A DNA stretch of 64,000 bases from a virus: positions 64,001-128,000 of the IMG/VR virus record IMGVR_UViG_3300027782_003601; one strand, 5' to 3'. Under the pieces are notes generated by a model, which had not been told where the DNA came from, made no database searches, and worked only from the letters and a program-made list of their open reading frames with translations. Both the position numbers and the translations under genes were made by a program. Shown in pieces: positions 1 to 64,000 of this stretch (the first letter of the stretch is position 1; every line of letters begins with the position of its first letter).

Positions 1-138
1 GAAATCGGCAGAAACGAAGCATTACTGGAGGCATTAAGACAAATAGATGAACGTCAAATGTTTGAGAAGGATGATGATGTAGGTTCAATATTTTACCAAA
101 TAAAAGAAACCATCGAGAGATTCAAACAATTTAATTAA
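1..138 (+). CDS. 3' end of hypothetical protein (truncated by window start)
   Basis: Open frame EIGRNEALL...FKQFN* ending at TAA 136-138, 1 nt before the next ATG. Confidence 0.7.
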   Translation, partial: EIGRNEALLEALRQIDERQMFEKDDDVGSIFYQIKETIERFKQFN

Positions 139-139
139 A

Positions 140-829
140 ATGCCAAGAAAACCCAAAAGTAAACAATATTTTACAAAAGATACAGAAGATGCTATTATAG
201 AGTATAACTCAACCGATGACCAAAGAGTTAAAGATAAAGTTTATAAAGATAGAATAAAACCTGCATTTGATAAACTTGCAGAAATAGTTTATAACAAATG
301 GAAATTCAGTTATTTTGATGATGACCCTAGAGATGTAATGTCTGAAGTTGTTACATTTATGATTGAAAAGATTCATATGTACAAAGAAGGTAAAGGTAAA
401 GCATTCTCTTATTTTACTATTGTTGCCAGAAACTATTTGATTTTAAATAACAACGCAAATTACAAACGATATAAAGATACTGATATTATATCAAACTTAC
501 CCGAACATTGGGATACTGAAAACAATTGGGAAGAAGAAACTATAAATGATGAATTTCGTACATTTAATAAAAGAATGTTGGCATATTGGGATATTCATTT
601 AGAAAATCATTTCCCAAAGAAAAGAGATATGCAAATCGCAGATGCAGTTTTAGAATTATTCAGAAGAGCAGAATACATAGAAAGTTTCAATAAAAAATCT
701 TTATATCTACTTATTAGAGAGATGACTGGACATCCAACTCATTATATAACTAAGATTGTCAATAAAATGAAAGACAAGCAAATGGAGTTATATAGTGAAT
801 TTGATAGAACAGGAGACTTGACTATGTAA
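140..829 (+). CDS. T4 gp55-like late-transcription sigma factor
   Basis: YFTKDTEDAIIEY N-terminus and KAFSYFTIVARNY motif resemble the gp55 AFxYFT region; size fits. Confidence 0.65.
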   Translation: MPRKPKSKQYFTKDTEDAIIEYNSTDDQRVKDKVYKDRIKPAFDKLAEIVYNKWKFSYFDDDPRDVMSEVVTFMIEKIHMYKEGKGKAFSYFTIVARNYLILNNNANYKRYKDTDIISNLPEHWDTENNWEEETINDEFRTFNKRMLAYWDIHLENHFPKKRDMQIADAVLELFRRAEYIESFNKKSLYLLIREMTGHPTHYITKIVNKMKDKQMELYSEFDRTGDLTM

Positions 830-853
830 ATAATTATTAATAAAGAATAAAAT

Positions 854-1258
854 ATGGCATCTGAATTTCAGTTATTTGATGGTAAAAACTTATCATCACT
901 ATTTAAAGATATTTACGATAATCAACAAGTAAAAAAGAAGAATATATCAGATATGATTGAATCTCTTCGTAAGCTGATTCGTAATGTAGGTGAAGCAACA
1001 GTACTTGCACCTATTATTAGAGATTTAATTGATTCATCTATTAAAAACGATGACCACTTAATTAAATTGGCAACAATTGCTCAAAGATTAGCTGCTGCTG
1101 AAGCAAAGGGTATTGGTGAAGACGGTTGGTTGAGTGAGCAAGAAAAAGCACAACTATTAACGGAATTGGAAGATACTGTTAATGAGATTGATAAAAAGAA
1201 TGATGAAAAGTTATTGGATATTCAGGTTGAAATAGAAGATATAAAAACTAAATTATAA
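854..1258 (+). CDS. hypothetical helical protein
   Basis: 134 aa ORF, TAATG-coupled to the next gene. Confidence 0.7.
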   Translation: MASEFQLFDGKNLSSLFKDIYDNQQVKKKNISDMIESLRKLIRNVGEATVLAPIIRDLIDSSIKNDDHLIKLATIAQRLAAAEAKGIGEDGWLSEQEKAQLLTELEDTVNEIDKKNDEKLLDIQVEIEDIKTKL

Positions 1259-2457
1259 TGGAAACATTTTTAGCAACGGTAGATAACGTTTATCCAACAA
1301 ATACCAATTTTTTAAAAAAAGAAGGTAAAGATACAATTTCAATATATACCAATTCACCATCATTCTCCGATACAGATGCAAGTTTGTATGGTGCAATAAC
1401 TTATAGATTTGAAGATAGTAATGCTAAAGATGATATTGCAAAACCATTTGATAAAAATAATTTTACATTTCCAATTAAAGGAGAAACTGTTGTAATATTA
1501 AAAATGTTTGGAACAAATTCTCAAACATTTTGGATGCCATATACTAACACACCTTACCCAAATTATAGAAAAGATTACATAACAGATAAAAATACTAAAA
1601 AAGATAAATCTGAAAATAGTGGTGCAAAACTTGAACCTACAAAAATAAATGCAGCAGGTGGAACTATTAAAACAAATATTACTAAAGAAGATGATATTGG
1701 TTATAAAGTAAATGATAAAATTAAATTTATAAAACCAAAAGAAGGCGATACCATTTTAAGTGGTAGAGTTGGTAATACGATTCGTTTATCGGAATTCTTT
1801 TTATCTTCCGATGGTAAATCTTACCCAGGTATATACATTCGTAACAAACAAAATGCAGAATTAGATTCCAATCCAATCGGTCAAATGATTGATGAAGATA
1901 TAAACAAAGATGGAACATCTGTTTATTTTGTATCAGGTAAAACCAAAGTTCCATTTAAAGAAACAATATCTAAAACCAAAATAGGATTTAAAGAATACCC
2001 ATCCGATTTTAGTGGAGAACAATTATTTATAAATTCGGATAGAATAATATTATCTGCAAAAGCAAATGAGTTTATTATATATGGAAAAGGAAATACTGGT
2101 GTAATTACAGATGGTAATTATTCTATAGATGCGGGTAAAGATGTTTATGTTAATTCTGATAAGAATATAACAATACATTCTAATGGTGCAAACCAAATAT
2201 TTTTAAATTCTGAAAATGGTAAGATATATTTAGGTAAAAATCAAGGAGAAGGTGATTTTAAAGCAGATGTTCAAAATATGGTATTAGGTGGTGTATTGGT
2301 TCAAATAATGAGTGAATTAATTGATTTGATAACCGAATCGGTATATGCATCTTCTTTTGGACCAACTTTTCCTGGTCCGGAAAATATTTCATCATTTTTT
2401 GCACTAAAAGATAAATTAAAAACCCTATTATCATCTACAAACTTTTTGAGTAAATAA
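1258..2457 (+). CDS. putative baseplate hub/central spike (gp5-like OB fold plus beta-helix)
   Basis: FPIKGETVVI OB-like motif, EGDTILSGRVGNTIRL, INSDRIILSAK and beta-rich C-terminus; lies upstream of gp25/gp6. Confidence 0.55.
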   Translation: METFLATVDNVYPTNTNFLKKEGKDTISIYTNSPSFSDTDASLYGAITYRFEDSNAKDDIAKPFDKNNFTFPIKGETVVILKMFGTNSQTFWMPYTNTPYPNYRKDYITDKNTKKDKSENSGAKLEPTKINAAGGTIKTNITKEDDIGYKVNDKIKFIKPKEGDTILSGRVGNTIRLSEFFLSSDGKSYPGIYIRNKQNAELDSNPIGQMIDEDINKDGTSVYFVSGKTKVPFKETISKTKIGFKEYPSDFSGEQLFINSDRIILSAKANEFIIYGKGNTGVITDGNYSIDAGKDVYVNSDKNITIHSNGANQIFLNSENGKIYLGKNQGEGDFKADVQNMVLGGVLVQIMSELIDLITESVYASSFGPTFPGPENISSFFALKDKLKTLLSSTNFLSK

Positions 2458-2458
2458 A

Positions 2459-3688
2459 ATGTCTTGGACGATATACAAAACTAATGTATTAACATCAGCA
2501 GTAACATTTAGGTTTAAAAATGACTCAGATGGAGCTGCTTCTTTTATTGCAAATGAATACGATGAGTGTATAAAGCGAGGTGGTGATATGATATATGGAG
2601 TTCCTATTATCAATGGTAATGTTATAGGAATGACAAATGTTATAAAAGCAGCTTTCAAAAAAGGCAGAGAAAGTGGTGGTGAAAATTTTAATTTATTAGC
2701 AGAAATATATCCATCCGCATTTGATGCATATTGGTTAGGTGCTGAAATGGCTCCGTTTCCAAATCCGTTAATAAGACCATTGGGTTGGCAATCAACTCCA
2801 CCTGCTCCAGGTACACTTATGAATATTGGACCAGACCCAATATCGTTAGCAAAATCCGTTGCTATAAATAAAGCATTAAAAGAAGCTACACAATCATTAG
2901 TTGATGAATTAAAAAAACAAACAATTGAAATTGGTGGTATTAGTATAAATGTATACGATACAATTATTAAAGTTTTAAATAAAGAAGTTGTTGCAAATGA
3001 AATTAAAAATCATCCTGCAATTATAGCAGGAAAAGAAATAGTTCAAAAATATAACGAAATTAAAAACAAAAAACCTTCAATTGGTTCTCAATTTAAACCA
3101 TCTATTAAATTTCCATTTCCAGAATTACCAAAAAGAAAAGATTTAATTGAAAAATCTAAAAAAAAATTATTGGATGAAGCGGCTGATGAAATTAAAAAAG
3201 GATTAATATTAGCAGTTGAAGAACAAATATTACAAAAAATAATATTACCTATACAATCATCAATAGAATTATCAAAATCAATTCCATCACCAAAGCCTAC
3301 AAAAGAACAAATTAAAAAATCTATAATGGATGCTATAAACGGATTAAAACCTGAAATAGATTTATCTACATTTAATATTCCAAAACTACCGACTAAAGAA
3401 GAATTAAAAAAACAAATAGAAGATGAGTTACCAACAAAAGAAAAATTGATGGCTATAGCATTTGATACGATTAAAGATAAAATTCCAAAAATACCAAATA
3501 TATGGTTTGTTCCACCATCATTTAAATTTAATCCGGCATTTATGATATTTTTAGACCCATTTGTTAATTTGGCAAAGTTGCATTTAATGGGAACGGGTGG
3601 AACTATGATGGTTATGGCTCAATATCCACCACCTGCACCACCTGCTCCTGCTATATTATTATGGTCTGGATATAATGTCATTGGATAA
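2459..3688 (+). CDS. hypothetical baseplate-region protein with LPTKE-type repeats
   Basis: 409 aa ORF; repeated PTKEQIKK/PTKEELKK/PTKEKL; Pro-rich C-terminus. Confidence 0.6.
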   Translation: MSWTIYKTNVLTSAVTFRFKNDSDGAASFIANEYDECIKRGGDMIYGVPIINGNVIGMTNVIKAAFKKGRESGGENFNLLAEIYPSAFDAYWLGAEMAPFPNPLIRPLGWQSTPPAPGTLMNIGPDPISLAKSVAINKALKEATQSLVDELKKQTIEIGGISINVYDTIIKVLNKEVVANEIKNHPAIIAGKEIVQKYNEIKNKKPSIGSQFKPSIKFPFPELPKRKDLIEKSKKKLLDEAADEIKKGLILAVEEQILQKIILPIQSSIELSKSIPSPKPTKEQIKKSIMDAINGLKPEIDLSTFNIPKLPTKEELKKQIEDELPTKEKLMAIAFDTIKDKIPKIPNIWFVPPSFKFNPAFMIFLDPFVNLAKLHLMGTGGTMMVMAQYPPPAPPAPAILLWSGYNVIG

Positions 3689-3731
3689 TTTAAACTTATT
3701 ATATTTATTAACATAACGAACATATTTTATT

Positions 3732-4277
3732 ATGAAATCAGACATTTTATTATCACTTATTAAAGAAGTGGTTAGGAATGAAGTTAAAACACAGGTTAGA
3801 CAGCAAGTTATTTCTGAAATAACAAAGCTTGTTAAATCCGGTACAGTTAAATTAAATTCAAACAGAAAACCACAAGCTCCTACATTAAAGGAGGCTATTA
3901 AATCGGTAGACCCGTTTACGGAAGCCACACGTGTTTTGCAAAAAAGTAGAACATCTACATTACAACCTCAAAAAACTCAACAACCTAAAAGGGAATTTTC
4001 AAAAGACCCTATGATTAATGAGATTCTTAATATGACAACTCCATTTTCAGCCGAGCAAAGAGCAGAGGGAGGAATGGGTAGTGGGGCAAGTGTATTAGAT
4101 ATGCTACAACCACAAATGAGTGTTGAAGAAGATGGTTGGGAAACTATGGATTATAGAGAATCCGGTGTCCCACAATCCATACCACAACAATTAGAATCAA
4201 CAGGAGATGCATTACAAGATGCAACTATGAAAGCATTAACAAGAGATTATTCAGAATTGGTAAAAAGATTTAAATAA
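3732..4277 (+). CDS. hypothetical protein
   Basis: 181 aa ORF preceded by ATATTTATT; N-terminal LIKEVVRNE motif. Confidence 0.7.
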   Translation: MKSDILLSLIKEVVRNEVKTQVRQQVISEITKLVKSGTVKLNSNRKPQAPTLKEAIKSVDPFTEATRVLQKSRTSTLQPQKTQQPKREFSKDPMINEILNMTTPFSAEQRAEGGMGSGASVLDMLQPQMSVEEDGWETMDYRESGVPQSIPQQLESTGDALQDATMKALTRDYSELVKRFK

Positions 4278-4714
4278 TGGCAATAGAGTTAGGTAAAGTA
4301 AATGTAGTAGATTTAACTGAAAATGATTATAAAATAATAGGAATTGGAATAAACAAAACATCCAATTCAAATGGAATATTTCCCGTTAATTATACAACTT
4401 TATCTCAGGCAAAAGATAATTTAAAAAATTTAATTCTTACACATAAAGGTGAAAGAATTATGAATACAGAATTTGGTTGCGATATTTGGAAATTATTATT
4501 TGAACCAATTATTGAAGGGGAAATAGATAAAAGAATAGAAAATACAATAGTTGATGCAGTATCTATTTGGTTACCATATTTAAATATAGATGAAATAATA
4601 TTTGATTACAATAACAATGATATAGATAACCATACCATTGGATTGGATATTAAATTTTCATTAGTATCAAATCCAAATTTAAGTGATTCAGTACAAATAA
4701 ATGTAAATAATTAA
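4277..4714 (+). CDS. gp25: baseplate wedge subunit, gp25-like
   Basis: NLKNLILTHKGERIMNTEFGCDIWKLLFEP matches the gp25/GPW signature. Confidence 0.9.
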   Translation: MAIELGKVNVVDLTENDYKIIGIGINKTSNSNGIFPVNYTTLSQAKDNLKNLILTHKGERIMNTEFGCDIWKLLFEPIIEGEIDKRIENTIVDAVSIWLPYLNIDEIIFDYNNNDIDNHTIGLDIKFSLVSNPNLSDSVQINVNN

Positions 4715-4716
4715 TA

Positions 4717-6747
4717 ATGGCAATTAAACCGATAGATAAGAATTGGGGAAACGATAATAAAAAAATAAGTTATCTTGGTAAAGATTTTGCTTCATTAAAG
4801 CAAAATTTAATAGATTATACTAAAACTTATTTCCCCAATTCTTATGCTGATTTTTCCGATGCATCTCCTGGAAATATATTTATAGAGCAAGCAGCTGCTA
4901 TTGGTGATATTCTATCATTTTATCAAGATGTTCAATTAAAAGAATCAATGTTGGCTTATGCTACAGAACGTAAAAATGTTATAGCATTAGCACAAGCAAT
5001 GGGATATAAACCAAAAATATCATCTCCGGCGGTAACAACAATAACAATTTATCAATTAGTTCCATCGGTTGGAGTTGGTTCAAATAGTGTACCTGATAGT
5101 AGATATTATTTGAGAATAAAAGAAGGAATGGAAATCCAATCTTCAACGAATACAAACGTAATATTTAGAACAACAGATTCTGTTAATTTTGCAGAAACTG
5201 GCAGTAATTCGGTTAGTGTATTTGAAAGAGATACAAATGGTAATCCTACACGATATTTAATTTCAAAAAATGTAAAAGCTATATCAGCAAAAGAAATATC
5301 AACTTCAATTACATTTCAAGCAACTGATACCGATTATCCATCTTCAACATTAAATGATACCAATATTATAGAAATAACTTCGGTAAAAGATTTGGATACA
5401 AATGAAATATGGTACGAAGTTCCTTATTTAGCACAGGAAAGTATTTTTATTGAAAAACCAAACACCTCATATAATTCCGATTTAAGCGATTTCTCCGGTT
5501 CAGTACCTTATATTTTAGAAGTACAAAAAGCACCACGTAGATTTTCAACTAAAGTAAATTCCGATAATACAATTGATTTACAATTTGGTAGTGGTGGTGG
5601 TAGTGGATTAGCCGATGAACAAATATTACCTAATACAAAAAATATAGGATTGGGATTAGCAAATAGTATTCAAAGATTAAATAAAGGTATTGACCCATCT
5701 AATTTTTTAAAAACAAATACATTTGGAATATCACCCGCTGGTAAAACTCTTTTAGTAAAATATTTAGTTGGTGGTGGAATTGAATCAAACATTAATAGTG
5801 GTGATTTAACTACAATTAAAAAAATTGAATTTGAAGAAGATATATTATCAATTTCATCTGATATATTAAATTCATATAATGATACAAAAACAACCATTAT
5901 AGTTGAAAATTTAGAACCTGCGGTTGGTGGTAGAAGTAGTGAAACTATTGAAGAAATAAGACAAAATGCATTGGGTTCGTTTGGTTCTCAAAATAGAGCA
6001 GTAACAAGACAGGATTATATTGTTAGAGCATTATCTATGCCAGAACGATATGGTAGTATTGCAAAAGTATATGTATCACCTGATGGTGAAATTGATAATA
6101 ATTCACCAGCATCCATTTTAGCAAATCCAAAATATATTTCAGAATTTGTTGGATTAGTTGATGGGTTAAAAGGGAAATCGCAATCAGAAGTTCAAAAAGA
6201 ATTAGTTAAATATCTTTCACAAAAACGTTCTGCAATATCGGAAGTAAATAATCCATTTGCAATTAATATGTATATTTTGGGATATGATGCAAATAAAAAA
6301 CTTACAAATTTAAACACTGCAATTAAACAAAATCTTAAAACTTATTTAAGTGAATATCGTTTAATGACAGATTCTGTAAATTTATTAAATGGATTTATTG
6401 TAAATATTGGATGTGATTTTGAAATAGTTTGCTATTCTAATTATAATAAAAATGAAGTAATAGCAAATTGTTTAGTACAATTGCAAGATTATTTTAATAT
6501 AGATAATTGGACATTTAATAAACCAATAAATCTTTCAGAAATAGAATTAATATTAGCAAACGTAGAAGGAGTAATGAGCGTTCCATCGGCTAGAATACAT
6601 AATCTTTGTGGTGGGGATGGAAATTATTCTACAAACAAATATAATATAGAGCAAGCAACTAAAGATAAAATTGTGTATCCATCATTAGACCCTTGTGTTT
6701 TTGAAGTTAAGTACCCAAATAAAGATATTAAAGGAAGAGCACTATAA
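4717..6747 (+). CDS. gp6: baseplate wedge protein, gp6/baseplate-J-like
   Basis: KDFASLKQNL, LAQAMGYKPK, GGRSSETIEEIRQNA, QNRAVTRQDY motifs. Confidence 0.88.
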   Translation: MAIKPIDKNWGNDNKKISYLGKDFASLKQNLIDYTKTYFPNSYADFSDASPGNIFIEQAAAIGDILSFYQDVQLKESMLAYATERKNVIALAQAMGYKPKISSPAVTTITIYQLVPSVGVGSNSVPDSRYYLRIKEGMEIQSSTNTNVIFRTTDSVNFAETGSNSVSVFERDTNGNPTRYLISKNVKAISAKEISTSITFQATDTDYPSSTLNDTNIIEITSVKDLDTNEIWYEVPYLAQESIFIEKPNTSYNSDLSDFSGSVPYILEVQKAPRRFSTKVNSDNTIDLQFGSGGGSGLADEQILPNTKNIGLGLANSIQRLNKGIDPSNFLKTNTFGISPAGKTLLVKYLVGGGIESNINSGDLTTIKKIEFEEDILSISSDILNSYNDTKTTIIVENLEPAVGGRSSETIEEIRQNALGSFGSQNRAVTRQDYIVRALSMPERYGSIAKVYVSPDGEIDNNSPASILANPKYISEFVGLVDGLKGKSQSEVQKELVKYLSQKRSAISEVNNPFAINMYILGYDANKKLTNLNTAIKQNLKTYLSEYRLMTDSVNLLNGFIVNIGCDFEIVCYSNYNKNEVIANCLVQLQDYFNIDNWTFNKPINLSEIELILANVEGVMSVPSARIHNLCGGDGNYSTNKYNIEQATKDKIVYPSLDPCVFEVKYPNKDIKGRAL

Positions 6748-7847
6748 TGCATAAATTTTTCACATCATCATTTGACGCAAGTATATACTTACAACAACCA
6801 GACCAAAATGCAGGTAGGGATGAAATATTGGAAGTAGGTAAATTATATTATGGTTCTACCAAAGATATTGCTAGAACTTTAATTAAATTTAATTCAACAC
6901 AAATATCACAATCTGTTTATGAAAATATTGGTACAGGTAGTTATTCTGCATTTTTAAATTTAAAAGCAGCTAAATCGGAGGAAATACCATTACAATATAC
7001 TTTGTATGCAAACGCATTATCTTCAAGTTGGATAATGGGAACAGGTACTAAGTTTGATAATATTACAACGGATGGTGTTAGTTGGAAATATAGAGATGGG
7101 CAAACTAAATGGGTAGGTTATGATACAACAGGTGGTACAGCAGTATATCCTACTACTGGTAATACAACAACAGGTTCGGCAAATGCAGAAGGTGGTGTAT
7201 GGTATTTAAGTGGTTCATCATCTCAATCATTTGATTATGAAAGTGATGATGTTAGAATGGATGTTACAAATTTAGTTAAATTATGGGTAAGTGGTTCTAT
7301 AACAAACAATGGATTAATTTTACATCATGGTTTATCAAATGAAGCAGATACATTGGATTATGGTGTTATTAAATTCTTTTCAAAAGAAACCAATACAATA
7401 TATGAACCAAAATTAGAATTAGTTTGGGATGATAGTTCATTTTTAACTGGAAGTTTATTACCCGTTACAGGTTCCGCACAAGAAGGATATAAAGTAGTTA
7501 TTGGTAATTTAAAAACTAAATACGTTAGTAATACAAAAACAAAAATTAGATTAAAAGGTAGAGATATGTATCCATCAAAAACATTTGATAAAACATTCTC
7601 ATATGACCAAGTTAAATATTTACCATCTGGTTCAACTTATTATCAAATAGAAGATTATATAACAGGTGAATCAATATTCCCATTTGGTAATTATACTAAA
7701 GTAAGTTGTGATTCCACATCCAATTATTTTATAATGGATTTATCAACATTACCAATTAATAGAGAATACCGATTAAAAATAAAAATAATTGAAAACGGAA
7801 TATCTACATTTATAGATGATAAATATATATTTGAAATAATATCATAA
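6747..7847 (+). CDS. virion structural protein (DNRLRE-like beta-sandwich)
   Basis: DASIY..N.G.DEILEVG, RTLIKF, MDVTNLVKLW..NNGLIL, FFSKET..PKLEL pattern. Confidence 0.55.
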   Translation: MHKFFTSSFDASIYLQQPDQNAGRDEILEVGKLYYGSTKDIARTLIKFNSTQISQSVYENIGTGSYSAFLNLKAAKSEEIPLQYTLYANALSSSWIMGTGTKFDNITTDGVSWKYRDGQTKWVGYDTTGGTAVYPTTGNTTTGSANAEGGVWYLSGSSSQSFDYESDDVRMDVTNLVKLWVSGSITNNGLILHHGLSNEADTLDYGVIKFFSKETNTIYEPKLELVWDDSSFLTGSLLPVTGSAQEGYKVVIGNLKTKYVSNTKTKIRLKGRDMYPSKTFDKTFSYDQVKYLPSGSTYYQIEDYITGESIFPFGNYTKVSCDSTSNYFIMDLSTLPINREYRLKIKIIENGISTFIDDKYIFEIIS

Positions 7848-9010
7848 TGAATACAGCAGAAACAATTTCTGAAAAAATACAAGATGTAAAAGATATGCGT
7901 TTGGAAGAAATTTTAAAAATATCTGGTTCAGCTGCTATTACAAAAAATGAATATGGTGTAACTATTGTAAATGAAAATGATTCAGCATCTTCTTTAATTT
8001 TTAAATCTTTAAATAAAGATAAATACGATGATGCCGAATTAGAAAAAGCAATAGATGTTGTAATCAAAGAATTAAAACCTAATATTCCTAAACCGAATTT
8101 AGATTTAGTTCCAAAACCATTATATGATGCCGAAGTTGCAACAAATGAGGATTTAAGAAAAAAAGTAGCTGCTTTAACTCTAGAAAATGAAGATTTAAAA
8201 CAACAAGTTGCTACATTACAATCATTGATAGAAATAGAAATAAACAAAAGATTAATAATAGAACAAACCAATGATGCATTATCAAATCAATTAACAATTT
8301 TATCAAAAACTATTTCCGATTTTGCATTACAAATATCAACGGCAGTTCAAAAATCAATTGATGAATCCATTTTAAGAGCATCTTTACAAGCACAGAATAA
8401 AGGTTTCTTTGCACAGATTACGGCATTGATTAAACAAATAGATTCATTAAACTCAGTCATTGAAGGTTTACAAGCGCAATTAGGCGCATCTCAACAACAA
8501 CAAGCACTTGTACAAGGAACAAGAGCAACGGCATTGGCAAGTGGGGCAGATATGTTATTAGAAACTGTATTGGTTAAGTTAGAACCATCTATAGCTAAAT
8601 CAGAACCACCAATTAAAGCAAATATAAGTTCTGAATTAAATGGTAAGTGGATTAATGGGCAAACTATTAAATTTACAAATAACGATAAAGAACCAATAAA
8701 AGTTGAAATATCAGTTAGTTATCCAAATAATATTAAATTCTTTAATATACCAGAAACATCATTTACTGTTGGTGCAGATGGAACAAAAGATATAACTTTA
8801 ACTCTAGATGTACAGGCAACAAGAACATATGCTGCAAATTGGGTAAAGACATATGCAGGGATATTCACATCCGAAACCAATTCAAAAGATTACACAGGTG
8901 GTTTGATGAGTATAACTGTAACTAATGCAGCAGGTAAGAGTGAGATGAAACCTTACGGAATCAAATTATCTAAAAAGAATAAAGAAGATTATCAAAATCA
9001 TCAAACATAA
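7847..9010 (+). CDS. coiled-coil structural protein with C-terminal Ig-like domain
   Basis: Long heptad region followed by a beta-rich C-terminus. Confidence 0.5.
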   Translation: MNTAETISEKIQDVKDMRLEEILKISGSAAITKNEYGVTIVNENDSASSLIFKSLNKDKYDDAELEKAIDVVIKELKPNIPKPNLDLVPKPLYDAEVATNEDLRKKVAALTLENEDLKQQVATLQSLIEIEINKRLIIEQTNDALSNQLTILSKTISDFALQISTAVQKSIDESILRASLQAQNKGFFAQITALIKQIDSLNSVIEGLQAQLGASQQQQALVQGTRATALASGADMLLETVLVKLEPSIAKSEPPIKANISSELNGKWINGQTIKFTNNDKEPIKVEISVSYPNNIKFFNIPETSFTVGADGTKDITLTLDVQATRTYAANWVKTYAGIFTSETNSKDYTGGLMSITVTNAAGKSEMKPYGIKLSKKNKEDYQNHQT

Positions 9011-9016
9011 TAATTT

Positions 9017-10339
9017 ATGAGTATTACAAAATATACTAACTTTGAGCAAATTGATTCTAGAAAAGAAAATAAAGGTGATTTTCTTTTAAAGGATGATTTA
9101 CTTATTGTGTCCAAAACTGAAATAGAAGAAGCAGATTTTGGTGATTGTAAGCATGATGTAATGGAAGTATCTGTATATGATGTTAATAATGTTTTGTTAC
9201 CAAATAAAACAGGAAATAATGTTGCATATATAAAACCAAATGATATAAAAAACTATATGTACGATATAGTTAATAAAGTTGGTCAAAAAGAACTTGCTAT
9301 AAATGTTGAAAAATTATTAAATAATTTAGGATTTTCAAATGGTATTCTTAAAATTAATATAAATTTTGTAAGGAATAAAATAGGAACGGATAATGAATTA
9401 ACAAGAGTTTGGATTCAAGAAATATCACCATCAAGAGAAGAAATTCGTATTTTACCATTAAAAACAAAAGATGGTGAAGTAAATAAAATTACAAAATCAG
9501 AATTTAAAAATATTCACAATTTAAGTAAAGATTTTAAATACTATAAAAAAAATATATTAGATGCCTTAGATAAATTTGAAGGAAATTCTTTAACTGTAAT
9601 AGATGATGCTTTAGTTGCTAAATTTGGAAATGATTTTAGAGATGTATTAAAAAAAGATTTTGGATTAAGAAATTTAGATGATTTTCATAAAAGAATATTT
9701 GAAAATTTTAGAGATAGTATTAAAAATTGGGTAAATAATAAATACTATGATGTAACGCAACCTACCTTTGGTAAACCATCGGAAATACGATTTGAAAATT
9801 GTGGACAATACAATTTTGGTATGTTGATGGGTGAAATTCAAAACATATTAAATAATTGTATCCAATTTAATACAAAGGCATTACAAAGAAGGCAAGTTGA
9901 TATTAAACAATTACCAAAAGAATTTGCAATAGTTGAATTAAGAAAACAAATTCAAAATAATTTAGATGCATTTAGTACTAAAATTGATATTAAGAGAAAC
10001 ATTTATATGCCAGATAAAGTGGATATAACTGTTACTGGAACAAATGAATTGCCACCAATTAAAACTACAAAAGAAGTTATAATTACAGAACCAGACCTTA
10101 CACCAATACCACCACCCAAACCTAAGCCTGTAAAAGAACCTGTTAAAGAAATAACACCCACAGTTGTAACAACTCCAAAACCAAATTTAGTAGATACTGC
10201 ATTTAGTACTGCTGCTGAACAAGAAATAGGATTAGGAATCGCAAATTCGGGAAATAGATTTTATAGTACATATGTACCTGGTGGATTTGATGCCAATTTA
10301 TCTAATGTAGAGAATGACCCAACGGGTAGAGATTATTAA
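9017..10339 (+). CDS. hypothetical baseplate-region protein
   Basis: 440 aa ORF, IQEISPSREEIRI motif, Pro/Lys-rich tail. Confidence 0.55.
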   Translation: MSITKYTNFEQIDSRKENKGDFLLKDDLLIVSKTEIEEADFGDCKHDVMEVSVYDVNNVLLPNKTGNNVAYIKPNDIKNYMYDIVNKVGQKELAINVEKLLNNLGFSNGILKININFVRNKIGTDNELTRVWIQEISPSREEIRILPLKTKDGEVNKITKSEFKNIHNLSKDFKYYKKNILDALDKFEGNSLTVIDDALVAKFGNDFRDVLKKDFGLRNLDDFHKRIFENFRDSIKNWVNNKYYDVTQPTFGKPSEIRFENCGQYNFGMLMGEIQNILNNCIQFNTKALQRRQVDIKQLPKEFAIVELRKQIQNNLDAFSTKIDIKRNIYMPDKVDITVTGTNELPPIKTTKEVIITEPDLTPIPPPKPKPVKEPVKEITPTVVTTPKPNLVDTAFSTAAEQEIGLGIANSGNRFYSTYVPGGFDANLSNVENDPTGRDY

Positions 10340-10368
10340 TAATAAGATATTTATAATAAAAGTATTAA

Positions 10369-13300
10369 ATGGCATTAACTGACGAGCAAAAATTAGAGGC
10401 GGATAAAATTGGAATGACATACGAATTGTATGAGGCATTGAGCAATATAACAATTGACCCAAAGGCTCTTTCAGGTTTGAATGAAACTCTTGCTCAATTA
10501 AACTCACCTGCTGGGCAAGCTCAACTGCAAGCTGATATTGCAAAAAATATTGGACCTATAAATCCACTTACAATGTTGGGCTCTGATACAATTGGACCAA
10601 TCTATCAACCATTAACTTTTACGGATTCTGCTGGTAATGCTGTTGTAGTAAATGAAAGAAACCCAACAAATGTACCACAAACATTAAAAGCTCTTCAAGA
10701 TTTAGAAATTACAAAAGTTGCAGATATTCCTTTACCAAATCCACCTGCTACTCAAACGAGAATAGAAAAACAAGAAATAGTTACACCAAATCCAAATTCT
10801 CAATATGAAATTTCTTTTGGTAGTAATTTTAAAAATGAGTTAGGAGGTAACGTATCTTTATCTTATCAAATTGTATTAAATGATTACATACATGATAGTG
10901 GTGTTTTATTTTTAGATGGAACTAAAAGTTCTATTAAAAAACAATTATCAAAAGATATTTTACAAAATGGTAAAGTTTTATTAAAAATAGAAGGAAATCT
11001 TCCTGATGGGTTTACATTCAATGGAATTTATGAAGGTAATTCATCTCAAATAAAAAACGAAGGTAAAGATTTATCTGCATTAAATAAAGTAAATGGTACT
11101 GTATTTTCCGTATCTGCAAACAAATTATTTAGTAGTTTTGTTGTTATTGCAAATTTTCAAAAAGAAATTAAATATGCAGAACCAAAAATTAGTTTACCAA
11201 ACGGTAATAAATTTAATGTTTTTGTAAAAGATTCTGATTTAGAAAAATCAATTGCAATTCCTTTTAATACGGAACAAGCGGATAAAGTAATTGTATATTT
11301 AGGACCTAATAATACATTAGAAGTACCTGCATCGGATAGACAAGCAATTATTTATTTTCAAAAAGATTTTGCAGAAGTGTATGGTACTAAAAAAATAATA
11401 TTAGTAGCATATAGTAATAATTTTGGTACTGGTGGTAGAACCGAAGTTAATGTAACATTTACATCTATAAACGATTTCCCATCTATTACAGAAACAACAT
11501 TTGCTGAATTAATAGATGTTCCATCTTTTTCAGATTATAATCTATCATATGATGTAAGTTGGAATACATTTGCAGCAACAAGTGTAGATATACATTTAAA
11601 ATTAAAAAATAATTCATTTGTTCCATTATTCGTAAATCAACCTACAAATGGAAAAGTAAACATACATCTTAAAACATTAAGAGAAAAATTTCCTAATTGG
11701 GTAGGTAGTAATACCATAACTTTAAAATTAATACCATACAATAGAGGTGGTGCAGAATCATTAACTGGAAATGATTATGAAATTGTAACAAATTTAATTT
11801 TACCAAAATTAGAAATTAATGAAGAGATTTTTGGTAAAGCAATGTTTGATGCTTTTATTGAAAAGTTACAAATAATTGAACCGGAAAAAGAAAGTAAATA
11901 TCTCACACACCTTGCTAATTTTGGCAATGATGAAGAAATATTAATTTCATCTTGGGAAGAAGATGATTGGACATTATCTAAAAAATCCGTAGATAATTTA
12001 GGTAATGAATTTGTACAGGAAAGTGATAAAGTAGAATCTTTAATTTTAAAATTATATTCACCAATTCCTGCATCGGTAACACCAAACTCAACATTTTGGG
12101 TTACAAAATTACTAACAAATCCATTAGTAGAAACTGTAATACTTACAGAACAAGATAATTTATCTTGCCCACCAATAAAAGGACCTAATTTTTCAATTGA
12201 AGTTGATTATATAAAAGGTAGTGCTACTAATTATGAATCATTGGATGATATAATATTAACAAATACATCATCCGCACAATTAGTTGGTATGTATTTGAGT
12301 TCATCATTGGTTAATACGGATGATTTAAATATTGAATATACAACTGGTTCTACATATGCATGGAATAACTTTGTACATTTTAGTTCTGCAAAAGAAAGAG
12401 TAGATAATTTTGTTTATAAAGTTCAGTTAATTGAAAATTATGAATCATTAATATCAGCATCTTACTATGACCCATCATCTTATGGACACACAAATACAAT
12501 TTCTGCGCAACAAGAAAGAGAAAAACAACAATTAAAAAAAGACCAATTAATAAATGCATTTGATGGATTTGAAAATTTCTTATACACATCATCTTCAATA
12601 AGTTGGCCTTATAGTGGTAGTATTAGATTGTTATCAACAAATTCAAATGTAACAAATTGGTATGAAAATATTATAACATTAGCAGGAGATTTTGATATAG
12701 AAAATCCAAATTGGGTTCAAAACAATATTCCACAATTCATTGTAAATAATACAGATAATGAAAGTATGTTATTATTTTTATCAATGGTTGGACAACATTT
12801 TGATAACATATATTTTTATACAAAATCAATTGAAAAAAGTAGAGGTTTGGGTTACAAATCAAAAAATGGTATTTCTGATAAACTCTTATTTGAAACACTT
12901 AAATCTTTTGATTGGGATGCTAAGAATTTAGGAACAGATTCTAAACTTTGGGATTATGTTTTTGGAAAAGATATAAATGGTGGAGTTACAAATACTAATC
13001 CTGTTAAACAAAGAACATATGAAGTTTGGAGAAGAATTGTAAATAATTTACCATATCTATTAAAACACAAAGGTACACGCAGAGGTGTATATGCTTTATT
13101 AAGTTGTTATGGTATTCCATCATCAAATCTTTCTATTTTAGAATTTGGAGGACCCGAAGTTACGGATACCAATAAGAGTAAATTAGTAATGGATAATATT
13201 ACAACTGCTCTTAAAATGAATAATGGTTCTAGAATTGATTTTGAATGGAAAAATACAGAAAAAAATAGAAGACCAGATACAATTGAATTTTTTGTAAAAC

Positions 13301-15279
13301 CTACAACAAGTGGGTTATATACTTTAATTTCAGGTAGTGGTTGGGATATAAAATTAAGTGGTTCTGCTAATAGTAATAATGGATATGTAATATTTGATTA
13401 TTCAACTACAAATGCAATTAGTTCTTCTATATTACCTATATTTAATGGTTCATTTTTTGGTATATCTGTAAGTAGAGAAGTTAGTGGTAGTTTTCACAAC
13501 TTAGAATTAAATGTTAGACAAGCAGATAAAGAAAGAACTTTATTCCAAAATAACACAACTGCAAGTGTTGCAAGTGGTAGTTCAAATTGGAATAGTGGTT
13601 CTTTTATCACATTAGGTGGTAGTTTTAGTGGTAGTATTGATGAATTCCGTTTATGGTCTACACCATTAAATAAGGAAAGATTTTACGAACACGTTTCTTT
13701 TCCAGAAATGATTAATGGAAACCATATATCAGCATCAACTGATGATTTGTTTTTCCGTTTAGATTTTGAATATCCTAAAAACTTAGCAACATATACTACA
13801 TTACCAAATGTAGATACAAATATTTACTTTAGTGGAAGTTTAAAAAGAAATAATTATGAAAGTGGTAGTTCTGCTTTATTATATTCACAAAATCCTTCTG
13901 CATCATATTCGGCAAGTACATATGGATTTTCAAACATAAATACCTATCCATATAATTTTGAAGCAATAGATAGAACAGTTGTATTAGATATACCAGATTT
14001 TGGTTCATCAAGATATTCAACTAATAAAATACGTTTTGAAGAACAAACATTACTAACAGATTTATCGGTTAATAGTAGAGCTACTAGAAAATCATTTGAC
14101 CAATCTCCAACTGATTCAAATAGAGTTGGTTTATTTTTCTCTCCTACAAAAGAGTTAAATATTGATATTGCTAAATCATTTGGTGGAATTAATTTAGATA
14201 ATTATATTGGTGACCCTTCCGATAAATACAAATCAAATTATAAAGATTTGGATAGTTTAAGAAGTTATTATTTTAAAAGATTTAATAATATAGACATATA
14301 TGCTTATATTAACTTGATTAAGTTATATGAAAAATCTATGTTTGAAGATATTAAAAATATGCTGCCTGCAAGAGCAAAAGCAACAACGGGTCTTTTAATT
14401 GAACCACATTTTTTAGAAAGAAGTAAAATTGCTCAAAAAAAACCAACTGGTGAAAATGAACAATATGAAACTGCAATACATTATGATGAATCTACTTTAA
14501 TAACTTCTGAAAATATTCAAAAAGAAATAATATTAGATGCAAATTCTGAATATTTATTTACTGCAGAAAATAATCAATATGATTCAATAGTTGATGCAAA
14601 TTTAAGTGAAAATTTAAATGTTGATAATTATCAATATGATGTTGAAATTCCAACTTCTAAAACTACTTTAGTAGAAGCTGAATCTTATCAAAAAGATATT
14701 TTAATAGATGCAGGATTAAAAGACCCTACAATACTTACTGAAATTGATATACTTAATAGTAATATTGTAGTTGGTCAAACTGATTATGAAAATATTGGAT
14801 TTGGATTGTATGCTGAAAACGGATATGCAATTAGAACATATTTTGATAAAAATGGAAGAATTGTAAAAGAAAGAGTAAAAGTTGATTTAGTTAAAGAACA
14901 AAAAACAATAAATATTGTTAAATTTAAAACAGTTACAAATGGTGTTGGTGACCCAAGAGATGGTATGATTTTATCATCATCGGTTTACTACGAAACATCT
15001 TTAAATATACAACCATTTTCTGGTTCTAAAGTAATTAACGCAGGAACTGGGAGTATAATTGAAGTAACACCTGTTAGTGGATATTTACCAACTCACTTTA
15101 GAAATGTATCTGATTTGACAAGAGGAATGGAAAATTCTTATTTTAGAGGTTCAAAAAACACGGCAGCAACTACTTTGGATGGAACTCCTCCAATTGAGGT
15201 ATTCTCAACTAACCCTAATACATTAAAAGTAAATAAAGCAGGTAGAAGTGCAAATGAACCAATTTTGGAAGTTGAGTAA
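10369..15279 (+). CDS. large baseplate/tail structural protein (gp7-like segment plus LamG-like domain)
   Basis: LPYLLKHKGTRRG (KGT motif of P2 gpI/gp7-like wedge proteins); TIEFFVKP...FSGSIDEFRLW LamG-like motif. Confidence 0.6.
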   Translation: MALTDEQKLEADKIGMTYELYEALSNITIDPKALSGLNETLAQLNSPAGQAQLQADIAKNIGPINPLTMLGSDTIGPIYQPLTFTDSAGNAVVVNERNPTNVPQTLKALQDLEITKVADIPLPNPPATQTRIEKQEIVTPNPNSQYEISFGSNFKNELGGNVSLSYQIVLNDYIHDSGVLFLDGTKSSIKKQLSKDILQNGKVLLKIEGNLPDGFTFNGIYEGNSSQIKNEGKDLSALNKVNGTVFSVSANKLFSSFVVIANFQKEIKYAEPKISLPNGNKFNVFVKDSDLEKSIAIPFNTEQADKVIVYLGPNNTLEVPASDRQAIIYFQKDFAEVYGTKKIILVAYSNNFGTGGRTEVNVTFTSINDFPSITETTFAELIDVPSFSDYNLSYDVSWNTFAATSVDIHLKLKNNSFVPLFVNQPTNGKVNIHLKTLREKFPNWVGSNTITLKLIPYNRGGAESLTGNDYEIVTNLILPKLEINEEIFGKAMFDAFIEKLQIIEPEKESKYLTHLANFGNDEEILISSWEEDDWTLSKKSVDNLGNEFVQESDKVESLILKLYSPIPASVTPNSTFWVTKLLTNPLVETVILTEQDNLSCPPIKGPNFSIEVDYIKGSATNYESLDDIILTNTSSAQLVGMYLSSSLVNTDDLNIEYTTGSTYAWNNFVHFSSAKERVDNFVYKVQLIENYESLISASYYDPSSYGHTNTISAQQEREKQQLKKDQLINAFDGFENFLYTSSSISWPYSGSIRLLSTNSNVTNWYENIITLAGDFDIENPNWVQNNIPQFIVNNTDNESMLLFLSMVGQHFDNIYFYTKSIEKSRGLGYKSKNGISDKLLFETLKSFDWDAKNLGTDSKLWDYVFGKDINGGVTNTNPVKQRTYEVWRRIVNNLPYLLKHKGTRRGVYALLSCYGIPSSNLSILEFGGPEVTDTNKSKLVMDNITTALKMNNGSRIDFEWKNTEKNRRPDTIEFFVKPTTSGLYTLISGSGWDIKLSGSANSNNGYVIFDYSTTNAISSSILPIFNGSFFGISVSREVSGSFHNLELNVRQADKERTLFQNNTTASVASGSSNWNSGSFITLGGSFSGSIDEFRLWSTPLNKERFYEHVSFPEMINGNHISASTDDLFFRLDFEYPKNLATYTTLPNVDTNIYFSGSLKRNNYESGSSALLYSQNPSASYSASTYGFSNINTYPYNFEAIDRTVVLDIPDFGSSRYSTNKIRFEEQTLLTDLSVNSRATRKSFDQSPTDSNRVGLFFSPTKELNIDIAKSFGGINLDNYIGDPSDKYKSNYKDLDSLRSYYFKRFNNIDIYAYINLIKLYEKSMFEDIKNMLPARAKATTGLLIEPHFLERSKIAQKKPTGENEQYETAIHYDESTLITSENIQKEIILDANSEYLFTAENNQYDSIVDANLSENLNVDNYQYDVEIPTSKTTLVEAESYQKDILIDAGLKDPTILTEIDILNSNIVVGQTDYENIGFGLYAENGYAIRTYFDKNGRIVKERVKVDLVKEQKTINIVKFKTVTNGVGDPRDGMILSSSVYYETSLNIQPFSGSKVINAGTGSIIEVTPVSGYLPTHFRNVSDLTRGMENSYFRGSKNTAATTLDGTPPIEVFSTNPNTLKVNKAGRSANEPILEVE

Positions 15280-15328
15280 TAATTTTTAAAAAAACTATAT
15301 TTATATCAAAAGATAATACATTAATACT

Positions 15329-15952
15329 ATGGGATATTTAAGTAATACCGAATTAACAGTAGATGCAATCCTTACAAAAAAAGGTAGAGAGAAACTGGCA
15401 GCGGGACAGGGTTTAAACATTACTCAATTTGCTTTGGCAGATGATGAGATTGATTATTCATTATATGAACCAGCTCACCCACTTGGTTCAGCTTACTACG
15501 ATGCAGCAATTAAAAATATGCCTGTATTAGAAGCAAATCCTGATGAAACTCAGGTAATGAAATATAAATTAGTAACACTTCCAAAAAATACAACTCGTAT
15601 TCCAGTAGTTGAATTTGGTGTTCCTAACATTTCAGTTAATCAAAAAAGTGGTGAAGTTGCATTATCACCAACAACATCTCCAGCAGGAAATAGAAGTTTA
15701 GGATACACCATTGTATTATCAAACAAAAATGCAGGTGATATTATTGGTGCAGGTGTAACATCGGAAGTTGGTTCAGTACCTATTTTTATTGGTGATGATA
15801 TTTCAGCAACTGCAGCAGTATCTAAAGGATTAACATTCAAATTTATACCGAATCCATCTTTAACATCTACCATTAAAACTACTATTACAGTTTATGGTAA
15901 TGAAACAGGGGGTTCACAAACTATTCCAATTACCGTAACTTACGTTCAATAA
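15329..15952 (+). CDS. virion structural protein (baseplate/tail)
   Basis: VDAILTKKGREKLA...ITQFALADDEIDY resembles tail-collar/baseplate N-termini. Confidence 0.55.
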   Translation: MGYLSNTELTVDAILTKKGREKLAAGQGLNITQFALADDEIDYSLYEPAHPLGSAYYDAAIKNMPVLEANPDETQVMKYKLVTLPKNTTRIPVVEFGVPNISVNQKSGEVALSPTTSPAGNRSLGYTIVLSNKNAGDIIGAGVTSEVGSVPIFIGDDISATAAVSKGLTFKFIPNPSLTSTIKTTITVYGNETGGSQTIPITVTYVQ

Positions 15953-15961
15953 TAAAGAAAA

Positions 15962-17221
15962 ATGGCAATAATTAGAGACAATAGAGGAGCACTTTTAGCA
16001 AGTCAAATATCACAATATTTGGCAGGCGCTGCTAACACCGCAGGAACTCCCGTAGATTCAGGTGAATTAGTTAGAATTGTAAATCAATTTTTAGGAACTG
16101 GTGAACAAATCAGTTCAGATATGACTACTATTACAAATGGTATTTATAAAAAATTTGGAGCAATTGATAAAGTAACTAATAGAACTGAAATCGTAACATC
16201 TGGTATTTGGAGCGGTGATACTGGTTCATTAGTAGTAAATTCAACATATACATCTTCTGCACAAATTGCAAGTGTAAGTGGTAAATATTATATAGATGTT
16301 TATAATGGTTTAACATCATCAACTGCATCGGAAGTTCAATTCTCAATTGCTTATGGTGATGTTGATGGATACGGAGCACCAACATTAAGTCAAAATGATT
16401 CATCTACTTTACCAAGTAAAGCAACTTATAATCAATATCGTAATATTTTATTAGATGCAAATGACCCTTATTTTAGTGTATATTCGGGTTCAACCGCAGG
16501 TGGGTATGATTTGCGTGAGTTTTATGCAATTAATATTAACAGAGCAAGATATAAAGAAAGATTAGACCCAGGTAACATTTCAATTAGATTAGCAGGTGCT
16601 ACAGGTACAGTTACTTTAATTGATGATAGTGGTGGAACTAATGAAACTGTAACTACATCTGGAAGAGTTTATAATATGGTTAGTGGTTCATTGAATATTG
16701 GTTCTGCATTAACTGCATCAATTAACACATATACATCTTCAAATGGACAAGGTTGGGGATTATTTTATCCAGATATGGGTATTATAATATTAAACCCTGA
16801 TGCATTAGCAGGAAAAGTTAATTCAAATTTAGGAGCAGCAAGTGGTTCAATTCCAGGAGTTTATCACAATAATTCAACATCCGCATCTGTAAGAGTTGGT
16901 ACATCTGGTTCACTTGCATTATTACAAGCATTAGCAAGTGGTTCAGACTTTCAAGTTCGTAGAACGGAAAACGTTTCAACTTCTCATTACTTTGTAAGAG
17001 CAAACAATAGAGAATTTAACTTCTCAAACAATCCATCATTTACAACTGGTTCGGTTGGTGAGTTTGTTCAAATGACCTTTGAAAGAGACCCTAAAGTTTA
17101 TATTACAACTGTAGGTTTATACGATGATGCTAATGAACTATTAGCAGTAGCAAAAACTTCTAAACCAATTCAAAAATCATTTGATAAAGAAGTTGCAATT
17201 AAAGTTAAATTGGATTTTTAA
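15962..17221 (+). CDS. virion structural protein
   Basis: C-terminal YITTVGLYDDANELLAVAK..KPI motif shared with 19491-20741. Confidence 0.55.
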   Translation: MAIIRDNRGALLASQISQYLAGAANTAGTPVDSGELVRIVNQFLGTGEQISSDMTTITNGIYKKFGAIDKVTNRTEIVTSGIWSGDTGSLVVNSTYTSSAQIASVSGKYYIDVYNGLTSSTASEVQFSIAYGDVDGYGAPTLSQNDSSTLPSKATYNQYRNILLDANDPYFSVYSGSTAGGYDLREFYAININRARYKERLDPGNISIRLAGATGTVTLIDDSGGTNETVTTSGRVYNMVSGSLNIGSALTASINTYTSSNGQGWGLFYPDMGIIILNPDALAGKVNSNLGAASGSIPGVYHNNSTSASVRVGTSGSLALLQALASGSDFQVRRTENVSTSHYFVRANNREFNFSNNPSFTTGSVGEFVQMTFERDPKVYITTVGLYDDANELLAVAKTSKPIQKSFDKEVAIKVKLDF

Positions 17222-17245
17222 TTAAAAAATAACTTATAGACTACT

Positions 17246-17272
17246 AACCCACCTTTTGGTGGGTTTTTAGTT
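17246..17272 (+). terminator. Rho-independent terminator
   Basis: AACCCACC-TTTT-GGTGGGTT hairpin followed by a T-rich run, after the baseplate operon. Confidence 0.8.
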
Positions 17273-17348
17273 TATACGATATTTATAGTAGTATATGGTT
17301 TTGTATTTTAAAGAATAATCATATTTATAGAAAAGACAAAAAAGATAA

Positions 17349-18740
17349 ATGGCAGCAATATTACAATTAAGAAGAGGTACAACGGCAGCAAAACCAACTC
17401 TATCTGCGGGTGAAATGTATGTAAATACCACATCACAATCTTTACAGGTTGGAATTGATGGTTCAACTGAAATTACATTAGCAAAATTAAATAGTGTAAA
17501 CTCTGGTTCTTTTAATGTAAGTGGAGATATCACATTGGGTGGTACAATTACTATTGGTGATAATGCAATTGATAATGTTGTATTTAATGCAGATATAAGT
17601 TCTTCAATTATCCCAAATAATGATAATACATTTGATTTAGGTAGTACAACTTTTAGATATAGAAATGTAAATGCAACATCTATATCAGGAGCAATTGCTT
17701 CAACTAATGGTGTAATATCTGGTTCTTCTCAATTAACGATATTGAATGCCTATACTGCATCTGCAAATATATGGAGTGGAAGTATTGATACAAAATTTAC
17801 AACATTATTAAGTGTAACTGCATCTTATAATACTGCAACTGCATCTTTAAATACATTTAGTGCAAGTGTTAACGGACATATTGCAGATATTAATACTAAA
17901 ACTGGTTCATTTGAAACTAAAAATACTTCTTTAGCAACAATTAGTGGTTCATTAATTTTAACTGCAAGTTTTTTAGAAGCTAAAAACGTTTCTTTGGCAA
18001 CTACAACGGGTTCATTAATATTAACCTCAAGTTTTTTAGAAAGTAAAAATTTATCATTGGCAACAATTAGTGGTTCATTAATTTCAACTGCAAGTTTTGT
18101 TGAAACTAAAAATTTATCATTAGCAACTACAACCGGTTCATTGATATTAACTGCAAGTTTTGTTGAAACTAAAAATTTAACATTATTAACTACAACCGGT
18201 TCATTAATTTCAACTGCAAGTTTTTTAGAAGGTAAAAATCTTTCTTTAGCAACTATAACGGGTTCATTGATATCTTCGGCATCAATAGATTCTAGTAAAT
18301 TTACATCATTAGCAACATATACATCTTCATTAAATGTTTGGACAAGTTCAGTAGCAACAACAGGTTCTAACACATTTATTGGTAATGAAATTATAACAGG
18401 TTCATTGACAGTAACTGGTAGTGTAAAAGGAAACATAGTTCCAATAACTATAGCATCTCTTACTGCATCATTGGATATGAACTTAGGAAGTTATTTTACT
18501 TTAACTCTCGCAAATACTGTAACTACACATATTAGAGCTACAAATATAACGCCAGGTATGAGTGCAACACTTTTGATTACAACGGGTACAAATTCAACGG
18601 CATCACTATCGCCATTATTATTACAACCATCTGGTAGTTCATATAGTGCATCTATTGGTGTTAGTAAAAAAGATGTACTTTCGTTAGTTTCATTTGATTC
18701 AACAAATATGTATGTAGTATCAACTAAAGCAATGCAATAA
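17349..18740 (+). CDS. tail fibre-like protein with Mtd-N-like N-terminus and tandem 21-aa repeats
   Basis: LQLRRGT...L..GE N-terminus; Ser/Thr-rich body. Confidence 0.65.
   Translation: MAAILQLRRGTTAAKPTLSAGEMYVNTTSQSLQVGIDGSTEITLAKLNSVNSGSFNVSGDITLGGTITIGDNAIDNVVFNADISSSIIPNNDNTFDLGSTTFRYRNVNATSISGAIASTNGVISGSSQLTILNAYTASANIWSGSIDTKFTTLLSVTASYNTATASLNTFSASVNGHIADINTKTGSFETKNTSLATISGSLILTASFLEAKNVSLATTTGSLILTSSFLESKNLSLATISGSLISTASFVETKNLSLATTTGSLILTASFVETKNLTLLTTTGSLISTASFLEGKNLSLATITGSLISSASIDSSKFTSLATYTSSLNVWTSSVATTGSNTFIGNEIITGSLTVTGSVKGNIVPITIASLTASLDMNLGSYFTLTLANTVTTHIRATNITPGMSATLLITTGTNSTASLSPLLLQPSGSSYSASIGVSKKDVLSLVSFDSTNMYVVSTKAMQ
17901..18283 (+). repeat. about six tandem 63-bp (21-aa) coding repeats
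   Basis: Unit SFxExKNLSLATxxGSLIxTA repeated in frame. Confidence 0.85.
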
Positions 18741-18741
18741 T

Positions 18742-19479
18742 ATGATATTTCAAAATTTTGGATTTAATCAAAATTATCCAATTACAAATATTATTTCCCC
18801 AAATTTAGTTTTTGATTTGGATGCAGCAAACTATTCAGCAGTACCTACTAATGGGACTACTATTGCAGGTACAGGTGCATACGCCATATCAACAAGTACT
18901 CCTAACTCTAGAATAACTTGGAATGCATCAAATGGTGGATTATTTAGAAGTAATTTTGGTGGAGATGGCATTGGTGATTATATTATAGGTGGACCTAACT
19001 GGGGTTCTGGTCAATCATATACAGTATTTATGGCATATAGATTAAATACCGCTTCAGTTGGTCCTCCGGGTAATACAACAAACTATGGTAGATTATTAAA
19101 CTCTAATACCGCAACTCCTGATTTTTTAATGGGTGGATATAGTGGTTATCCTCAAGCATTATTTATCAATGGGGTTACTGTCAATCTTACTGGAACTGCA
19201 AGAGATACCAATGTATGGCGTTTAGATTGGGCAGTAATAGATGGTAACGTTAAGAATGCAGATTTATATTCAGCAACATCATCGCAACCAACTACACCTG
19301 TATATACAACTACAAATGCTAGTATAAGCGCATTTAATCAACTTAGATTATTTGCCAAATCAGATGGAAATGAATGTGCACCTGGAGATATTGGATTTGT
19401 TAAAGTTTGGGATGGTAAATTAACTCTTTCGGAAATACAAACTCAATATGCGTTATATAAAACCAGATTTGGGTATTAA
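18742..19479 (+). CDS. LamG/concanavalin-A-like virion protein
   Basis: NLVFDLDAAN start and GDIGFVKVWDGKLTLSEI..Y..KTRFGY end typical of phage LamG-like domains. Confidence 0.65.
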   Translation: MIFQNFGFNQNYPITNIISPNLVFDLDAANYSAVPTNGTTIAGTGAYAISTSTPNSRITWNASNGGLFRSNFGGDGIGDYIIGGPNWGSGQSYTVFMAYRLNTASVGPPGNTTNYGRLLNSNTATPDFLMGGYSGYPQALFINGVTVNLTGTARDTNVWRLDWAVIDGNVKNADLYSATSSQPTTPVYTTTNASISAFNQLRLFAKSDGNECAPGDIGFVKVWDGKLTLSEIQTQYALYKTRFGY

Positions 19480-19490
19480 ATTATTATAAT

Positions 19491-20741
19491 ATGTTAAAGA
19501 GAATACCAAAATCGGATATTAGTATAAGACCTTTTAAGGCATATAAGGAGTGGTCATTTAATCAAACAAGTGCACCAATTGCCGGTATATATGTATATTC
19601 TGCGAGCATTGGTAATGTAGTTAACAATTTCCCAACTGCATCTGTATATAATCCAACAAAAAATGAATGGATTTCATATTATCCTGCATCAATATACGGA
19701 CAATTGAGAGCTCAATTTTATAATGGAGAGGAAGATAATCCATTTTTTAGAAGTGGTGATAAAACAAATGTATATGATACCGATTCTAATACAAAAGAAA
19801 GATATTTAAATAATGATGCAAAAGTAATTTCAATACCACAAATATATACGGGTGAAGGAATTAAAAAAGGTTCGGTAGTATTAACGGATTCAAGTTCAGT
19901 TTACATAGATGATAGTTATGGTAATTTAATAAATTCTACTCCAGATACTGCAACTATTAGTAGATTAGATTTAGAAAATAATATAATAAATTTTACAGAT
20001 TCATTAGGAACAATATATAGTGCATCATTTCAATTAGCTTCTGGTGATTTTGATTTGGGATTGGGAACTATAAATGTAACATATAATGGAAACGATTATG
20101 ATTTAGTTTTACAAAGTATAGATGCAAACGATAATATGGTTGTAACTAATATTCCATTTTTAGGTGGAACAGGTCAATTTGGATTATCTCAAAGATTAGG
20201 TAATATATTTTACACTCAGGGATTAATAGTGTTTAATAGAAGTGCACATTTATTTTTAAAAAATGAATGGAATATATCATTTAAATCAACACAAACTATT
20301 TACGAAAACGAATATCTTTTAATTGTAAATGAAAGTGAATTTAATGTATCTACCAATCCATCTGCAATAATTATTGTAAATGAAGAAACGGGTAGTGTTC
20401 AAAATACGAATGATGTATTTAGTGCAATTCGTAAAAATACAATTACAAAAACAATTACAAATCCAGGTGTTAAATATATTCGTAAAAAATCTGTATTACA
20501 AAACGGAAATACTTTAGATTATAGATATGGTTCAAATGTAAATACTGCAATTAGTGGTGGATTTGAACATTATGATTTAAGTGGTTCTGTAGATTCAACA
20601 GGTTCATTTTTAAATCCATTTATTACAACAATCGGTTTATACGATGATAACTGTGAATTAGTAGCAGTTGCAAAATTACCAAAACCAATAAAATCGGAAC
20701 CAGATATTCCTGTAAATTTTATTGTTCGTTTTGATACATAA
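19491..20741 (+). CDS. virion structural protein (paralogue of 15962-17221)
   Basis: IDDSYGNL, GNIFYTQG, FITTIGLYDDNCELVAVAKLPKPI. Confidence 0.55.
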   Translation: MLKRIPKSDISIRPFKAYKEWSFNQTSAPIAGIYVYSASIGNVVNNFPTASVYNPTKNEWISYYPASIYGQLRAQFYNGEEDNPFFRSGDKTNVYDTDSNTKERYLNNDAKVISIPQIYTGEGIKKGSVVLTDSSSVYIDDSYGNLINSTPDTATISRLDLENNIINFTDSLGTIYSASFQLASGDFDLGLGTINVTYNGNDYDLVLQSIDANDNMVVTNIPFLGGTGQFGLSQRLGNIFYTQGLIVFNRSAHLFLKNEWNISFKSTQTIYENEYLLIVNESEFNVSTNPSAIIIVNEETGSVQNTNDVFSAIRKNTITKTITNPGVKYIRKKSVLQNGNTLDYRYGSNVNTAISGGFEHYDLSGSVDSTGSFLNPFITTIGLYDDNCELVAVAKLPKPIKSEPDIPVNFIVRFDT

Positions 20742-20770
20742 TTGATATTTATATATAAACAATACAAACT

Positions 20771-20977
20771 ATGCCAACAATAGAAGAATTATACAAAGCA
20801 AACCAAGCATCATTAGGAGTTGATAAAATTTCATTTGCAGCAGGTCAGCACGCACAAACACCATACACTACCGATGATTTAAAAAAAGCAGATGAGCAAG
20901 TTTTAACTGCTGCAAAATTCAAAACAGGTAGAGGTGGTGCATTAATTGATAAAAAGTATTCTGATACTTTCAAATAA
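20771..20977 (+). CDS. small hypothetical protein
   Basis: 68 aa ORF preceded by ATATTTATA at 20745. Confidence 0.65.
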   Translation: MPTIEELYKANQASLGVDKISFAAGQHAQTPYTTDDLKKADEQVLTAAKFKTGRGGALIDKKYSDTFK

Positions 20978-20979
20978 TA

Positions 20980-21396
20980 ATGGCTAAAAAAGTTACATCA
21001 AAAAAACCAACCAAAAAAGGTTGGGTAGCAAGAAAGCATGGTTTCAAATCAGGCTTGGAAGAATCAATATCAATTCAAATAGATAGTAAAGGAATTCCCG
21101 TACAATATGAATCCGAAAAGATTCCATACATTGTACCTGCATCAAAACACACATACAATCCAGATTTTAAATTACCAAATGGTATCTTTATAGAAACCAA
21201 AGGTAGATTTGTTCCTGCTGATAGAAAGAAACACCTATTCATAAAAGAACAACATCCTGAATTTGATATTAGGTTTGTATTTACATCATCAAAAAACAAA
21301 ATTTCAAAAAATTCAAAAACATCTTATGCAGATTGGTGTGATAAGAATGGTTTTTTGTATGCGGATAAATTTATTCCAGAAGAATGGTTTAATTAA
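20980..21396 (+). CDS. Holliday junction resolvase, T7 endonuclease I family
   Basis: FKSGLE...YE...Y..PAS.HTYNPDF.LPNGIFIETKGRF...DRKKHL.IKEQHPEFDIRFVF closely follows T7 gp3. Confidence 0.9.
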   Translation: MAKKVTSKKPTKKGWVARKHGFKSGLEESISIQIDSKGIPVQYESEKIPYIVPASKHTYNPDFKLPNGIFIETKGRFVPADRKKHLFIKEQHPEFDIRFVFTSSKNKISKNSKTSYADWCDKNGFLYADKFIPEEWFN

Positions 21397-21428
21397 TTTG
21401 GAAATTTGAAATAATTGTTGTATCTTTG
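21397..21428 (+). promoter_or_regulatory. Bacteroidota-type housekeeping promoter (-33 TTTG / -7 TAnnTTTG)
   Basis: TTTG 21397-21400, 20-nt spacer, TATCTTTG 21421-21428, just before the primase ATG. Confidence 0.7.
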
Positions 21429-21432
21429 TATC

Positions 21433-22374
21433 ATGCTAAATAATACAGATAAAACAAAAATAACTACAACACTATCTAATGTGTTAGGAAGTTTTTCCGT
21501 TTTAAGGGGAAACGAATTAGCATTTCATTGTCCATTCTGCCATCATCACAAACAAAAATTACAAGTAAATACCGAAACACAACATTGGCATTGTTGGACA
21601 TGTAATAGTGGTGGTAAGAAACTCACATCCTTATTAAAAAAGTTAGATGTTGATAGGAAAACTATTACGGTTATTAGAGAGATATATGGTGATTCACACT
21701 ATAACCCACAAAACGAAGATAGTGATGCTAAAATATTTATTTCATTACCAAAGGAGTTTATTTCATTAGCAGAACAACCAAAGGGGTTTAATCCAGAATA
21801 CAAACAAGCAATGAACTACCTTATTCAAAGAGGTATAACAGAAAAACAAATTGTAAAGTATGGTATTGGGTATTGTAAAGAAGGTTTATATAGTAGAAGA
21901 GTAATTATCCCATCTTATAATTGCGATGGTTCATTAAACTACTTTGTTTCTCGTTCTTATTATATAGATGAGAAGATGAAATATAAAAATCCACCAATCA
22001 GTAAAAATGTAATTTGTTTTGATTCCCAAATAAATTGGAATGAACCAATTATCTTATGTGAGGGGGTATTTGATGCAATTACAATCAGAAGAAACGCAAT
22101 TCCCCTATTAGGGAAGTTTCCATCTAAATTATTAGTTGAAAAAATCTTTATGAATGGGGTTAGTGATATTGTTATTTCATTAGATAATGATGCTAAAACG
22201 GAAGCATTGAAAGCATCTGAATATTTTAGAAAGCAAGGAATAAATGTTAAATTTATGAATCTAAAAGATAAAGATGCTGCTGATATGGGGTATAATAAGT
22301 TTTACGAAGAATTAAATTCTACAAAAGAATTTGGAATAGAAGATTTGTTGTTATCAAAAATTAATAGTTTATAA
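21433..22374 (+). CDS. DNA primase (zinc finger plus TOPRIM); ATG 21433 preferred over TTG 21415
   Basis: CPFC..H...CWTC zinc finger; ILCEGVFDA and LDND TOPRIM motifs; KDAAD. Confidence 0.88.
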   Translation: MLNNTDKTKITTTLSNVLGSFSVLRGNELAFHCPFCHHHKQKLQVNTETQHWHCWTCNSGGKKLTSLLKKLDVDRKTITVIREIYGDSHYNPQNEDSDAKIFISLPKEFISLAEQPKGFNPEYKQAMNYLIQRGITEKQIVKYGIGYCKEGLYSRRVIIPSYNCDGSLNYFVSRSYYIDEKMKYKNPPISKNVICFDSQINWNEPIILCEGVFDAITIRRNAIPLLGKFPSKLLVEKIFMNGVSDIVISLDNDAKTEALKASEYFRKQGINVKFMNLKDKDAADMGYNKFYEELNSTKEFGIEDLLLSKINSL

Positions 22375-22931
22375 TGAAAATAGGATTTATACTTCCTGGT
22401 AGAGATTTTTCCAATAGATTCATAGATAGTTGGACAAATGTTTTATATTGTATGCCAAAAGAGTGGGATTGGTTTCATATTAGTGGATACGCACCAAATA
22501 TTTTTTATAATAGAGAAGCTTTGTTGTATAGAGCAAAAGTATTTAAACCCACACATTATATGTGGATTGATAGTGACCAAGTTTTTAATTTTAAAATGTT
22601 AGAAAAATTAGTAAATCATAATTTACCAATAATATCTGGAATATACAAAAAATCACCAGATTTATTTGCTTGTTGTAAATTAGATGGAAAAACTTTAACA
22701 ATAGAAGATATTGTAGGTAAAACCGATTTAATGGAAGTTAAAGCAAATGGTATGGGGTTTATGTTGGTTAAAAGAGAAGTATTTGATTGTATTATAGACC
22801 CATTTGAACCACAGGACCCAGACCAATGGGAAGATTTTACATTTGCAAAAAAAGCAAGAGAAAGAGGTTATAAATCATATATTGACCCAACTTTAATAGT
22901 AGGACATGAAAAAAAGATAGTTTATGAATAG
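22374..22931 (+). CDS. GT-A fold glycosyltransferase-like protein
   Basis: THYMWIDSD (DxD), GMGFMLVKREVF, EDFTF, YIDPTLIVGH. Confidence 0.75.
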   Translation: MKIGFILPGRDFSNRFIDSWTNVLYCMPKEWDWFHISGYAPNIFYNREALLYRAKVFKPTHYMWIDSDQVFNFKMLEKLVNHNLPIISGIYKKSPDLFACCKLDGKTLTIEDIVGKTDLMEVKANGMGFMLVKREVFDCIIDPFEPQDPDQWEDFTFAKKARERGYKSYIDPTLIVGHEKKIVYE

Positions 22932-22976
22932 AATAAAAATAATTTACAATATAAAATACTATATAAAAAATAACTT

Positions 22977-25900
22977 ATGTTAAAATTAAAAAAGGTGTTT
23001 CATGTGGCCGATGTACATATTCGTAATGTAAAAAGACATAATGAGTATCGTCAGGTGTTTAATAAAATGTTTAATGAAATTCGTAAAAGAGGAACAGAGG
23101 ATTCAATAATTTATTTAGCAGGTGATATTGCTCATGCTAAATTAGAACTATCCCCTGAATTGGTTAGAGAGATTAGTTGGTTATTTACGGAGTGTTCTAA
23201 ATTGTGTGAAACTATTCTTATTACGGGAAATCACGATTGTAATATGAATAATTCCGATAGATTGGATGTACTTACTCCAATCGTAGAGGCATTAAATTTA
23301 CCAAACTTTACATACCTACGAGATACTCAAGTTTACTCAATTGGTGGAGTAGATTTTTCTGTATTTTCTATTTTTGATAAAAGAGAAAATTGGATTCCTG
23401 CAAATAAACTTTTTGGTAATAAAAAGATTGCACTTTTTCACGGACCATTAGATACATCTCAAACGGATATTGGATATGTGGTATCATCTCGGCATTTTAC
23501 ACCCGATATGTTTGATGGGTATGATTTGGCTCTATTAGGTGATATTCATAAAAGACAAATCATTACATCTCCTAAAGGATGTACTATTGCATATGCGGGT
23601 TCATTGGTTCAGCAAAATTTTGGTGAAACTTTGGAGAAACATGGTTTGCTTGTTTGGGATTTGGATAAAATGAGTTATGAGGAAATTGATATTCAAAATG
23701 ATTATGGATATTATACTATGGATATTGATAATGGAAATGTTCCAAAGGTTTCCGATATGCCAAAGAATCCTCGTTTAAGAGTTCGTTTATCAAATACGGA
23801 TACTTCGGATACTAAACGAGTAATTGCTGAAATAAAACAATTATATGGTGTTGAGGATTTTACAATTATTAGAACAGATTCACTTTCTAAATCAAAAACA
23901 GGAAATAGAAACAATAGATTAGATTTTGAAGATATAACCGATGTAAACTATCAGAACTCTCTTATAAATGATTATATTGGTAGAATGATGCCGTTTGTTA
24001 CTAAAGAAGATTTAGATGGGTTGGAAAATATTAATAGAGATATTAATAGTAGAATAACTCACGATGATATACAAAGAAACATACATTGGAAACCAGTTAA
24101 GTTTGAGTTTTCTAATATGTTTAGTTATGGAGAAAATAACAAAATTGATTTTACTAAAATTGGTGGATTAATGGGATTATTTGCACCAAATGCAGCTGGT
24201 AAATCTTCTCTATTTGATGCAATTTCATTTTGTTTATACGATAAGTGCAGTAGAGCATTTAAAGCATCTAATATTTTAAACAATCGTAAAACGGATTTTG
24301 TTTGCCATTTACATTTTCAAATTGATGGATTGAATTACCACATTGAAAGAACTGCCAAAACAATTAACAAAGGGAAAAATGTTAAAGTTGATGTTCAGTT
24401 TTGGAAAGAAGAAAATGGATTAAATACAATCTTAAATGGAAATGAAAGAAGAGATACGAATCAAATTATTGAACAATATGTAGGAAAATATGAAGATTTT
24501 ATTTTAACTGCATTATCATTACAAGGAAACAATGCTTTATTTATTGATAAATCTCAATCGGAAAGAAAAGATTTATTAGCACAATTTATGGGTATTAACA
24601 TATTTGATAAATTATACGATATTGCAAGTGAAGATATTAAAGAAGTTTCTATCTTAATTAAAAACTTTAAGAAAATAGATTTTACTTCAGAATTAGCTGA
24701 AAAAAAGATTGAATTTATTGCTAAAACTACCGAACTTAAAGATTTAGAAAAAACATTAGATATTAGAACATATGATAGAGATGATTTAGGAGAAAGAATT
24801 GTTGGATTAAGTGCTCAATTAGTTCCTATGGATGGTAATTTAAATATAGATGATTTGAATCAATCTAAAACAAAATTACAATCTACATTGAATGGGTATA
24901 CTTCTTCATTTGAAACAAAACAAAATACTATTACCAATTATAGTAAATTGGTTGCAGATGTTTCTGAATCAATGGAAACCACTAAAAAGTTTTATATTTC
25001 AGAAGAAGAACACATTGATATTGAAGAAGCTCACTCTAATTATGTTAAAGCAGAAAGAGATTATAGTGAAGCAAATACCAAACATCAATTATTAAAACAA
25101 AAAATTCAAACTATTAAAGATAAGATTGCTCATTTAGAAACACATGAATATGACCCTAATTGTAAATTCTGTTGTGATAACGTATTCGTAAAAGATGCAT
25201 TAAAAGCAAAAGAAGAGTTGGAGGGATTGGAAGCGAGTTTAGATTATAGTTTGGATGATGTAAATGGTTCTCTAAATGTAATGAGTCTTTTTGAAACATC
25301 CAAAGAACAATACAAAGATTTACAAACATTAAAATTAAAATATCAAAAAGGATATTCTACAATTGAAACCGAAAAAGCAGAATTAAACGGATTAAAAACT
25401 AAAATAGAATTAGCAAAGCATCAATTAGAAGTTGTTGAAGAAAATATTCGTAAGTATTATATAAATGAAGAAACCATTAAACGTAATACTAAGATAGAAA
25501 CTATGATAAATGGTTTACAAAAAACCAAAAAAGAAATAGAAGCAGAAGTATCTGAATTGAGTAGAAAGATTGGTGATACAAAGGGTGTTATTGCCTCCAT
25601 ATCTTCGTTTGTAGAGGGGATAAAGGTTAGGATGAATGAAGTTAAAGACTTGGAAGAAAAGAATCGTTTATACACCTACTATTTGGATTCTGTAAAAAGA
25701 GATGGGATACCTTATGAGTTAATTTCTAAAGCTTTGCCTGTTATTGAAAACGAAGTAAATAACATTCTTGCGCAAGTAGTTGATTTTAGTTGTGTAATGG
25801 AAATGGATGGTAAATCAATTAATGCTAAAATAGTTTATGATGACCAGGAATGGCCTTTAGAGATGTGTAGTGGTATGGAGAAGTTTGTTAGTGGATTGGC

Positions 25901-26138
25901 AATCAGAGTTGCGCTTATTAACATATGTAACTTACCCCGTCCAAACTTTTTAGTAATTGATGAAGGGTTTGGTACATTAGATTCCGATAATTTATCATCC
26001 TTATTTATGATGATGCAATATCTTAAAACTCAATTTGATTTTATATGGGTTATATCTCACTTAGAACAAATGAGAGATATTGTAGATGGTTTAATTGAAA
26101 TTAAAAAAGTGGATGGGTTCAGTAAGATTAATTTTTAA
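22977..26138 (+). CDS. fused SbcD(Mre11/gp47)-SbcC(Rad50/gp46) recombination nuclease
   Basis: ADVH, AGD, GNHD, GDIH phosphoesterase motifs; APNAAGKSS Walker A; CKFC hook; CSGME signature; IDEGFG Walker B; ISH. Confidence 0.92.
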   Translation: MLKLKKVFHVADVHIRNVKRHNEYRQVFNKMFNEIRKRGTEDSIIYLAGDIAHAKLELSPELVREISWLFTECSKLCETILITGNHDCNMNNSDRLDVLTPIVEALNLPNFTYLRDTQVYSIGGVDFSVFSIFDKRENWIPANKLFGNKKIALFHGPLDTSQTDIGYVVSSRHFTPDMFDGYDLALLGDIHKRQIITSPKGCTIAYAGSLVQQNFGETLEKHGLLVWDLDKMSYEEIDIQNDYGYYTMDIDNGNVPKVSDMPKNPRLRVRLSNTDTSDTKRVIAEIKQLYGVEDFTIIRTDSLSKSKTGNRNNRLDFEDITDVNYQNSLINDYIGRMMPFVTKEDLDGLENINRDINSRITHDDIQRNIHWKPVKFEFSNMFSYGENNKIDFTKIGGLMGLFAPNAAGKSSLFDAISFCLYDKCSRAFKASNILNNRKTDFVCHLHFQIDGLNYHIERTAKTINKGKNVKVDVQFWKEENGLNTILNGNERRDTNQIIEQYVGKYEDFILTALSLQGNNALFIDKSQSERKDLLAQFMGINIFDKLYDIASEDIKEVSILIKNFKKIDFTSELAEKKIEFIAKTTELKDLEKTLDIRTYDRDDLGERIVGLSAQLVPMDGNLNIDDLNQSKTKLQSTLNGYTSSFETKQNTITNYSKLVADVSESMETTKKFYISEEEHIDIEEAHSNYVKAERDYSEANTKHQLLKQKIQTIKDKIAHLETHEYDPNCKFCCDNVFVKDALKAKEELEGLEASLDYSLDDVNGSLNVMSLFETSKEQYKDLQTLKLKYQKGYSTIETEKAELNGLKTKIELAKHQLEVVEENIRKYYINEETIKRNTKIETMINGLQKTKKEIEAEVSELSRKIGDTKGVIASISSFVEGIKVRMNEVKDLEEKNRLYTYYLDSVKRDGIPYELISKALPVIENEVNNILAQVVDFSCVMEMDGKSINAKIVYDDQEWPLEMCSGMEKFVSGLAIRVALINICNLPRPNFLVIDEGFGTLDSDNLSSLFMMMQYLKTQFDFIWVISHLEQMRDIVDGLIEIKKVDGFSKINF

Positions 26139-26298
26139 TTTTATCTACTTTTAAAACATTAAAAGATGGTTTATGAACACCAACGTGTTTTTTGATTAAA
26201 TTTTCAACTAAACTACCCATTTTGAACCCATGTTCTTCGCAATATTCTTTGAGAAGTTCGTGGGTTTCTTTTTTGATTTGTAGCATTGCATATTTCAT
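26128..26298 (-). CDS. 56-aa putative ribbon-helix-helix DNA-binding protein (not in ORF track)
   Basis: MKYAMLQIKKETHELLKEYCEEHGFKMGSLVENLIKKH: strand-helix-G-helix pattern; ATATTTATA upstream on the - strand (26336-26344). Confidence 0.65.
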   Translation of the reverse strand: MKYAMLQIKKETHELLKEYCEEHGFKMGSLVENLIKKHVGVHKPSFNVLKVDKIKN

Positions 26299-26389
26299 AA
26301 CTTTATTTTTCTATAGTAAATATTAGTTTTATTTATATAAATATCGTACTTTAATTTTTTAACATATTTATTATAAAATAAAACGTATA

Positions 26390-29300
26390 ATGCCGGTAAT
26401 TAAAAAAACCCTTTTTGATGAAAAATTAGAAAAGGTAAATGTATTAGTAAACGATACAGACCCAAATAGTAAATATTTTAAAATAACCGAACTTAATGAT
26501 ACATTTACTGGCGGTAAAAATGCGTTTTTAATTCAAGGTTCTGAATATTTGGTACCTGATACCATTATTAAAATTCAAATAAAAGATGCAAATGGTGATA
26601 CCATTTATTACGAACCCGGTGAGGGCATGGTTTCTTCTTCAGTAAATGGAGAATCTTTTGTTTCTGAATACTATGAAGGAACATCCAAAGTAGTTTCTGT
26701 CTACATATATCCAAATAAAACAATAGATGAAAATGGTAATCCATTAGATGGGACTGCATTTGGTCCTGCTACAATTACTATATTAGGTGAATTAAAAGAA
26801 TTTGAATCCGATGGTTTAATAATGCCTATACCAAGTAATTGGACGGATACATATAATGTAAAATGGACAAAAACAATAAATGTAAATCCATTATTACCAA
26901 ACGTTACAAAAATACGTTTTTATAAAAGACCATTTGCAACAATTAAAGAAATTTTACAACCTTTATATACATTCGTTGGTAATACAAAAGTCGCATCATC
27001 GGTTACACAATCATTTGCTGATATAAAACTTTTAAATTTAGAAACATTTGCGGGTGATGTAAAAAGAGTAAAAGTATTTAGAACATCACAGGGTGATATA
27101 TCAGATTATGATTTAATACAAGATGTTTTATTAGAATCAAAAGAATTACTAACTACATATGGTTTAAGTGGTAGTGTGGTTGGAAATACGGGTATATTTA
27201 CATCTGAAACTTTACAAAAATATTGGAATACTGGTTCTTTAACTGCACAATTAACATCAAGTAGAGTTGAAAGTGGATTAAAATTATCAGGTAGTGGTAT
27301 ATTAAGATATAGCCAATCATTAGATATAAATTCAGCAAATACATACGAATTAAATTTAGACGCATTTTATTCAGGAAGTGTAGATAGTAATTTAGGAATA
27401 TATCTTTCATCCGGGTCTCTTAGTAGTAGTATTGGTACATTATATGGTATAACTCCAACAAAAAATCTTTCCGATGTTGTAATACCATTTAGTATTCCAA
27501 ACAATTATCCATCGGCATCTTTATATTTTTCACAATCAAATGGGGAATGGCATTTAGGAAATGTTAGTTTAAAATTATCACAAGATACGGCATTTTCACC
27601 AGATAGTATTTCGTTTATAACAACGATGCCAACTATATTGGGAAATGATGTATTTAATTTTAAATTTGAATTTTACGATTTAAATAATAATTATGTTCCT
27701 GTTTTTGTAACACAAAGTGCAACATTTGTTGGAGCTCCATCAACTACAAATATTGATACAAATGCAATAATAAGTTCATCCGTTTCTCAATCAAATGCAG
27801 TATTGTATCAAGTATCATCTTCTATTAGTGGAACGATGACCACATATAGTTCATCGGCTAGTAGTAGCATTTTAACATTAAGTAGTTCCGTAAGTACATC
27901 GGTATTGGCATTAACTGGTTCAATTAGTTCATCATTATCATCATCATTTGGATTTACAAGTAGTTCTGTTTATACTTTAAGTAGTTCAGTATCTGCATCA
28001 ATTGCAGCAGTTAGTTCATCTATATCTCAAAGTGTTTATCAAGGATTATTACCTGCATTTACAAGAGTTCAAAATTTAGCAGATGGAAATTATAGTGGTT
28101 CATTTATTAGTGGAAATATAATTTATTCACCTGTTATAGGTGGGCAATTAGGATATTTTAGTACTTTGTTTAAAGTAGGGCAATCTCCAAATTCAATTTA
28201 TTTAGATGCAAGACAAACACCAAGAAAAATATTTATAGGTGGAGCAATACCTGGTGGGGATACTGAATATTCTGGTGCATATAATAATCCAAATACATCT
28301 GTATATTTGGATAGTAATGGTCAATTTTCATTAAAAGATAAATTAACATTTGATGGAACAAACTTATCTGTAAATGGAACTATAAATGTAACAGGAGGAA
28401 ATGCAGCAACTGATACAAATGCTTTATTATATTCGGTAAGAGCAGCAGCTTCCGCATCTATATCGGGTTCAAATGCTTTAAATGCCGCAGATAGAGCAGC
28501 TGCTTCCGCATCTATATCGGGTTCATCTGCTTTAAATGCCGCATATAGAGCAGCAGATTCGGCATCATTGAGTGGTTCATCCGCAACTGCATACGCATTA
28601 TCTCAATCAACTTATCGTTATAATCAATCTACTGCATTATTACAAACATTAGCAGATGGAGGATATAGTGGTTCATTTATTGGAAGTACAACAATTTATT
28701 CTCCAAATATTGGTGGACAAAACGGATATATTTCAAACATTTTAAGAGTTGGACAAAATGGTATAACATTAGATGGTGGTAATAAAGCAATTTATGTTGG
28801 AAGTGGTACATATTCAAACGCAAACACTCCATTCTATTTTGCATCGGGTTCTACAAATATATTTTCATTAGGTGATAAATTATATTGGAATGGAAGTACA
28901 TTGATTATAAGTGGAACTATAAATGTAACCGGTGGAAATGCGGCAACTGATGCAAATGCATTATTATACTCACAAAGAGCAGCTGCTTCCGCATCTATAT
29001 CAGCGAGTGCGGCACAATCAAACGCAATTTCAACCGCAGCTGGAGATGCAACCACAAAAGCAAATAATGCACAATCAAATGCAATTTCAACTGCAGCAAG
29101 TGATGCAACTACAAAAGCAAATACGGCCTATAACAACGCAACTGCTCAATTACAATTATTAGCAGATGGAGGATATAGTGGTTCATTTATTGGAAGTACA
29201 ACAATTTATTCTCCAAATATTGGTGGAGTGAATGGATACATTTCAAATATACTCAGAGTTGGACAAAATGGTATAACATTAGATGGTGGTAATAAAAAGA

Positions 29301-30172
29301 TTTATGTTGGAAGTGGTACATATGGTAATGCATTAACACCATTCTATTTTGCATCTGGTTCTACAAATATATTTTCATTAGGTGATAAACTAACTTTTGA
29401 TGGCAGTACCCTATCTGTAAATGGTAATATAACTGCAACTGGTGGTTCATTTAGTGGATTTATGACAGCAGGTACTGCAAAAATTGGAAAAGATGTAAGT
29501 GGAACTGAAGATGGGCTTTGGTTAGATTCAAACAACTATTGGTACGCAGGTGAAGCCAAATTCAGAATGGGTACGGCAAATACATATTTAACTTATGATT
29601 CTGGTTTAGGTGCTCCTATTTTTTATGCAAGTTCTGGTGTTGCATTATGGGTAGATGGTGATGGTACTAATCCTGGATTTGCTGCATTAACGGTAAACGA
29701 TGGTGGATTAAAAGTATATAATACATTGGCGGCAAATAGTGGATATGCAATAGATTGTATAGGCTCATTAAGAGTAAACAATAATTTACAGGTTGGAGGA
29801 AGTGGTTCATTTACTGGAGATATTATATCACAAGCATCCGATAAAAGATTAAAAGAAAATATAACAACTATAACATCTGCATTAGATAAGGTGCATAAAA
29901 TAAATGGTGTATATTTTAATTTTACAAATGAAGCAAATAAATTAAATAAAAATTTAAGTAAAAATAAACAAGTTGGATTTTTAGCACAAGAAATACAATC
30001 AGTATTACCTGAAATTGTTAAACCTGCGCCATTTGATATAGGTAGTGATGGTAATTCTATAAGTGGTGAAAATTATTTAACAATTCAATATGAAAAAGTA
30101 GTTCCGTTGTTATTACAAGCTATAAAAGAATTAAAGTTTGAATTAGATGAAATTAAAAAGCTAATTAAATAA
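26390..30172 (+). CDS. long tail fibre with C-terminal intramolecular chaperone (peptidase S74)
   Basis: SDKRLKENI...GFLAQEI...YEKVVPLLLQAIKEL; Ser-rich, repeated modules. Confidence 0.8.
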   Translation: MPVIKKTLFDEKLEKVNVLVNDTDPNSKYFKITELNDTFTGGKNAFLIQGSEYLVPDTIIKIQIKDANGDTIYYEPGEGMVSSSVNGESFVSEYYEGTSKVVSVYIYPNKTIDENGNPLDGTAFGPATITILGELKEFESDGLIMPIPSNWTDTYNVKWTKTINVNPLLPNVTKIRFYKRPFATIKEILQPLYTFVGNTKVASSVTQSFADIKLLNLETFAGDVKRVKVFRTSQGDISDYDLIQDVLLESKELLTTYGLSGSVVGNTGIFTSETLQKYWNTGSLTAQLTSSRVESGLKLSGSGILRYSQSLDINSANTYELNLDAFYSGSVDSNLGIYLSSGSLSSSIGTLYGITPTKNLSDVVIPFSIPNNYPSASLYFSQSNGEWHLGNVSLKLSQDTAFSPDSISFITTMPTILGNDVFNFKFEFYDLNNNYVPVFVTQSATFVGAPSTTNIDTNAIISSSVSQSNAVLYQVSSSISGTMTTYSSSASSSILTLSSSVSTSVLALTGSISSSLSSSFGFTSSSVYTLSSSVSASIAAVSSSISQSVYQGLLPAFTRVQNLADGNYSGSFISGNIIYSPVIGGQLGYFSTLFKVGQSPNSIYLDARQTPRKIFIGGAIPGGDTEYSGAYNNPNTSVYLDSNGQFSLKDKLTFDGTNLSVNGTINVTGGNAATDTNALLYSVRAAASASISGSNALNAADRAAASASISGSSALNAAYRAADSASLSGSSATAYALSQSTYRYNQSTALLQTLADGGYSGSFIGSTTIYSPNIGGQNGYISNILRVGQNGITLDGGNKAIYVGSGTYSNANTPFYFASGSTNIFSLGDKLYWNGSTLIISGTINVTGGNAATDANALLYSQRAAASASISASAAQSNAISTAAGDATTKANNAQSNAISTAASDATTKANTAYNNATAQLQLLADGGYSGSFIGSTTIYSPNIGGVNGYISNILRVGQNGITLDGGNKKIYVGSGTYGNALTPFYFASGSTNIFSLGDKLTFDGSTLSVNGNITATGGSFSGFMTAGTAKIGKDVSGTEDGLWLDSNNYWYAGEAKFRMGTANTYLTYDSGLGAPIFYASSGVALWVDGDGTNPGFAALTVNDGGLKVYNTLAANSGYAIDCIGSLRVNNNLQVGGSGSFTGDIISQASDKRLKENITTITSALDKVHKINGVYFNFTNEANKLNKNLSKNKQVGFLAQEIQSVLPEIVKPAPFDIGSDGNSISGENYLTIQYEKVVPLLLQAIKELKFELDEIKKLIK
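28649..29389 (+). repeat. about 231-bp direct repeat (28649-28879 and 29159-29389) within the tail fibre
   Basis: LADGGYSGSFIGSTTIYSPNIGG...TNIFSLGDKL occurs twice; a more diverged copy begins near 28077. Confidence 0.85.
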
Positions 30173-31587
30173 TGCCAATACCAGTTAAATCTTCTGGACC
30201 AATATCATTTTCGGAAATATCAGCAGGTGTGGCTTCCGCTGGTGGAACTGCCTCTACATCATTTGTAAATTTATCACGTCAAGCATATACAATAACTGGG
30301 GATTCCAGATTTTTAACACCAGATAGATTTACTGATTTTGAATATACCACAACAACTACAACAACTACAACTACATCAACTACAACAACTACAACAACTA
30401 CAACTACTTTACCTCCATTAACTATAACAAATAGTGGTGTTACTTGTTTTGGTATACTTGGTGCATTTACTTCAACTATTGGGGGAGGTAGTGGAACATA
30501 TAATTTTATTGCAATTGGTACAACTCAAGCAAATGCAGATAATGCAGTTAGGGGAATTAGTGGAACAAGATATGCTGCCTCACCAAATCCATATCAATGG
30601 TCTAATATTTCAAATGGAACATATTATATTGCAGTAATGGATTCGGTAGGCAATGTAACAGTTCAAGGAATTTCAGTAACAGTAAATTGTACTACAACTA
30701 CAACATCAACTACTACAACTACTACTACAACTACTACTACATCAACTACTACAACTACTACTACAACCAGACCACCATTAACTATAACAAATAGTGGTGT
30801 TACTTGTTCTGGAATACTTGGTTCATTTACTTCAACTATTGCAGGAGGTAGTGGGACATATGATTGGATTGCAATTGCAGATTCAGCTCCAAATGCATCT
30901 AATGCAGTTAATGGTATTAGTGGAACTAGATATGCTGCATCACCAAATCCATACAGTTGGAATAATATTTCAAATGGAATATACTATATTGCAGTGAAAG
31001 ATTCGGAAGGAACGGTAACAGTTCAAACACTTACAGTAACGGTAAATTGTACTACAACTACTACAACTACTACTACAACTACGGCAGCACCAACTACAAC
31101 TACAACAACTACTACAACTACCTGTCCTCCATATGGAACTTATTTGTATGAATATTGCGATAATGTAAACCATAATAAGATTGGTGTTTTTGCTGATGGT
31201 TCTTGTGGAACTTACGAGTCGGTAATTGCTTATAATGACCCGGCGTGTGGATACGTTGCACCAACTACAACTACAACAACTACGGCAGCACCGACAACTA
31301 CAACTACAACAACTACGGCAGCACCGACAACTACAACTACAACAACTACGGCAGCACCGACAACTACAACTACAACAACTACGGCAGCACCTAATTGTCA
31401 GCAATATACTTTGATAAATTATGATGAATTTTCAGATATATATAGTTACCAATCTTGCGATGGAACTCAAAATAATGATGTAGTATTACAAGGTGGTGGG
31501 GGTAGTGTTACTATTTGTGCAAGAACAGGAACTGTAACTGCCGGAGGTGCAATAAGTGTAAGTTTGCCACAAGGAACTTGTACATAA
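30172..31587 (+). CDS. mucin-like poly-threonine virion protein
   Basis: Thr tracts of about 20-25 residues separating two duplicated ~93-aa beta domains and Cys-rich modules; SGPISFSEI N-terminus typical of proteins following tail fibres. Confidence 0.7.
   Translation: MPIPVKSSGPISFSEISAGVASAGGTASTSFVNLSRQAYTITGDSRFLTPDRFTDFEYTTTTTTTTTTSTTTTTTTTTTLPPLTITNSGVTCFGILGAFTSTIGGGSGTYNFIAIGTTQANADNAVRGISGTRYAASPNPYQWSNISNGTYYIAVMDSVGNVTVQGISVTVNCTTTTTSTTTTTTTTTTTSTTTTTTTTRPPLTITNSGVTCSGILGSFTSTIAGGSGTYDWIAIADSAPNASNAVNGISGTRYAASPNPYSWNNISNGIYYIAVKDSEGTVTVQTLTVTVNCTTTTTTTTTTTAAPTTTTTTTTTTCPPYGTYLYEYCDNVNHNKIGVFADGSCGTYESVIAYNDPACGYVAPTTTTTTTAAPTTTTTTTTAAPTTTTTTTTAAPTTTTTTTTAAPNCQQYTLINYDEFSDIYSYQSCDGTQNNDVVLQGGGGSVTICARTGTVTAGGAISVSLPQGTCT
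31261..31392 (+). repeat. tandem 30/33-bp repeats encoding PTTTTTTT(T)AA x4
   Basis: ACTACAACTACAACAACTACGGCAGCACC unit repeated. Confidence 0.9.
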
Positions 31588-31669
31588 TATTAAATACATC
31601 CGTTACCAATATGTGAATGATTATTATTTATGGTATATATTATAAGTTATTAATAAAATAAAAAAAGTT

Positions 31670-32641
31670 ATGAAAAATTTAAGATTTATATGTGCTCAAC
31701 CTGCCAGTTTATACTATGCATGGCAAGTAGAAGTTATGTTAAACAACTTTATAGAAATGGGGGTACATCCCAACAATATAGATATTGTATGTTGGAAAGA
31801 AAAAGGAGTAATACCAGAAGAATGGAGTAAACTGGCAAATGGGTATGCGGCACGTTTCTTTTTCTATGATGATATGAGAGAAACAAAACATTATATTTCA
31901 TCAATCAGACCAAATATTTTAAAGCAACATTGGATAGCACAACCACAATTAAAAGATAGTGCTATATTTTACCACGATTCAGATATTATCTTTACTAAAC
32001 CAATTGGTGAATGGGTTACAGATGAAATGATAAATGATAACCAATGGTATGGAAGTGATACACGTTGGTACATTGCACACTCTTACATCAAAGGTAAAGG
32101 ACAAGATATAATAGATGAGATGTGTAAGATAATGGATTTACCCGAATCCTTAATTGAAGAGAATGAGTTAAATTCTATTGGAGCACAATATTTAATGAAA
32201 GGTATAGATTATAATTTTTGGAATAGAGTTGAAATTGATTCTGAATTATTATATAAAAATATTACAGATTTAAATACTGAAAAAATTATTGAAGATAGAA
32301 GAACGATGCCACCTGGAGAAGAAAGAACACCATACCATCCTTTGCAAATATGGTGTGCAGATATGTGGGCAGTATTGTGGGGTGGATGGAGATTGGGATA
32401 CAAAACAAATTGCCATCCAAATTTTGATTTTAGTTGGGGAACATCAAATGAAGATGATTACTTTAAGATGAATATATTTCACAATGCTGGAGTAACATCA
32501 AGTGAATATGGTAAATTTTATAAAGCAAATTATATTGATTCATTACCATATAACGAACAATTAGAAATAACACCCAATACGGCAAGTTGGCATTATTGGA
32601 ATTGGATACAAAAAACAAAACAAAAATCAGTTTTATTATGA
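31670..32641 (+). CDS. putative peptide O-glycosyltransferase (HPAT/SRGT1-like, GT-A)
   Basis: YYAWQ, SIRP, YHDSDIIF (DxD) and WCADMWA occur in the order of the plant HPAT/SRGT1 motifs WQ, NRP/NKP, DxD, WxxEMY (recalled, not searched). Confidence 0.55.
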   Translation: MKNLRFICAQPASLYYAWQVEVMLNNFIEMGVHPNNIDIVCWKEKGVIPEEWSKLANGYAARFFFYDDMRETKHYISSIRPNILKQHWIAQPQLKDSAIFYHDSDIIFTKPIGEWVTDEMINDNQWYGSDTRWYIAHSYIKGKGQDIIDEMCKIMDLPESLIEENELNSIGAQYLMKGIDYNFWNRVEIDSELLYKNITDLNTEKIIEDRRTMPPGEERTPYHPLQIWCADMWAVLWGGWRLGYKTNCHPNFDFSWGTSNEDDYFKMNIFHNAGVTSSEYGKFYKANYIDSLPYNEQLEITPNTASWHYWNWIQKTKQKSVLL

Positions 32642-33672
32642 TAGAGCATATAAAAAATCAGTTTCAAGAATACAAAATAAATCAATTACAATTAGACCCC
32701 TTTGGAGTTTGTAATGCAAAATGTTGGTTTTGTCCGGTTGTTTTAAAAGGAAATCCAAAAGAAGGAAGAGAAGTAATGAGTCCTCAATTATTAGAAAAAA
32801 TAATAAAAAATCTAATAGATGAAAGGGAAACAGATAATGGTTTAGTGACTAAAAGTTTTGGTGGTTTTTATACTGCACATTATAACGAAATTTTATTATA
32901 CCCACATTTTGAACAATTATTACAAATATGTCAAAAATATAGATTATGTTTTATGGTGTTATCAAATGGTGTAACTTTAACACCAGAAAAAGTTGATTTG
33001 ATAAATAAATATAGTGGAGTGGTAAATGGTATATGTTTGAATGTTCCTGCGTTTGAAAAAGATTTGTGGAGTAAAAGAGCTGGAGTAAATCCTAAATTAT
33101 TTGATAAATTAATATCAAATATTGAATATGCAATTGATAATTTACCAATTATGGTTCAACATAAAACAATGTCAATTCAAATAAATGGAGCAAACGAATA
33201 TTCTTTTGAAGATAAAGGTGGGTGGTTAACAAAAGGTCCTGATTTTCCATCGGATATGAATTTAGACCCAATAACAGGTGAATTGGCAACACAAGAAAAA
33301 ATAGCAAGAGAACTATTCCCAACTATGCAAATATTTTCAGTTCCATCGTTGATAGATAGAGCAGGTGAGTTAGATAGTATTATGAGCAATAAATCTTCTA
33401 TCATTCGCAATTTACAAGGTGGAGATGAAACTAAAAAAGTTATTGGTTGTGGAAATGGTAGAGAAGTTGGGGGAAGACCTGTTGGTTGGATTCATGTAAA
33501 TGCAGCAGGAAAAGCATTTTTATGTTGCAATGATTATGATATGGAAATAGTAGTTGGTGATTTTAAAACACAAGAATTATCAGATTTTTGGGGAAAAGAT
33601 GAACATATAGAATTAGTAAAAAAATCTTATGAAAGTATATGTAGAACATGTGCTTCTGCAATTTTTGAATGA
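32638..33672 (+). CDS. radical SAM protein with SPASM/twitch domain (ATG 32638 overlaps upstream TGA)
   Basis: CNAKCWFC (CX3CX2C), LSNG, C-terminal GC...CCND...C..C. Confidence 0.85.
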   Translation: MIEHIKNQFQEYKINQLQLDPFGVCNAKCWFCPVVLKGNPKEGREVMSPQLLEKIIKNLIDERETDNGLVTKSFGGFYTAHYNEILLYPHFEQLLQICQKYRLCFMVLSNGVTLTPEKVDLINKYSGVVNGICLNVPAFEKDLWSKRAGVNPKLFDKLISNIEYAIDNLPIMVQHKTMSIQINGANEYSFEDKGGWLTKGPDFPSDMNLDPITGELATQEKIARELFPTMQIFSVPSLIDRAGELDSIMSNKSSIIRNLQGGDETKKVIGCGNGREVGGRPVGWIHVNAAGKAFLCCNDYDMEIVVGDFKTQELSDFWGKDEHIELVKKSYESICRTCASAIFE

Positions 33673-33673
33673 T

Positions 33674-34315
33674 ATGAAAATAGCAATTGGTTTATTTGGG
33701 ATACATTATCAAAAACAATTAATTCATTGGATGCCAGATTGGTTGTTGGATATTGATTATAAGAATGTTTTAGATAATAACAAAAAATATTTGTATAGAA
33801 ATAATGATATAACATTCTATTCATCCACATATTTTACAGAAAAATTACCAGAATTAATTAATGATTTTAAATTTAAAAAATTACAATTAAATCAAATGCA
33901 AAATGAAAAAAATGAAATTATACAAAATAGATGGATAAAACGAAATAAAAGATTTAAAGAAACTATAAAATTAATTTTAGATGATGGTGTAGAATATGAA
34001 TATGCTATAATTCAAAGATTTGATTTATTTTTTAAAAAAAGTGTTTTTGATTATTAATTAGATTATACTAAATTAAATTTAATATGTAAATCAAAAACGG
34101 CAGATGATGTTGAATATTGGGATGATAACTTTTATTTTTTACCATATAAATTATTAAAAAAATTTTATAATGATTTGTGTAAGATACCTGAGAATGTAAG
34201 TTCACATTGCCATAATCAATATATAAAAGATTATAATTATTTGATAAACGAAGCATATGGTAGTCATGAGATTCCAATTTATATAATAGATAGAAACCCA
34301 TCTATAAAATTATGA
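33674..34315 (+). pseudogene. glycosyltransferase-like gene interrupted by in-frame TAA at 34055-34057
   Basis: MKIAIGLFG...RFD before the stop; the same frame stays open for 85 more codons (WDDNFY...) to TGA 34313-34315. Confidence 0.6.
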
Positions 34316-34420
34316 TAGTATTTATCACAACAGGTTACGAAAAAAATTAAAAGAACTTAAAAAAAAGAACCCTTTTATTTATAAAAGTTTCTAATCTTAA
34401 ATTTTAAGATATTTATACAT

Positions 34421-37400
34421 ATGAAATTAGAAGTAGATAAACCAGAGGTAAAAAAATTAGTAGTAGTATACTCGGGTCGTTTCCAACCATTCCATGCTGG
34501 GCACTATGTATCCTATTTAAAACTTTGTCAAAAATTTGGCAAAGATAATGTATATATTGCAACATCAAACGTAACATCTGGTCCAAAATCTCCATTTAAT
34601 TTTAACGAAAAAAAGGAAATTGCAACTAAAATGTTCAATGTTCCATCTGATAAATTTATAGAAGTTAAAAACCCATATGCTCCTAAAGAAATATTACAAC
34701 ATTTTGATGGAAAAACTACTGCTTATATTGCAGCAGTTGGGGAAAAAGATGAAAGTAGATTAACTGGTAAATATTTTAAACCATATAAAGGTAAAACTGG
34801 ATATGGATATGATGAGATAGGATATACATACGCAGTTCCTGCCGAATCAAACCCAATTAGTGGAACGGATGTTCGTAATTGGTTAGGTAGTGGAGATGAT
34901 GAATCTAAAAAGAAAAGATTCTTAAAAGCATATCCAAAGTTTAATGCAGATATTTTTAAAATGATAACAAACAAATTAAATGAAGATGGATTTCCTGGAG
35001 GAATCGGTACTGGTTTAGATTTACCAGGAGGATATATTAATGGTGCACCAACGGGTTCAACAAACGAATCAAATAATACTCACCCATCTTCAGAATTTAG
35101 AAAAGAACCACATCCAACAAGATATGAAACAGAACATCCATCGGATGAACCTGATTGGTATAAAACTGAAAATTTATATGACCCAATTGGAAATGTAATT
35201 GATAGAGTTGTTGCTGAAGAAATATTTAAAGAATTTTCTAAACAATATTTTGGTGAAGCTCCTAATCCTATAATGGATAAGGAGTTTGATTATACTGCTG
35301 CAGATGGTAAAAAGAAAAAAATTACTGTTAAAGGTGCATTAAGATTACCAAAAGAACATCCTGCACACGTTCAAGCTTCCAAATTAGTTGGTAGTGATAA
35401 AACATCTGCAATAGCAAAAGGACCAGAGGATGCTCCTGCAAACGAACCAAAAAAATTACCACAACAAGGAAAAGCTGCAAAACAAGCAGCAAAACCTGCT
35501 CAACCTGGACAACCAGTTAAGCAAGGTCAGACTCAACAAGGTAAAGCAGATAAGGCAACGGGAAAATCCACAACATCCACACCACAAGGAGCAGAACAAA
35601 CTCCACCTCCACAAACATTAAGTGGTGATGAATTAAAATCATCAGCTGAAAAGAAAAAAGATACAAACAAAAGTGTATTTGGAAAATGGGGTGATAGATT
35701 TAAACAAGAAGTTAAAGAAATTGGAGATACTATTAAAACATTTTTGGATGAAGATGAAGCTCATATAGCACATGAAGGACATGACCCGAATTCTCCAATA
35801 AGAAAAAAAATCACAGAAAAACTTACTGATTTTGTAGCAAAAATGCCTGCAAATGTTGCAAAGCATGTATTAAAAGTTGCAAAACAAAAAGTACATCAAT
35901 TAAAAAATACAGGTAGAGGTATTCAATCATTGGCAGTATCTGCAATGAAAGGTGAAAAACCTAAATTTGGTATGTATAAAAATAGAGATGGTAAATGGCA
36001 ACATAGTGAAAATGAAGCTAAAAGACAAAAGAAGGCATTTATAGATACTGGAAAAGATATTGCATTAACTGCGGCAGCAGTAGTAACCGCAGGTGCAATT
36101 TCGGGAGCAGTAGCAGGTGCAGCTCATGGAATTGGTGGAATTGCACATGGCGCAGCTCATGGAGCAACACATACATTATCTCATGGGGTAAGTGGATTTT
36201 TACATCATATGGCAGTTGATTTTGGAAAACATTGTTTTAAAGAATCTGTATTTTTAGCAACTGGCGCAGGACATACTCAAGCAGCTAATTTAGCTATGGG
36301 AGCGGGTTTAATTGGTGAAAATATTTGGAAAAATACAATCAATGAAGAAGATGATATTAAACAAAATACATCAATGTATACCGAATTATTGAAACAAACT
36401 TTGGAAAAAATGGAAACGTTTGAACCAAATCCAACTCAATATTTGGAAATGCTAAAATCATATGCGGCAACTAAACAAAAAGCAGATTTGCAAAAATTAG
36501 TAGGTCCTATGAATGAAGTAATTTCTCCATTAAAAAGAGAAAACGTAAATCATTTTGTAGAATACGCAACTAAACGATTAAAATTAAAAGAACAACCAAA
36601 AGTAACATTAATAGAAGACCCTGAGTTTTCAAAACAAAATCATTCATTAGGAGGATACAATGTTGATTCTAAAGAAATATTTGTAGCAACTGAAGGTAGA
36701 TTAACTGCGGATATTTTAAGAACTATTGCACATGAAATGGTTCATAGAAAGCAAGATGAAATGGGATTGATTGGTGATTCAGTAAAAGATGGTGCAGATG
36801 GTTCTCCAATAGAAAATAAAGCAAATTCAATAGCAGCAATATTACTAAGAGAATATGGTAAATTAAATAAAACAATTTACAATGAAGATATTAATATAGA
36901 TGTTGATAAGGGTGATACTGTTTTAATGGGTAAATTTAAAAACAAAAAAGTAGTAGCAAAAGACTTTGGAACTGATGACCATGGAATGCCAACAATCAAT
37001 GGTAAAGTTGCAACCACATTTAGAATACCAAGAGGAGAAGAAAAACCAGATTCACAATCCGTATTTGATGAAGTAACTACAAACGATTGGCATTTTAAAG
37101 CAATTATGGCTTTATATGATAAATCAAATTCATTTGGTAAAAAGAAAATAGCAGCAGCAGTTTGTTCAGACCCAAATGCAAATAGAAAAGATATTGTAGT
37201 TCAATTGAGAGATTCGGATTATCAAGAAGTAACTGCTATTACTGATAAATTAAGATTATCAGAATATATTGAAAAAAAAAAATTAAATGAAATTGAAGCT
37301 AAAACTAAAGGATTAGGTGGAACTAATCCAAATGATTACGAAACAAAAGCTGAAAAAGATTTTAATAAACACCATAGTATAGATATGTACACAAATTCAT

Positions 37401-38962
37401 TAGGTACTTTAGATAAAGATACTGTTGATTTTGATGATGGTGGTGTTGATGTTGGATTTGTTCCATATAATTCAAAAAAAGATAAAATAAAAAGAGGTTA
37501 TGAGCCTGTTAAAACTGAAAAACTAACACAATCTAATTTAGATAGTGTTGAAAAATATGCAGATAGAGAATTAAAACCTGCTGATATAGAGTTTAGTAAT
37601 CATTTTTTTGATAGAGTTAATGATACTCGTAATGGTAAAGAAATATCTGAACCAGAACTAACTGGTTTTTTTAAGAGATTAATACGCCACAAAAAACAAT
37701 TTATAGATTTTTTAGATAAATACAATCAAATCGTAGTTAAAGACGATAGAAGTAATATCAATATTCCATTTGCAAAGATGGCAAATAAAGTTATTGCCAA
37801 AACTATAATGAGAAAAAATGATTTTCAAACCACTTCTCCTACAATCGTAAATGAAGTAGGTGAGGGTTCATCAAAGCCATATTCTTTTACTCAAAAAAGA
37901 AACGAAAAAAATAATAAAATTTACTCATTTACTACCACTTCAAATGAAGATTATAGAGTTGAGTTTGATTATAAAGATAAGTTTGATGCTTGGGAGGTAT
38001 CATTTGCTACATATTTTGATTCAGATGATGCAGTTATAAATAAAGGAGAACTATACTCTGTAATGGCAACTATAACAAATATATCATTAGATTTTATTAA
38101 AAAAGTAAATCCTAAAACAGTATATTTTTCATCTTCAAAAAATTTTGATAATGATAATAGACGTGAAAAACTTTATTTGGCTTATATAAAAAAACAACTC
38201 CCTAATTGGAAATTGGGTAAAAACTCTGGTTTTACTACATTGACTAACCCTAAATATAATAATCAACCAAAGTTTGATTGGTTAAAACAACCAATAAATG
38301 AAATTACACAAGGTTTGTATGCAGGTAAAATTAAAATTGGTGGACAATCAGTTGATATTGAAGTAGAATTATTAGGAGCTGACAATAAAACAAAAGAGTT
38401 TTTAACAAAGATAATTCACATAGATAAAGAATATCAGAACAAATTACCTATTGGTTCTCAATTCAAAATACCAGCAAGAGTATTTAGAATGCCAGGTGGT
38501 GGATGGCACAAAATTAAATCATCCGCATTTAAAGAATCATTAAATGAGGGCGGAGCATATGGACATATGTCTCATCCGTTTGATGATATGAATTTAACTT
38601 TTGGTGATTTAAAAAATATAATCACAAATGCATTAACTGGTAATTTAGAATTGACAAGAGAAAAATGTATAGCTGGTGATACTATAATACATACTGAAAA
38701 AAATGGTGATATGACTATTGCAAAGTTTGTAGATAATAAATTAGTTGATAAAGTATTGTCATTTAATGAAGAAACCAAACAAAATGAATATATGGATGTT
38801 ATGTTATCTTTTAATAATGATATTTCAGATGATTGGTTGGAAATTGAATTAGAGGATGGAAAAACTATACAAGTAACTCCGAATCATAGAATGTATGTAG
38901 AAGGAATTGGATATGTTGAAGCAAAACATTTGACAAAAGATATGGAGTTAAAAATAATCTAA
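34421..38962 (+). CDS. N-half of fractured multidomain protein: cytidylyltransferase-like domain, HExxH module, other modules, ligase N-part, IntN
   Basis: SGRFQPFHAGH (HIGH), AHEMVH, NHFFDR, EGGAYGHMSHP...REK followed by intein CIAGDT. Confidence 0.8.
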   Translation: MKLEVDKPEVKKLVVVYSGRFQPFHAGHYVSYLKLCQKFGKDNVYIATSNVTSGPKSPFNFNEKKEIATKMFNVPSDKFIEVKNPYAPKEILQHFDGKTTAYIAAVGEKDESRLTGKYFKPYKGKTGYGYDEIGYTYAVPAESNPISGTDVRNWLGSGDDESKKKRFLKAYPKFNADIFKMITNKLNEDGFPGGIGTGLDLPGGYINGAPTGSTNESNNTHPSSEFRKEPHPTRYETEHPSDEPDWYKTENLYDPIGNVIDRVVAEEIFKEFSKQYFGEAPNPIMDKEFDYTAADGKKKKITVKGALRLPKEHPAHVQASKLVGSDKTSAIAKGPEDAPANEPKKLPQQGKAAKQAAKPAQPGQPVKQGQTQQGKADKATGKSTTSTPQGAEQTPPPQTLSGDELKSSAEKKKDTNKSVFGKWGDRFKQEVKEIGDTIKTFLDEDEAHIAHEGHDPNSPIRKKITEKLTDFVAKMPANVAKHVLKVAKQKVHQLKNTGRGIQSLAVSAMKGEKPKFGMYKNRDGKWQHSENEAKRQKKAFIDTGKDIALTAAAVVTAGAISGAVAGAAHGIGGIAHGAAHGATHTLSHGVSGFLHHMAVDFGKHCFKESVFLATGAGHTQAANLAMGAGLIGENIWKNTINEEDDIKQNTSMYTELLKQTLEKMETFEPNPTQYLEMLKSYAATKQKADLQKLVGPMNEVISPLKRENVNHFVEYATKRLKLKEQPKVTLIEDPEFSKQNHSLGGYNVDSKEIFVATEGRLTADILRTIAHEMVHRKQDEMGLIGDSVKDGADGSPIENKANSIAAILLREYGKLNKTIYNEDINIDVDKGDTVLMGKFKNKKVVAKDFGTDDHGMPTINGKVATTFRIPRGEEKPDSQSVFDEVTTNDWHFKAIMALYDKSNSFGKKKIAAAVCSDPNANRKDIVVQLRDSDYQEVTAITDKLRLSEYIEKKKLNEIEAKTKGLGGTNPNDYETKAEKDFNKHHSIDMYTNSLGTLDKDTVDFDDGGVDVGFVPYNSKKDKIKRGYEPVKTEKLTQSNLDSVEKYADRELKPADIEFSNHFFDRVNDTRNGKEISEPELTGFFKRLIRHKKQFIDFLDKYNQIVVKDDRSNINIPFAKMANKVIAKTIMRKNDFQTTSPTIVNEVGEGSSKPYSFTQKRNEKNNKIYSFTTTSNEDYRVEFDYKDKFDAWEVSFATYFDSDDAVINKGELYSVMATITNISLDFIKKVNPKTVYFSSSKNFDNDNRREKLYLAYIKKQLPNWKLGKNSGFTTLTNPKYNNQPKFDWLKQPINEITQGLYAGKIKIGGQSVDIEVELLGADNKTKEFLTKIIHIDKEYQNKLPIGSQFKIPARVFRMPGGGWHKIKSSAFKESLNEGGAYGHMSHPFDDMNLTFGDLKNIITNALTGNLELTREKCIAGDTIIHTEKNGDMTIAKFVDNKLVDKVLSFNEETKQNEYMDVMLSFNNDISDDWLEIELEDGKTIQVTPNHRMYVEGIGYVEAKHLTKDMELKII
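38666..38959 (+). mobile_element. split intein N-fragment (98 aa)
   Basis: Block A CIAGDTIIHT; block B VTPNHRMY; ends at the stop codon. Confidence 0.9.
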
Positions 38963-38965
38963 CAA

Positions 38966-38979
38966 CCATCAGTTTTTTC
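38966..38979 (-). promoter_or_regulatory. copy of intein-less insertion site (candidate operator)
   Basis: Reverse complement GAAAAAACTGATGG versus rejoined exons GAAAAAACGGATGG (13/14); 9 nt upstream of ATATTTATA 38989-38997. Confidence 0.6.
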
Positions 38980-39017
38980 ACAAAATTTATATTTATATGT
39001 AAATAAAAACTATAAAT

Positions 39018-39752
39018 ATGATTGAAAAGTGTAAATATTGTGAAATAAAAATTAAAATTATTGGAAAAAATAGTATGAATGGACATATAACAAATTGTAA
39101 AAAATATAAAGAATGGAGAGATACTACTTTTAATTATGATTTTTTATATGATGCGTACATAGTAAATGGAAAGTCCGCATTACAAATTGCAAATGAAAAT
39201 GGGTGGAAATCATCTACTATAGTAAATAAACAATTGAATAGATTGGGTATAGCTGTTAGAAATGTTAAACAATCCCACCATATGTATGAGTATAAGTCTA
39301 GAATTGAAAAAACTAATTTTAAAAAATATGGAGCAGTAAATCCATTAAGTAAAGGAACTGTATCATATGAAAAACGAAATAAAACAGTTAAAGAAAAATA
39401 CGGAGTTGATAATGTATTTCAACATATGGATGTTAAAGAAAAAATAAGAAATTCTGGAGCATTCAAATCATTATTTCCAAACTATAATATAAATTCTATA
39501 CGAATTATAGAAGAGTATGGTAAGAAATATGGATATAATTTTCAACATGCCGAAAATGGGGGAGAATATTTTGTAAATGGGCTTGGATATTATTTGGATG
39601 GGTATGATAAAGAAAAAAATGTAGTAATTGAAATAGATGAATCCCATCATTTTAATAAAGATGGTTCACTTAAACAAAAAGATATAATACGTCAACAAAA
39701 AATAGAAGAATTATTACTATGTAAATTTATTAGAATAAAATATGAGAATTAA
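39018..39752 (+). CDS. free-standing Vsr-like/DUF559-type homing endonuclease 1
   Basis: Lies between intein halves; LDGYD..VIEIDE.HH nuclease motif; N-terminal CxxC..H..C and KKYG/EKYG repeats. Confidence 0.8.
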   Translation: MIEKCKYCEIKIKIIGKNSMNGHITNCKKYKEWRDTTFNYDFLYDAYIVNGKSALQIANENGWKSSTIVNKQLNRLGIAVRNVKQSHHMYEYKSRIEKTNFKKYGAVNPLSKGTVSYEKRNKTVKEKYGVDNVFQHMDVKEKIRNSGAFKSLFPNYNINSIRIIEEYGKKYGYNFQHAENGGEYFVNGLGYYLDGYDKEKNVVIEIDESHHFNKDGSLKQKDIIRQQKIEELLLCKFIRIKYEN

Positions 39753-39846
39753 ATCTATAAAAAAAATAAATAAAGAGCAAAACAGATATGATTTAAAAGT
39801 AGATGGGTTTTCATGCTACTATGCAAATGATATATTAGTTCATAAT
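39742..39846 (+). mobile_element. split intein C-fragment (35 aa), +1 Thr
   Basis: MRIKSIKK...RYDLKVDG..YYANDILVHN|T, blocks F and G. Confidence 0.9.
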
Positions 39847-40887
39847 ACGGATGGGCAAGCTCTTGCAATTAGTTGGAAAAATGGTAGATTAATTGCAGCA
39901 AGAAACAAATCACATTTACAAAATGCAGGAGTAGGTGCTATGGGTATTGAAGATGTTGCATCAAAGTTTGCAGGTAGAGGTGGATTAACTGATGCTTACA
40001 ACTTTGCAATGAAAGATTTATCAGCAGCAATTCAATCTCTTTCAGAACCACAGAGAAAAAAAATATTTAACGAAGGACAGTGTTTTATGAATTTAGAGGT
40101 TATATGGCCTACATCGGTAAATGTAATACCTTATGGACAACCACTATTAGTATTTCACAATACAACTTGTTATGATGAGAAAGGTGTAGCAATCGGAGCA
40201 AATCAAGGAGCAGCAACAATGTTGGCAGGAATGATTAAACAAGTAAATGGAGATGTTCAATCTAAATATACAATTCAAGGACCTCCTGTAACAAAATTAC
40301 CAAATAATGAAGAATTGAGTTCTAAGCAAAGTAAATATTTAACACAACTACAAAAATTACAATTTCAATTTCAATTAAGTAATAAAGATGGTGTAGCAGA
40401 TTATCATCGTGCTTGGTGGGCAAACTTCATAGATAAGAGTAAAGTTAAGTTACAAAAATTAGAAAGAGATGCTTTAATTAACAGATGGGCATTTGGTGAT
40501 AAATCATTGCGTTTAAATACTATTACTGATAAAGATGCTCAAAAATGGGCAATGGATAATGATAAAGTAAATGTGGCAAACCAACAAAAAGAAAATATCA
40601 GACCATTTGAGGAAATATTTTTAGGAGTTGGAGCAGATGTTTTATCATTTATGGATTCAGTATTAACTGTAAATCCAAATGCAGCAGTTGCTAATATGAA
40701 ACAAAGATTAAAAGATACTGCTGATAAGGTAAGAGGTAGTGGAGATGTATCTAAAATAGAAAAATTAAAGAAAGAATTAGCAAGATTACAATCAATTGGT
40801 GGATTGGATAAGATAGTTCCAAATGAGGGTATTGTATTTATTTATAAAGGAAACACTTATAAACTTACAGGAACTTTTGCACCTTAA
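39742..40887 (+). CDS. C-half: IntC plus ATP-dependent ligase-like nucleotidyltransferase domain
   Basis: IntC ends VHN; extein TDGQ completes KxDG motif I; NLEVI, EGIVF and YKLTG resemble motifs III-V. Confidence 0.75.
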   Translation: MRIKSIKKINKEQNRYDLKVDGFSCYYANDILVHNTDGQALAISWKNGRLIAARNKSHLQNAGVGAMGIEDVASKFAGRGGLTDAYNFAMKDLSAAIQSLSEPQRKKIFNEGQCFMNLEVIWPTSVNVIPYGQPLLVFHNTTCYDEKGVAIGANQGAATMLAGMIKQVNGDVQSKYTIQGPPVTKLPNNEELSSKQSKYLTQLQKLQFQFQLSNKDGVADYHRAWWANFIDKSKVKLQKLERDALINRWAFGDKSLRLNTITDKDAQKWAMDNDKVNVANQQKENIRPFEEIFLGVGADVLSFMDSVLTVNPNAAVANMKQRLKDTADKVRGSGDVSKIEKLKKELARLQSIGGLDKIVPNEGIVFIYKGNTYKLTGTFAP

Positions 40888-40960
40888 ATCAGATTTTAGG
40901 TATTTTTTACGAATAGTTTGATATATATAATAAATAAATTAGTTATATTAATATAGAATT

Positions 40961-41629
40961 ATGGCAAAGAGAAAATCCTTTGAAGAAAAAAACAAACACA
41001 TTCACAAATCTCGTCAATTAATTATAGATACGGTTTTTGGTAGAACGGATGATAATCAAACAACATTTGGTTACGAAAAAGAAGCCGACAAAAAAAGAGA
41101 AATTGGTGAAAAATGGGTGGATAGTGATGGTGTACAATGGGAACAAAAAGATGGGTTTAGAACAAACCTAACTAAAATGGATGAAGTAAGAGAATTCTTA
41201 CAAAAAATCAGTAGATGTTCTTTACCTGAATGTAAAACTGTAAAATATAGTACTGCAGATAAAAAAGCAATTGTTAAAACTACTATGTGTTTAGATTGCT
41301 TATCTAAAGTTGAAACAAAATTAAGAGTAGATGGTACATGGCCATTTTATGAGGATTATAAGATTACATTAAATAAATTAGGTTATATAAGAGATATAAA
41401 ATCTCAAATGGAAGAAGCATTGTTAGGTATTAAACAACAAGTTGAAATGGTAAATGAAAATGGTACTATTTCTAAATGGCAATGGGATATTGATATTGAA
41501 AAAGTAAAAGAAGATATTAAAAAAGATATAGATGGAGCATATGATGCAATTGAAGCTTTATTAGAAAGAAAATTAGCATTAGAAGAAAAATTGATAGAAT
41601 TAAATCATTCAGAACTTATAAAACAATAG
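40961..41629 (+). CDS. hypothetical protein with CxxxC...CxxC and coiled coil
   Basis: 222 aa ORF. Confidence 0.65.
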   Translation: MAKRKSFEEKNKHIHKSRQLIIDTVFGRTDDNQTTFGYEKEADKKREIGEKWVDSDGVQWEQKDGFRTNLTKMDEVREFLQKISRCSLPECKTVKYSTADKKAIVKTTMCLDCLSKVETKLRVDGTWPFYEDYKITLNKLGYIRDIKSQMEEALLGIKQQVEMVNENGTISKWQWDIDIEKVKEDIKKDIDGAYDAIEALLERKLALEEKLIELNHSELIKQ

Positions 41630-41632
41630 ATT

Positions 41633-42259
41633 ATGACAAAGATATTTTCATTCGCAAACATTTTAATAGTTGGTTTAATTGCATTTATTGTATTTAAACA
41701 ATGTAGTAGTGAGGATAAAGAAATTAAAACTATTAATGTTGATGGTAAAAAATATGAATTACTAAAACATAAAATAGATACATTTGTCGTTGAACATACA
41801 CAAATAAAATACAGAAAAGGAAAAGATATTCCTTATGAAGTAATTGTAGAAAAAGAAAAAAAAGTAGAAGTACCTGTTTATATAAAAGCCGATACTGAAA
41901 GAATATTAAAAGATTACCATGCAAAAGTTTTGTATAAAGATAAATTAGTATTAGATAATGAGTTGGGGACAATTGAAATAACTGATACTATATCTATGAA
42001 TAAAATTATTGGTAGAAAGTGGAATGCTCAAATGAGAGAAAGAACTGTTACTGATACTAAAATTGTAAAAGAACTTCCAAAAAATCAAGTTTATATTGGG
42101 GCACAGGGTGTGATAGGTAATTCTATTGTAATGGTTGGACCTCAAATAACTTTAAAAACCAAAAAAGATAATCTATATGGTGTAAATTTGTTTTTAGATG
42201 CAAACGGAAACAAATACTACGGAGCATCTATTGGTTGGAAGATTAGATTGAAAAAATAA
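41633..42259 (+). CDS. membrane-anchored protein (possible lysis accessory/spanin)
   Basis: N-terminal hydrophobic helix ending KQC; amphipathic beta-strand C-terminus. Confidence 0.45.
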   Translation: MTKIFSFANILIVGLIAFIVFKQCSSEDKEIKTINVDGKKYELLKHKIDTFVVEHTQIKYRKGKDIPYEVIVEKEKKVEVPVYIKADTERILKDYHAKVLYKDKLVLDNELGTIEITDTISMNKIIGRKWNAQMRERTVTDTKIVKELPKNQVYIGAQGVIGNSIVMVGPQITLKTKKDNLYGVNLFLDANGNKYYGASIGWKIRLKK

Positions 42260-42260
42260 T

Positions 42261-43115
42261 ATGGCAGTTCAAGGGCAACCTAAAAAATCTCTTAAAGAGA
42301 TAATTGCAGAAGAATATCGTAAATGTGGATTAGACCCAATTTACTTTATGAAAAAATATTGTGTTATCCAACACCCAACAAGAGGTAAAATACCTTTCCA
42401 CCTATATCCGTTTCAGGAAAATTGTTTAACAGACTTTAAAGAAAATCGTTTCAACATTATTCTTAAATCCCGTCAATTGGGTTTATCAACCCTTTCTGCG
42501 GGTTTTATTTTGTGGAAAATGTTGTTTAACGAAGATTTCAATGCATTGGTTATTGCAACTAAAGTAACAGTAGCAAAAAACTTAGTAGAGAAAGTAAGAG
42601 TAATGCACGATTTACTACCCGTATGGTTAAGAGATGGTGGGAACTCTTCGGTTGAAGATAACAAACTATCACTTAAACTAAAGAACGGTTCTCAGGTTAA
42701 AGCAATTGCATCCTCACCCGATGCAGGACGTTCGGAAGCCCTATCCCTATTAGTAGTGGATGAGGCAGCATTCATTAGAGATATTGATGAAATTTGGTTA
42801 TCCGCACAATCAACTCTATCAACGGGTGGTAGTGCAATTGTATTATCAACTCCAAATGGTGTGGGTAACTGGTTTCACAAAATGTGGGTAGAAGGGGAAA
42901 GTGGTGCAAATGGATTTAATCCTATAAATCTCCATTGGACAGTTCATCCAGAAAGAAATCAAAATTGGAGAGATGAACAAACTCGTATTTTGGGAGCAAA
43001 AGGAGCAGCACAAGAATGTGATTGTTTGTGGGGTGAATCCAAAGTTCAAGTTAAAAACCTAGAAACGATGGAAATAGACCATTATACTTTGGAACAATTG
43101 TATGATATTTTATAA
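42261..43115 (+). CDS. terL: terminase large subunit N-half (ATPase) plus 30-aa IntN
   Basis: LKSRQLGLST Walker A, LLVVDEAAF Walker B, STPNG; ends QECD|CLWGES... Confidence 0.92.
   Translation: MAVQGQPKKSLKEIIAEEYRKCGLDPIYFMKKYCVIQHPTRGKIPFHLYPFQENCLTDFKENRFNIILKSRQLGLSTLSAGFILWKMLFNEDFNALVIATKVTVAKNLVEKVRVMHDLLPVWLRDGGNSSVEDNKLSLKLKNGSQVKAIASSPDAGRSEALSLLVVDEAAFIRDIDEIWLSAQSTLSTGGSAIVLSTPNGVGNWFHKMWVEGESGANGFNPINLHWTVHPERNQNWRDEQTRILGAKGAAQECDCLWGESKVQVKNLETMEIDHYTLEQLYDIL
43023..43112 (+). mobile_element. atypically short split intein N-fragment (30 aa)
   Basis: CLWGESKVQV block A followed by TLEQLYDIL*. Confidence 0.85.
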
Positions 43116-43131
43116 TTTATATATTTATACG

Positions 43132-43147
43132 CAAGAATGCGATTGTG
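43132..43147 (+). promoter_or_regulatory. copy of intein-less terL insertion site (candidate operator)
   Basis: CAAGAATGCGATTGTG versus rejoined exons CAAGAATGTGATTGTG (15/16); 2 nt downstream of ATATTTATA 43121-43129. Confidence 0.6.
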
Positions 43148-43888
43148 GAAAATATGAACTATGTAACAGAAGGCTGGCAAAAAATAAAAAAATCAATAGA
43201 AATTATTGATAAAATTTATTCATTTGATGAAACTAAAACTTTATTATTAAATGAGTATTATTATGAAAATTATTTTGGAAAAGCTAAAAATAGAACTTTA
43301 ATAAACGATAATCCAAAACTATATAAATCAATATATTATCATAGTAGTATTTTAGAAGATACTATGAAAAATCACAACAGATATAAGGGATGGTATAATT
43401 TTAAATTTAGATTAAAATTTATAGCTGAAATTGATGGTAATATAAATAAATTAAAATGCAATTGTGGAAAAACATATACATGGAATGTTTATTGTAGAAG
43501 TTGTCCTGAATATCACAAAACTTGGTTAGGTAAGAATCATACCGATGATACTAAAAAACTAATGAGAGTATCCACAATTAAGTATTTAGATAAAACTAAT
43601 GGACAACTAGCACCGAGATATAATATAAATTCAATACCAATAATAGAGGAATACGGAAAAATCAATGGATATAATTTTCAGCATGCAGAAAATGGTGGTG
43701 AATACCATATCAAAGAATTGGGTTATTTTTTAGATGGATATGATGTTGAAAAAAATGTAGTTATTGAAATAGATGAAAGGCATCATTTTGATTCAAATGG
43801 TAAATTGAAAAAAAAAGATATAAAAAGAGAGCAGGAAATAACCAAATTATTAAAATGTGATTTTATACGGATAAAATATGAAAACTGA
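43145..43888 (+). CDS. free-standing Vsr-like homing endonuclease 2 (start may be ATG 43154)
   Basis: Lies between intein halves; CNCG..CRSC, NUMOD3-like GKNHTDDTKKLM, nuclease domain like endonuclease 1. Confidence 0.8.
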   Translation: MENMNYVTEGWQKIKKSIEIIDKIYSFDETKTLLLNEYYYENYFGKAKNRTLINDNPKLYKSIYYHSSILEDTMKNHNRYKGWYNFKFRLKFIAEIDGNINKLKCNCGKTYTWNVYCRSCPEYHKTWLGKNHTDDTKKLMRVSTIKYLDKTNGQLAPRYNINSIPIIEEYGKINGYNFQHAENGGEYHIKELGYFLDGYDVEKNVVIEIDERHHFDSNGKLKKKDIKREQEITKLLKCDFIRIKYEN

Positions 43889-44222
43889 TTATATATTAAA
43901 ACTTAATACTAAATACGAAATAATGACTCCAAATGGTTATAAATCATTTGGTGGTATTCGTAAATTAATAAAAAGTGATTATTATGAAATACACTTATCA
44001 AACGGATATAAATTAAAATGTTCTATAAACCATAAATTTATAAAAGATGGCGTTGAAATAGTAATCAATGATATAAATGTTGGTGATTATATTGATGGTG
44101 ATGATAATAAAAAAGTTGTCATACAAATTAAGGAATATAAAACAAAAGATATTACATTATTTGATATTGTAGAAGTAGATGGTGGTAATATATTTAATGT
44201 TGATGGTGTAGTTTCTCATAAT
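43878..44222 (+). mobile_element. long split intein C-fragment carrying blocks B, F and G
   Basis: TPNGY..F.G, CSINHKF (block B), LFDIVEV, VSHN, +1 Cys. Confidence 0.88.
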
Positions 44223-45068
44223 TGTGATTTTGTTGGTTCTGGAGATACCGTAATAGACCCGGAATTATTAACTTGGTATAAGAACACATATGTAATGGAA
44301 CCTGTTGAAAAAGCAGGGTTTGATAGAAACCTATGGAAATGGGAATATCCAAATTACAACAAACAATATATGGTTATAGCTGACGTTGCAAGAGGAGATG
44401 CAGCCGATTATTCTACTGCACAAGTTTTAGATATTGAAGATTGTTCGCAAGTTGCCGAATATAGAGGAATGATTGATACCAAAGATTTTGGAAACTTTCT
44501 TACTGCATTAGCAACCGAATATAATAATGCACTTTTAGTAGTGGAAAATTCAAACGTAGGTTGGGCATGTATTCAACAAGTAATAGATAGAGGATATCAA
44601 AATTTATTTTATATGAGTAATGATTTAAAATATATTGATGTTGAAAGACAAATGAGTAATAGGTTTTACAGAGATGAAAGGCAAATGGTTGCAGGATTTT
44701 CAACAACAACAAAAACACGTCCTCTTATTATTTCAGCATTAGACACTTATATGAGTGAGAAAGATATTCTTATTCGTAGTGGTAGATTAATAGATGAAAT
44801 GTTTACATTTATTTGGCAAAATGGTAGAGCAGAAGCAATGAAGGGATATAATGATGACTTAATTATGGCATTAGCAATTGGATTATGGGTTCGTAATACT
44901 GCACTTCGTTTAAGACAAGAAGGAATAGATTTAACCAAAAATATGTTAAATTCTGCACACGTTGCTAAATATAGTGGAATGATTACAACAGGTCATTTAA
45001 ATAGTAATCCATATGAAATGGAAGTGGGTAACAAAGAAATAGAAAATTTAACTTGGTTACTTCGTTAA
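43878..45068 (+). CDS. terL: IntC (115 aa) plus terminase large subunit C-half (RNase H-like nuclease)
   Basis: IntC ends VSHN|CDF; IADVARG..DYS, VVENS, GYNDDLIMA nuclease motifs. Confidence 0.9.
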   Translation: MKTDYILKLNTKYEIMTPNGYKSFGGIRKLIKSDYYEIHLSNGYKLKCSINHKFIKDGVEIVINDINVGDYIDGDDNKKVVIQIKEYKTKDITLFDIVEVDGGNIFNVDGVVSHNCDFVGSGDTVIDPELLTWYKNTYVMEPVEKAGFDRNLWKWEYPNYNKQYMVIADVARGDAADYSTAQVLDIEDCSQVAEYRGMIDTKDFGNFLTALATEYNNALLVVENSNVGWACIQQVIDRGYQNLFYMSNDLKYIDVERQMSNRFYRDERQMVAGFSTTTKTRPLIISALDTYMSEKDILIRSGRLIDEMFTFIWQNGRAEAMKGYNDDLIMALAIGLWVRNTALRLRQEGIDLTKNMLNSAHVAKYSGMITTGHLNSNPYEMEVGNKEIENLTWLLR

Positions 45069-45101
45069 TTTTTTTATATTTATATGTTGAAACTATTATA
45101 G

Positions 45102-46268
45102 ATGACAGAAGATTTAGATAAATGGTTTAAAGAAAAATGGGTAAACATCGGCAAAAAAGTTGATGGAAAACATCCACCATGCGGAACTTCTGGTGAAAAA
45201 AGTGGATACGCAAAATGTGTACCCGCTGCAAAAGCTGCCGGAATGAGTAAAAAAGAAAAAGAAAGTGCAACTCGTAGAAAAAGAGCAGCACAAAACGATG
45301 CAGGAAGAGGTGGTAAGGATAGTAAGGGACAAGGTAAAGCACCAATAAATGTTTCTACTAAACCAAAAAACGAAGAGTGGAGTGATAAATATAAAAAGAG
45401 TATAGATTGCAATAATCCAAAAGGTTTCTCTCAAAAAGCACATTGTGCAGGAAAGAAAAAAAATGAAACCATAAGTATAGAAGAAAAGTTAAATTTATTT
45501 TTAGAAAAAAATTGCCCAACAGACCCTGGTAAATGGTCTGCATCTAAATCGGCAGCAAAATCTAAATTTGATGTTTATCCATCAGCATATGCAAATGGAT
45601 GGGCAGCTAAAAACTACAAAGCAAAAGGTGGTGGCTGGAAAACTTGTAATGAGGGTGTAGAATTAAATGAAACATGTTGGGATGGATATAAACAAGTTGG
45701 AATGAAAGACAAAGATGGTAGACAAGTTCCTAATTGTGTTCCTATAAGTGAAGCAGAAAGTGCTGCACAACAAGCTGCTATTGCCATTAATATGAAGAAA
45801 AAAGGTATTAAACCTAAAAACGAAGAAGCACCAATGAATCCTGCTACAAATCAACCTGGTGGATATTGGGGAGATGAAGCAACTGAAGATATTAATTCAG
45901 ATGATGATGTAAACTATGGTTTAGTTGAACCGGAAGAATATGATGTAGAGGATGAAGATATGGCAGATTTCATTGCTTTTATGAGAGGATATGATAAAAA
46001 CCTAAATGAAGGATGTCAATGTTTAAGAGAAGCTGAATATCAGGGTAGAGAAGTTCAATTGGGTAAACCAATGCAAGGTGATGTTAAGAAATTTAAAGTA
46101 TATGTTAAAAATCCAGCAGGTAATGTTGTTAAAGTAAACTTTGGTCAAAAAGGAATGTCTATTAAAAAGAATAATCCAGATAGAAGAAGAAGTTTTAGAG
46201 CAAGAATGAATTGTGATAGTCCAGGACCTAGAGATAAAGCAAGATATTGGAGTTGTAGAGCTTGGTAA
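45102..46268 (+). CDS. modular basic head-associated protein (string of short modules)
   Basis: Modules such as WFKEKWV, WSDKYKKSIDC, YPSAYAN, CWDGYKQVG, AEYQGREV separated by xNE/xxE sites. Confidence 0.6.
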   Translation: MTEDLDKWFKEKWVNIGKKVDGKHPPCGTSGEKSGYAKCVPAAKAAGMSKKEKESATRRKRAAQNDAGRGGKDSKGQGKAPINVSTKPKNEEWSDKYKKSIDCNNPKGFSQKAHCAGKKKNETISIEEKLNLFLEKNCPTDPGKWSASKSAAKSKFDVYPSAYANGWAAKNYKAKGGGWKTCNEGVELNETCWDGYKQVGMKDKDGRQVPNCVPISEAESAAQQAAIAINMKKKGIKPKNEEAPMNPATNQPGGYWGDEATEDINSDDDVNYGLVEPEEYDVEDEDMADFIAFMRGYDKNLNEGCQCLREAEYQGREVQLGKPMQGDVKKFKVYVKNPAGNVVKVNFGQKGMSIKKNNPDRRRSFRARMNCDSPGPRDKARYWSCRAW

Positions 46269-46272
46269 AAAG

Positions 46273-46304
46273 CTTGGAAATTAAAAAAAAATTTATTATC
46301 TTTA
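46273..46304 (+). promoter_or_regulatory. variant Bacteroidota-type promoter upstream of portal
   Basis: CTTG-N20-TATCTTTA; shares TTGGAAATT with the primase promoter. Confidence 0.4.
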
Positions 46305-46325
46305 TAGATACTTTACAAATTAAAA

Positions 46326-48077
46326 ATGGCAGATAAATCAGTATTAGGCAGGTTACAGAAATTATTTTCAACAAACACCATTGTTCGTAAAACGGAGAAA
46401 GGATTAAAGGTCATTGACACTGATGAGTGGCAAAATATGACCACAAATCTTGTTGACCGATTTATGAAGTTAAAAGTAACTAACTATGGAACAGGTCAGA
46501 TGGAATCATCTATGGCATACCAACAAGTTCGTATAGATTTATTTAGAGATTACGATTCAATGGATATGGACCCGATTTTATCATCGGCATTAGATATTTA
46601 CGCAGATGAATGTACTGCAAAAAATGAGCAAGGTAATGTCCTAAAGATACATCACGAAGATGATAATATCAAACAAATATTAGAAAATCTTTTTTATGAT
46701 ATTTTAAATATTGAATTTAATCTTTGGCCTTGGACTAGAAATTTAGTTAAATACGGAGATTTCTTTTTACAATTAGAAATAGCAGACGAAGAAGGTATTG
46801 GTATTGTAAATGTAATGCCATTATCTCCATACGAAGTAAGTAGAATTGAAGGGTTTGACCCGGCAAATCCACAAAGAGTAAAGTTTGCATATGCTCCATA
46901 TCAAAACCCATTGGGTGCATATGGTATGAGTCCAAAAAAAGAATTTGAAAATTACGAAATGGCACATTTACGTTTAAACTCAGATTCAAACTTTTTGCCA
47001 TATGGTAAATCTATAATTGAGGGAGGAAGGAGAGTGTGGAAACAATTAATGTTGATGGAAGATGCAATGTTAATTCACAGAGTAATGAGAGCACCTGAAA
47101 AAAGAATCTTTAAAATTGATGTAGGTAATATTCCACCAAACGAAGTGGATAATTATATGCAAAAGATTATAAATTCATCAAAGAAAGTTCCTTTTGTTGA
47201 TGAAAGAACAGGTGAATACAATTTAAAGTATAATGTTCAAAACCTTATTGAAGATTATTATATGCCAGTTCGTGGTAATGATAATGGTACATCTATTGAT
47301 ACTTTAAAAGGTTTAGAGTATAATATGATTGATGACATCAATTATTTAAAAAATAAAATGATGGCATCACTAAAAATTCCAAAAGCATATTTAGGATACG
47401 AAGAAGATACTAATGGTAAAGCAACATTAGCATCTATGGATATTCGTTTTGCTAAAACAATTGAAAGAGTTCAGAGAGTATTAATTTCAGAATTAACAAA
47501 AATTGCAATCGTTCATTTATATGCACAAGGTATTAATGATGACCGTTTGACTAATTTTACATTAGAATTAACTACTCCATCTAAAATATACGAACAAGAA
47601 CAAGTTGAATTATATACTTCAAAGGTAGCGTTAATTCAACAAATGCAACAAACAAAAATGTTCTCCAAAGAATGGATGTATGAATCTGTTATGAAGATGG
47701 CTAAAGATGAGCAAGATGAATTAACATTGGGTGTATTAGAAGATACAAAACAAGCATTCCGTTTAACATCAATTGAAACTCAGGGAACAGACCCTGCTAA
47801 ACCAACTGGTGTAGAAGGAGAACCCACAAACGTTGAAGAAGAATTAGATAGATTAAAATCAGAATTATCTGCAAATGGTGTTGGAAGACCAAAAGACCCG
47901 GTTAGATATGGACATGATGACCATCCGGAAGGTAGAGACCCATTAGGAATTAAAACTCTTAAAACAAAAGAAGGTTCTGTAAAATACAAACCAAGAAACT
48001 CATATCAAGAAATATTTAAAGATATGGATGGTAATAAAAAAACTATTTTAACAGAAGATTTGGATAAAAAATCATAA
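46326..48077 (+). CDS. gp20: portal protein, T4 gp20-like
   Basis: LMLMEDAMLIHRVMRAPEKRIFKIDVGNIP, EDYYMP, DDINY. Confidence 0.95.
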   Translation: MADKSVLGRLQKLFSTNTIVRKTEKGLKVIDTDEWQNMTTNLVDRFMKLKVTNYGTGQMESSMAYQQVRIDLFRDYDSMDMDPILSSALDIYADECTAKNEQGNVLKIHHEDDNIKQILENLFYDILNIEFNLWPWTRNLVKYGDFFLQLEIADEEGIGIVNVMPLSPYEVSRIEGFDPANPQRVKFAYAPYQNPLGAYGMSPKKEFENYEMAHLRLNSDSNFLPYGKSIIEGGRRVWKQLMLMEDAMLIHRVMRAPEKRIFKIDVGNIPPNEVDNYMQKIINSSKKVPFVDERTGEYNLKYNVQNLIEDYYMPVRGNDNGTSIDTLKGLEYNMIDDINYLKNKMMASLKIPKAYLGYEEDTNGKATLASMDIRFAKTIERVQRVLISELTKIAIVHLYAQGINDDRLTNFTLELTTPSKIYEQEQVELYTSKVALIQQMQQTKMFSKEWMYESVMKMAKDEQDELTLGVLEDTKQAFRLTSIETQGTDPAKPTGVEGEPTNVEEELDRLKSELSANGVGRPKDPVRYGHDDHPEGRDPLGIKTLKTKEGSVKYKPRNSYQEIFKDMDGNKKTILTEDLDKKS

Positions 48078-48091
48078 AGTAATATAAAACT

Positions 48092-48100
48092 ATATTTATA
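48092..48100 (+). promoter_or_regulatory. representative ATATTTATA putative late promoter
   Basis: Same motif in intergenic gaps at 10347, 15297, 17279, 17321, 20745, 34409, 38989, 43121, 45076, 56217, 62954, 63312; ATATTTATT variants at 3701 and 26364. Confidence 0.65.
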
Positions 48101-48121
48101 TCTGACATATTACAAAAATTA

Positions 48122-48994
48122 ATGAAAAAAATTAAGCATTCAAAATTTAAAAATACTGGATTTATATTTGAACTATTAGTAAGACAAATTACTTCTGAAA
48201 TTATGTCCACTAATAATTCGGTAGCAGAGAAGATTTTAAAAGAAAATTTTAATTCAAAAAAAGAACTTTCAAAAGAATTAAAATTATATCAGTATCTTAT
48301 CAACGAAAAATATAATTCAGAATCTAAAGCAGAACAATTTATTAATACAATTTGCGAAGCAAGAAAAAGATTAGATGAAAAAAAACTTATAAAAGAAAAA
48401 TATAATCTAATTAAACAATTAAAAGAAACTTATAATATTGATGAGTTTATCAAATCATCGGTATCCAATTATAAAACTCTTGCTTCAATTTACAAAATAT
48501 TTGAAGTAGTTAGTACCGAAGAACAATACGACCCAACGGATATTGTTAGTTCCCGTTTTACTATTGCAGAAAACATTATCAATACATCTATTCAGAACAA
48601 AGATTCAAAAATCAAAAATGCAGTATTAGAAGAATACAGAAAGCAAGATGAAGATTTAAGAGCAATTTCATATAAATTTTTAGTAGAAAATTTTAACAAA
48701 AAATATAAAAATTTAACAAATGACCAAAAAAGTTTATTGAGAGAATATATTAATAATATCAATAATACTGGTAAATTAAATGCATATGTTTCTGATGAAG
48801 TTTCTAAATTGATTGGTGGATTAAAAGAAGTTGGTGCTAAAATTACAGATAAAGTAACTAAAATTAAATTAGCAGAAACTATTTCCAATATTAGAAAGAT
48901 TAAATCAGCAAAAAGAATTAAAGAAGAACATCTTTCAGCAATGATGATGATTTATGAATTATTAGGAGAATTAAAAAATAGTTTAAATAAATAA
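48122..48994 (+). CDS. hypothetical head-module protein
   Basis: 290 aa helical ORF with upstream ATATTTATA. Confidence 0.65.
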   Translation: MKKIKHSKFKNTGFIFELLVRQITSEIMSTNNSVAEKILKENFNSKKELSKELKLYQYLINEKYNSESKAEQFINTICEARKRLDEKKLIKEKYNLIKQLKETYNIDEFIKSSVSNYKTLASIYKIFEVVSTEEQYDPTDIVSSRFTIAENIINTSIQNKDSKIKNAVLEEYRKQDEDLRAISYKFLVENFNKKYKNLTNDQKSLLREYINNINNTGKLNAYVSDEVSKLIGGLKEVGAKITDKVTKIKLAETISNIRKIKSAKRIKEEHLSAMMMIYELLGELKNSLNK

Positions 48995-48996
48995 AA

Positions 48997-49266
48997 ATGG
49001 TAAATTATAGAATATTTAACGCAAAAGAATTTGTAGCAGCAGGTGCAGGAACATCTGGTTCTTTGGATAAAGCTTGGGGAGTAATGAGAGGTTCGGCAGT
49101 ATGTTCAGGTTCAATAACATTGGAGGGATTTGTAAATGCATCCGGTTCTAATCCAACTAGTAATCGTGCTACATTAAAATTAGAATCTTTAATTCAAGGA
49201 GAACCCATTCCATGTTATGTTAGAGATATTACAGTAACAGTAGGAACTGCTTATTTATTAGCATAA
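48997..49266 (+). CDS. small hypothetical structural protein
   Basis: 89 aa ORF with three SGS motifs. Confidence 0.6.
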   Translation: MVNYRIFNAKEFVAAGAGTSGSLDKAWGVMRGSAVCSGSITLEGFVNASGSNPTSNRATLKLESLIQGEPIPCYVRDITVTVGTAYLLA

Positions 49267-49278
49267 AATTATAAAGAT

Positions 49279-50388
49279 ATGCCATCAGTCAGTAAAGCAC
49301 AGCAAAAATTTATGGGAATGGTTCATGCTGCCCAACAGGGTGATATGGAAAATCCATCACCCGAAGTTCAAAAAGCAGCAGATTCAATGTCTGATAAAGA
49401 TGCCAAAGATTTTGCATCAACAAAACATAAAGGTTTACCTGACCATGTTAAAGAATTTATTATTAGAGAAGTTAGGGGTATTAAAACAATTAGTAAAGAG
49501 TATGGTGATATTGTAGACCAAATTCAAAAACATTTGGAATTATATAAACAAACAAAAGGAACTCCTGCTGAAAAACAACATATTCAACAATTAAAACAAC
49601 TTAATGATAAAAAGAAATCATTGGCAGCTGAATTAGACCAAAAAGTTAGTGGGATGTATAAAGATGCGGAATTAAAAGTTGATGAAATAAATGTTACTGG
49701 CAATATAGATGGATATAATACTCCATATGCATTTAGTGGTAAAGATGATGAAACATCTAAAGGAAAGAAACAAGCAGATTTAACTGGATATTCAGTAGTT
49801 AAAGAATCTTTAATCAAAGAAGATATAGATACTATGTACCTTGCTATGATTGTAATGGCACAAGCAGCAATACTAGGTGGTAATATTGGTATGTTAGCCG
49901 GTAAATACGTTGATAGTAAAGGTGTATTTCCAAATATTGATGATATAAAAAGATGGTGGAAAGATAGAAAAGATGATAAAGCAGTTAAATCAATCATAGC
50001 TAAAATAAAGAGTGACCCGGAAATGATTGCATTTTTCAAAATGTCTCAAACTCAACAAAGAGGGAAATTTAGAAAATTGGTTGCTACCAAACTATCTCCG
50101 GATGAAATTCAATATTTGAATAGAATTAACAAAAGTGATTTACAAGAAAATCGTTGGGTAGCATTACGACAAGAAGAATCAACTCCAACTCAAAAAATAG
50201 GAAGAGGGATTTCAAATATAAATAAACAACTTAAAGAAATGGAACAATTTCTAAGTTGGTACGGTAAAATTAAAAATGAAAACGGAGTTTCTAATAAAAA
50301 TTTCTGGAAAAGAACAAATTCTCATATTTATAATATAAAAGAGAGGTTGTTAAAATTAGACCAACAAATTCGTAAAATATCTGAATAA
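49279..50388 (+). CDS. modular head-associated protein (DUF3008-like N-terminus)
   Basis: MPSVSKAQQKFMG...KDFASTKHKGLP; modules joined at IRE/VDE/IKE/LQE. Confidence 0.55.
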   Translation: MPSVSKAQQKFMGMVHAAQQGDMENPSPEVQKAADSMSDKDAKDFASTKHKGLPDHVKEFIIREVRGIKTISKEYGDIVDQIQKHLELYKQTKGTPAEKQHIQQLKQLNDKKKSLAAELDQKVSGMYKDAELKVDEINVTGNIDGYNTPYAFSGKDDETSKGKKQADLTGYSVVKESLIKEDIDTMYLAMIVMAQAAILGGNIGMLAGKYVDSKGVFPNIDDIKRWWKDRKDDKAVKSIIAKIKSDPEMIAFFKMSQTQQRGKFRKLVATKLSPDEIQYLNRINKSDLQENRWVALRQEESTPTQKIGRGISNINKQLKEMEQFLSWYGKIKNENGVSNKNFWKRTNSHIYNIKERLLKLDQQIRKISE

Positions 50389-50948
50389 TGAAATTACACC
50401 AATTAAAAGAGCTTGTTAAGCAAGTTGTAAGAGAAGAGGAAGATTACCAACAACTGTTTAAACATATGTTGGATAAATCGGGTAAATCAATTCCATCTAT
50501 GTCCGATGATGAAAAAAAGAAATTCTTTAATGCAGTAGATACGGCATACAAAGCAAAATCGGAAGGTAGATTGCGAGGATATAACGAAGAACAACTTAAT
50601 GAAAAAAGTTTTAAAGCAAGTATTGGTAGACGTATTGTAGATGTGGGTGGTCAAAGTAAAGAACAATTTATTAAATATATGAAACATCGTGGATTAATTC
50701 AAGTTTTTAAAACAAAAGATTTGAAAAATTCAGATTATTTTTATGTATATGAATCTGCAAACGAAGGAACAAACGAAGAAGAAATTAAATGGAATGCAGT
50801 TGAAAACGCAATCATTAACTTTCTAAAAATGAATACAAAGATTTTAGATAAAAGAGTTAAAGATAGAGATACTGATGGTGTTAAAGGTGGTTTACAATCA
50901 ATAATTGATGGATTAACTAACGCACAACGTAGTTTAAAATTAAAGTAA
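50388..50948 (+). CDS. putative prohead core/internal protein
   Basis: LKELVKQVVREE N-terminus; immediately upstream of the protease. Confidence 0.5.
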   Translation: MKLHQLKELVKQVVREEEDYQQLFKHMLDKSGKSIPSMSDDEKKKFFNAVDTAYKAKSEGRLRGYNEEQLNEKSFKASIGRRIVDVGGQSKEQFIKYMKHRGLIQVFKTKDLKNSDYFYVYESANEGTNEEEIKWNAVENAIINFLKMNTKILDKRVKDRDTDGVKGGLQSIIDGLTNAQRSLKLK

Positions 50949-51538
50949 TGAGCAAGGGATTATTGATAGAGACGCATTTGTTTGAAGCAAAAATACAAGA
51001 AGAATCTAACGGTACTTTACTTGTTAAAGGTGTTTTGCAAAGAGCAGGTGCTGAAAATCAAAATGGTAGAAGATACCCTAAAGAAATTCTTGAAAGAGAA
51101 TGTAAAAAATATCAACAACTTATTAACGAAAGAAGAGCATTGGGTGAATTAGACCATCCAGATTCTCCCGTTATTAACTTAAAGAATGTATCACATAACA
51201 TTAGAGAAATTTATTGGGAAGGTGATGATGTATGCGGAGTAGTAGAAATCCTTTCAACACCATCTGGTAACATTTTAAAAGAATTATTAAAAAACAACAT
51301 CCGTTTAGGTATTTCATCAAGAGGATTAGGTTCGGTAAAAGAATTAAAAGATGGAACTGTAATGGTAGCAGAAGATTTTGAATTAGTAGGTTGGGATTTT
51401 GTTTCAAACCCATCTACACATGGAGCATTTATGGCACCTGTAAACGAATCCAAACAATGGAAGAAGATTGCAGATGAGTGTGGTAAATGGTGTAAAGTAC
51501 AAGATTTAATGAGGGAAATTCTAATAGAATTAAATTAA
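50948..51538 (+). CDS. gp21: prohead core protease, T4 gp21-like
   Basis: NQNGRRYP, ALGELDHP, VSH, LGISSRGLGS, DFVSNPS. Confidence 0.95.
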   Translation: MSKGLLIETHLFEAKIQEESNGTLLVKGVLQRAGAENQNGRRYPKEILERECKKYQQLINERRALGELDHPDSPVINLKNVSHNIREIYWEGDDVCGVVEILSTPSGNILKELLKNNIRLGISSRGLGSVKELKDGTVMVAEDFELVGWDFVSNPSTHGAFMAPVNESKQWKKIADECGKWCKVQDLMREILIELN

Positions 51539-51557
51539 TAAAAAAAACAATACAAAT

Positions 51558-51872
51558 ATGAAAGTAGTAGATTTGTCACCTGGAAAAAAAATAAATACTC
51601 AACAATTAAAAGAACTTATTAAACAAGTTATTAGAGAAGAAAATTATCATAAAAAATTAGCTAAAGAATCATTAGAAGATTTGGATACAACATTGCCAGT
51701 TGGTGTTGAAAGATATTTAGATAAGATGGTATCTCAAATTAAAGGAATGAATCTTAATCGTAAAAAAGAGATTCTTGTATTAGCAAAAGTAATTGATGCT
51801 ATGGGAATGGATAAGCAAGAATTAATGAGATACATCCAACAAATTAAGAAAAAAGATATTTTAGGAAAATAA
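51558..51872 (+). CDS. putative internal head protein
   Basis: LKELIKQVIREE motif, as in 50388-50948. Confidence 0.5.
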   Translation: MKVVDLSPGKKINTQQLKELIKQVIREENYHKKLAKESLEDLDTTLPVGVERYLDKMVSQIKGMNLNRKKEILVLAKVIDAMGMDKQELMRYIQQIKKKDILGK

Positions 51873-51876
51873 TACT

Positions 51877-52512
51877 ATGATACGTTTAAAAGATTTACTT
51901 AAAGAATCAGAAGAGCTACAACAACTCCCAACTGAATTAAAAAGACACTTCTTAGAAATCATTTCAACTTATGGTCAACATAGAGAAGGAATGACTAGAA
52001 AATCTGATATCAGACAAGTTGCAGAAACTTTAGGTGGTATTGCAGATGCAGCACAAGAATATACTTTGAGAGAAGGTGGTGATTGGTTTGATAGAGTTAC
52101 TATTAAACGTAATATGAGTGAGTTAAAAAAATTACAATCTGCATTTGAAAAAGAATCACTAGAAGCAAAAGCACAGGAACAAAGATTGGAAGCTCTATAT
52201 GAAGATATGGGGAATGTGTTAGGAAGATATTTTGAGATAGCTAATGTTTCAGAAAAAGTTATGAAAGAAAGATTGGGTAGAACTTCAATTCAAGAAGCTA
52301 AAAAATACGATATAGGTTCTGGATGGATGGGAAATGGTTTAACTATTTGGAATAGAGCTGAAGAACAATATGGTGATTATAAAATAATTGCTCATATTGG
52401 TAAAGATGGTACTTTAAGTATAAGAGATAAAAAATTACCAAATGATATCAAGCAAATGTTCCAAACTTGGGCAGATACTATGAAAAAGGGTGATAGACCA
52501 GCAACATACTAA
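51877..52512 (+). CDS. putative internal head protein
   Basis: MIRLKDLLKE N-terminus; second module after IQE. Confidence 0.5.
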   Translation: MIRLKDLLKESEELQQLPTELKRHFLEIISTYGQHREGMTRKSDIRQVAETLGGIADAAQEYTLREGGDWFDRVTIKRNMSELKKLQSAFEKESLEAKAQEQRLEALYEDMGNVLGRYFEIANVSEKVMKERLGRTSIQEAKKYDIGSGWMGNGLTIWNRAEEQYGDYKIIAHIGKDGTLSIRDKKLPNDIKQMFQTWADTMKKGDRPATY

Positions 52513-52516
52513 TTAA

Positions 52517-52888
52517 ATGGAAGAGTTAGCATCATTATTATTACAAAGTAGAACTCAAGCTCATTCTTTCCATTGGGGAGTTAAAGGTATAGGTTCACAT
52601 TCTGCACATTTAGCATTGGGTAATTACTACGATTCAATCGGTGAGTTGGTAGATGGATTAGTTGAAGCATATCAAGGTAAAGAAGGTTTGATTCAAATTT
52701 CAGGAATTGGAACATTAGATAAAAATAATGATATTAAAAATATTATTAATTACTTTGAAACTCTTTGTAATTTAATTGCAAAATTAAGAAAAAATCCTAA
52801 ATTGCAAGATTCTTGGATACAAAATGATATTGATACAATTGTATCTTTACTATATTCTACTAAATATAAATTGGTTAATCACCAATAA
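52517..52888 (+). CDS. Dps/ferritin-like four-helix protein
   Basis: QAHSFHW...HLALGNYYD...DGLVEAYQG. Confidence 0.7.
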   Translation: MEELASLLLQSRTQAHSFHWGVKGIGSHSAHLALGNYYDSIGELVDGLVEAYQGKEGLIQISGIGTLDKNNDIKNIINYFETLCNLIAKLRKNPKLQDSWIQNDIDTIVSLLYSTKYKLVNHQ

Positions 52889-52917
52889 AATTTAGTAATA
52901 TACAAAAAAATACTGAT

Positions 52918-52946
52918 AATTCCAAAGAAATTTGGAATTTTTCTTT
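52918..52946 (+). terminator. Rho-independent terminator
   Basis: AATTCCAAA-GAAA-TTTGGAATT hairpin followed by TTTCTTT. Confidence 0.65.
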
Positions 52947-53112
52947 AGTTTTCTAAAAAGTTATATACTTATTATTAAATATCCCATTCATTATGGGATT
53001 ACTTTTTATAGTTGATTAATGAATACCCTTCTTTATAAGGCGTGACCGAACAATCAACAGAATATCATTGGAGTTGTAATCAATAACTTCACAAGTAAAT
53101 CATAAAAAATAA

Positions 53113-54444
53113 ATGGCAAACTCAAAATTGTTAAAAGAAGCAATCGCCGATGCTAAAGCCGTAAAGGAAACCGCATTAGCAAACGCAAAATTAGCTCTTG
53201 AAGAAGCATTCACTCCAAGATTACAATCTATCTTATCTCAAAAGATGAGAGCAGAAGCAGAAGAAATGGAAAATGATGACCAAGAAGAAGCTATGTATGA
53301 AGAATTGGATTCGTCAAACATTGGTTCAAAAGTAGGAACTGATGCGGCGGCAAATCCTGGAGCTCAACCAACATTAGATGCAGATACTGATTTATCAGTA
53401 GGTGTAGCTAAAGATAGTGGAAAACCAGAGCAAGCAGGAACTGACTACAGTAAAGTAGCAGACATCAACGAAGAAGATGATATGGGATATGGAGATGATG
53501 AAAAAGACCAAGAAATTGCTGAATTGAAAGCTAGATTAGCTGAATTAGAAGATGGCGGCGATGATTGGGCAGATGGTTTTTCTCCAGAAAACGAAGAAGA
53601 AGACCCTTTTGCATCAATGAAAGGGGATGATAATTCTTATGGAATGGAAGATGAGGAAGATGACCATATGGAACCAGATATGGATAATATGGGTGGTGAA
53701 AGTGATAATGATGAAGATAATATGGATTTAGAATCTATTATCAGAGAATTAGAAGCACAATTAGGTGATGATGGAGAAGATGATGAAGAAATGCCAAAAG
53801 AAGACCCTAATGCAGATAAAATTGCTGAATTAAAAAGACAATTGGCTGAATTAGAAGATGGTGGAGAAGATTGGTCAGATTCCGATGAACCAAAAACAGA
53901 ATCTAAAAAATTAAGAGAATCACGTAGAAGATTAAGAGAAGATTATACCGATGGAGCTGAAGTTGGTACTGATGAAGACGGTGAAAAAGTAATTGACTTA
54001 GAAGAAATTCTTCGTGAAATGGAAGATGATATGAAAGGTGGTTCGGAAGAAGATGATTCAGAAGAATTAAAATCAGATTTAGAAGAAGCATACAAGACTA
54101 TCAAATCATTACAATCAACTATTAATGAAGTTAATTTGTTAAATGCAAAATTATTATTCGCTAACAAATTGTTCAGAGCTCATAATATGACTAACGAACA
54201 AAAAGTTAAAGTAATTGAAACTTTGGATAGAACAAAATCAGTAAGAGAAGTTAAATTGGTTTACTCTACATTGGCAGAGAATTTCAAATACACTTCATCA
54301 AACAAAATTGTTAAGAAATCAATCGCAGAAGGAATTGCAAGTAAAGTAACTAAATCTACTAAGCCAGCAGCTCAAAAACAAGTAATTTCGGAATCTGTTG
54401 CAATTTCTAACAGATTTAAAAAATTAGCAGGTATTATTAAATAA
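53113..54444 (+). CDS. prohead scaffolding protein
   Basis: Highly acidic coiled-coil protein directly upstream of MCP; internal duplicate IAELK..LAELEDGG.DW. Confidence 0.8.
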   Translation: MANSKLLKEAIADAKAVKETALANAKLALEEAFTPRLQSILSQKMRAEAEEMENDDQEEAMYEELDSSNIGSKVGTDAAANPGAQPTLDADTDLSVGVAKDSGKPEQAGTDYSKVADINEEDDMGYGDDEKDQEIAELKARLAELEDGGDDWADGFSPENEEEDPFASMKGDDNSYGMEDEEDDHMEPDMDNMGGESDNDEDNMDLESIIRELEAQLGDDGEDDEEMPKEDPNADKIAELKRQLAELEDGGEDWSDSDEPKTESKKLRESRRRLREDYTDGAEVGTDEDGEKVIDLEEILREMEDDMKGGSEEDDSEELKSDLEEAYKTIKSLQSTINEVNLLNAKLLFANKLFRAHNMTNEQKVKVIETLDRTKSVREVKLVYSTLAENFKYTSSNKIVKKSIAEGIASKVTKSTKPAAQKQVISESVAISNRFKKLAGIIK

Positions 54445-54467
54445 CGAAAAAACAATTTAATTTAAAA

Positions 54468-56129
54468 ATGAACTTAAAAAAATTAATGACAGGTGCTAAC
54501 CCACAAAGCATTATGCTTGAGCAAACTAGAGGTTTGAAAGGCAAGTGGGAAAAAACAGGATTACTTGAAGGAGTAGGTTCTGAAACAACTAAGCATGGTA
54601 TGGCAGTGATGTTAGAGAACCAAGCTAAGCAATTATTGGACGAGGCAACTCGTACAGGTACTTCAGCAGGTTCTGAAGAATGGGCAGGTGTTGCTCTTCC
54701 ATTAGTAAGACGTATTTTCGGTTCTATCGCAGCAAAAGAATTTGTTTCGGTTCAACCAATGAACTTACCTTCAGGTCTTATTTTCTATATGGATTTCAAA
54801 TATGGTTCAACTGCAGGAAAAGATTCTAATAGACCAGCTTCTGGTTCTTCTTTATTTGGTGATGGTGGTACTTATGGTAAAGATTCTTTATCTCCAGCAG
54901 GTAACAAATTAGGTTCAACTCAAGCTACTACTGGTGGTTTGTATGGAGCAGGACGTTTTGGATACACAATCAATGATACTAAAGTTGCCGTTGCCGGTAA
55001 AACTATTGCAACTGCTTCATTGGCTGATATTTCTTTTGATTTAACTGATTCTACTATTTCTGGTGCATACGCAACAGGTCGTATTAAAAAAGTAACTGTA
55101 CCTTTTACTGATTTATCAGGTTCTAGAGGTTCTGCTGACCAAAACGCAGTTAGAGCATTTGATTTTATCAACTCTGGTTCTGGATTTACATTCTTACCAC
55201 AATATACTAAAGTTAATGGTGCTAACGTTGAATTCTTAGCTTATACTACTCTTAATACATCTACTGCATTTGGTGGAACTGTTGCAACTGTAGCAGGTGA
55301 GGTTGTTTATGTAGCTCAACCGGGTGCTGATAACAGAGGTGATTTTGAAGATAAAGGTTCTGATTTAGCTATTACAGAAATTGAATTAGAATTAAAATCT
55401 GAGCCAATTGTGGCTAAGACTCGTAAATTGAAAGCAATCTGGACTCCAGAATTAGCTCAAGATTTAAATGCATATCACTCAGTAGATGCTGAAGCTGAAT
55501 TAACTCAAATGTTATCTGAGTATATCTCATTAGAGATTGACTTAGAAATTTTAGAGATGTTGCAGCAAAACGCATTCACAACTGATTATTGGTCTGCAAA
55601 AGTTGGATACGATTTTAACTCAGCAACAAATACTTTCGCAATTGATTCTAACGCAGCTGCTGCAAGTGCTTACCAAAAGAGTAGTTGGTTCCAGACTTTG
55701 GGTATCAAATTACAAAAGGTATCTAATAAGATTCACCAATTAACAATGAGAGGTGGAGCAAATTTTGTCGTTTGTTCTCCTAACGTTGCAACTATTTTAG
55801 AATCAATGAATGGTTTCTCAGCAAATCCTGGTAAAGATGCTTTACAATTTGCAGCTGGTGTAACTAACATTGGTCAAATTTCTAATAGATACGATGTTTA
55901 TAAGAATCCTTATATGACAGAAAACGTTATCTTATTAGGTTTCAAAGGTTCTAACTTCTTTGAGACAGGTGCGGTTTACGCTCCATATGTTCCGTTGATT
56001 ATGACTCCATTAGTGTACGACCCAACTAACTTTACTCCACGTAGAGGTGTTATGACTCGTTACGCTAAGAAAATCGTAAGACCAGAATTTTACGGTAAAA
56101 TCATCGTTGATGGATTAGAGACTCTTTAA
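54468..56129 (+). CDS. gp23: major capsid protein, T4 gp23-like
   Basis: VQPMNLPSGLIF, AKTRKLKAIWTPELAQDL.A.H.DAEAEL, YAPYVPL, GVMTRYA. Confidence 0.97.
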   Translation: MNLKKLMTGANPQSIMLEQTRGLKGKWEKTGLLEGVGSETTKHGMAVMLENQAKQLLDEATRTGTSAGSEEWAGVALPLVRRIFGSIAAKEFVSVQPMNLPSGLIFYMDFKYGSTAGKDSNRPASGSSLFGDGGTYGKDSLSPAGNKLGSTQATTGGLYGAGRFGYTINDTKVAVAGKTIATASLADISFDLTDSTISGAYATGRIKKVTVPFTDLSGSRGSADQNAVRAFDFINSGSGFTFLPQYTKVNGANVEFLAYTTLNTSTAFGGTVATVAGEVVYVAQPGADNRGDFEDKGSDLAITEIELELKSEPIVAKTRKLKAIWTPELAQDLNAYHSVDAEAELTQMLSEYISLEIDLEILEMLQQNAFTTDYWSAKVGYDFNSATNTFAIDSNAAAASAYQKSSWFQTLGIKLQKVSNKIHQLTMRGGANFVVCSPNVATILESMNGFSANPGKDALQFAAGVTNIGQISNRYDVYKNPYMTENVILLGFKGSNFFETGAVYAPYVPLIMTPLVYDPTNFTPRRGVMTRYAKKIVRPEFYGKIIVDGLETL

Positions 56130-56153
56130 TCTCAATCAATTAAAGTAACCATT

Positions 56154-56186
56154 AAGGGAGGACAGAAATGTTCTCCCTTTTGTTTT
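56154..56186 (+). terminator. Rho-independent terminator after MCP
   Basis: AAGGGAGGACA-GAAA-TGTTCTCCCTT followed by TTGTTTT. Confidence 0.85.
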
Positions 56187-56249
56187 ATAGGATATATCAG
56201 TTCTTTTTTATTTCTTATATTTATAGGTGTAAAACTATAAATTTTCATT

Positions 56250-57446
56250 ATGTCTGTAAACACATACTGGTCAGGTTCAGTATCTGGCTCATTTATATCG
56301 GGTTCATCTACTCCTTTTGGAATTTACGATTCGGATACTGGATTTAGAAATGATGCACCTAAAACTGCAACATGGGTAGCAAAGCGTTTAGGATATCCAA
56401 TTGTTAATATTGAATTGAATAATGACCAAATATTTGCTTGCTTTGAAGAATCTGTTTCAGAATATTCAGCACAAGTAAATCAATTTAATCTTCGTAATAA
56501 CCTTGATATTTTAAGAGGTCAACCAAAGGGTAAAATTGCAAATTATTCTCAAACTCTTGTAGATGGTTCATATTTGCCAACATCAATTCGTATGGCACAA
56601 CAATATGGAACATTATCAGGTGTAGGAGGTTCAACTGCAATCAAAAAAGCATATATAACATTAACATCATCAGTTCAAGTATATGATTTGATGACTCAAG
56701 CAACAGATAATGAAAGTAGTCGTTCTTTTGGGTTAATATTTAGTGGTTCATCAACTGTTGATGTTACAAAGGTATTTCACGAAGCAATTCCCGCAATTAC
56801 TCGTTTCTTTGACCCATATTCGGTAGGTGCACAAGGTACGTTGAATTTAATGAGTGAGTTAGGTTTTGGTAATTATTCACCTGCTGCACAATTCTTAATG
56901 ATGCCTTTATATGAGGATGTATTGAGAATGCAACATATTGAATTTAATGACCATATTCGTAAATCAGCATTTACATTTAATATTGTAGATAATAAATTAG
57001 AAATATTTCCCGTTCCAACTATAAATTCACCATCAAGAATATACTTTGAGTATATGAGTAGAGATGAATTTGAACATGATTCTCAAACTATTCAATCAGA
57101 ATCACTTTCTGATTATTCAGATATTCCGTATGATTTTATTCAATATTCAAATATAAATGATGTTGGAGTACAATGGATTAGAAAGTATACATTAGCACTC
57201 TCTAAGGAGTTGTTAGGAGCAATAAGAGAGAAGTATTCATCTATTCCTATACCTGATGCAGAAATCTCTTTAGATGGGGCAGCATTGAGAGCAGAAGCAC
57301 AAGTTGAAAAAGATTATCTAATCACTCAATTAAGAGAAAATTTAGAAGAGATGAGTAGAAAAAATGTGATGGAAAATAAAACACATGAATCTAATCATCA
57401 TCAAGAAATGTTAAGAAAAGTTCCATTAAAATTATATGTAGGATAA
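56250..57446 (+). CDS. neck protein, gp13-like
   Basis: KRLGYPIVNIEL, WIRKYTLALSKELLG..R.KY..P...LDG. Confidence 0.8.
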   Translation: MSVNTYWSGSVSGSFISGSSTPFGIYDSDTGFRNDAPKTATWVAKRLGYPIVNIELNNDQIFACFEESVSEYSAQVNQFNLRNNLDILRGQPKGKIANYSQTLVDGSYLPTSIRMAQQYGTLSGVGGSTAIKKAYITLTSSVQVYDLMTQATDNESSRSFGLIFSGSSTVDVTKVFHEAIPAITRFFDPYSVGAQGTLNLMSELGFGNYSPAAQFLMMPLYEDVLRMQHIEFNDHIRKSAFTFNIVDNKLEIFPVPTINSPSRIYFEYMSRDEFEHDSQTIQSESLSDYSDIPYDFIQYSNINDVGVQWIRKYTLALSKELLGAIREKYSSIPIPDAEISLDGAALRAEAQVEKDYLITQLRENLEEMSRKNVMENKTHESNHHQEMLRKVPLKLYVG

Positions 57447-57447
57447 T

Positions 57448-57903
57448 ATGCCAAAGTTTTCATTAGGTAGAGATTTAGATTTTTTTCATAGTATTGCCAG
57501 AGAATTGGTAGATACTGTGATAGAAAATACATTTATATTATTTAAAGTAGATTTAAATGCTACAAAAGTAAATATTTACGGAGAAGCATTAGATAAAACT
57601 TGGCATCCAGGTGTTGAATTATATGGTTTAGTTGATAAAGAACCTGAAGGAGTTTTATATGAAGGATTTGGTCCAGATTTAGTACAAGCTATGACTTTTA
57701 AAGTTGATAAAGGATTGTGTGAAGAAAGAAACATATATCCCGAAATTGGTGATATTATACATTACGATGATTCCTATTATGAAATTGATAATACAAATGA
57801 AATTCAGTTTATAGCAGGTTCACCTGATAATAATTGGAGTATTGTAATTACGGCATTCCAAGTAAGCAAATCAACTCTAAATATAGAACAAAGAATAGAT
57901 TAA
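57448..57903 (+). CDS. head closure/neck protein, gp14-like
   Basis: NIYGE, PEIGDII, YYEI; position after gp13. Confidence 0.65.
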   Translation: MPKFSLGRDLDFFHSIARELVDTVIENTFILFKVDLNATKVNIYGEALDKTWHPGVELYGLVDKEPEGVLYEGFGPDLVQAMTFKVDKGLCEERNIYPEIGDIIHYDDSYYEIDNTNEIQFIAGSPDNNWSIVITAFQVSKSTLNIEQRID

Positions 57904-57904
57904 T

Positions 57905-59017
57905 ATGTCTACTAACCCATTAAGAAAATCCGATAGGATTCTACAATCAAAATCTACAAAAGAAGATATAAAACAAAGTATATCTCTTTTTGATATAGAT
58001 TATGCAATGATGTCTTATTTAGAAGATACGGCATTGCCTACATTAGATAATAATGGTGTTGGATTAAAAATACCTGTAATTTATGGTAATTCGGAAAGAT
58101 GGAATGGTGCAAGAAGACAGGGTGTATTTAGAGATGATAAAGGTAAAATTCAATTACCTTTAATGATGATTCGTAGAACATCAATTGCAAAGGATGACCA
58201 AATGCCAATGCTAAATAGACATGTTTCATATTCCGGTATTACAAAATATTCAAAAGATAATAAATACGATAGATTTACATTATTGGGTAAAAATGTACAA
58301 CCTAAATATGAAATTTATAAAATACAAATGCCAGAATATGTTGAATTAAACTATGATTGTATGGTTTGGACTTCATATACAGAACATTTAAATGCAGTAA
58401 TAGAGCAATTACAATATACAGGAACTTATTGGGGAGATAAAGATAAATTTAAATTTAGAACAACTATTAGTGATTTTAATGTTGTAAATGAAGTTGGTGA
58501 GGGAACGGAAAGAATTAATAGAGTTGAATTTAGTTTATCAGTAAAAGCGTATTTACTTCCAGAAAAATTTGATGGTCAAAATACAACTAAAAAATCATTT
58601 TCTACAAAAAGAATTGTTGTTGCAACTGAAACCGATGTAACTGCAAATGGTAGATTAGAAGGGATGTTAACTACCCCATCTCCATATTATGATAATAAAG
58701 ATTTAATTGATTTTTTATCTATAAATAATAGTAAAACACAAAACCCAATTTCAAATAATACTATTACATTCACATCAATAAAAGCAATAAAAACACCATC
58801 GCAATTGACATCGGTTGTAACTTCAGGAATGACATATGGTTCAGATGTATATGATATAAAATTATACATAAATGGTGTTAGAGTATTACAATCAACTAAA
58901 TTTACAGTTGTAATAAGTGCTACATCCATTGTGGTAACATTTTTGCCAGCAGGAATTGGATACAACGTAACATCTACAGATGAAATTGCAATAACAGGTA
59001 AATTTATAGATGTATAA
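57905..59017 (+). CDS. putative tail terminator/sheath stabiliser, gp15-like
   Basis: KIPVIYGNSERW, LPLM, P.YVELNYD; position after neck genes. Confidence 0.5.
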   Translation: MSTNPLRKSDRILQSKSTKEDIKQSISLFDIDYAMMSYLEDTALPTLDNNGVGLKIPVIYGNSERWNGARRQGVFRDDKGKIQLPLMMIRRTSIAKDDQMPMLNRHVSYSGITKYSKDNKYDRFTLLGKNVQPKYEIYKIQMPEYVELNYDCMVWTSYTEHLNAVIEQLQYTGTYWGDKDKFKFRTTISDFNVVNEVGEGTERINRVEFSLSVKAYLLPEKFDGQNTTKKSFSTKRIVVATETDVTANGRLEGMLTTPSPYYDNKDLIDFLSINNSKTQNPISNNTITFTSIKAIKTPSQLTSVVTSGMTYGSDVYDIKLYINGVRVLQSTKFTVVISATSIVVTFLPAGIGYNVTSTDEIAITGKFIDV

Positions 59018-59364
59018 TGAAACGAAATATTTTAGATATAACACAAACTATAAGTAGAAAACCTGGAAATGCAATATTAACACCTTATAATTTAAAGGAT
59101 TCTACTTATTGGATTTTTGAAGCAAAGGGTTGGAGATTTAAATCTATTTTAAGAGAAATAGAATTTAGAGAAACTCAAAATAGATTAAATATTCACATAA
59201 ATACTCAAAATATAAGTCCAAAAGATTATATTGCAGAAGATGGACCTACTGGATTATTAATAAAATTTATAAAAAATAATTTTGAAATGTATATTATTGA
59301 TGGGAACTCATTGGATGGTGGAGATTTTATAGAAATAAAAGGAGATATAGAAAAATATGCTTAA
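59017..59364 (+). CDS. hypothetical structural protein
   Basis: 115 aa ORF coupled to its neighbours. Confidence 0.55.
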   Translation: MKRNILDITQTISRKPGNAILTPYNLKDSTYWIFEAKGWRFKSILREIEFRETQNRLNIHINTQNISPKDYIAEDGPTGLLIKFIKNNFEMYIIDGNSLDGGDFIEIKGDIEKYA

Positions 59365-60028
59365 TAAATTTTCATCAAATGCTAGAAAATTAAATAGAAT
59401 CATTCCAAAAGTTAATTTTAACAATTTGAATGATTCTTTATATATTACTGCTAGTCTTTTAAATGTAGAATTACCATCATCATCTTCGTATCAATCTAAT
59501 ACACGACAAAACCCATTTGGTCCAACTGTTATTAATACAAATAATATTAATGATAGTTTGTATACAACTGCTAGTTTACAAAATATAGAATTGCCATCAT
59601 CATCTTCATACCAATCGCATACTCGTTCTAATTCAAATCCAATAAAAGTTATAAACAACAAACAAACTATAGAAGATTTTCATAATGAAATATTTGAACA
59701 TAGTGTTAGATATGTTGAAAGAAAAGTTGATGAATTTAATAATGATTTAAATACATTAACAATGTATAATGTATTTTTAGATTATGGTACGGAAGGTGCT
59801 AATTCGGATAATTTTGAAATATTTGTGTTTGGATTGCAAATACCGGGAGATTATACAATTGTGGAAATAAATAATAATGTTGTAATAAGTTTAAATGATG
59901 AGTATATAGATTTTGATAATGTTACACTTGATGATATTTATGTTATAGGTAAAATAGTAGAAATTGGTTTGAATTCTGAAGATTATTTTGGTTTAACAAC
60001 TGAAAATGATGAAAATATAATATTGTAA
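59357..60028 (+). CDS. hypothetical structural protein with internal duplication
   Basis: NDSLYxTASLxNxELPSSSSYQSxTR twice (120-bp period). Confidence 0.55.
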   Translation: MLNKFSSNARKLNRIIPKVNFNNLNDSLYITASLLNVELPSSSSYQSNTRQNPFGPTVINTNNINDSLYTTASLQNIELPSSSSYQSHTRSNSNPIKVINNKQTIEDFHNEIFEHSVRYVERKVDEFNNDLNTLTMYNVFLDYGTEGANSDNFEIFVFGLQIPGDYTIVEINNNVVISLNDEYIDFDNVTLDDIYVIGKIVEIGLNSEDYFGLTTENDENIIL

Positions 60029-60030
60029 AA

Positions 60031-62112
60031 ATGACAAATAAAAGTAAAAAAATATCGGATTTACCTTCATTAAGCCCCGCATCATTGGATACGACTTATG
60101 TAGTTGGGATATCAGGTAGTACAACTTATAAGATTTCCATAAATCAATTAACATCTTCATTAGATAGTGTATTTGCAACCGATTTAGCAGCTGCTGCATT
60201 GAGTAGTTCAAATGCAATAATGTATCAGACAGCATCAGCGGCATCAACTTGGACATTTAATCACTTTTTGGCAACTAAATATCCTATTGTAAATGTTTAT
60301 GATAACAACGATAATATTATAATTCCACAATCAATAGTAGCAAACAATAGTAGTTCTTTAACAATAACATTTTCATCACCAAGAACAGGTACTGCGGTAG
60401 CATCTAAAGGAGGATATGTAGGTTCGGCGGTAGGAAATGCCACAACCGCAAATGCATTAGCAACTGGTAGATTAATAAATAATACCCTATTTGATGGTAC
60501 ACAAAACATAACAATACCTAATTTAGTTTCGGGTTCAACCCAAATTTCATTAGCAGGTACATCTGATTATAATAGTTTATTTGCAGGGGTTGCATCATCA
60601 ACGGCATCATTAAATGTATTTACTTCATCAATAAACAGATGGAGTAGTTCTTTAGCAACAACTGGTTCTAATACATTTATAGGAAATCAAATAATAACTG
60701 GTTCTTTATTTGTTTCTGGAACTATATTACAAAATGGTGGTGGATTAGCAGTTCAAGATGGTACAATTTTATACCATAGTTCTTCTAATTGGTTTATTCC
60801 AACATCAACTGTTAGTACATCGGGTACAATTGCAACTTCAGTTGGTACTCAGTTTACATCGGCAATGATTGGTGCTAAATTAACCATACTAAGAGAAAGT
60901 AAAATAATAACCGCATTTACATCAAATACACAAGTAACGGTTGATTCTGCCTACTCACAAAACTATAGTTCAATTCCATCTGGTAGTTGGGGAGTTTGTA
61001 GTAAAGCATTTGAAATACAATCTGATAGCAGTATTTATTATTACAATAAAACTGGTGCAGTTGTTTTTGGTAAACGTTCCGATTCAAATGTATATGCTGC
61101 TAATTTATTATCAACTTCCGGTGATTCATTTTATTTATTGGTAAATTCATTTGGAATAAATAAAAACTTTACTATAAATTGGTCTGATGATACATCTGGT
61201 GTTAATACCAAAAGTATAGGTTTAAGAAGAAACAATACTGGTTCTTTAGAAATATATGATGGAAATACTGTAGATGGGGCGGTTGCAAATAGAAGAGATT
61301 TAATTGCTAGAGATATTACGGGTTCAAATGCTACATTTAGTGGTTCGTTTAATATAACTGGTTCATTAACAATGTCTGGTGATATTATACCTTCAGCAGA
61401 CAATATTAGGTCATTGGGAAAAGCAAATTTTGATTATAATACTGTATGGGCAAGAAAAGTAAGAAGTTCGGGAGGATTAACATTCCAAACAGATAATTAT
61501 AATTTATATTCTGGCACATCATTTACAGAAATATTAAGAATTAATGCGGTATCTAGTAGTTTTATTTTTCAAAATGGAGGTACATTTAATGATAATGGAT
61601 ATCGTATACAAATAAACGCATCTGGCTCTGCATCGGGTTCATTATTCGTATCCGGTTCATCTGTATTTTCTGGTTCAATTAATATTAGTAGTGGTTCAAT
61701 TACAATGCCAAATAGACCTGCATTTAGAGTGTATGGAGCAGGTGGAGCAACTTCGGCAATAACTACATTATCTGGTAGTATGACAACAATTGATTATAAT
61801 CAAGGTGGTTGGGATAATACAACGGGCACATTTACTGCACCAATTGCAGGATTATATCAAGTAAATTTAGTTTGTAGAACAAATTCAAATTCAGGTTCGG
61901 CAGCACAAATTGTAGTATTTAAAAATAATACAGGTGGTGCTAGTGGAACTGCACAAGTAATGATAGAGTGGGCTTCAAATACAAGTATGAACCACACAGG
62001 TGGTTCTACTATTTCTAAATTAGCAGTAGGAGATACATTAAAAGCAGTAGTATCGGTTGGAACAATTACATTTGATGCAAACGATAATTTTTCAGTAGCA
62101 TATATTGGATAA
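60031..62112 (+). CDS. fibre protein with C-terminal C1q-like domain
   Basis: KKISDLP N-terminus; RPAFRV...TGTFTAPIAGLYQV...LAVGDTL...FSVAYIG C1q-like pattern. Confidence 0.7.
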   Translation: MTNKSKKISDLPSLSPASLDTTYVVGISGSTTYKISINQLTSSLDSVFATDLAAAALSSSNAIMYQTASAASTWTFNHFLATKYPIVNVYDNNDNIIIPQSIVANNSSSLTITFSSPRTGTAVASKGGYVGSAVGNATTANALATGRLINNTLFDGTQNITIPNLVSGSTQISLAGTSDYNSLFAGVASSTASLNVFTSSINRWSSSLATTGSNTFIGNQIITGSLFVSGTILQNGGGLAVQDGTILYHSSSNWFIPTSTVSTSGTIATSVGTQFTSAMIGAKLTILRESKIITAFTSNTQVTVDSAYSQNYSSIPSGSWGVCSKAFEIQSDSSIYYYNKTGAVVFGKRSDSNVYAANLLSTSGDSFYLLVNSFGINKNFTINWSDDTSGVNTKSIGLRRNNTGSLEIYDGNTVDGAVANRRDLIARDITGSNATFSGSFNITGSLTMSGDIIPSADNIRSLGKANFDYNTVWARKVRSSGGLTFQTDNYNLYSGTSFTEILRINAVSSSFIFQNGGTFNDNGYRIQINASGSASGSLFVSGSSVFSGSINISSGSITMPNRPAFRVYGAGGATSAITTLSGSMTTIDYNQGGWDNTTGTFTAPIAGLYQVNLVCRTNSNSGSAAQIVVFKNNTGGASGTAQVMIEWASNTSMNHTGGSTISKLAVGDTLKAVVSVGTITFDANDNFSVAYIG

Positions 62113-62121
62113 AATAAAATA

Positions 62122-62943
62122 ATGGCAATACAAATTACAAATGGATTTAGAGTACAAAGTACGAAAGATGGTATAACTGCTTTAACCGCCGGGATTTCGG
62201 CATTTCAAATTAAAACAGATTTTCCAACTGCAACCGATGGTTTATATTGGATACAAAACCCAAACATAAATAGTGGTAGTGCAGTTCAAGTATATTGTGA
62301 TATGACTACACTTGGTGGAGGTTGGACTTTAATTATGCAGAATAATTATTATGATTGGACTTTTTCAAATTGTTTGTTAAGAAATCAAACATCAGCTCCT
62401 TCTACTTTGGCAGCAAATAATACATTAGGTAGTGCTGGTAGTAATGGTAATTATAGTATTATTGGTTGGGCGGATTATATTAAAAAATCGGCAAGTGGAT
62501 TTGATTATATGTTAGATGCGCAATATAGAGGAAGAAATGGTGGTGCATGGACGGCTAATCAGCCATATAGTTTTGTAGGACAAGTTGATAATGCAGCTTA
62601 TAATGCTTCACCTTCAACTTATTTTGGTGGTGGTGGAAGTGTAATTTCAGGTAATGCTGGATTTCGTCAAGATATAACATTAATTTCTTCTTTTTATACT
62701 GGTGCAAGCGGTGTTGGGACTTGGAGTTATAGTGATGGTGGTATAGAAAAACGAATGCCGTGGTACGCAAATAATGGAAGTAACGCTTCATTTGTAGGTC
62801 AGGCTATCTTTACTACAACACATGATGATAATGGTTCGTGGTGGGGTACATTAATGATGACTGGTACTAATTTCTCCCCTGCACCTTGGCAAAATGATAC
62901 CGGTGTAGGTAACCCCAATATTATTTGGTATTGGGTTAGATAA
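62122..62943 (+). CDS. fibrinogen-C-like domain protein
   Basis: DGLYWI...VYCDMTTLGGGWTLI and FTT..DD..WW resemble FReD motifs. Confidence 0.7.
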   Translation: MAIQITNGFRVQSTKDGITALTAGISAFQIKTDFPTATDGLYWIQNPNINSGSAVQVYCDMTTLGGGWTLIMQNNYYDWTFSNCLLRNQTSAPSTLAANNTLGSAGSNGNYSIIGWADYIKKSASGFDYMLDAQYRGRNGGAWTANQPYSFVGQVDNAAYNASPSTYFGGGGSVISGNAGFRQDITLISSFYTGASGVGTWSYSDGGIEKRMPWYANNGSNASFVGQAIFTTTHDDNGSWWGTLMMTGTNFSPAPWQNDTGVGNPNIIWYWVR

Positions 62944-62968
62944 TTGATTTTTTATATTTATACATAAT

Positions 62969-63274
62969 ATGGCAAACTTAATAAGATTAAAACAAATAGA
63001 GAGTGGTACAACGTTTACTGCATCCGTATTAAGTGTATTAAATGGTAATACTCTTAATAATATAACAATTGGAACAGCAAATTCTGATAGATATTCATTA
63101 ATAGTTAGTGGAGCAGTGGCAATTGTGGATGCAAATAATTTACCAGATGGTGGTCTAAATGATATAGATACAAATGTACCTGGGCAATTATGGTTAAATG
63201 GTCAATCATTACCATTAGACCCATCTATTAGTGGAAGTGGTGTATCAAACATTATAGACCAGGGTGAATGGTAA
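62969..63274 (+). CDS. small structural protein
   Basis: MANLIRLKQI start; upstream ATATTTATA. Confidence 0.55.
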   Translation: MANLIRLKQIESGTTFTASVLSVLNGNTLNNITIGTANSDRYSLIVSGAVAIVDANNLPDGGLNDIDTNVPGQLWLNGQSLPLDPSISGSGVSNIIDQGEW

Positions 63275-63358
63275 AAAAAATTAATAAAATCATTCATTAG
63301 TTATAAAACTTATATTTATAGATTGAACACAATTATTGATAAAAAATAATTAAAAAAT

Positions 63359-64000
63359 ATGCCACAAATAATTAAACACAGAAGAGGTAGTTTAGAATCA
63401 CTACCATCAATTACATCATCACTTCAAAGAGGTGAACTTGTAATAGCATCTGGCTCAACCAATTTAACCGCATCTAACGGTAATTCTATCACTTTTGTTG
63501 TTCCTACCGATGGTACGATTCAAGCAACTAATAGAATTATAAGAGGAGCAGTAGCACCAAACGTATTTCCTGGTTCTACTTATGGTGGAATGTTGAATGG
63601 AGTTCCGTTTTATGCAAGTTCTTCAACTCAACTTCCTACTTTATTTTTATTAAATCAAGATGGAAATGAATCTATAAATTTAGTAGGTAACATCCAACCA
63701 TATAGTAGTTCGGTTGCAGCACAAATAGCAAATTTAAGTTCATCGGTTGGTACTGGTAATGTTGGAGCATCGGTTACAAGTTTAAACGCATATACTGCAT
63801 CCGCAGAACAAAAATTTGCAGCAATTGGATTAGTAACATCCTCATTAAATGCATATACTCAAAGTAATGATACTGTAAATACTAATCAAAATAATAGATT
63901 AAGTAGATTAGAAGAATCAACTGCTTCATTAAATGCTTTTAGTGCATCTCAAAATACTAAAGATACAACACTCGCAACATATACAGGTTCAATTGATACT
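63359..64000 (+). CDS. fibre-like protein, truncated by window end (not in ORF track)
   Basis: MPQIIKHRRGSLESL...GELVIASGS, Mtd-N-like start as in 17349; frame open to the window end. Confidence 0.75.
   Translation, partial: MPQIIKHRRGSLESLPSITSSLQRGELVIASGSTNLTASNGNSITFVVPTDGTIQATNRIIRGAVAPNVFPGSTYGGMLNGVPFYASSSTQLPTLFLLNQDGNESINLVGNIQPYSSSVAAQIANLSSSVGTGNVGASVTSLNAYTASAEQKFAAIGLVTSSLNAYTQSNDTVNTNQNNRLSRLEESTASLNAFSASQNTKDTTLATYTGSIDT

Follow-up and report, generated by a model that had tools for sequence, protein, structure and literature searches.

The analysed window, a stretch of 64,000 nucleotides from a 176-kb phage genome, contains two loci with the organization of a fractured gene. 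At each, the upstream ORF ends in an N-terminal intein fragment (IntN), the downstream ORF opens with the C-terminal fragment (IntC, which ends in HN plus the nucleophile), and without these two fragments the ORFs join into a conserved host protein; matches to the intein models of Pfam are weak. All features lie on the plus strand, with the exception of one sequence element described below. At the first locus, the N-extein ORF of host gene 1 (34421..38665) codes for a large multidomain protein ending in REK, the lysine being the K of a KxDG motif. It is followed by IntN 1 with its stop codon (38666..38962; 98 aa, starting CIAGDT), which recovers the Pfam models Intein_splicing, Hint and PT-HINT weakly, all under the Pfam cut-offs, and is missing in the intein-less alleles of the gene. 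A free-standing endonuclease gene (endonuclease 1, 39018..39752; 244 aa) then overlaps by 11 nt (39742-39752) the start of IntC 1 (39742..39846; 35 aa, ending ANDILVHN), and this leads into the C-extein ORF (39847..40887), which starts TDGQAL. Thus, GAAAAA closes the N-extein at 38665 and ACGGATGG opens the C-extein at 39847, and 77/80 relatives of the host gene are intein-less and contiguous across EK|TDG. Judged from the KxDG motif at this junction, host gene 1 might encode a ligase or covalent nucleotidyltransferase; no Pfam or PHROGs family was recovered for the junction domain, the C-extein or the contiguous intein-less alleles spanning the junction.

The second locus fractures the gene for the large terminase subunit TerL. 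Its N-extein (42261..43022; Pfam Terminase_6N) comprises the ATPase part and ends in AAQECD, followed by IntN 2 with its stop codon (43023..43115; 30 aa, starting CLWGES), endonuclease 2 (43154..43888; 244 aa, with an ATG start, MNYV, consistent with its orthologues), IntC 2 (43878..44222; 115 aa, ending VVSHN), which again overlaps the 3' end of the endonuclease gene by 11 nt (43878-43888), and the C-extein (44223..45068), which starts CDFVGSG. Here CAAGAATGTGAT closes the N-extein at 43022 and TGTG opens the C-extein at 44223; among the 80 closest relatives of this TerL, 79 are intein-less and contiguous as AAQECD|CDFVGSG.

The two endonucleases have a common nuclease module (74% identity) and differing N-terminal halves, that of endonuclease 2 being unrelated to the predicted Zn-finger/helical DNA-binding half of endonuclease 1. 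The latter protein is assigned to the homing endonucleases in PHROGs, while in Pfam only DUF7487 is recovered, weakly, and a sequence search of the solved structures in the PDB gave no match. The predicted structure of endonuclease 1 reaches a pLDDT above 90 across residues 155-244, and comparison of this nuclease-domain model with solved structures recovered I-Bth0305I (3r3p; Z 7.0, rmsd 4.5, 77 aligned residues, Foldseek probability 0.97), 3hrl (Z 6.9) and Vsr (1cw0; Z 6.7), with Z values that are moderate and are equalled by other PD-(D/E)xK folds. At the level of the fold, the C-terminal domain thus appears to be a restriction-endonuclease domain of the Vsr type, and it is at this level (Z about 7) that the description of these enzymes as Vsr-like in the initial annotation stands. 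Across 44 homologues E205 and H211 are invariant and E208 and D222 near-invariant, a pattern that would fit an acidic/histidine active site.

Both endonuclease genes are preceded by the motif ATATTTATA, which on motif statistics is a promoter-like box: it occurs in 29 plus-strand copies in the phage genome, nearly all of them intergenic, and precedes about 25 genes in a fixed orientation, typically 13-25 nt upstream of their starts. Several other ATATTTATA boxes show T-rich runs upstream. The box of endonuclease 1 (38989..38997) is situated 20 nt before the ATG, and that of endonuclease 2 occupies 43121..43129. Beside each box lies a copy of the intein-less junction of the respective host gene. 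Copy 1 (38966..38979) is found 9 nt upstream of its box and is inverted with respect to the target, reading GAAAAAACTGATGG on the minus strand; this matches the phage's own rejoined junction at 13/14 positions, the mismatch falling on a Thr wobble base. Copy 2 (CGCAAGAATGCGATTGTG, 43130..43147) is in direct orientation, and its core (43132-43147, CAAGAATGCGATTGTG), which starts 2 nt downstream of the box, matches the phage's own rejoined TerL junction at 15/16 positions with the mismatch at a Cys wobble base. The account given in the initial annotation, with both copies adjoining promoter-like boxes, spanning the junctions and deviating at wobble positions, is thus correct throughout. Moreover, natural intein-less alleles include eight that match copy 1 at 14/14 and three that match copy 2 at 18/18. 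Copy 2 never runs beyond TGT, the next base in orthologues being G, A or A(TG), and because TGT is also the first intein codon this copy fits the N-extein/IntN junction and the intein-less allele equally, which upholds and extends a reservation already made for this locus. Together with the end of the N-extein, copy 2 forms 15-nt direct repeats around IntN plus the box.

A chance origin of the copies is ruled out by several comparisons, in agreement with the earlier claim that each is specific to its own host gene. None of about 4000 segments of the window reached the match value of either copy, and in Markov-generated sequences the value of locus 1 was reached in about 1e-3 of trials and that of locus 2 in 0/4000 (<2.5e-4). 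When each gap was compared with the host gene of the other locus at most 6-7 matches were found, so that each gap fits its own gene only. Nothing else in the complete 176-kb genome comes within one mismatch of either target, the TerL N-extein/IntN junction itself excepted, and neither motif was found at any other ATATTTATA promoter of the genome.

The copies are conserved in homologous loci. In five diverged lineages of the locus 1 family 13/14 positions of copy 1 are invariant, as against 38% of third-codon sites, used as a neutral proxy (P=3e-5), and 17/41 of the other gap sites (P=7e-4). The sole variable base is the equivalent of the Thr wobble, the position at which natural targets vary most as well (C48/T15/A13/G1). 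The core of copy 2, CAAGA.TG..A.TGT, is invariant at 11/15 positions in seven lineages of the TerL family that are about 1 substitution per site apart, as against 8/78 third-codon sites (a neutral proxy of 10%). Spacing is likewise maintained, with 9 nt between box and copy in all lineages of the first family and 2 nt in the second wherever the box is recognizable. Judged against these neutral proxies, purifying selection is acting on both copies. The expectation that homologous loci carry the copies is thus borne out in these five and seven lineages, and fails in several fractured TerL lineages in which the endonuclease abuts IntN without a gap; these have neither box nor copy. This co-occurrence requires only one or two changes on the TerL tree, and therefore does not amount to many independent events, an interpretation that was dropped. 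Strict covariation of the gap copy with the extein junction, which had been proposed as a check, was not seen: local targets drift, and the copies retain the consensus of the population rather than tracking the local extein wobble bases. As for the suggestion that the arrangement had converged twice in one genome, there are indeed two different copies and two different DNA-binding halves, but they share one cassette design, with a nuclease module 74% identical and the same box.

Beyond these families, 24 other distinct fractured loci, none of which bears the endonuclease subfamily of loci 1 and 2, showed no junction-spanning copy (best 6/7), excluding such copies as a general property of fractured genes. 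A function as landing pads for the re-invasion of split inteins without an endonuclease was also rejected, as five such loci had no clear junction copy. The same endonuclease family also splits DNA-polymerase loci (L015, L109 and L094/L096), which were considered as a third test; their inteins are degenerate remnants, and no exact junction can be defined. A different arrangement is seen in fractured NrdA loci with GIY-YIG endonucleases, where two inverted 15-17-nt copies of the own C-extein (+5 to +21) flank TATAAATA and occupy the arms of a known 5'-UTR hairpin that folds strongly (-18 to -25 kcal/mol).

Homing endonucleases need to be expressed at levels sufficient for spread, yet without harming their carrier. 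To our knowledge, self-repression through a mimic of the homing site has been documented experimentally for I-TevI only. The operator of I-TevI agrees with the homing site of the enzyme at 15/20 positions, overlaps a late promoter, and is bound with equal affinity while being cut about 100-fold less (PMC2988022). The copies described here are likely, with somewhat better than even confidence, to be endonuclease-binding operators of the same kind. Under this proposal the DNA-binding half of each endonuclease would recognize the core of its homing site, i.e. the junction of the intein-less host gene, and the copy of this core beside its own ATATTTATA promoter would allow the accumulating enzyme to occupy the promoter region and limit its own transcription. 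The candidate operator of locus 2 would overlap the likely transcript start, and that of locus 1 would extend from 10 to 23 nt before the box. Both would be expected to be bound but poorly cut, like the I-TevI operator, because the copy represents a part of a full site, the footprint of I-Bth0305I being about 60 bp. We infer that each endonuclease binds its copy, cuts it poorly and represses its own gene, in preference to other consequences, from the matching of two different N-terminal halves with two different copies, the absence of box and copy from the gapless TerL lineages, and the independent parallel offered by the inverted copies of the GIY-YIG/NrdA loci. Against this reading, one copy is upstream of its box and inverted and the other downstream and direct, and the upstream site of locus 1 could also activate. 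Further, enzymes of this family might cut a near-perfect copy of the core, its escape being assumed. The 24 other fractured loci lack a junction-spanning copy, and the TerL box and copy represent only one or two tree changes. Finally, T4 deprived of the I-TevI operator shows no viability defect (PMC2988022), which places the selective value of such operators in doubt.

The endonuclease might alternatively bind its copy with a consequence other than autorepression, such as self-activation, for which locus 1 has suitable geometry, a block to read-through transcription coming from the host gene upstream, titration by a decoy that restricts off-target cleavage, or a nick or cut in cis that stimulates recombination near the element. 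All support for binding is equally compatible with these outcomes, and copy 1, which follows the IntN stop and precedes the box, is placed on the upstream side of the putative promoter, a location used by activators and roadblocks too. However, copy 2, over the likely transcript start and 2 nt past the box, is in the classical position of a repressor, the sole tested precedent is one of repression (PMC2988022), and regular self-cleavage would be costly; this group of outcomes is a minor contender and rather unlikely. An improbable alternative is that the element acts in RNA, as part of a hairpin in the 5' UTR by which read-through transcripts would keep the start codon concealed, with the likeness to the target as a by-product of the origin of the hairpin. 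Such an element would resemble the hairpins of T4 I-TevI, Aeh1 mobE and fractured genes, in which late-promoter-motif hairpins occur in 15/16 endonuclease 5' UTRs (Dassa 2009, PMC2677866), and the strong folds of the GIY-YIG/NrdA loci would agree with it. The gaps of loci 1 and 2 yield modest hairpins (z about -2.2 and -2.3), but the consensus structure of the second family is at -0.6 kcal/mol and its covariation term is unfavourable, and the sole conserved pairing of the first family is between the box and the CKYC codons, excluding the copy. Moreover, the copies are identical to natural targets, whereas a hairpin demands complementarity and not identity to a homing site. With modest folds of single sequences and no covariation in the alignment folds, RNA structure was rejected as the cause of the conservation.

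It is very improbable that the copies are neutral scars, i.e. short host-sequence duplications dating from the recombination event that introduced the endonuclease cassette into the intein. While the 15-nt repeats flanking IntN plus the box at locus 2, and a possible single origin of box and copy, would agree with such an event, conservation is far over neutral in both families, on which ground this explanation was rejected; similar copies also recur for two different targets and in the unrelated GIY-YIG system, and a simple duplication would not yield a reverse-complemented copy such as copy 1. Least credible is that a factor of the host or the phage binds here to a common type of promoter or UTR element whose likeness to the target is coincidental. 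The T-rich runs at other boxes might hint at such elements, but the two motifs differ, each fits only the junction of its own gene, neither is borne by any other ATATTTATA promoter, and the joint chance is of order 1e-7.

The candidate operators thus share with the I-TevI system a homing-site-like sequence at the endonuclease promoter, here a putative one, that has a comparable similarity to the target (15/20 there; 13/14 and 15/16 here) and represents a partial site. This precedent, invoked in the initial annotation, holds and is wider than stated there: I-TevI-type cases comprise GIY-YIG or HNH enzymes within group I introns at T4 middle or late promoters. They differ from the present loci, in which a free-standing enzyme with a restriction fold is situated between split-intein halves behind another promoter box, and in which the predicted operators are placed once upstream and inverted and once downstream and direct. 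I-Bth0305I, the prototype of the EDxHD/Vsr-like homing endonucleases, derives its main specificity from a core of 14 bp adjoining the insertion site (PMC3239194). It resembles the present enzymes in its two-part structure, the Vsr-type fold of its C-terminal nuclease, cleavage beside the insertion site and a core of the size of the copies; it differs in being intron-encoded in recA, has no detectable sequence match and only a moderate fold match to them (Z 7.0), and comes with no described operator. The order IntN, free-standing endonuclease and IntC, with a short endonuclease/IntC overlap, a gap containing a promoter-like motif, and a phage origin, is that of the fractured genes, which include terminase and DNA-ligase loci and are reported to have hairpins in the 5' UTR, late-promoter motifs and a pair of motifs conserved on the stems (Dassa 2009, PMC2677866); that study makes no mention of a likeness to exteins or homing sites or of an operator. 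In the translational-control hairpins of Aeh1 mobE and T4 endonucleases, as cited in PMC2677866 and PMC2988022, a late promoter lies within a hairpin before a gene-splitting endonuclease, a form that the GIY-YIG/NrdA loci have exactly. The RNA model does not require that the hairpin arms be copies of the host C-extein, as in NrdA, and neither copy 1 nor copy 2 is part of a supported hairpin.

More tentatively, and at clearly less than even probability, target-mimicking operators might be a general design of gene-splitting phage endonuclease cassettes, evolved independently in unrelated nuclease families (Vsr-like enzymes, GIY-YIG enzymes in fractured NrdA, and GIY-YIG/HNH enzymes in T4 introns), in which case the conserved 5'-UTR hairpin stem motifs of fractured genes would be paired DNA operators flanking a late promoter. 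This offers a new reading of those motifs; if it is true, the recognition core of an uncharacterized homing endonuclease could be read from a few bases beside its promoter. Irrespective of this generalization, the two loci provide comparative evidence that a logic like that of I-TevI might operate in another nuclease fold and another setting, the split inteins of an essential packaging motor. The copies supply a simple sequence rule for locating similar sites elsewhere and predict the recognition cores of the two uncharacterized endonucleases as GAAAAAAC(N)GATGG and (C)ACAAGA(R)TG(Y)GATTGT(G).

The intein of locus 2 is atypically split, and the lengths of its IntN (30 aa) and IntC (115 aa), together with Cys1 and a +1 Cys, fit the AceL-TerL/GOS-TerL class, for which an IntN of 25-37 aa, an IntC of 104-115 aa, Cys1 and Cys+1 have been described (PMC11766414). 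Likened by these lengths and Cys residues, it is another natural split intein of TerL with a very short IntN and a long IntC, and it belongs with a class known as protein tools rather than for the regulation of their loci, and used in protein semisynthesis.

The virus record to which the window belongs spans 176 kb with a G+C content of 30%, and two genes in the window are 'fractured' as Dassa et al. 2009 use the term. The first, host gene 1, codes for a large multidomain protein split at EK|TDG, with an N-terminal ORF of 1513 aa of which the last 98 aa form the IntN (from 38666), followed by endonuclease gene 1 (39018-39752) and an ORF whose first 35 aa are the IntC and whose remainder, from 39847, is the C-extein. 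The second is TerL, which is split after AAQECD (43022), with an IntN of 30 aa, endonuclease gene 2 (43154-43888) and an IntC of 115 aa preceding the C-extein (from 44223); these intein dimensions are those of the AceL-TerL/GOS-TerL class. The two endonucleases have only their C-terminal 93 aa in common (74% identity), their N-terminal halves being unrelated, and no third copy of this type was found elsewhere in the 176-kb genome. Host gene 1 matched no family, and Pfam returned no family across the junction domain either in this protein (34421-38665, 39847-40887) or in its contiguous intein-less relatives (L315, L316). Its putative 'ligase-like' label thus derives from a KxDG motif alone, a motif which suggests a covalent nucleotidyltransferase. 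In an AlphaFold model of endonuclease 1, built from a 44-sequence alignment (pLDDT 78 on average and over 90 in the C-terminal domain), residues 155-244 adopt a restriction-endonuclease-like fold, with matches that include I-Bth0305I (Z 7.0), a DUF559-type protein (Z 6.9) and Vsr (Z 6.7). Sequence searches recovered no link to I-Bth0305I, and 'Vsr-like' is therefore a fold-level statement only, at which level the model supports it.

The initial annotation had claimed that the gap between each IntN stop and the following endonuclease start contains a copy of the intein-less junction of the respective host gene, and its sequence statements on both loci are all correct. The reverse complement of 38966-38979 (copy 1) matches the rejoined gene 1 junction at 13/14 positions, and 43132-43147 (copy 2) agrees with the rejoined TerL junction at 15/16. 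In either case the mismatch lies on a third-codon position, and each gap matches its own host gene only. Neither match value was reached in ~4000 trials with equal-length window segments; in first-order Markov sequences the locus 1 value arose in ~1e-3 of the trials and the locus 2 value never. Across the 176 kb, on both strands, each copy is the sole site with at most one mismatch to its target, except for the TerL N-extein/IntN junction itself. Most of the closest relatives are intein-less, namely 77/80 for host gene 1, reading EK|TDG, and 79/80 (viral contigs) for TerL, reading AAQECD|CDFVGSG. The natural gene 1 junction is GAAAAA|ACNGATGG, and since its Thr wobble varies (C48/T15/A13/G1) copy 1 is identical (14/14) to 8 natural alleles. 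Copy 2, when extended to 43130-43147, is likewise identical to 3 natural TerL alleles (18/18) and to 3 more over 16/16. The two mismatches reported earlier thus set the copies apart only from the exteins of this phage itself. The gap 2 copy with its 3' flank (43136-43152) also matches the KCNCGK zinc-finger codons within endonuclease 2 (43457-43475), at 16/17 in the window, exactly (17/17) in L032 and more weakly elsewhere, and either short-patch conversion or an additional, third binding site may account for this.

Both copies lie beside a box, ATATTTATA, which has 29 plus-strand occurrences in the whole phage genome. Nearly all are intergenic and strongly oriented, typically 13-25 nt 5' of the start codons of ~25 genes, among them structural genes and the two endonuclease genes (examples in the window are at 34409, 38989, 43121, 45076 and 48092). 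On these motif statistics the box is a candidate promoter of the phage, different from the T4 late TATAAATA. Copy 1 lies upstream of its box (38989-38997), separated from it by 9 nt; copy 2 begins 2 nt downstream of its box (43121-43129) and stops 6 nt short of the ATG. The locus 1 box together with the adjacent TCACA (38979-38997) can base-pair with TGTAAATATTGTG, the CKYC codons near the beginning of endonuclease 1 (39030-39043), enclosing its start codon, in both the window and the orthologues; all positions of this pairing are invariant and hence inaccessible to a covariation test.

Orthologous fractured loci of host gene 1, whose endonucleases range down to about two-thirds identity, retain in six distinct lineages a gap element reading GAAAAAAC[T/C/A]GATGG on the reverse complement, always 9 nt from the box, with the remaining gap diverging. 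Across the five equal-length lineages the copy is invariant at 13/14 positions; the corresponding shares are 38% for neighboring third-codon positions (binomial P=3e-5), 23% for fourfold sites and 17/41 for the rest of the gap (Fisher P=7e-4). The one position that varies corresponds to the Thr wobble, where natural targets also vary most, and the copy keeps the population consensus rather than tracking local extein wobble changes (GAG, AAG). Among fractured TerL loci, seven lineages (the window, L032, L011, L035, L046, L016 and L192), whose endonucleases are up to ~1 substitution per site apart, carry CAAGA[A/G]TG[C/T][G/A]A[T/A]TGT directly 3' of the box wherever the latter is recognizable (it is degenerate in L016). 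Here 11/15 positions are invariant, the count for neighboring third-codon positions being 8/78 in six of the seven lineages, and of the 4 that vary, 3 fall on third-codon bases when read in the target frame; no copy runs past TGT, the next base not being conserved. Neither copy nor recognizable box was found in the other fractured TerL lineages (L034, L037, L014, L049, L040/L043, L195), most of which leave no gap between the IntN stop and the endonuclease ORF, the two overlapping or abutting (in L014 the gap is 9 nt). One or two changes on the endonuclease tree suffice to explain the box-plus-copy state, and their co-occurrence is therefore weak as independent evidence. The endonuclease gene appears broken in L046 (early stop after MNYVKESWDKIKKHG) and shortened in L059 (190 aa) with the gap copy intact in both, suggesting recent gene decay. 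In L040 and L043 the fractured TerL reads AAQE|C(L/V)WG...SHN|CDTEF or CDTDF, which is apparently the same intein type two codons upstream, unless it is the extein that differs in sequence there; in both, the endonuclease overlaps IntN.

This conservation rules out an origin of the copies as neutral scars. It could in principle stem from an RNA-level 5'-UTR hairpin, and single-sequence folds of both gaps do have modest scores (z about -2.2 to -2.3), but the family 2 (TerL) alignment folds at -0.6 kcal/mol with an unfavorable covariation term, and the family 1 (host gene 1) alignment yields only the invariant pairing of box and CKYC codons, which leaves the copy out. Some split inteins of the ANDILVHN class lack an endonuclease gene (L235, L243, L254, L274, and also L212 and L255), with only 29-377 nt between IntN and IntC; no clear junction copy was seen in five such endonuclease-less loci.

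The comparative support for an operator reading is solid. On sequence grounds, the copies are functional cis-elements equal to the natural homing-site core, placed at the putative promoter of the very enzyme expected to recognize that core. The simplest account would be that each endonuclease binds the copy beside its own promoter. Where copy 2 lies, together with the precedent of I-TevI, makes autorepression the most likely result of such predicted binding; the I-TevI operator resembles its target at 15/20 positions, lies over the late promoter and is bound with equal affinity with ~100-fold weaker cleavage. In I-Bth0305I the main specificity resides in a 14-bp core of a 60-bp footprint; this core fits the size of the window copies, and a core that by itself is bound but poorly cut would be consistent with such an organization. 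Target-like operators are already known from T4 intron endonucleases, as are fractured terminase and ligase loci; the literature searched contained no description of such operators for fractured-gene or Vsr-like endonucleases.

A wider scan with the ANDILVHN IntC block recovered 80 loci, including 24 distinct ones at which an RNR or DNA-polymerase gene is fractured. None of these 24 has a junction-spanning gap copy (best match 6/7) or an endonuclease of the endonuclease 1/2 subfamily. The GIY-YIG/NrdA loci (junction EMSNL|CQEIT; Pfam GIY-YIG and RNR domains) stand out once the test is loosened to admit any gap match lying no more than 40 nt from the junction. These are six class I RNR loci split at SNL|C, namely L218, L230, L238, L242 (gap 6272-6331), L246 and L259 (gap 4374-4432). 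The gap of these loci forms a strong hairpin whose loop holds TATAAATA and whose arms, GAGATTACACTTCCTA and complement, correspond to the C-extein at +5 to +21, with 15/16 to 17/17 matches in three loci and 10-11 in the other three; the arms stay constant, while wobble positions of the coding target drift. Dassa 2009 described this 5'-UTR hairpin but did not relate it to the extein. It combines both layouts of the window, having one copy inverted and 7 nt upstream of the box, the other direct and 4 nt downstream. The endonuclease 1/2 family also splits DNA polymerase genes at the DTDS motif (L015:2250-3560, L109:1900-3150, L094, L096), where the intein remnants are degenerate. In these loci an IntN-like tail lacks Cys1, and an IntC-like 'MKIKKI...' peptide is fused to the C-fragment or else forms a small ORF of its own, which ends in a partial extein repeat (YTDT / IDT).
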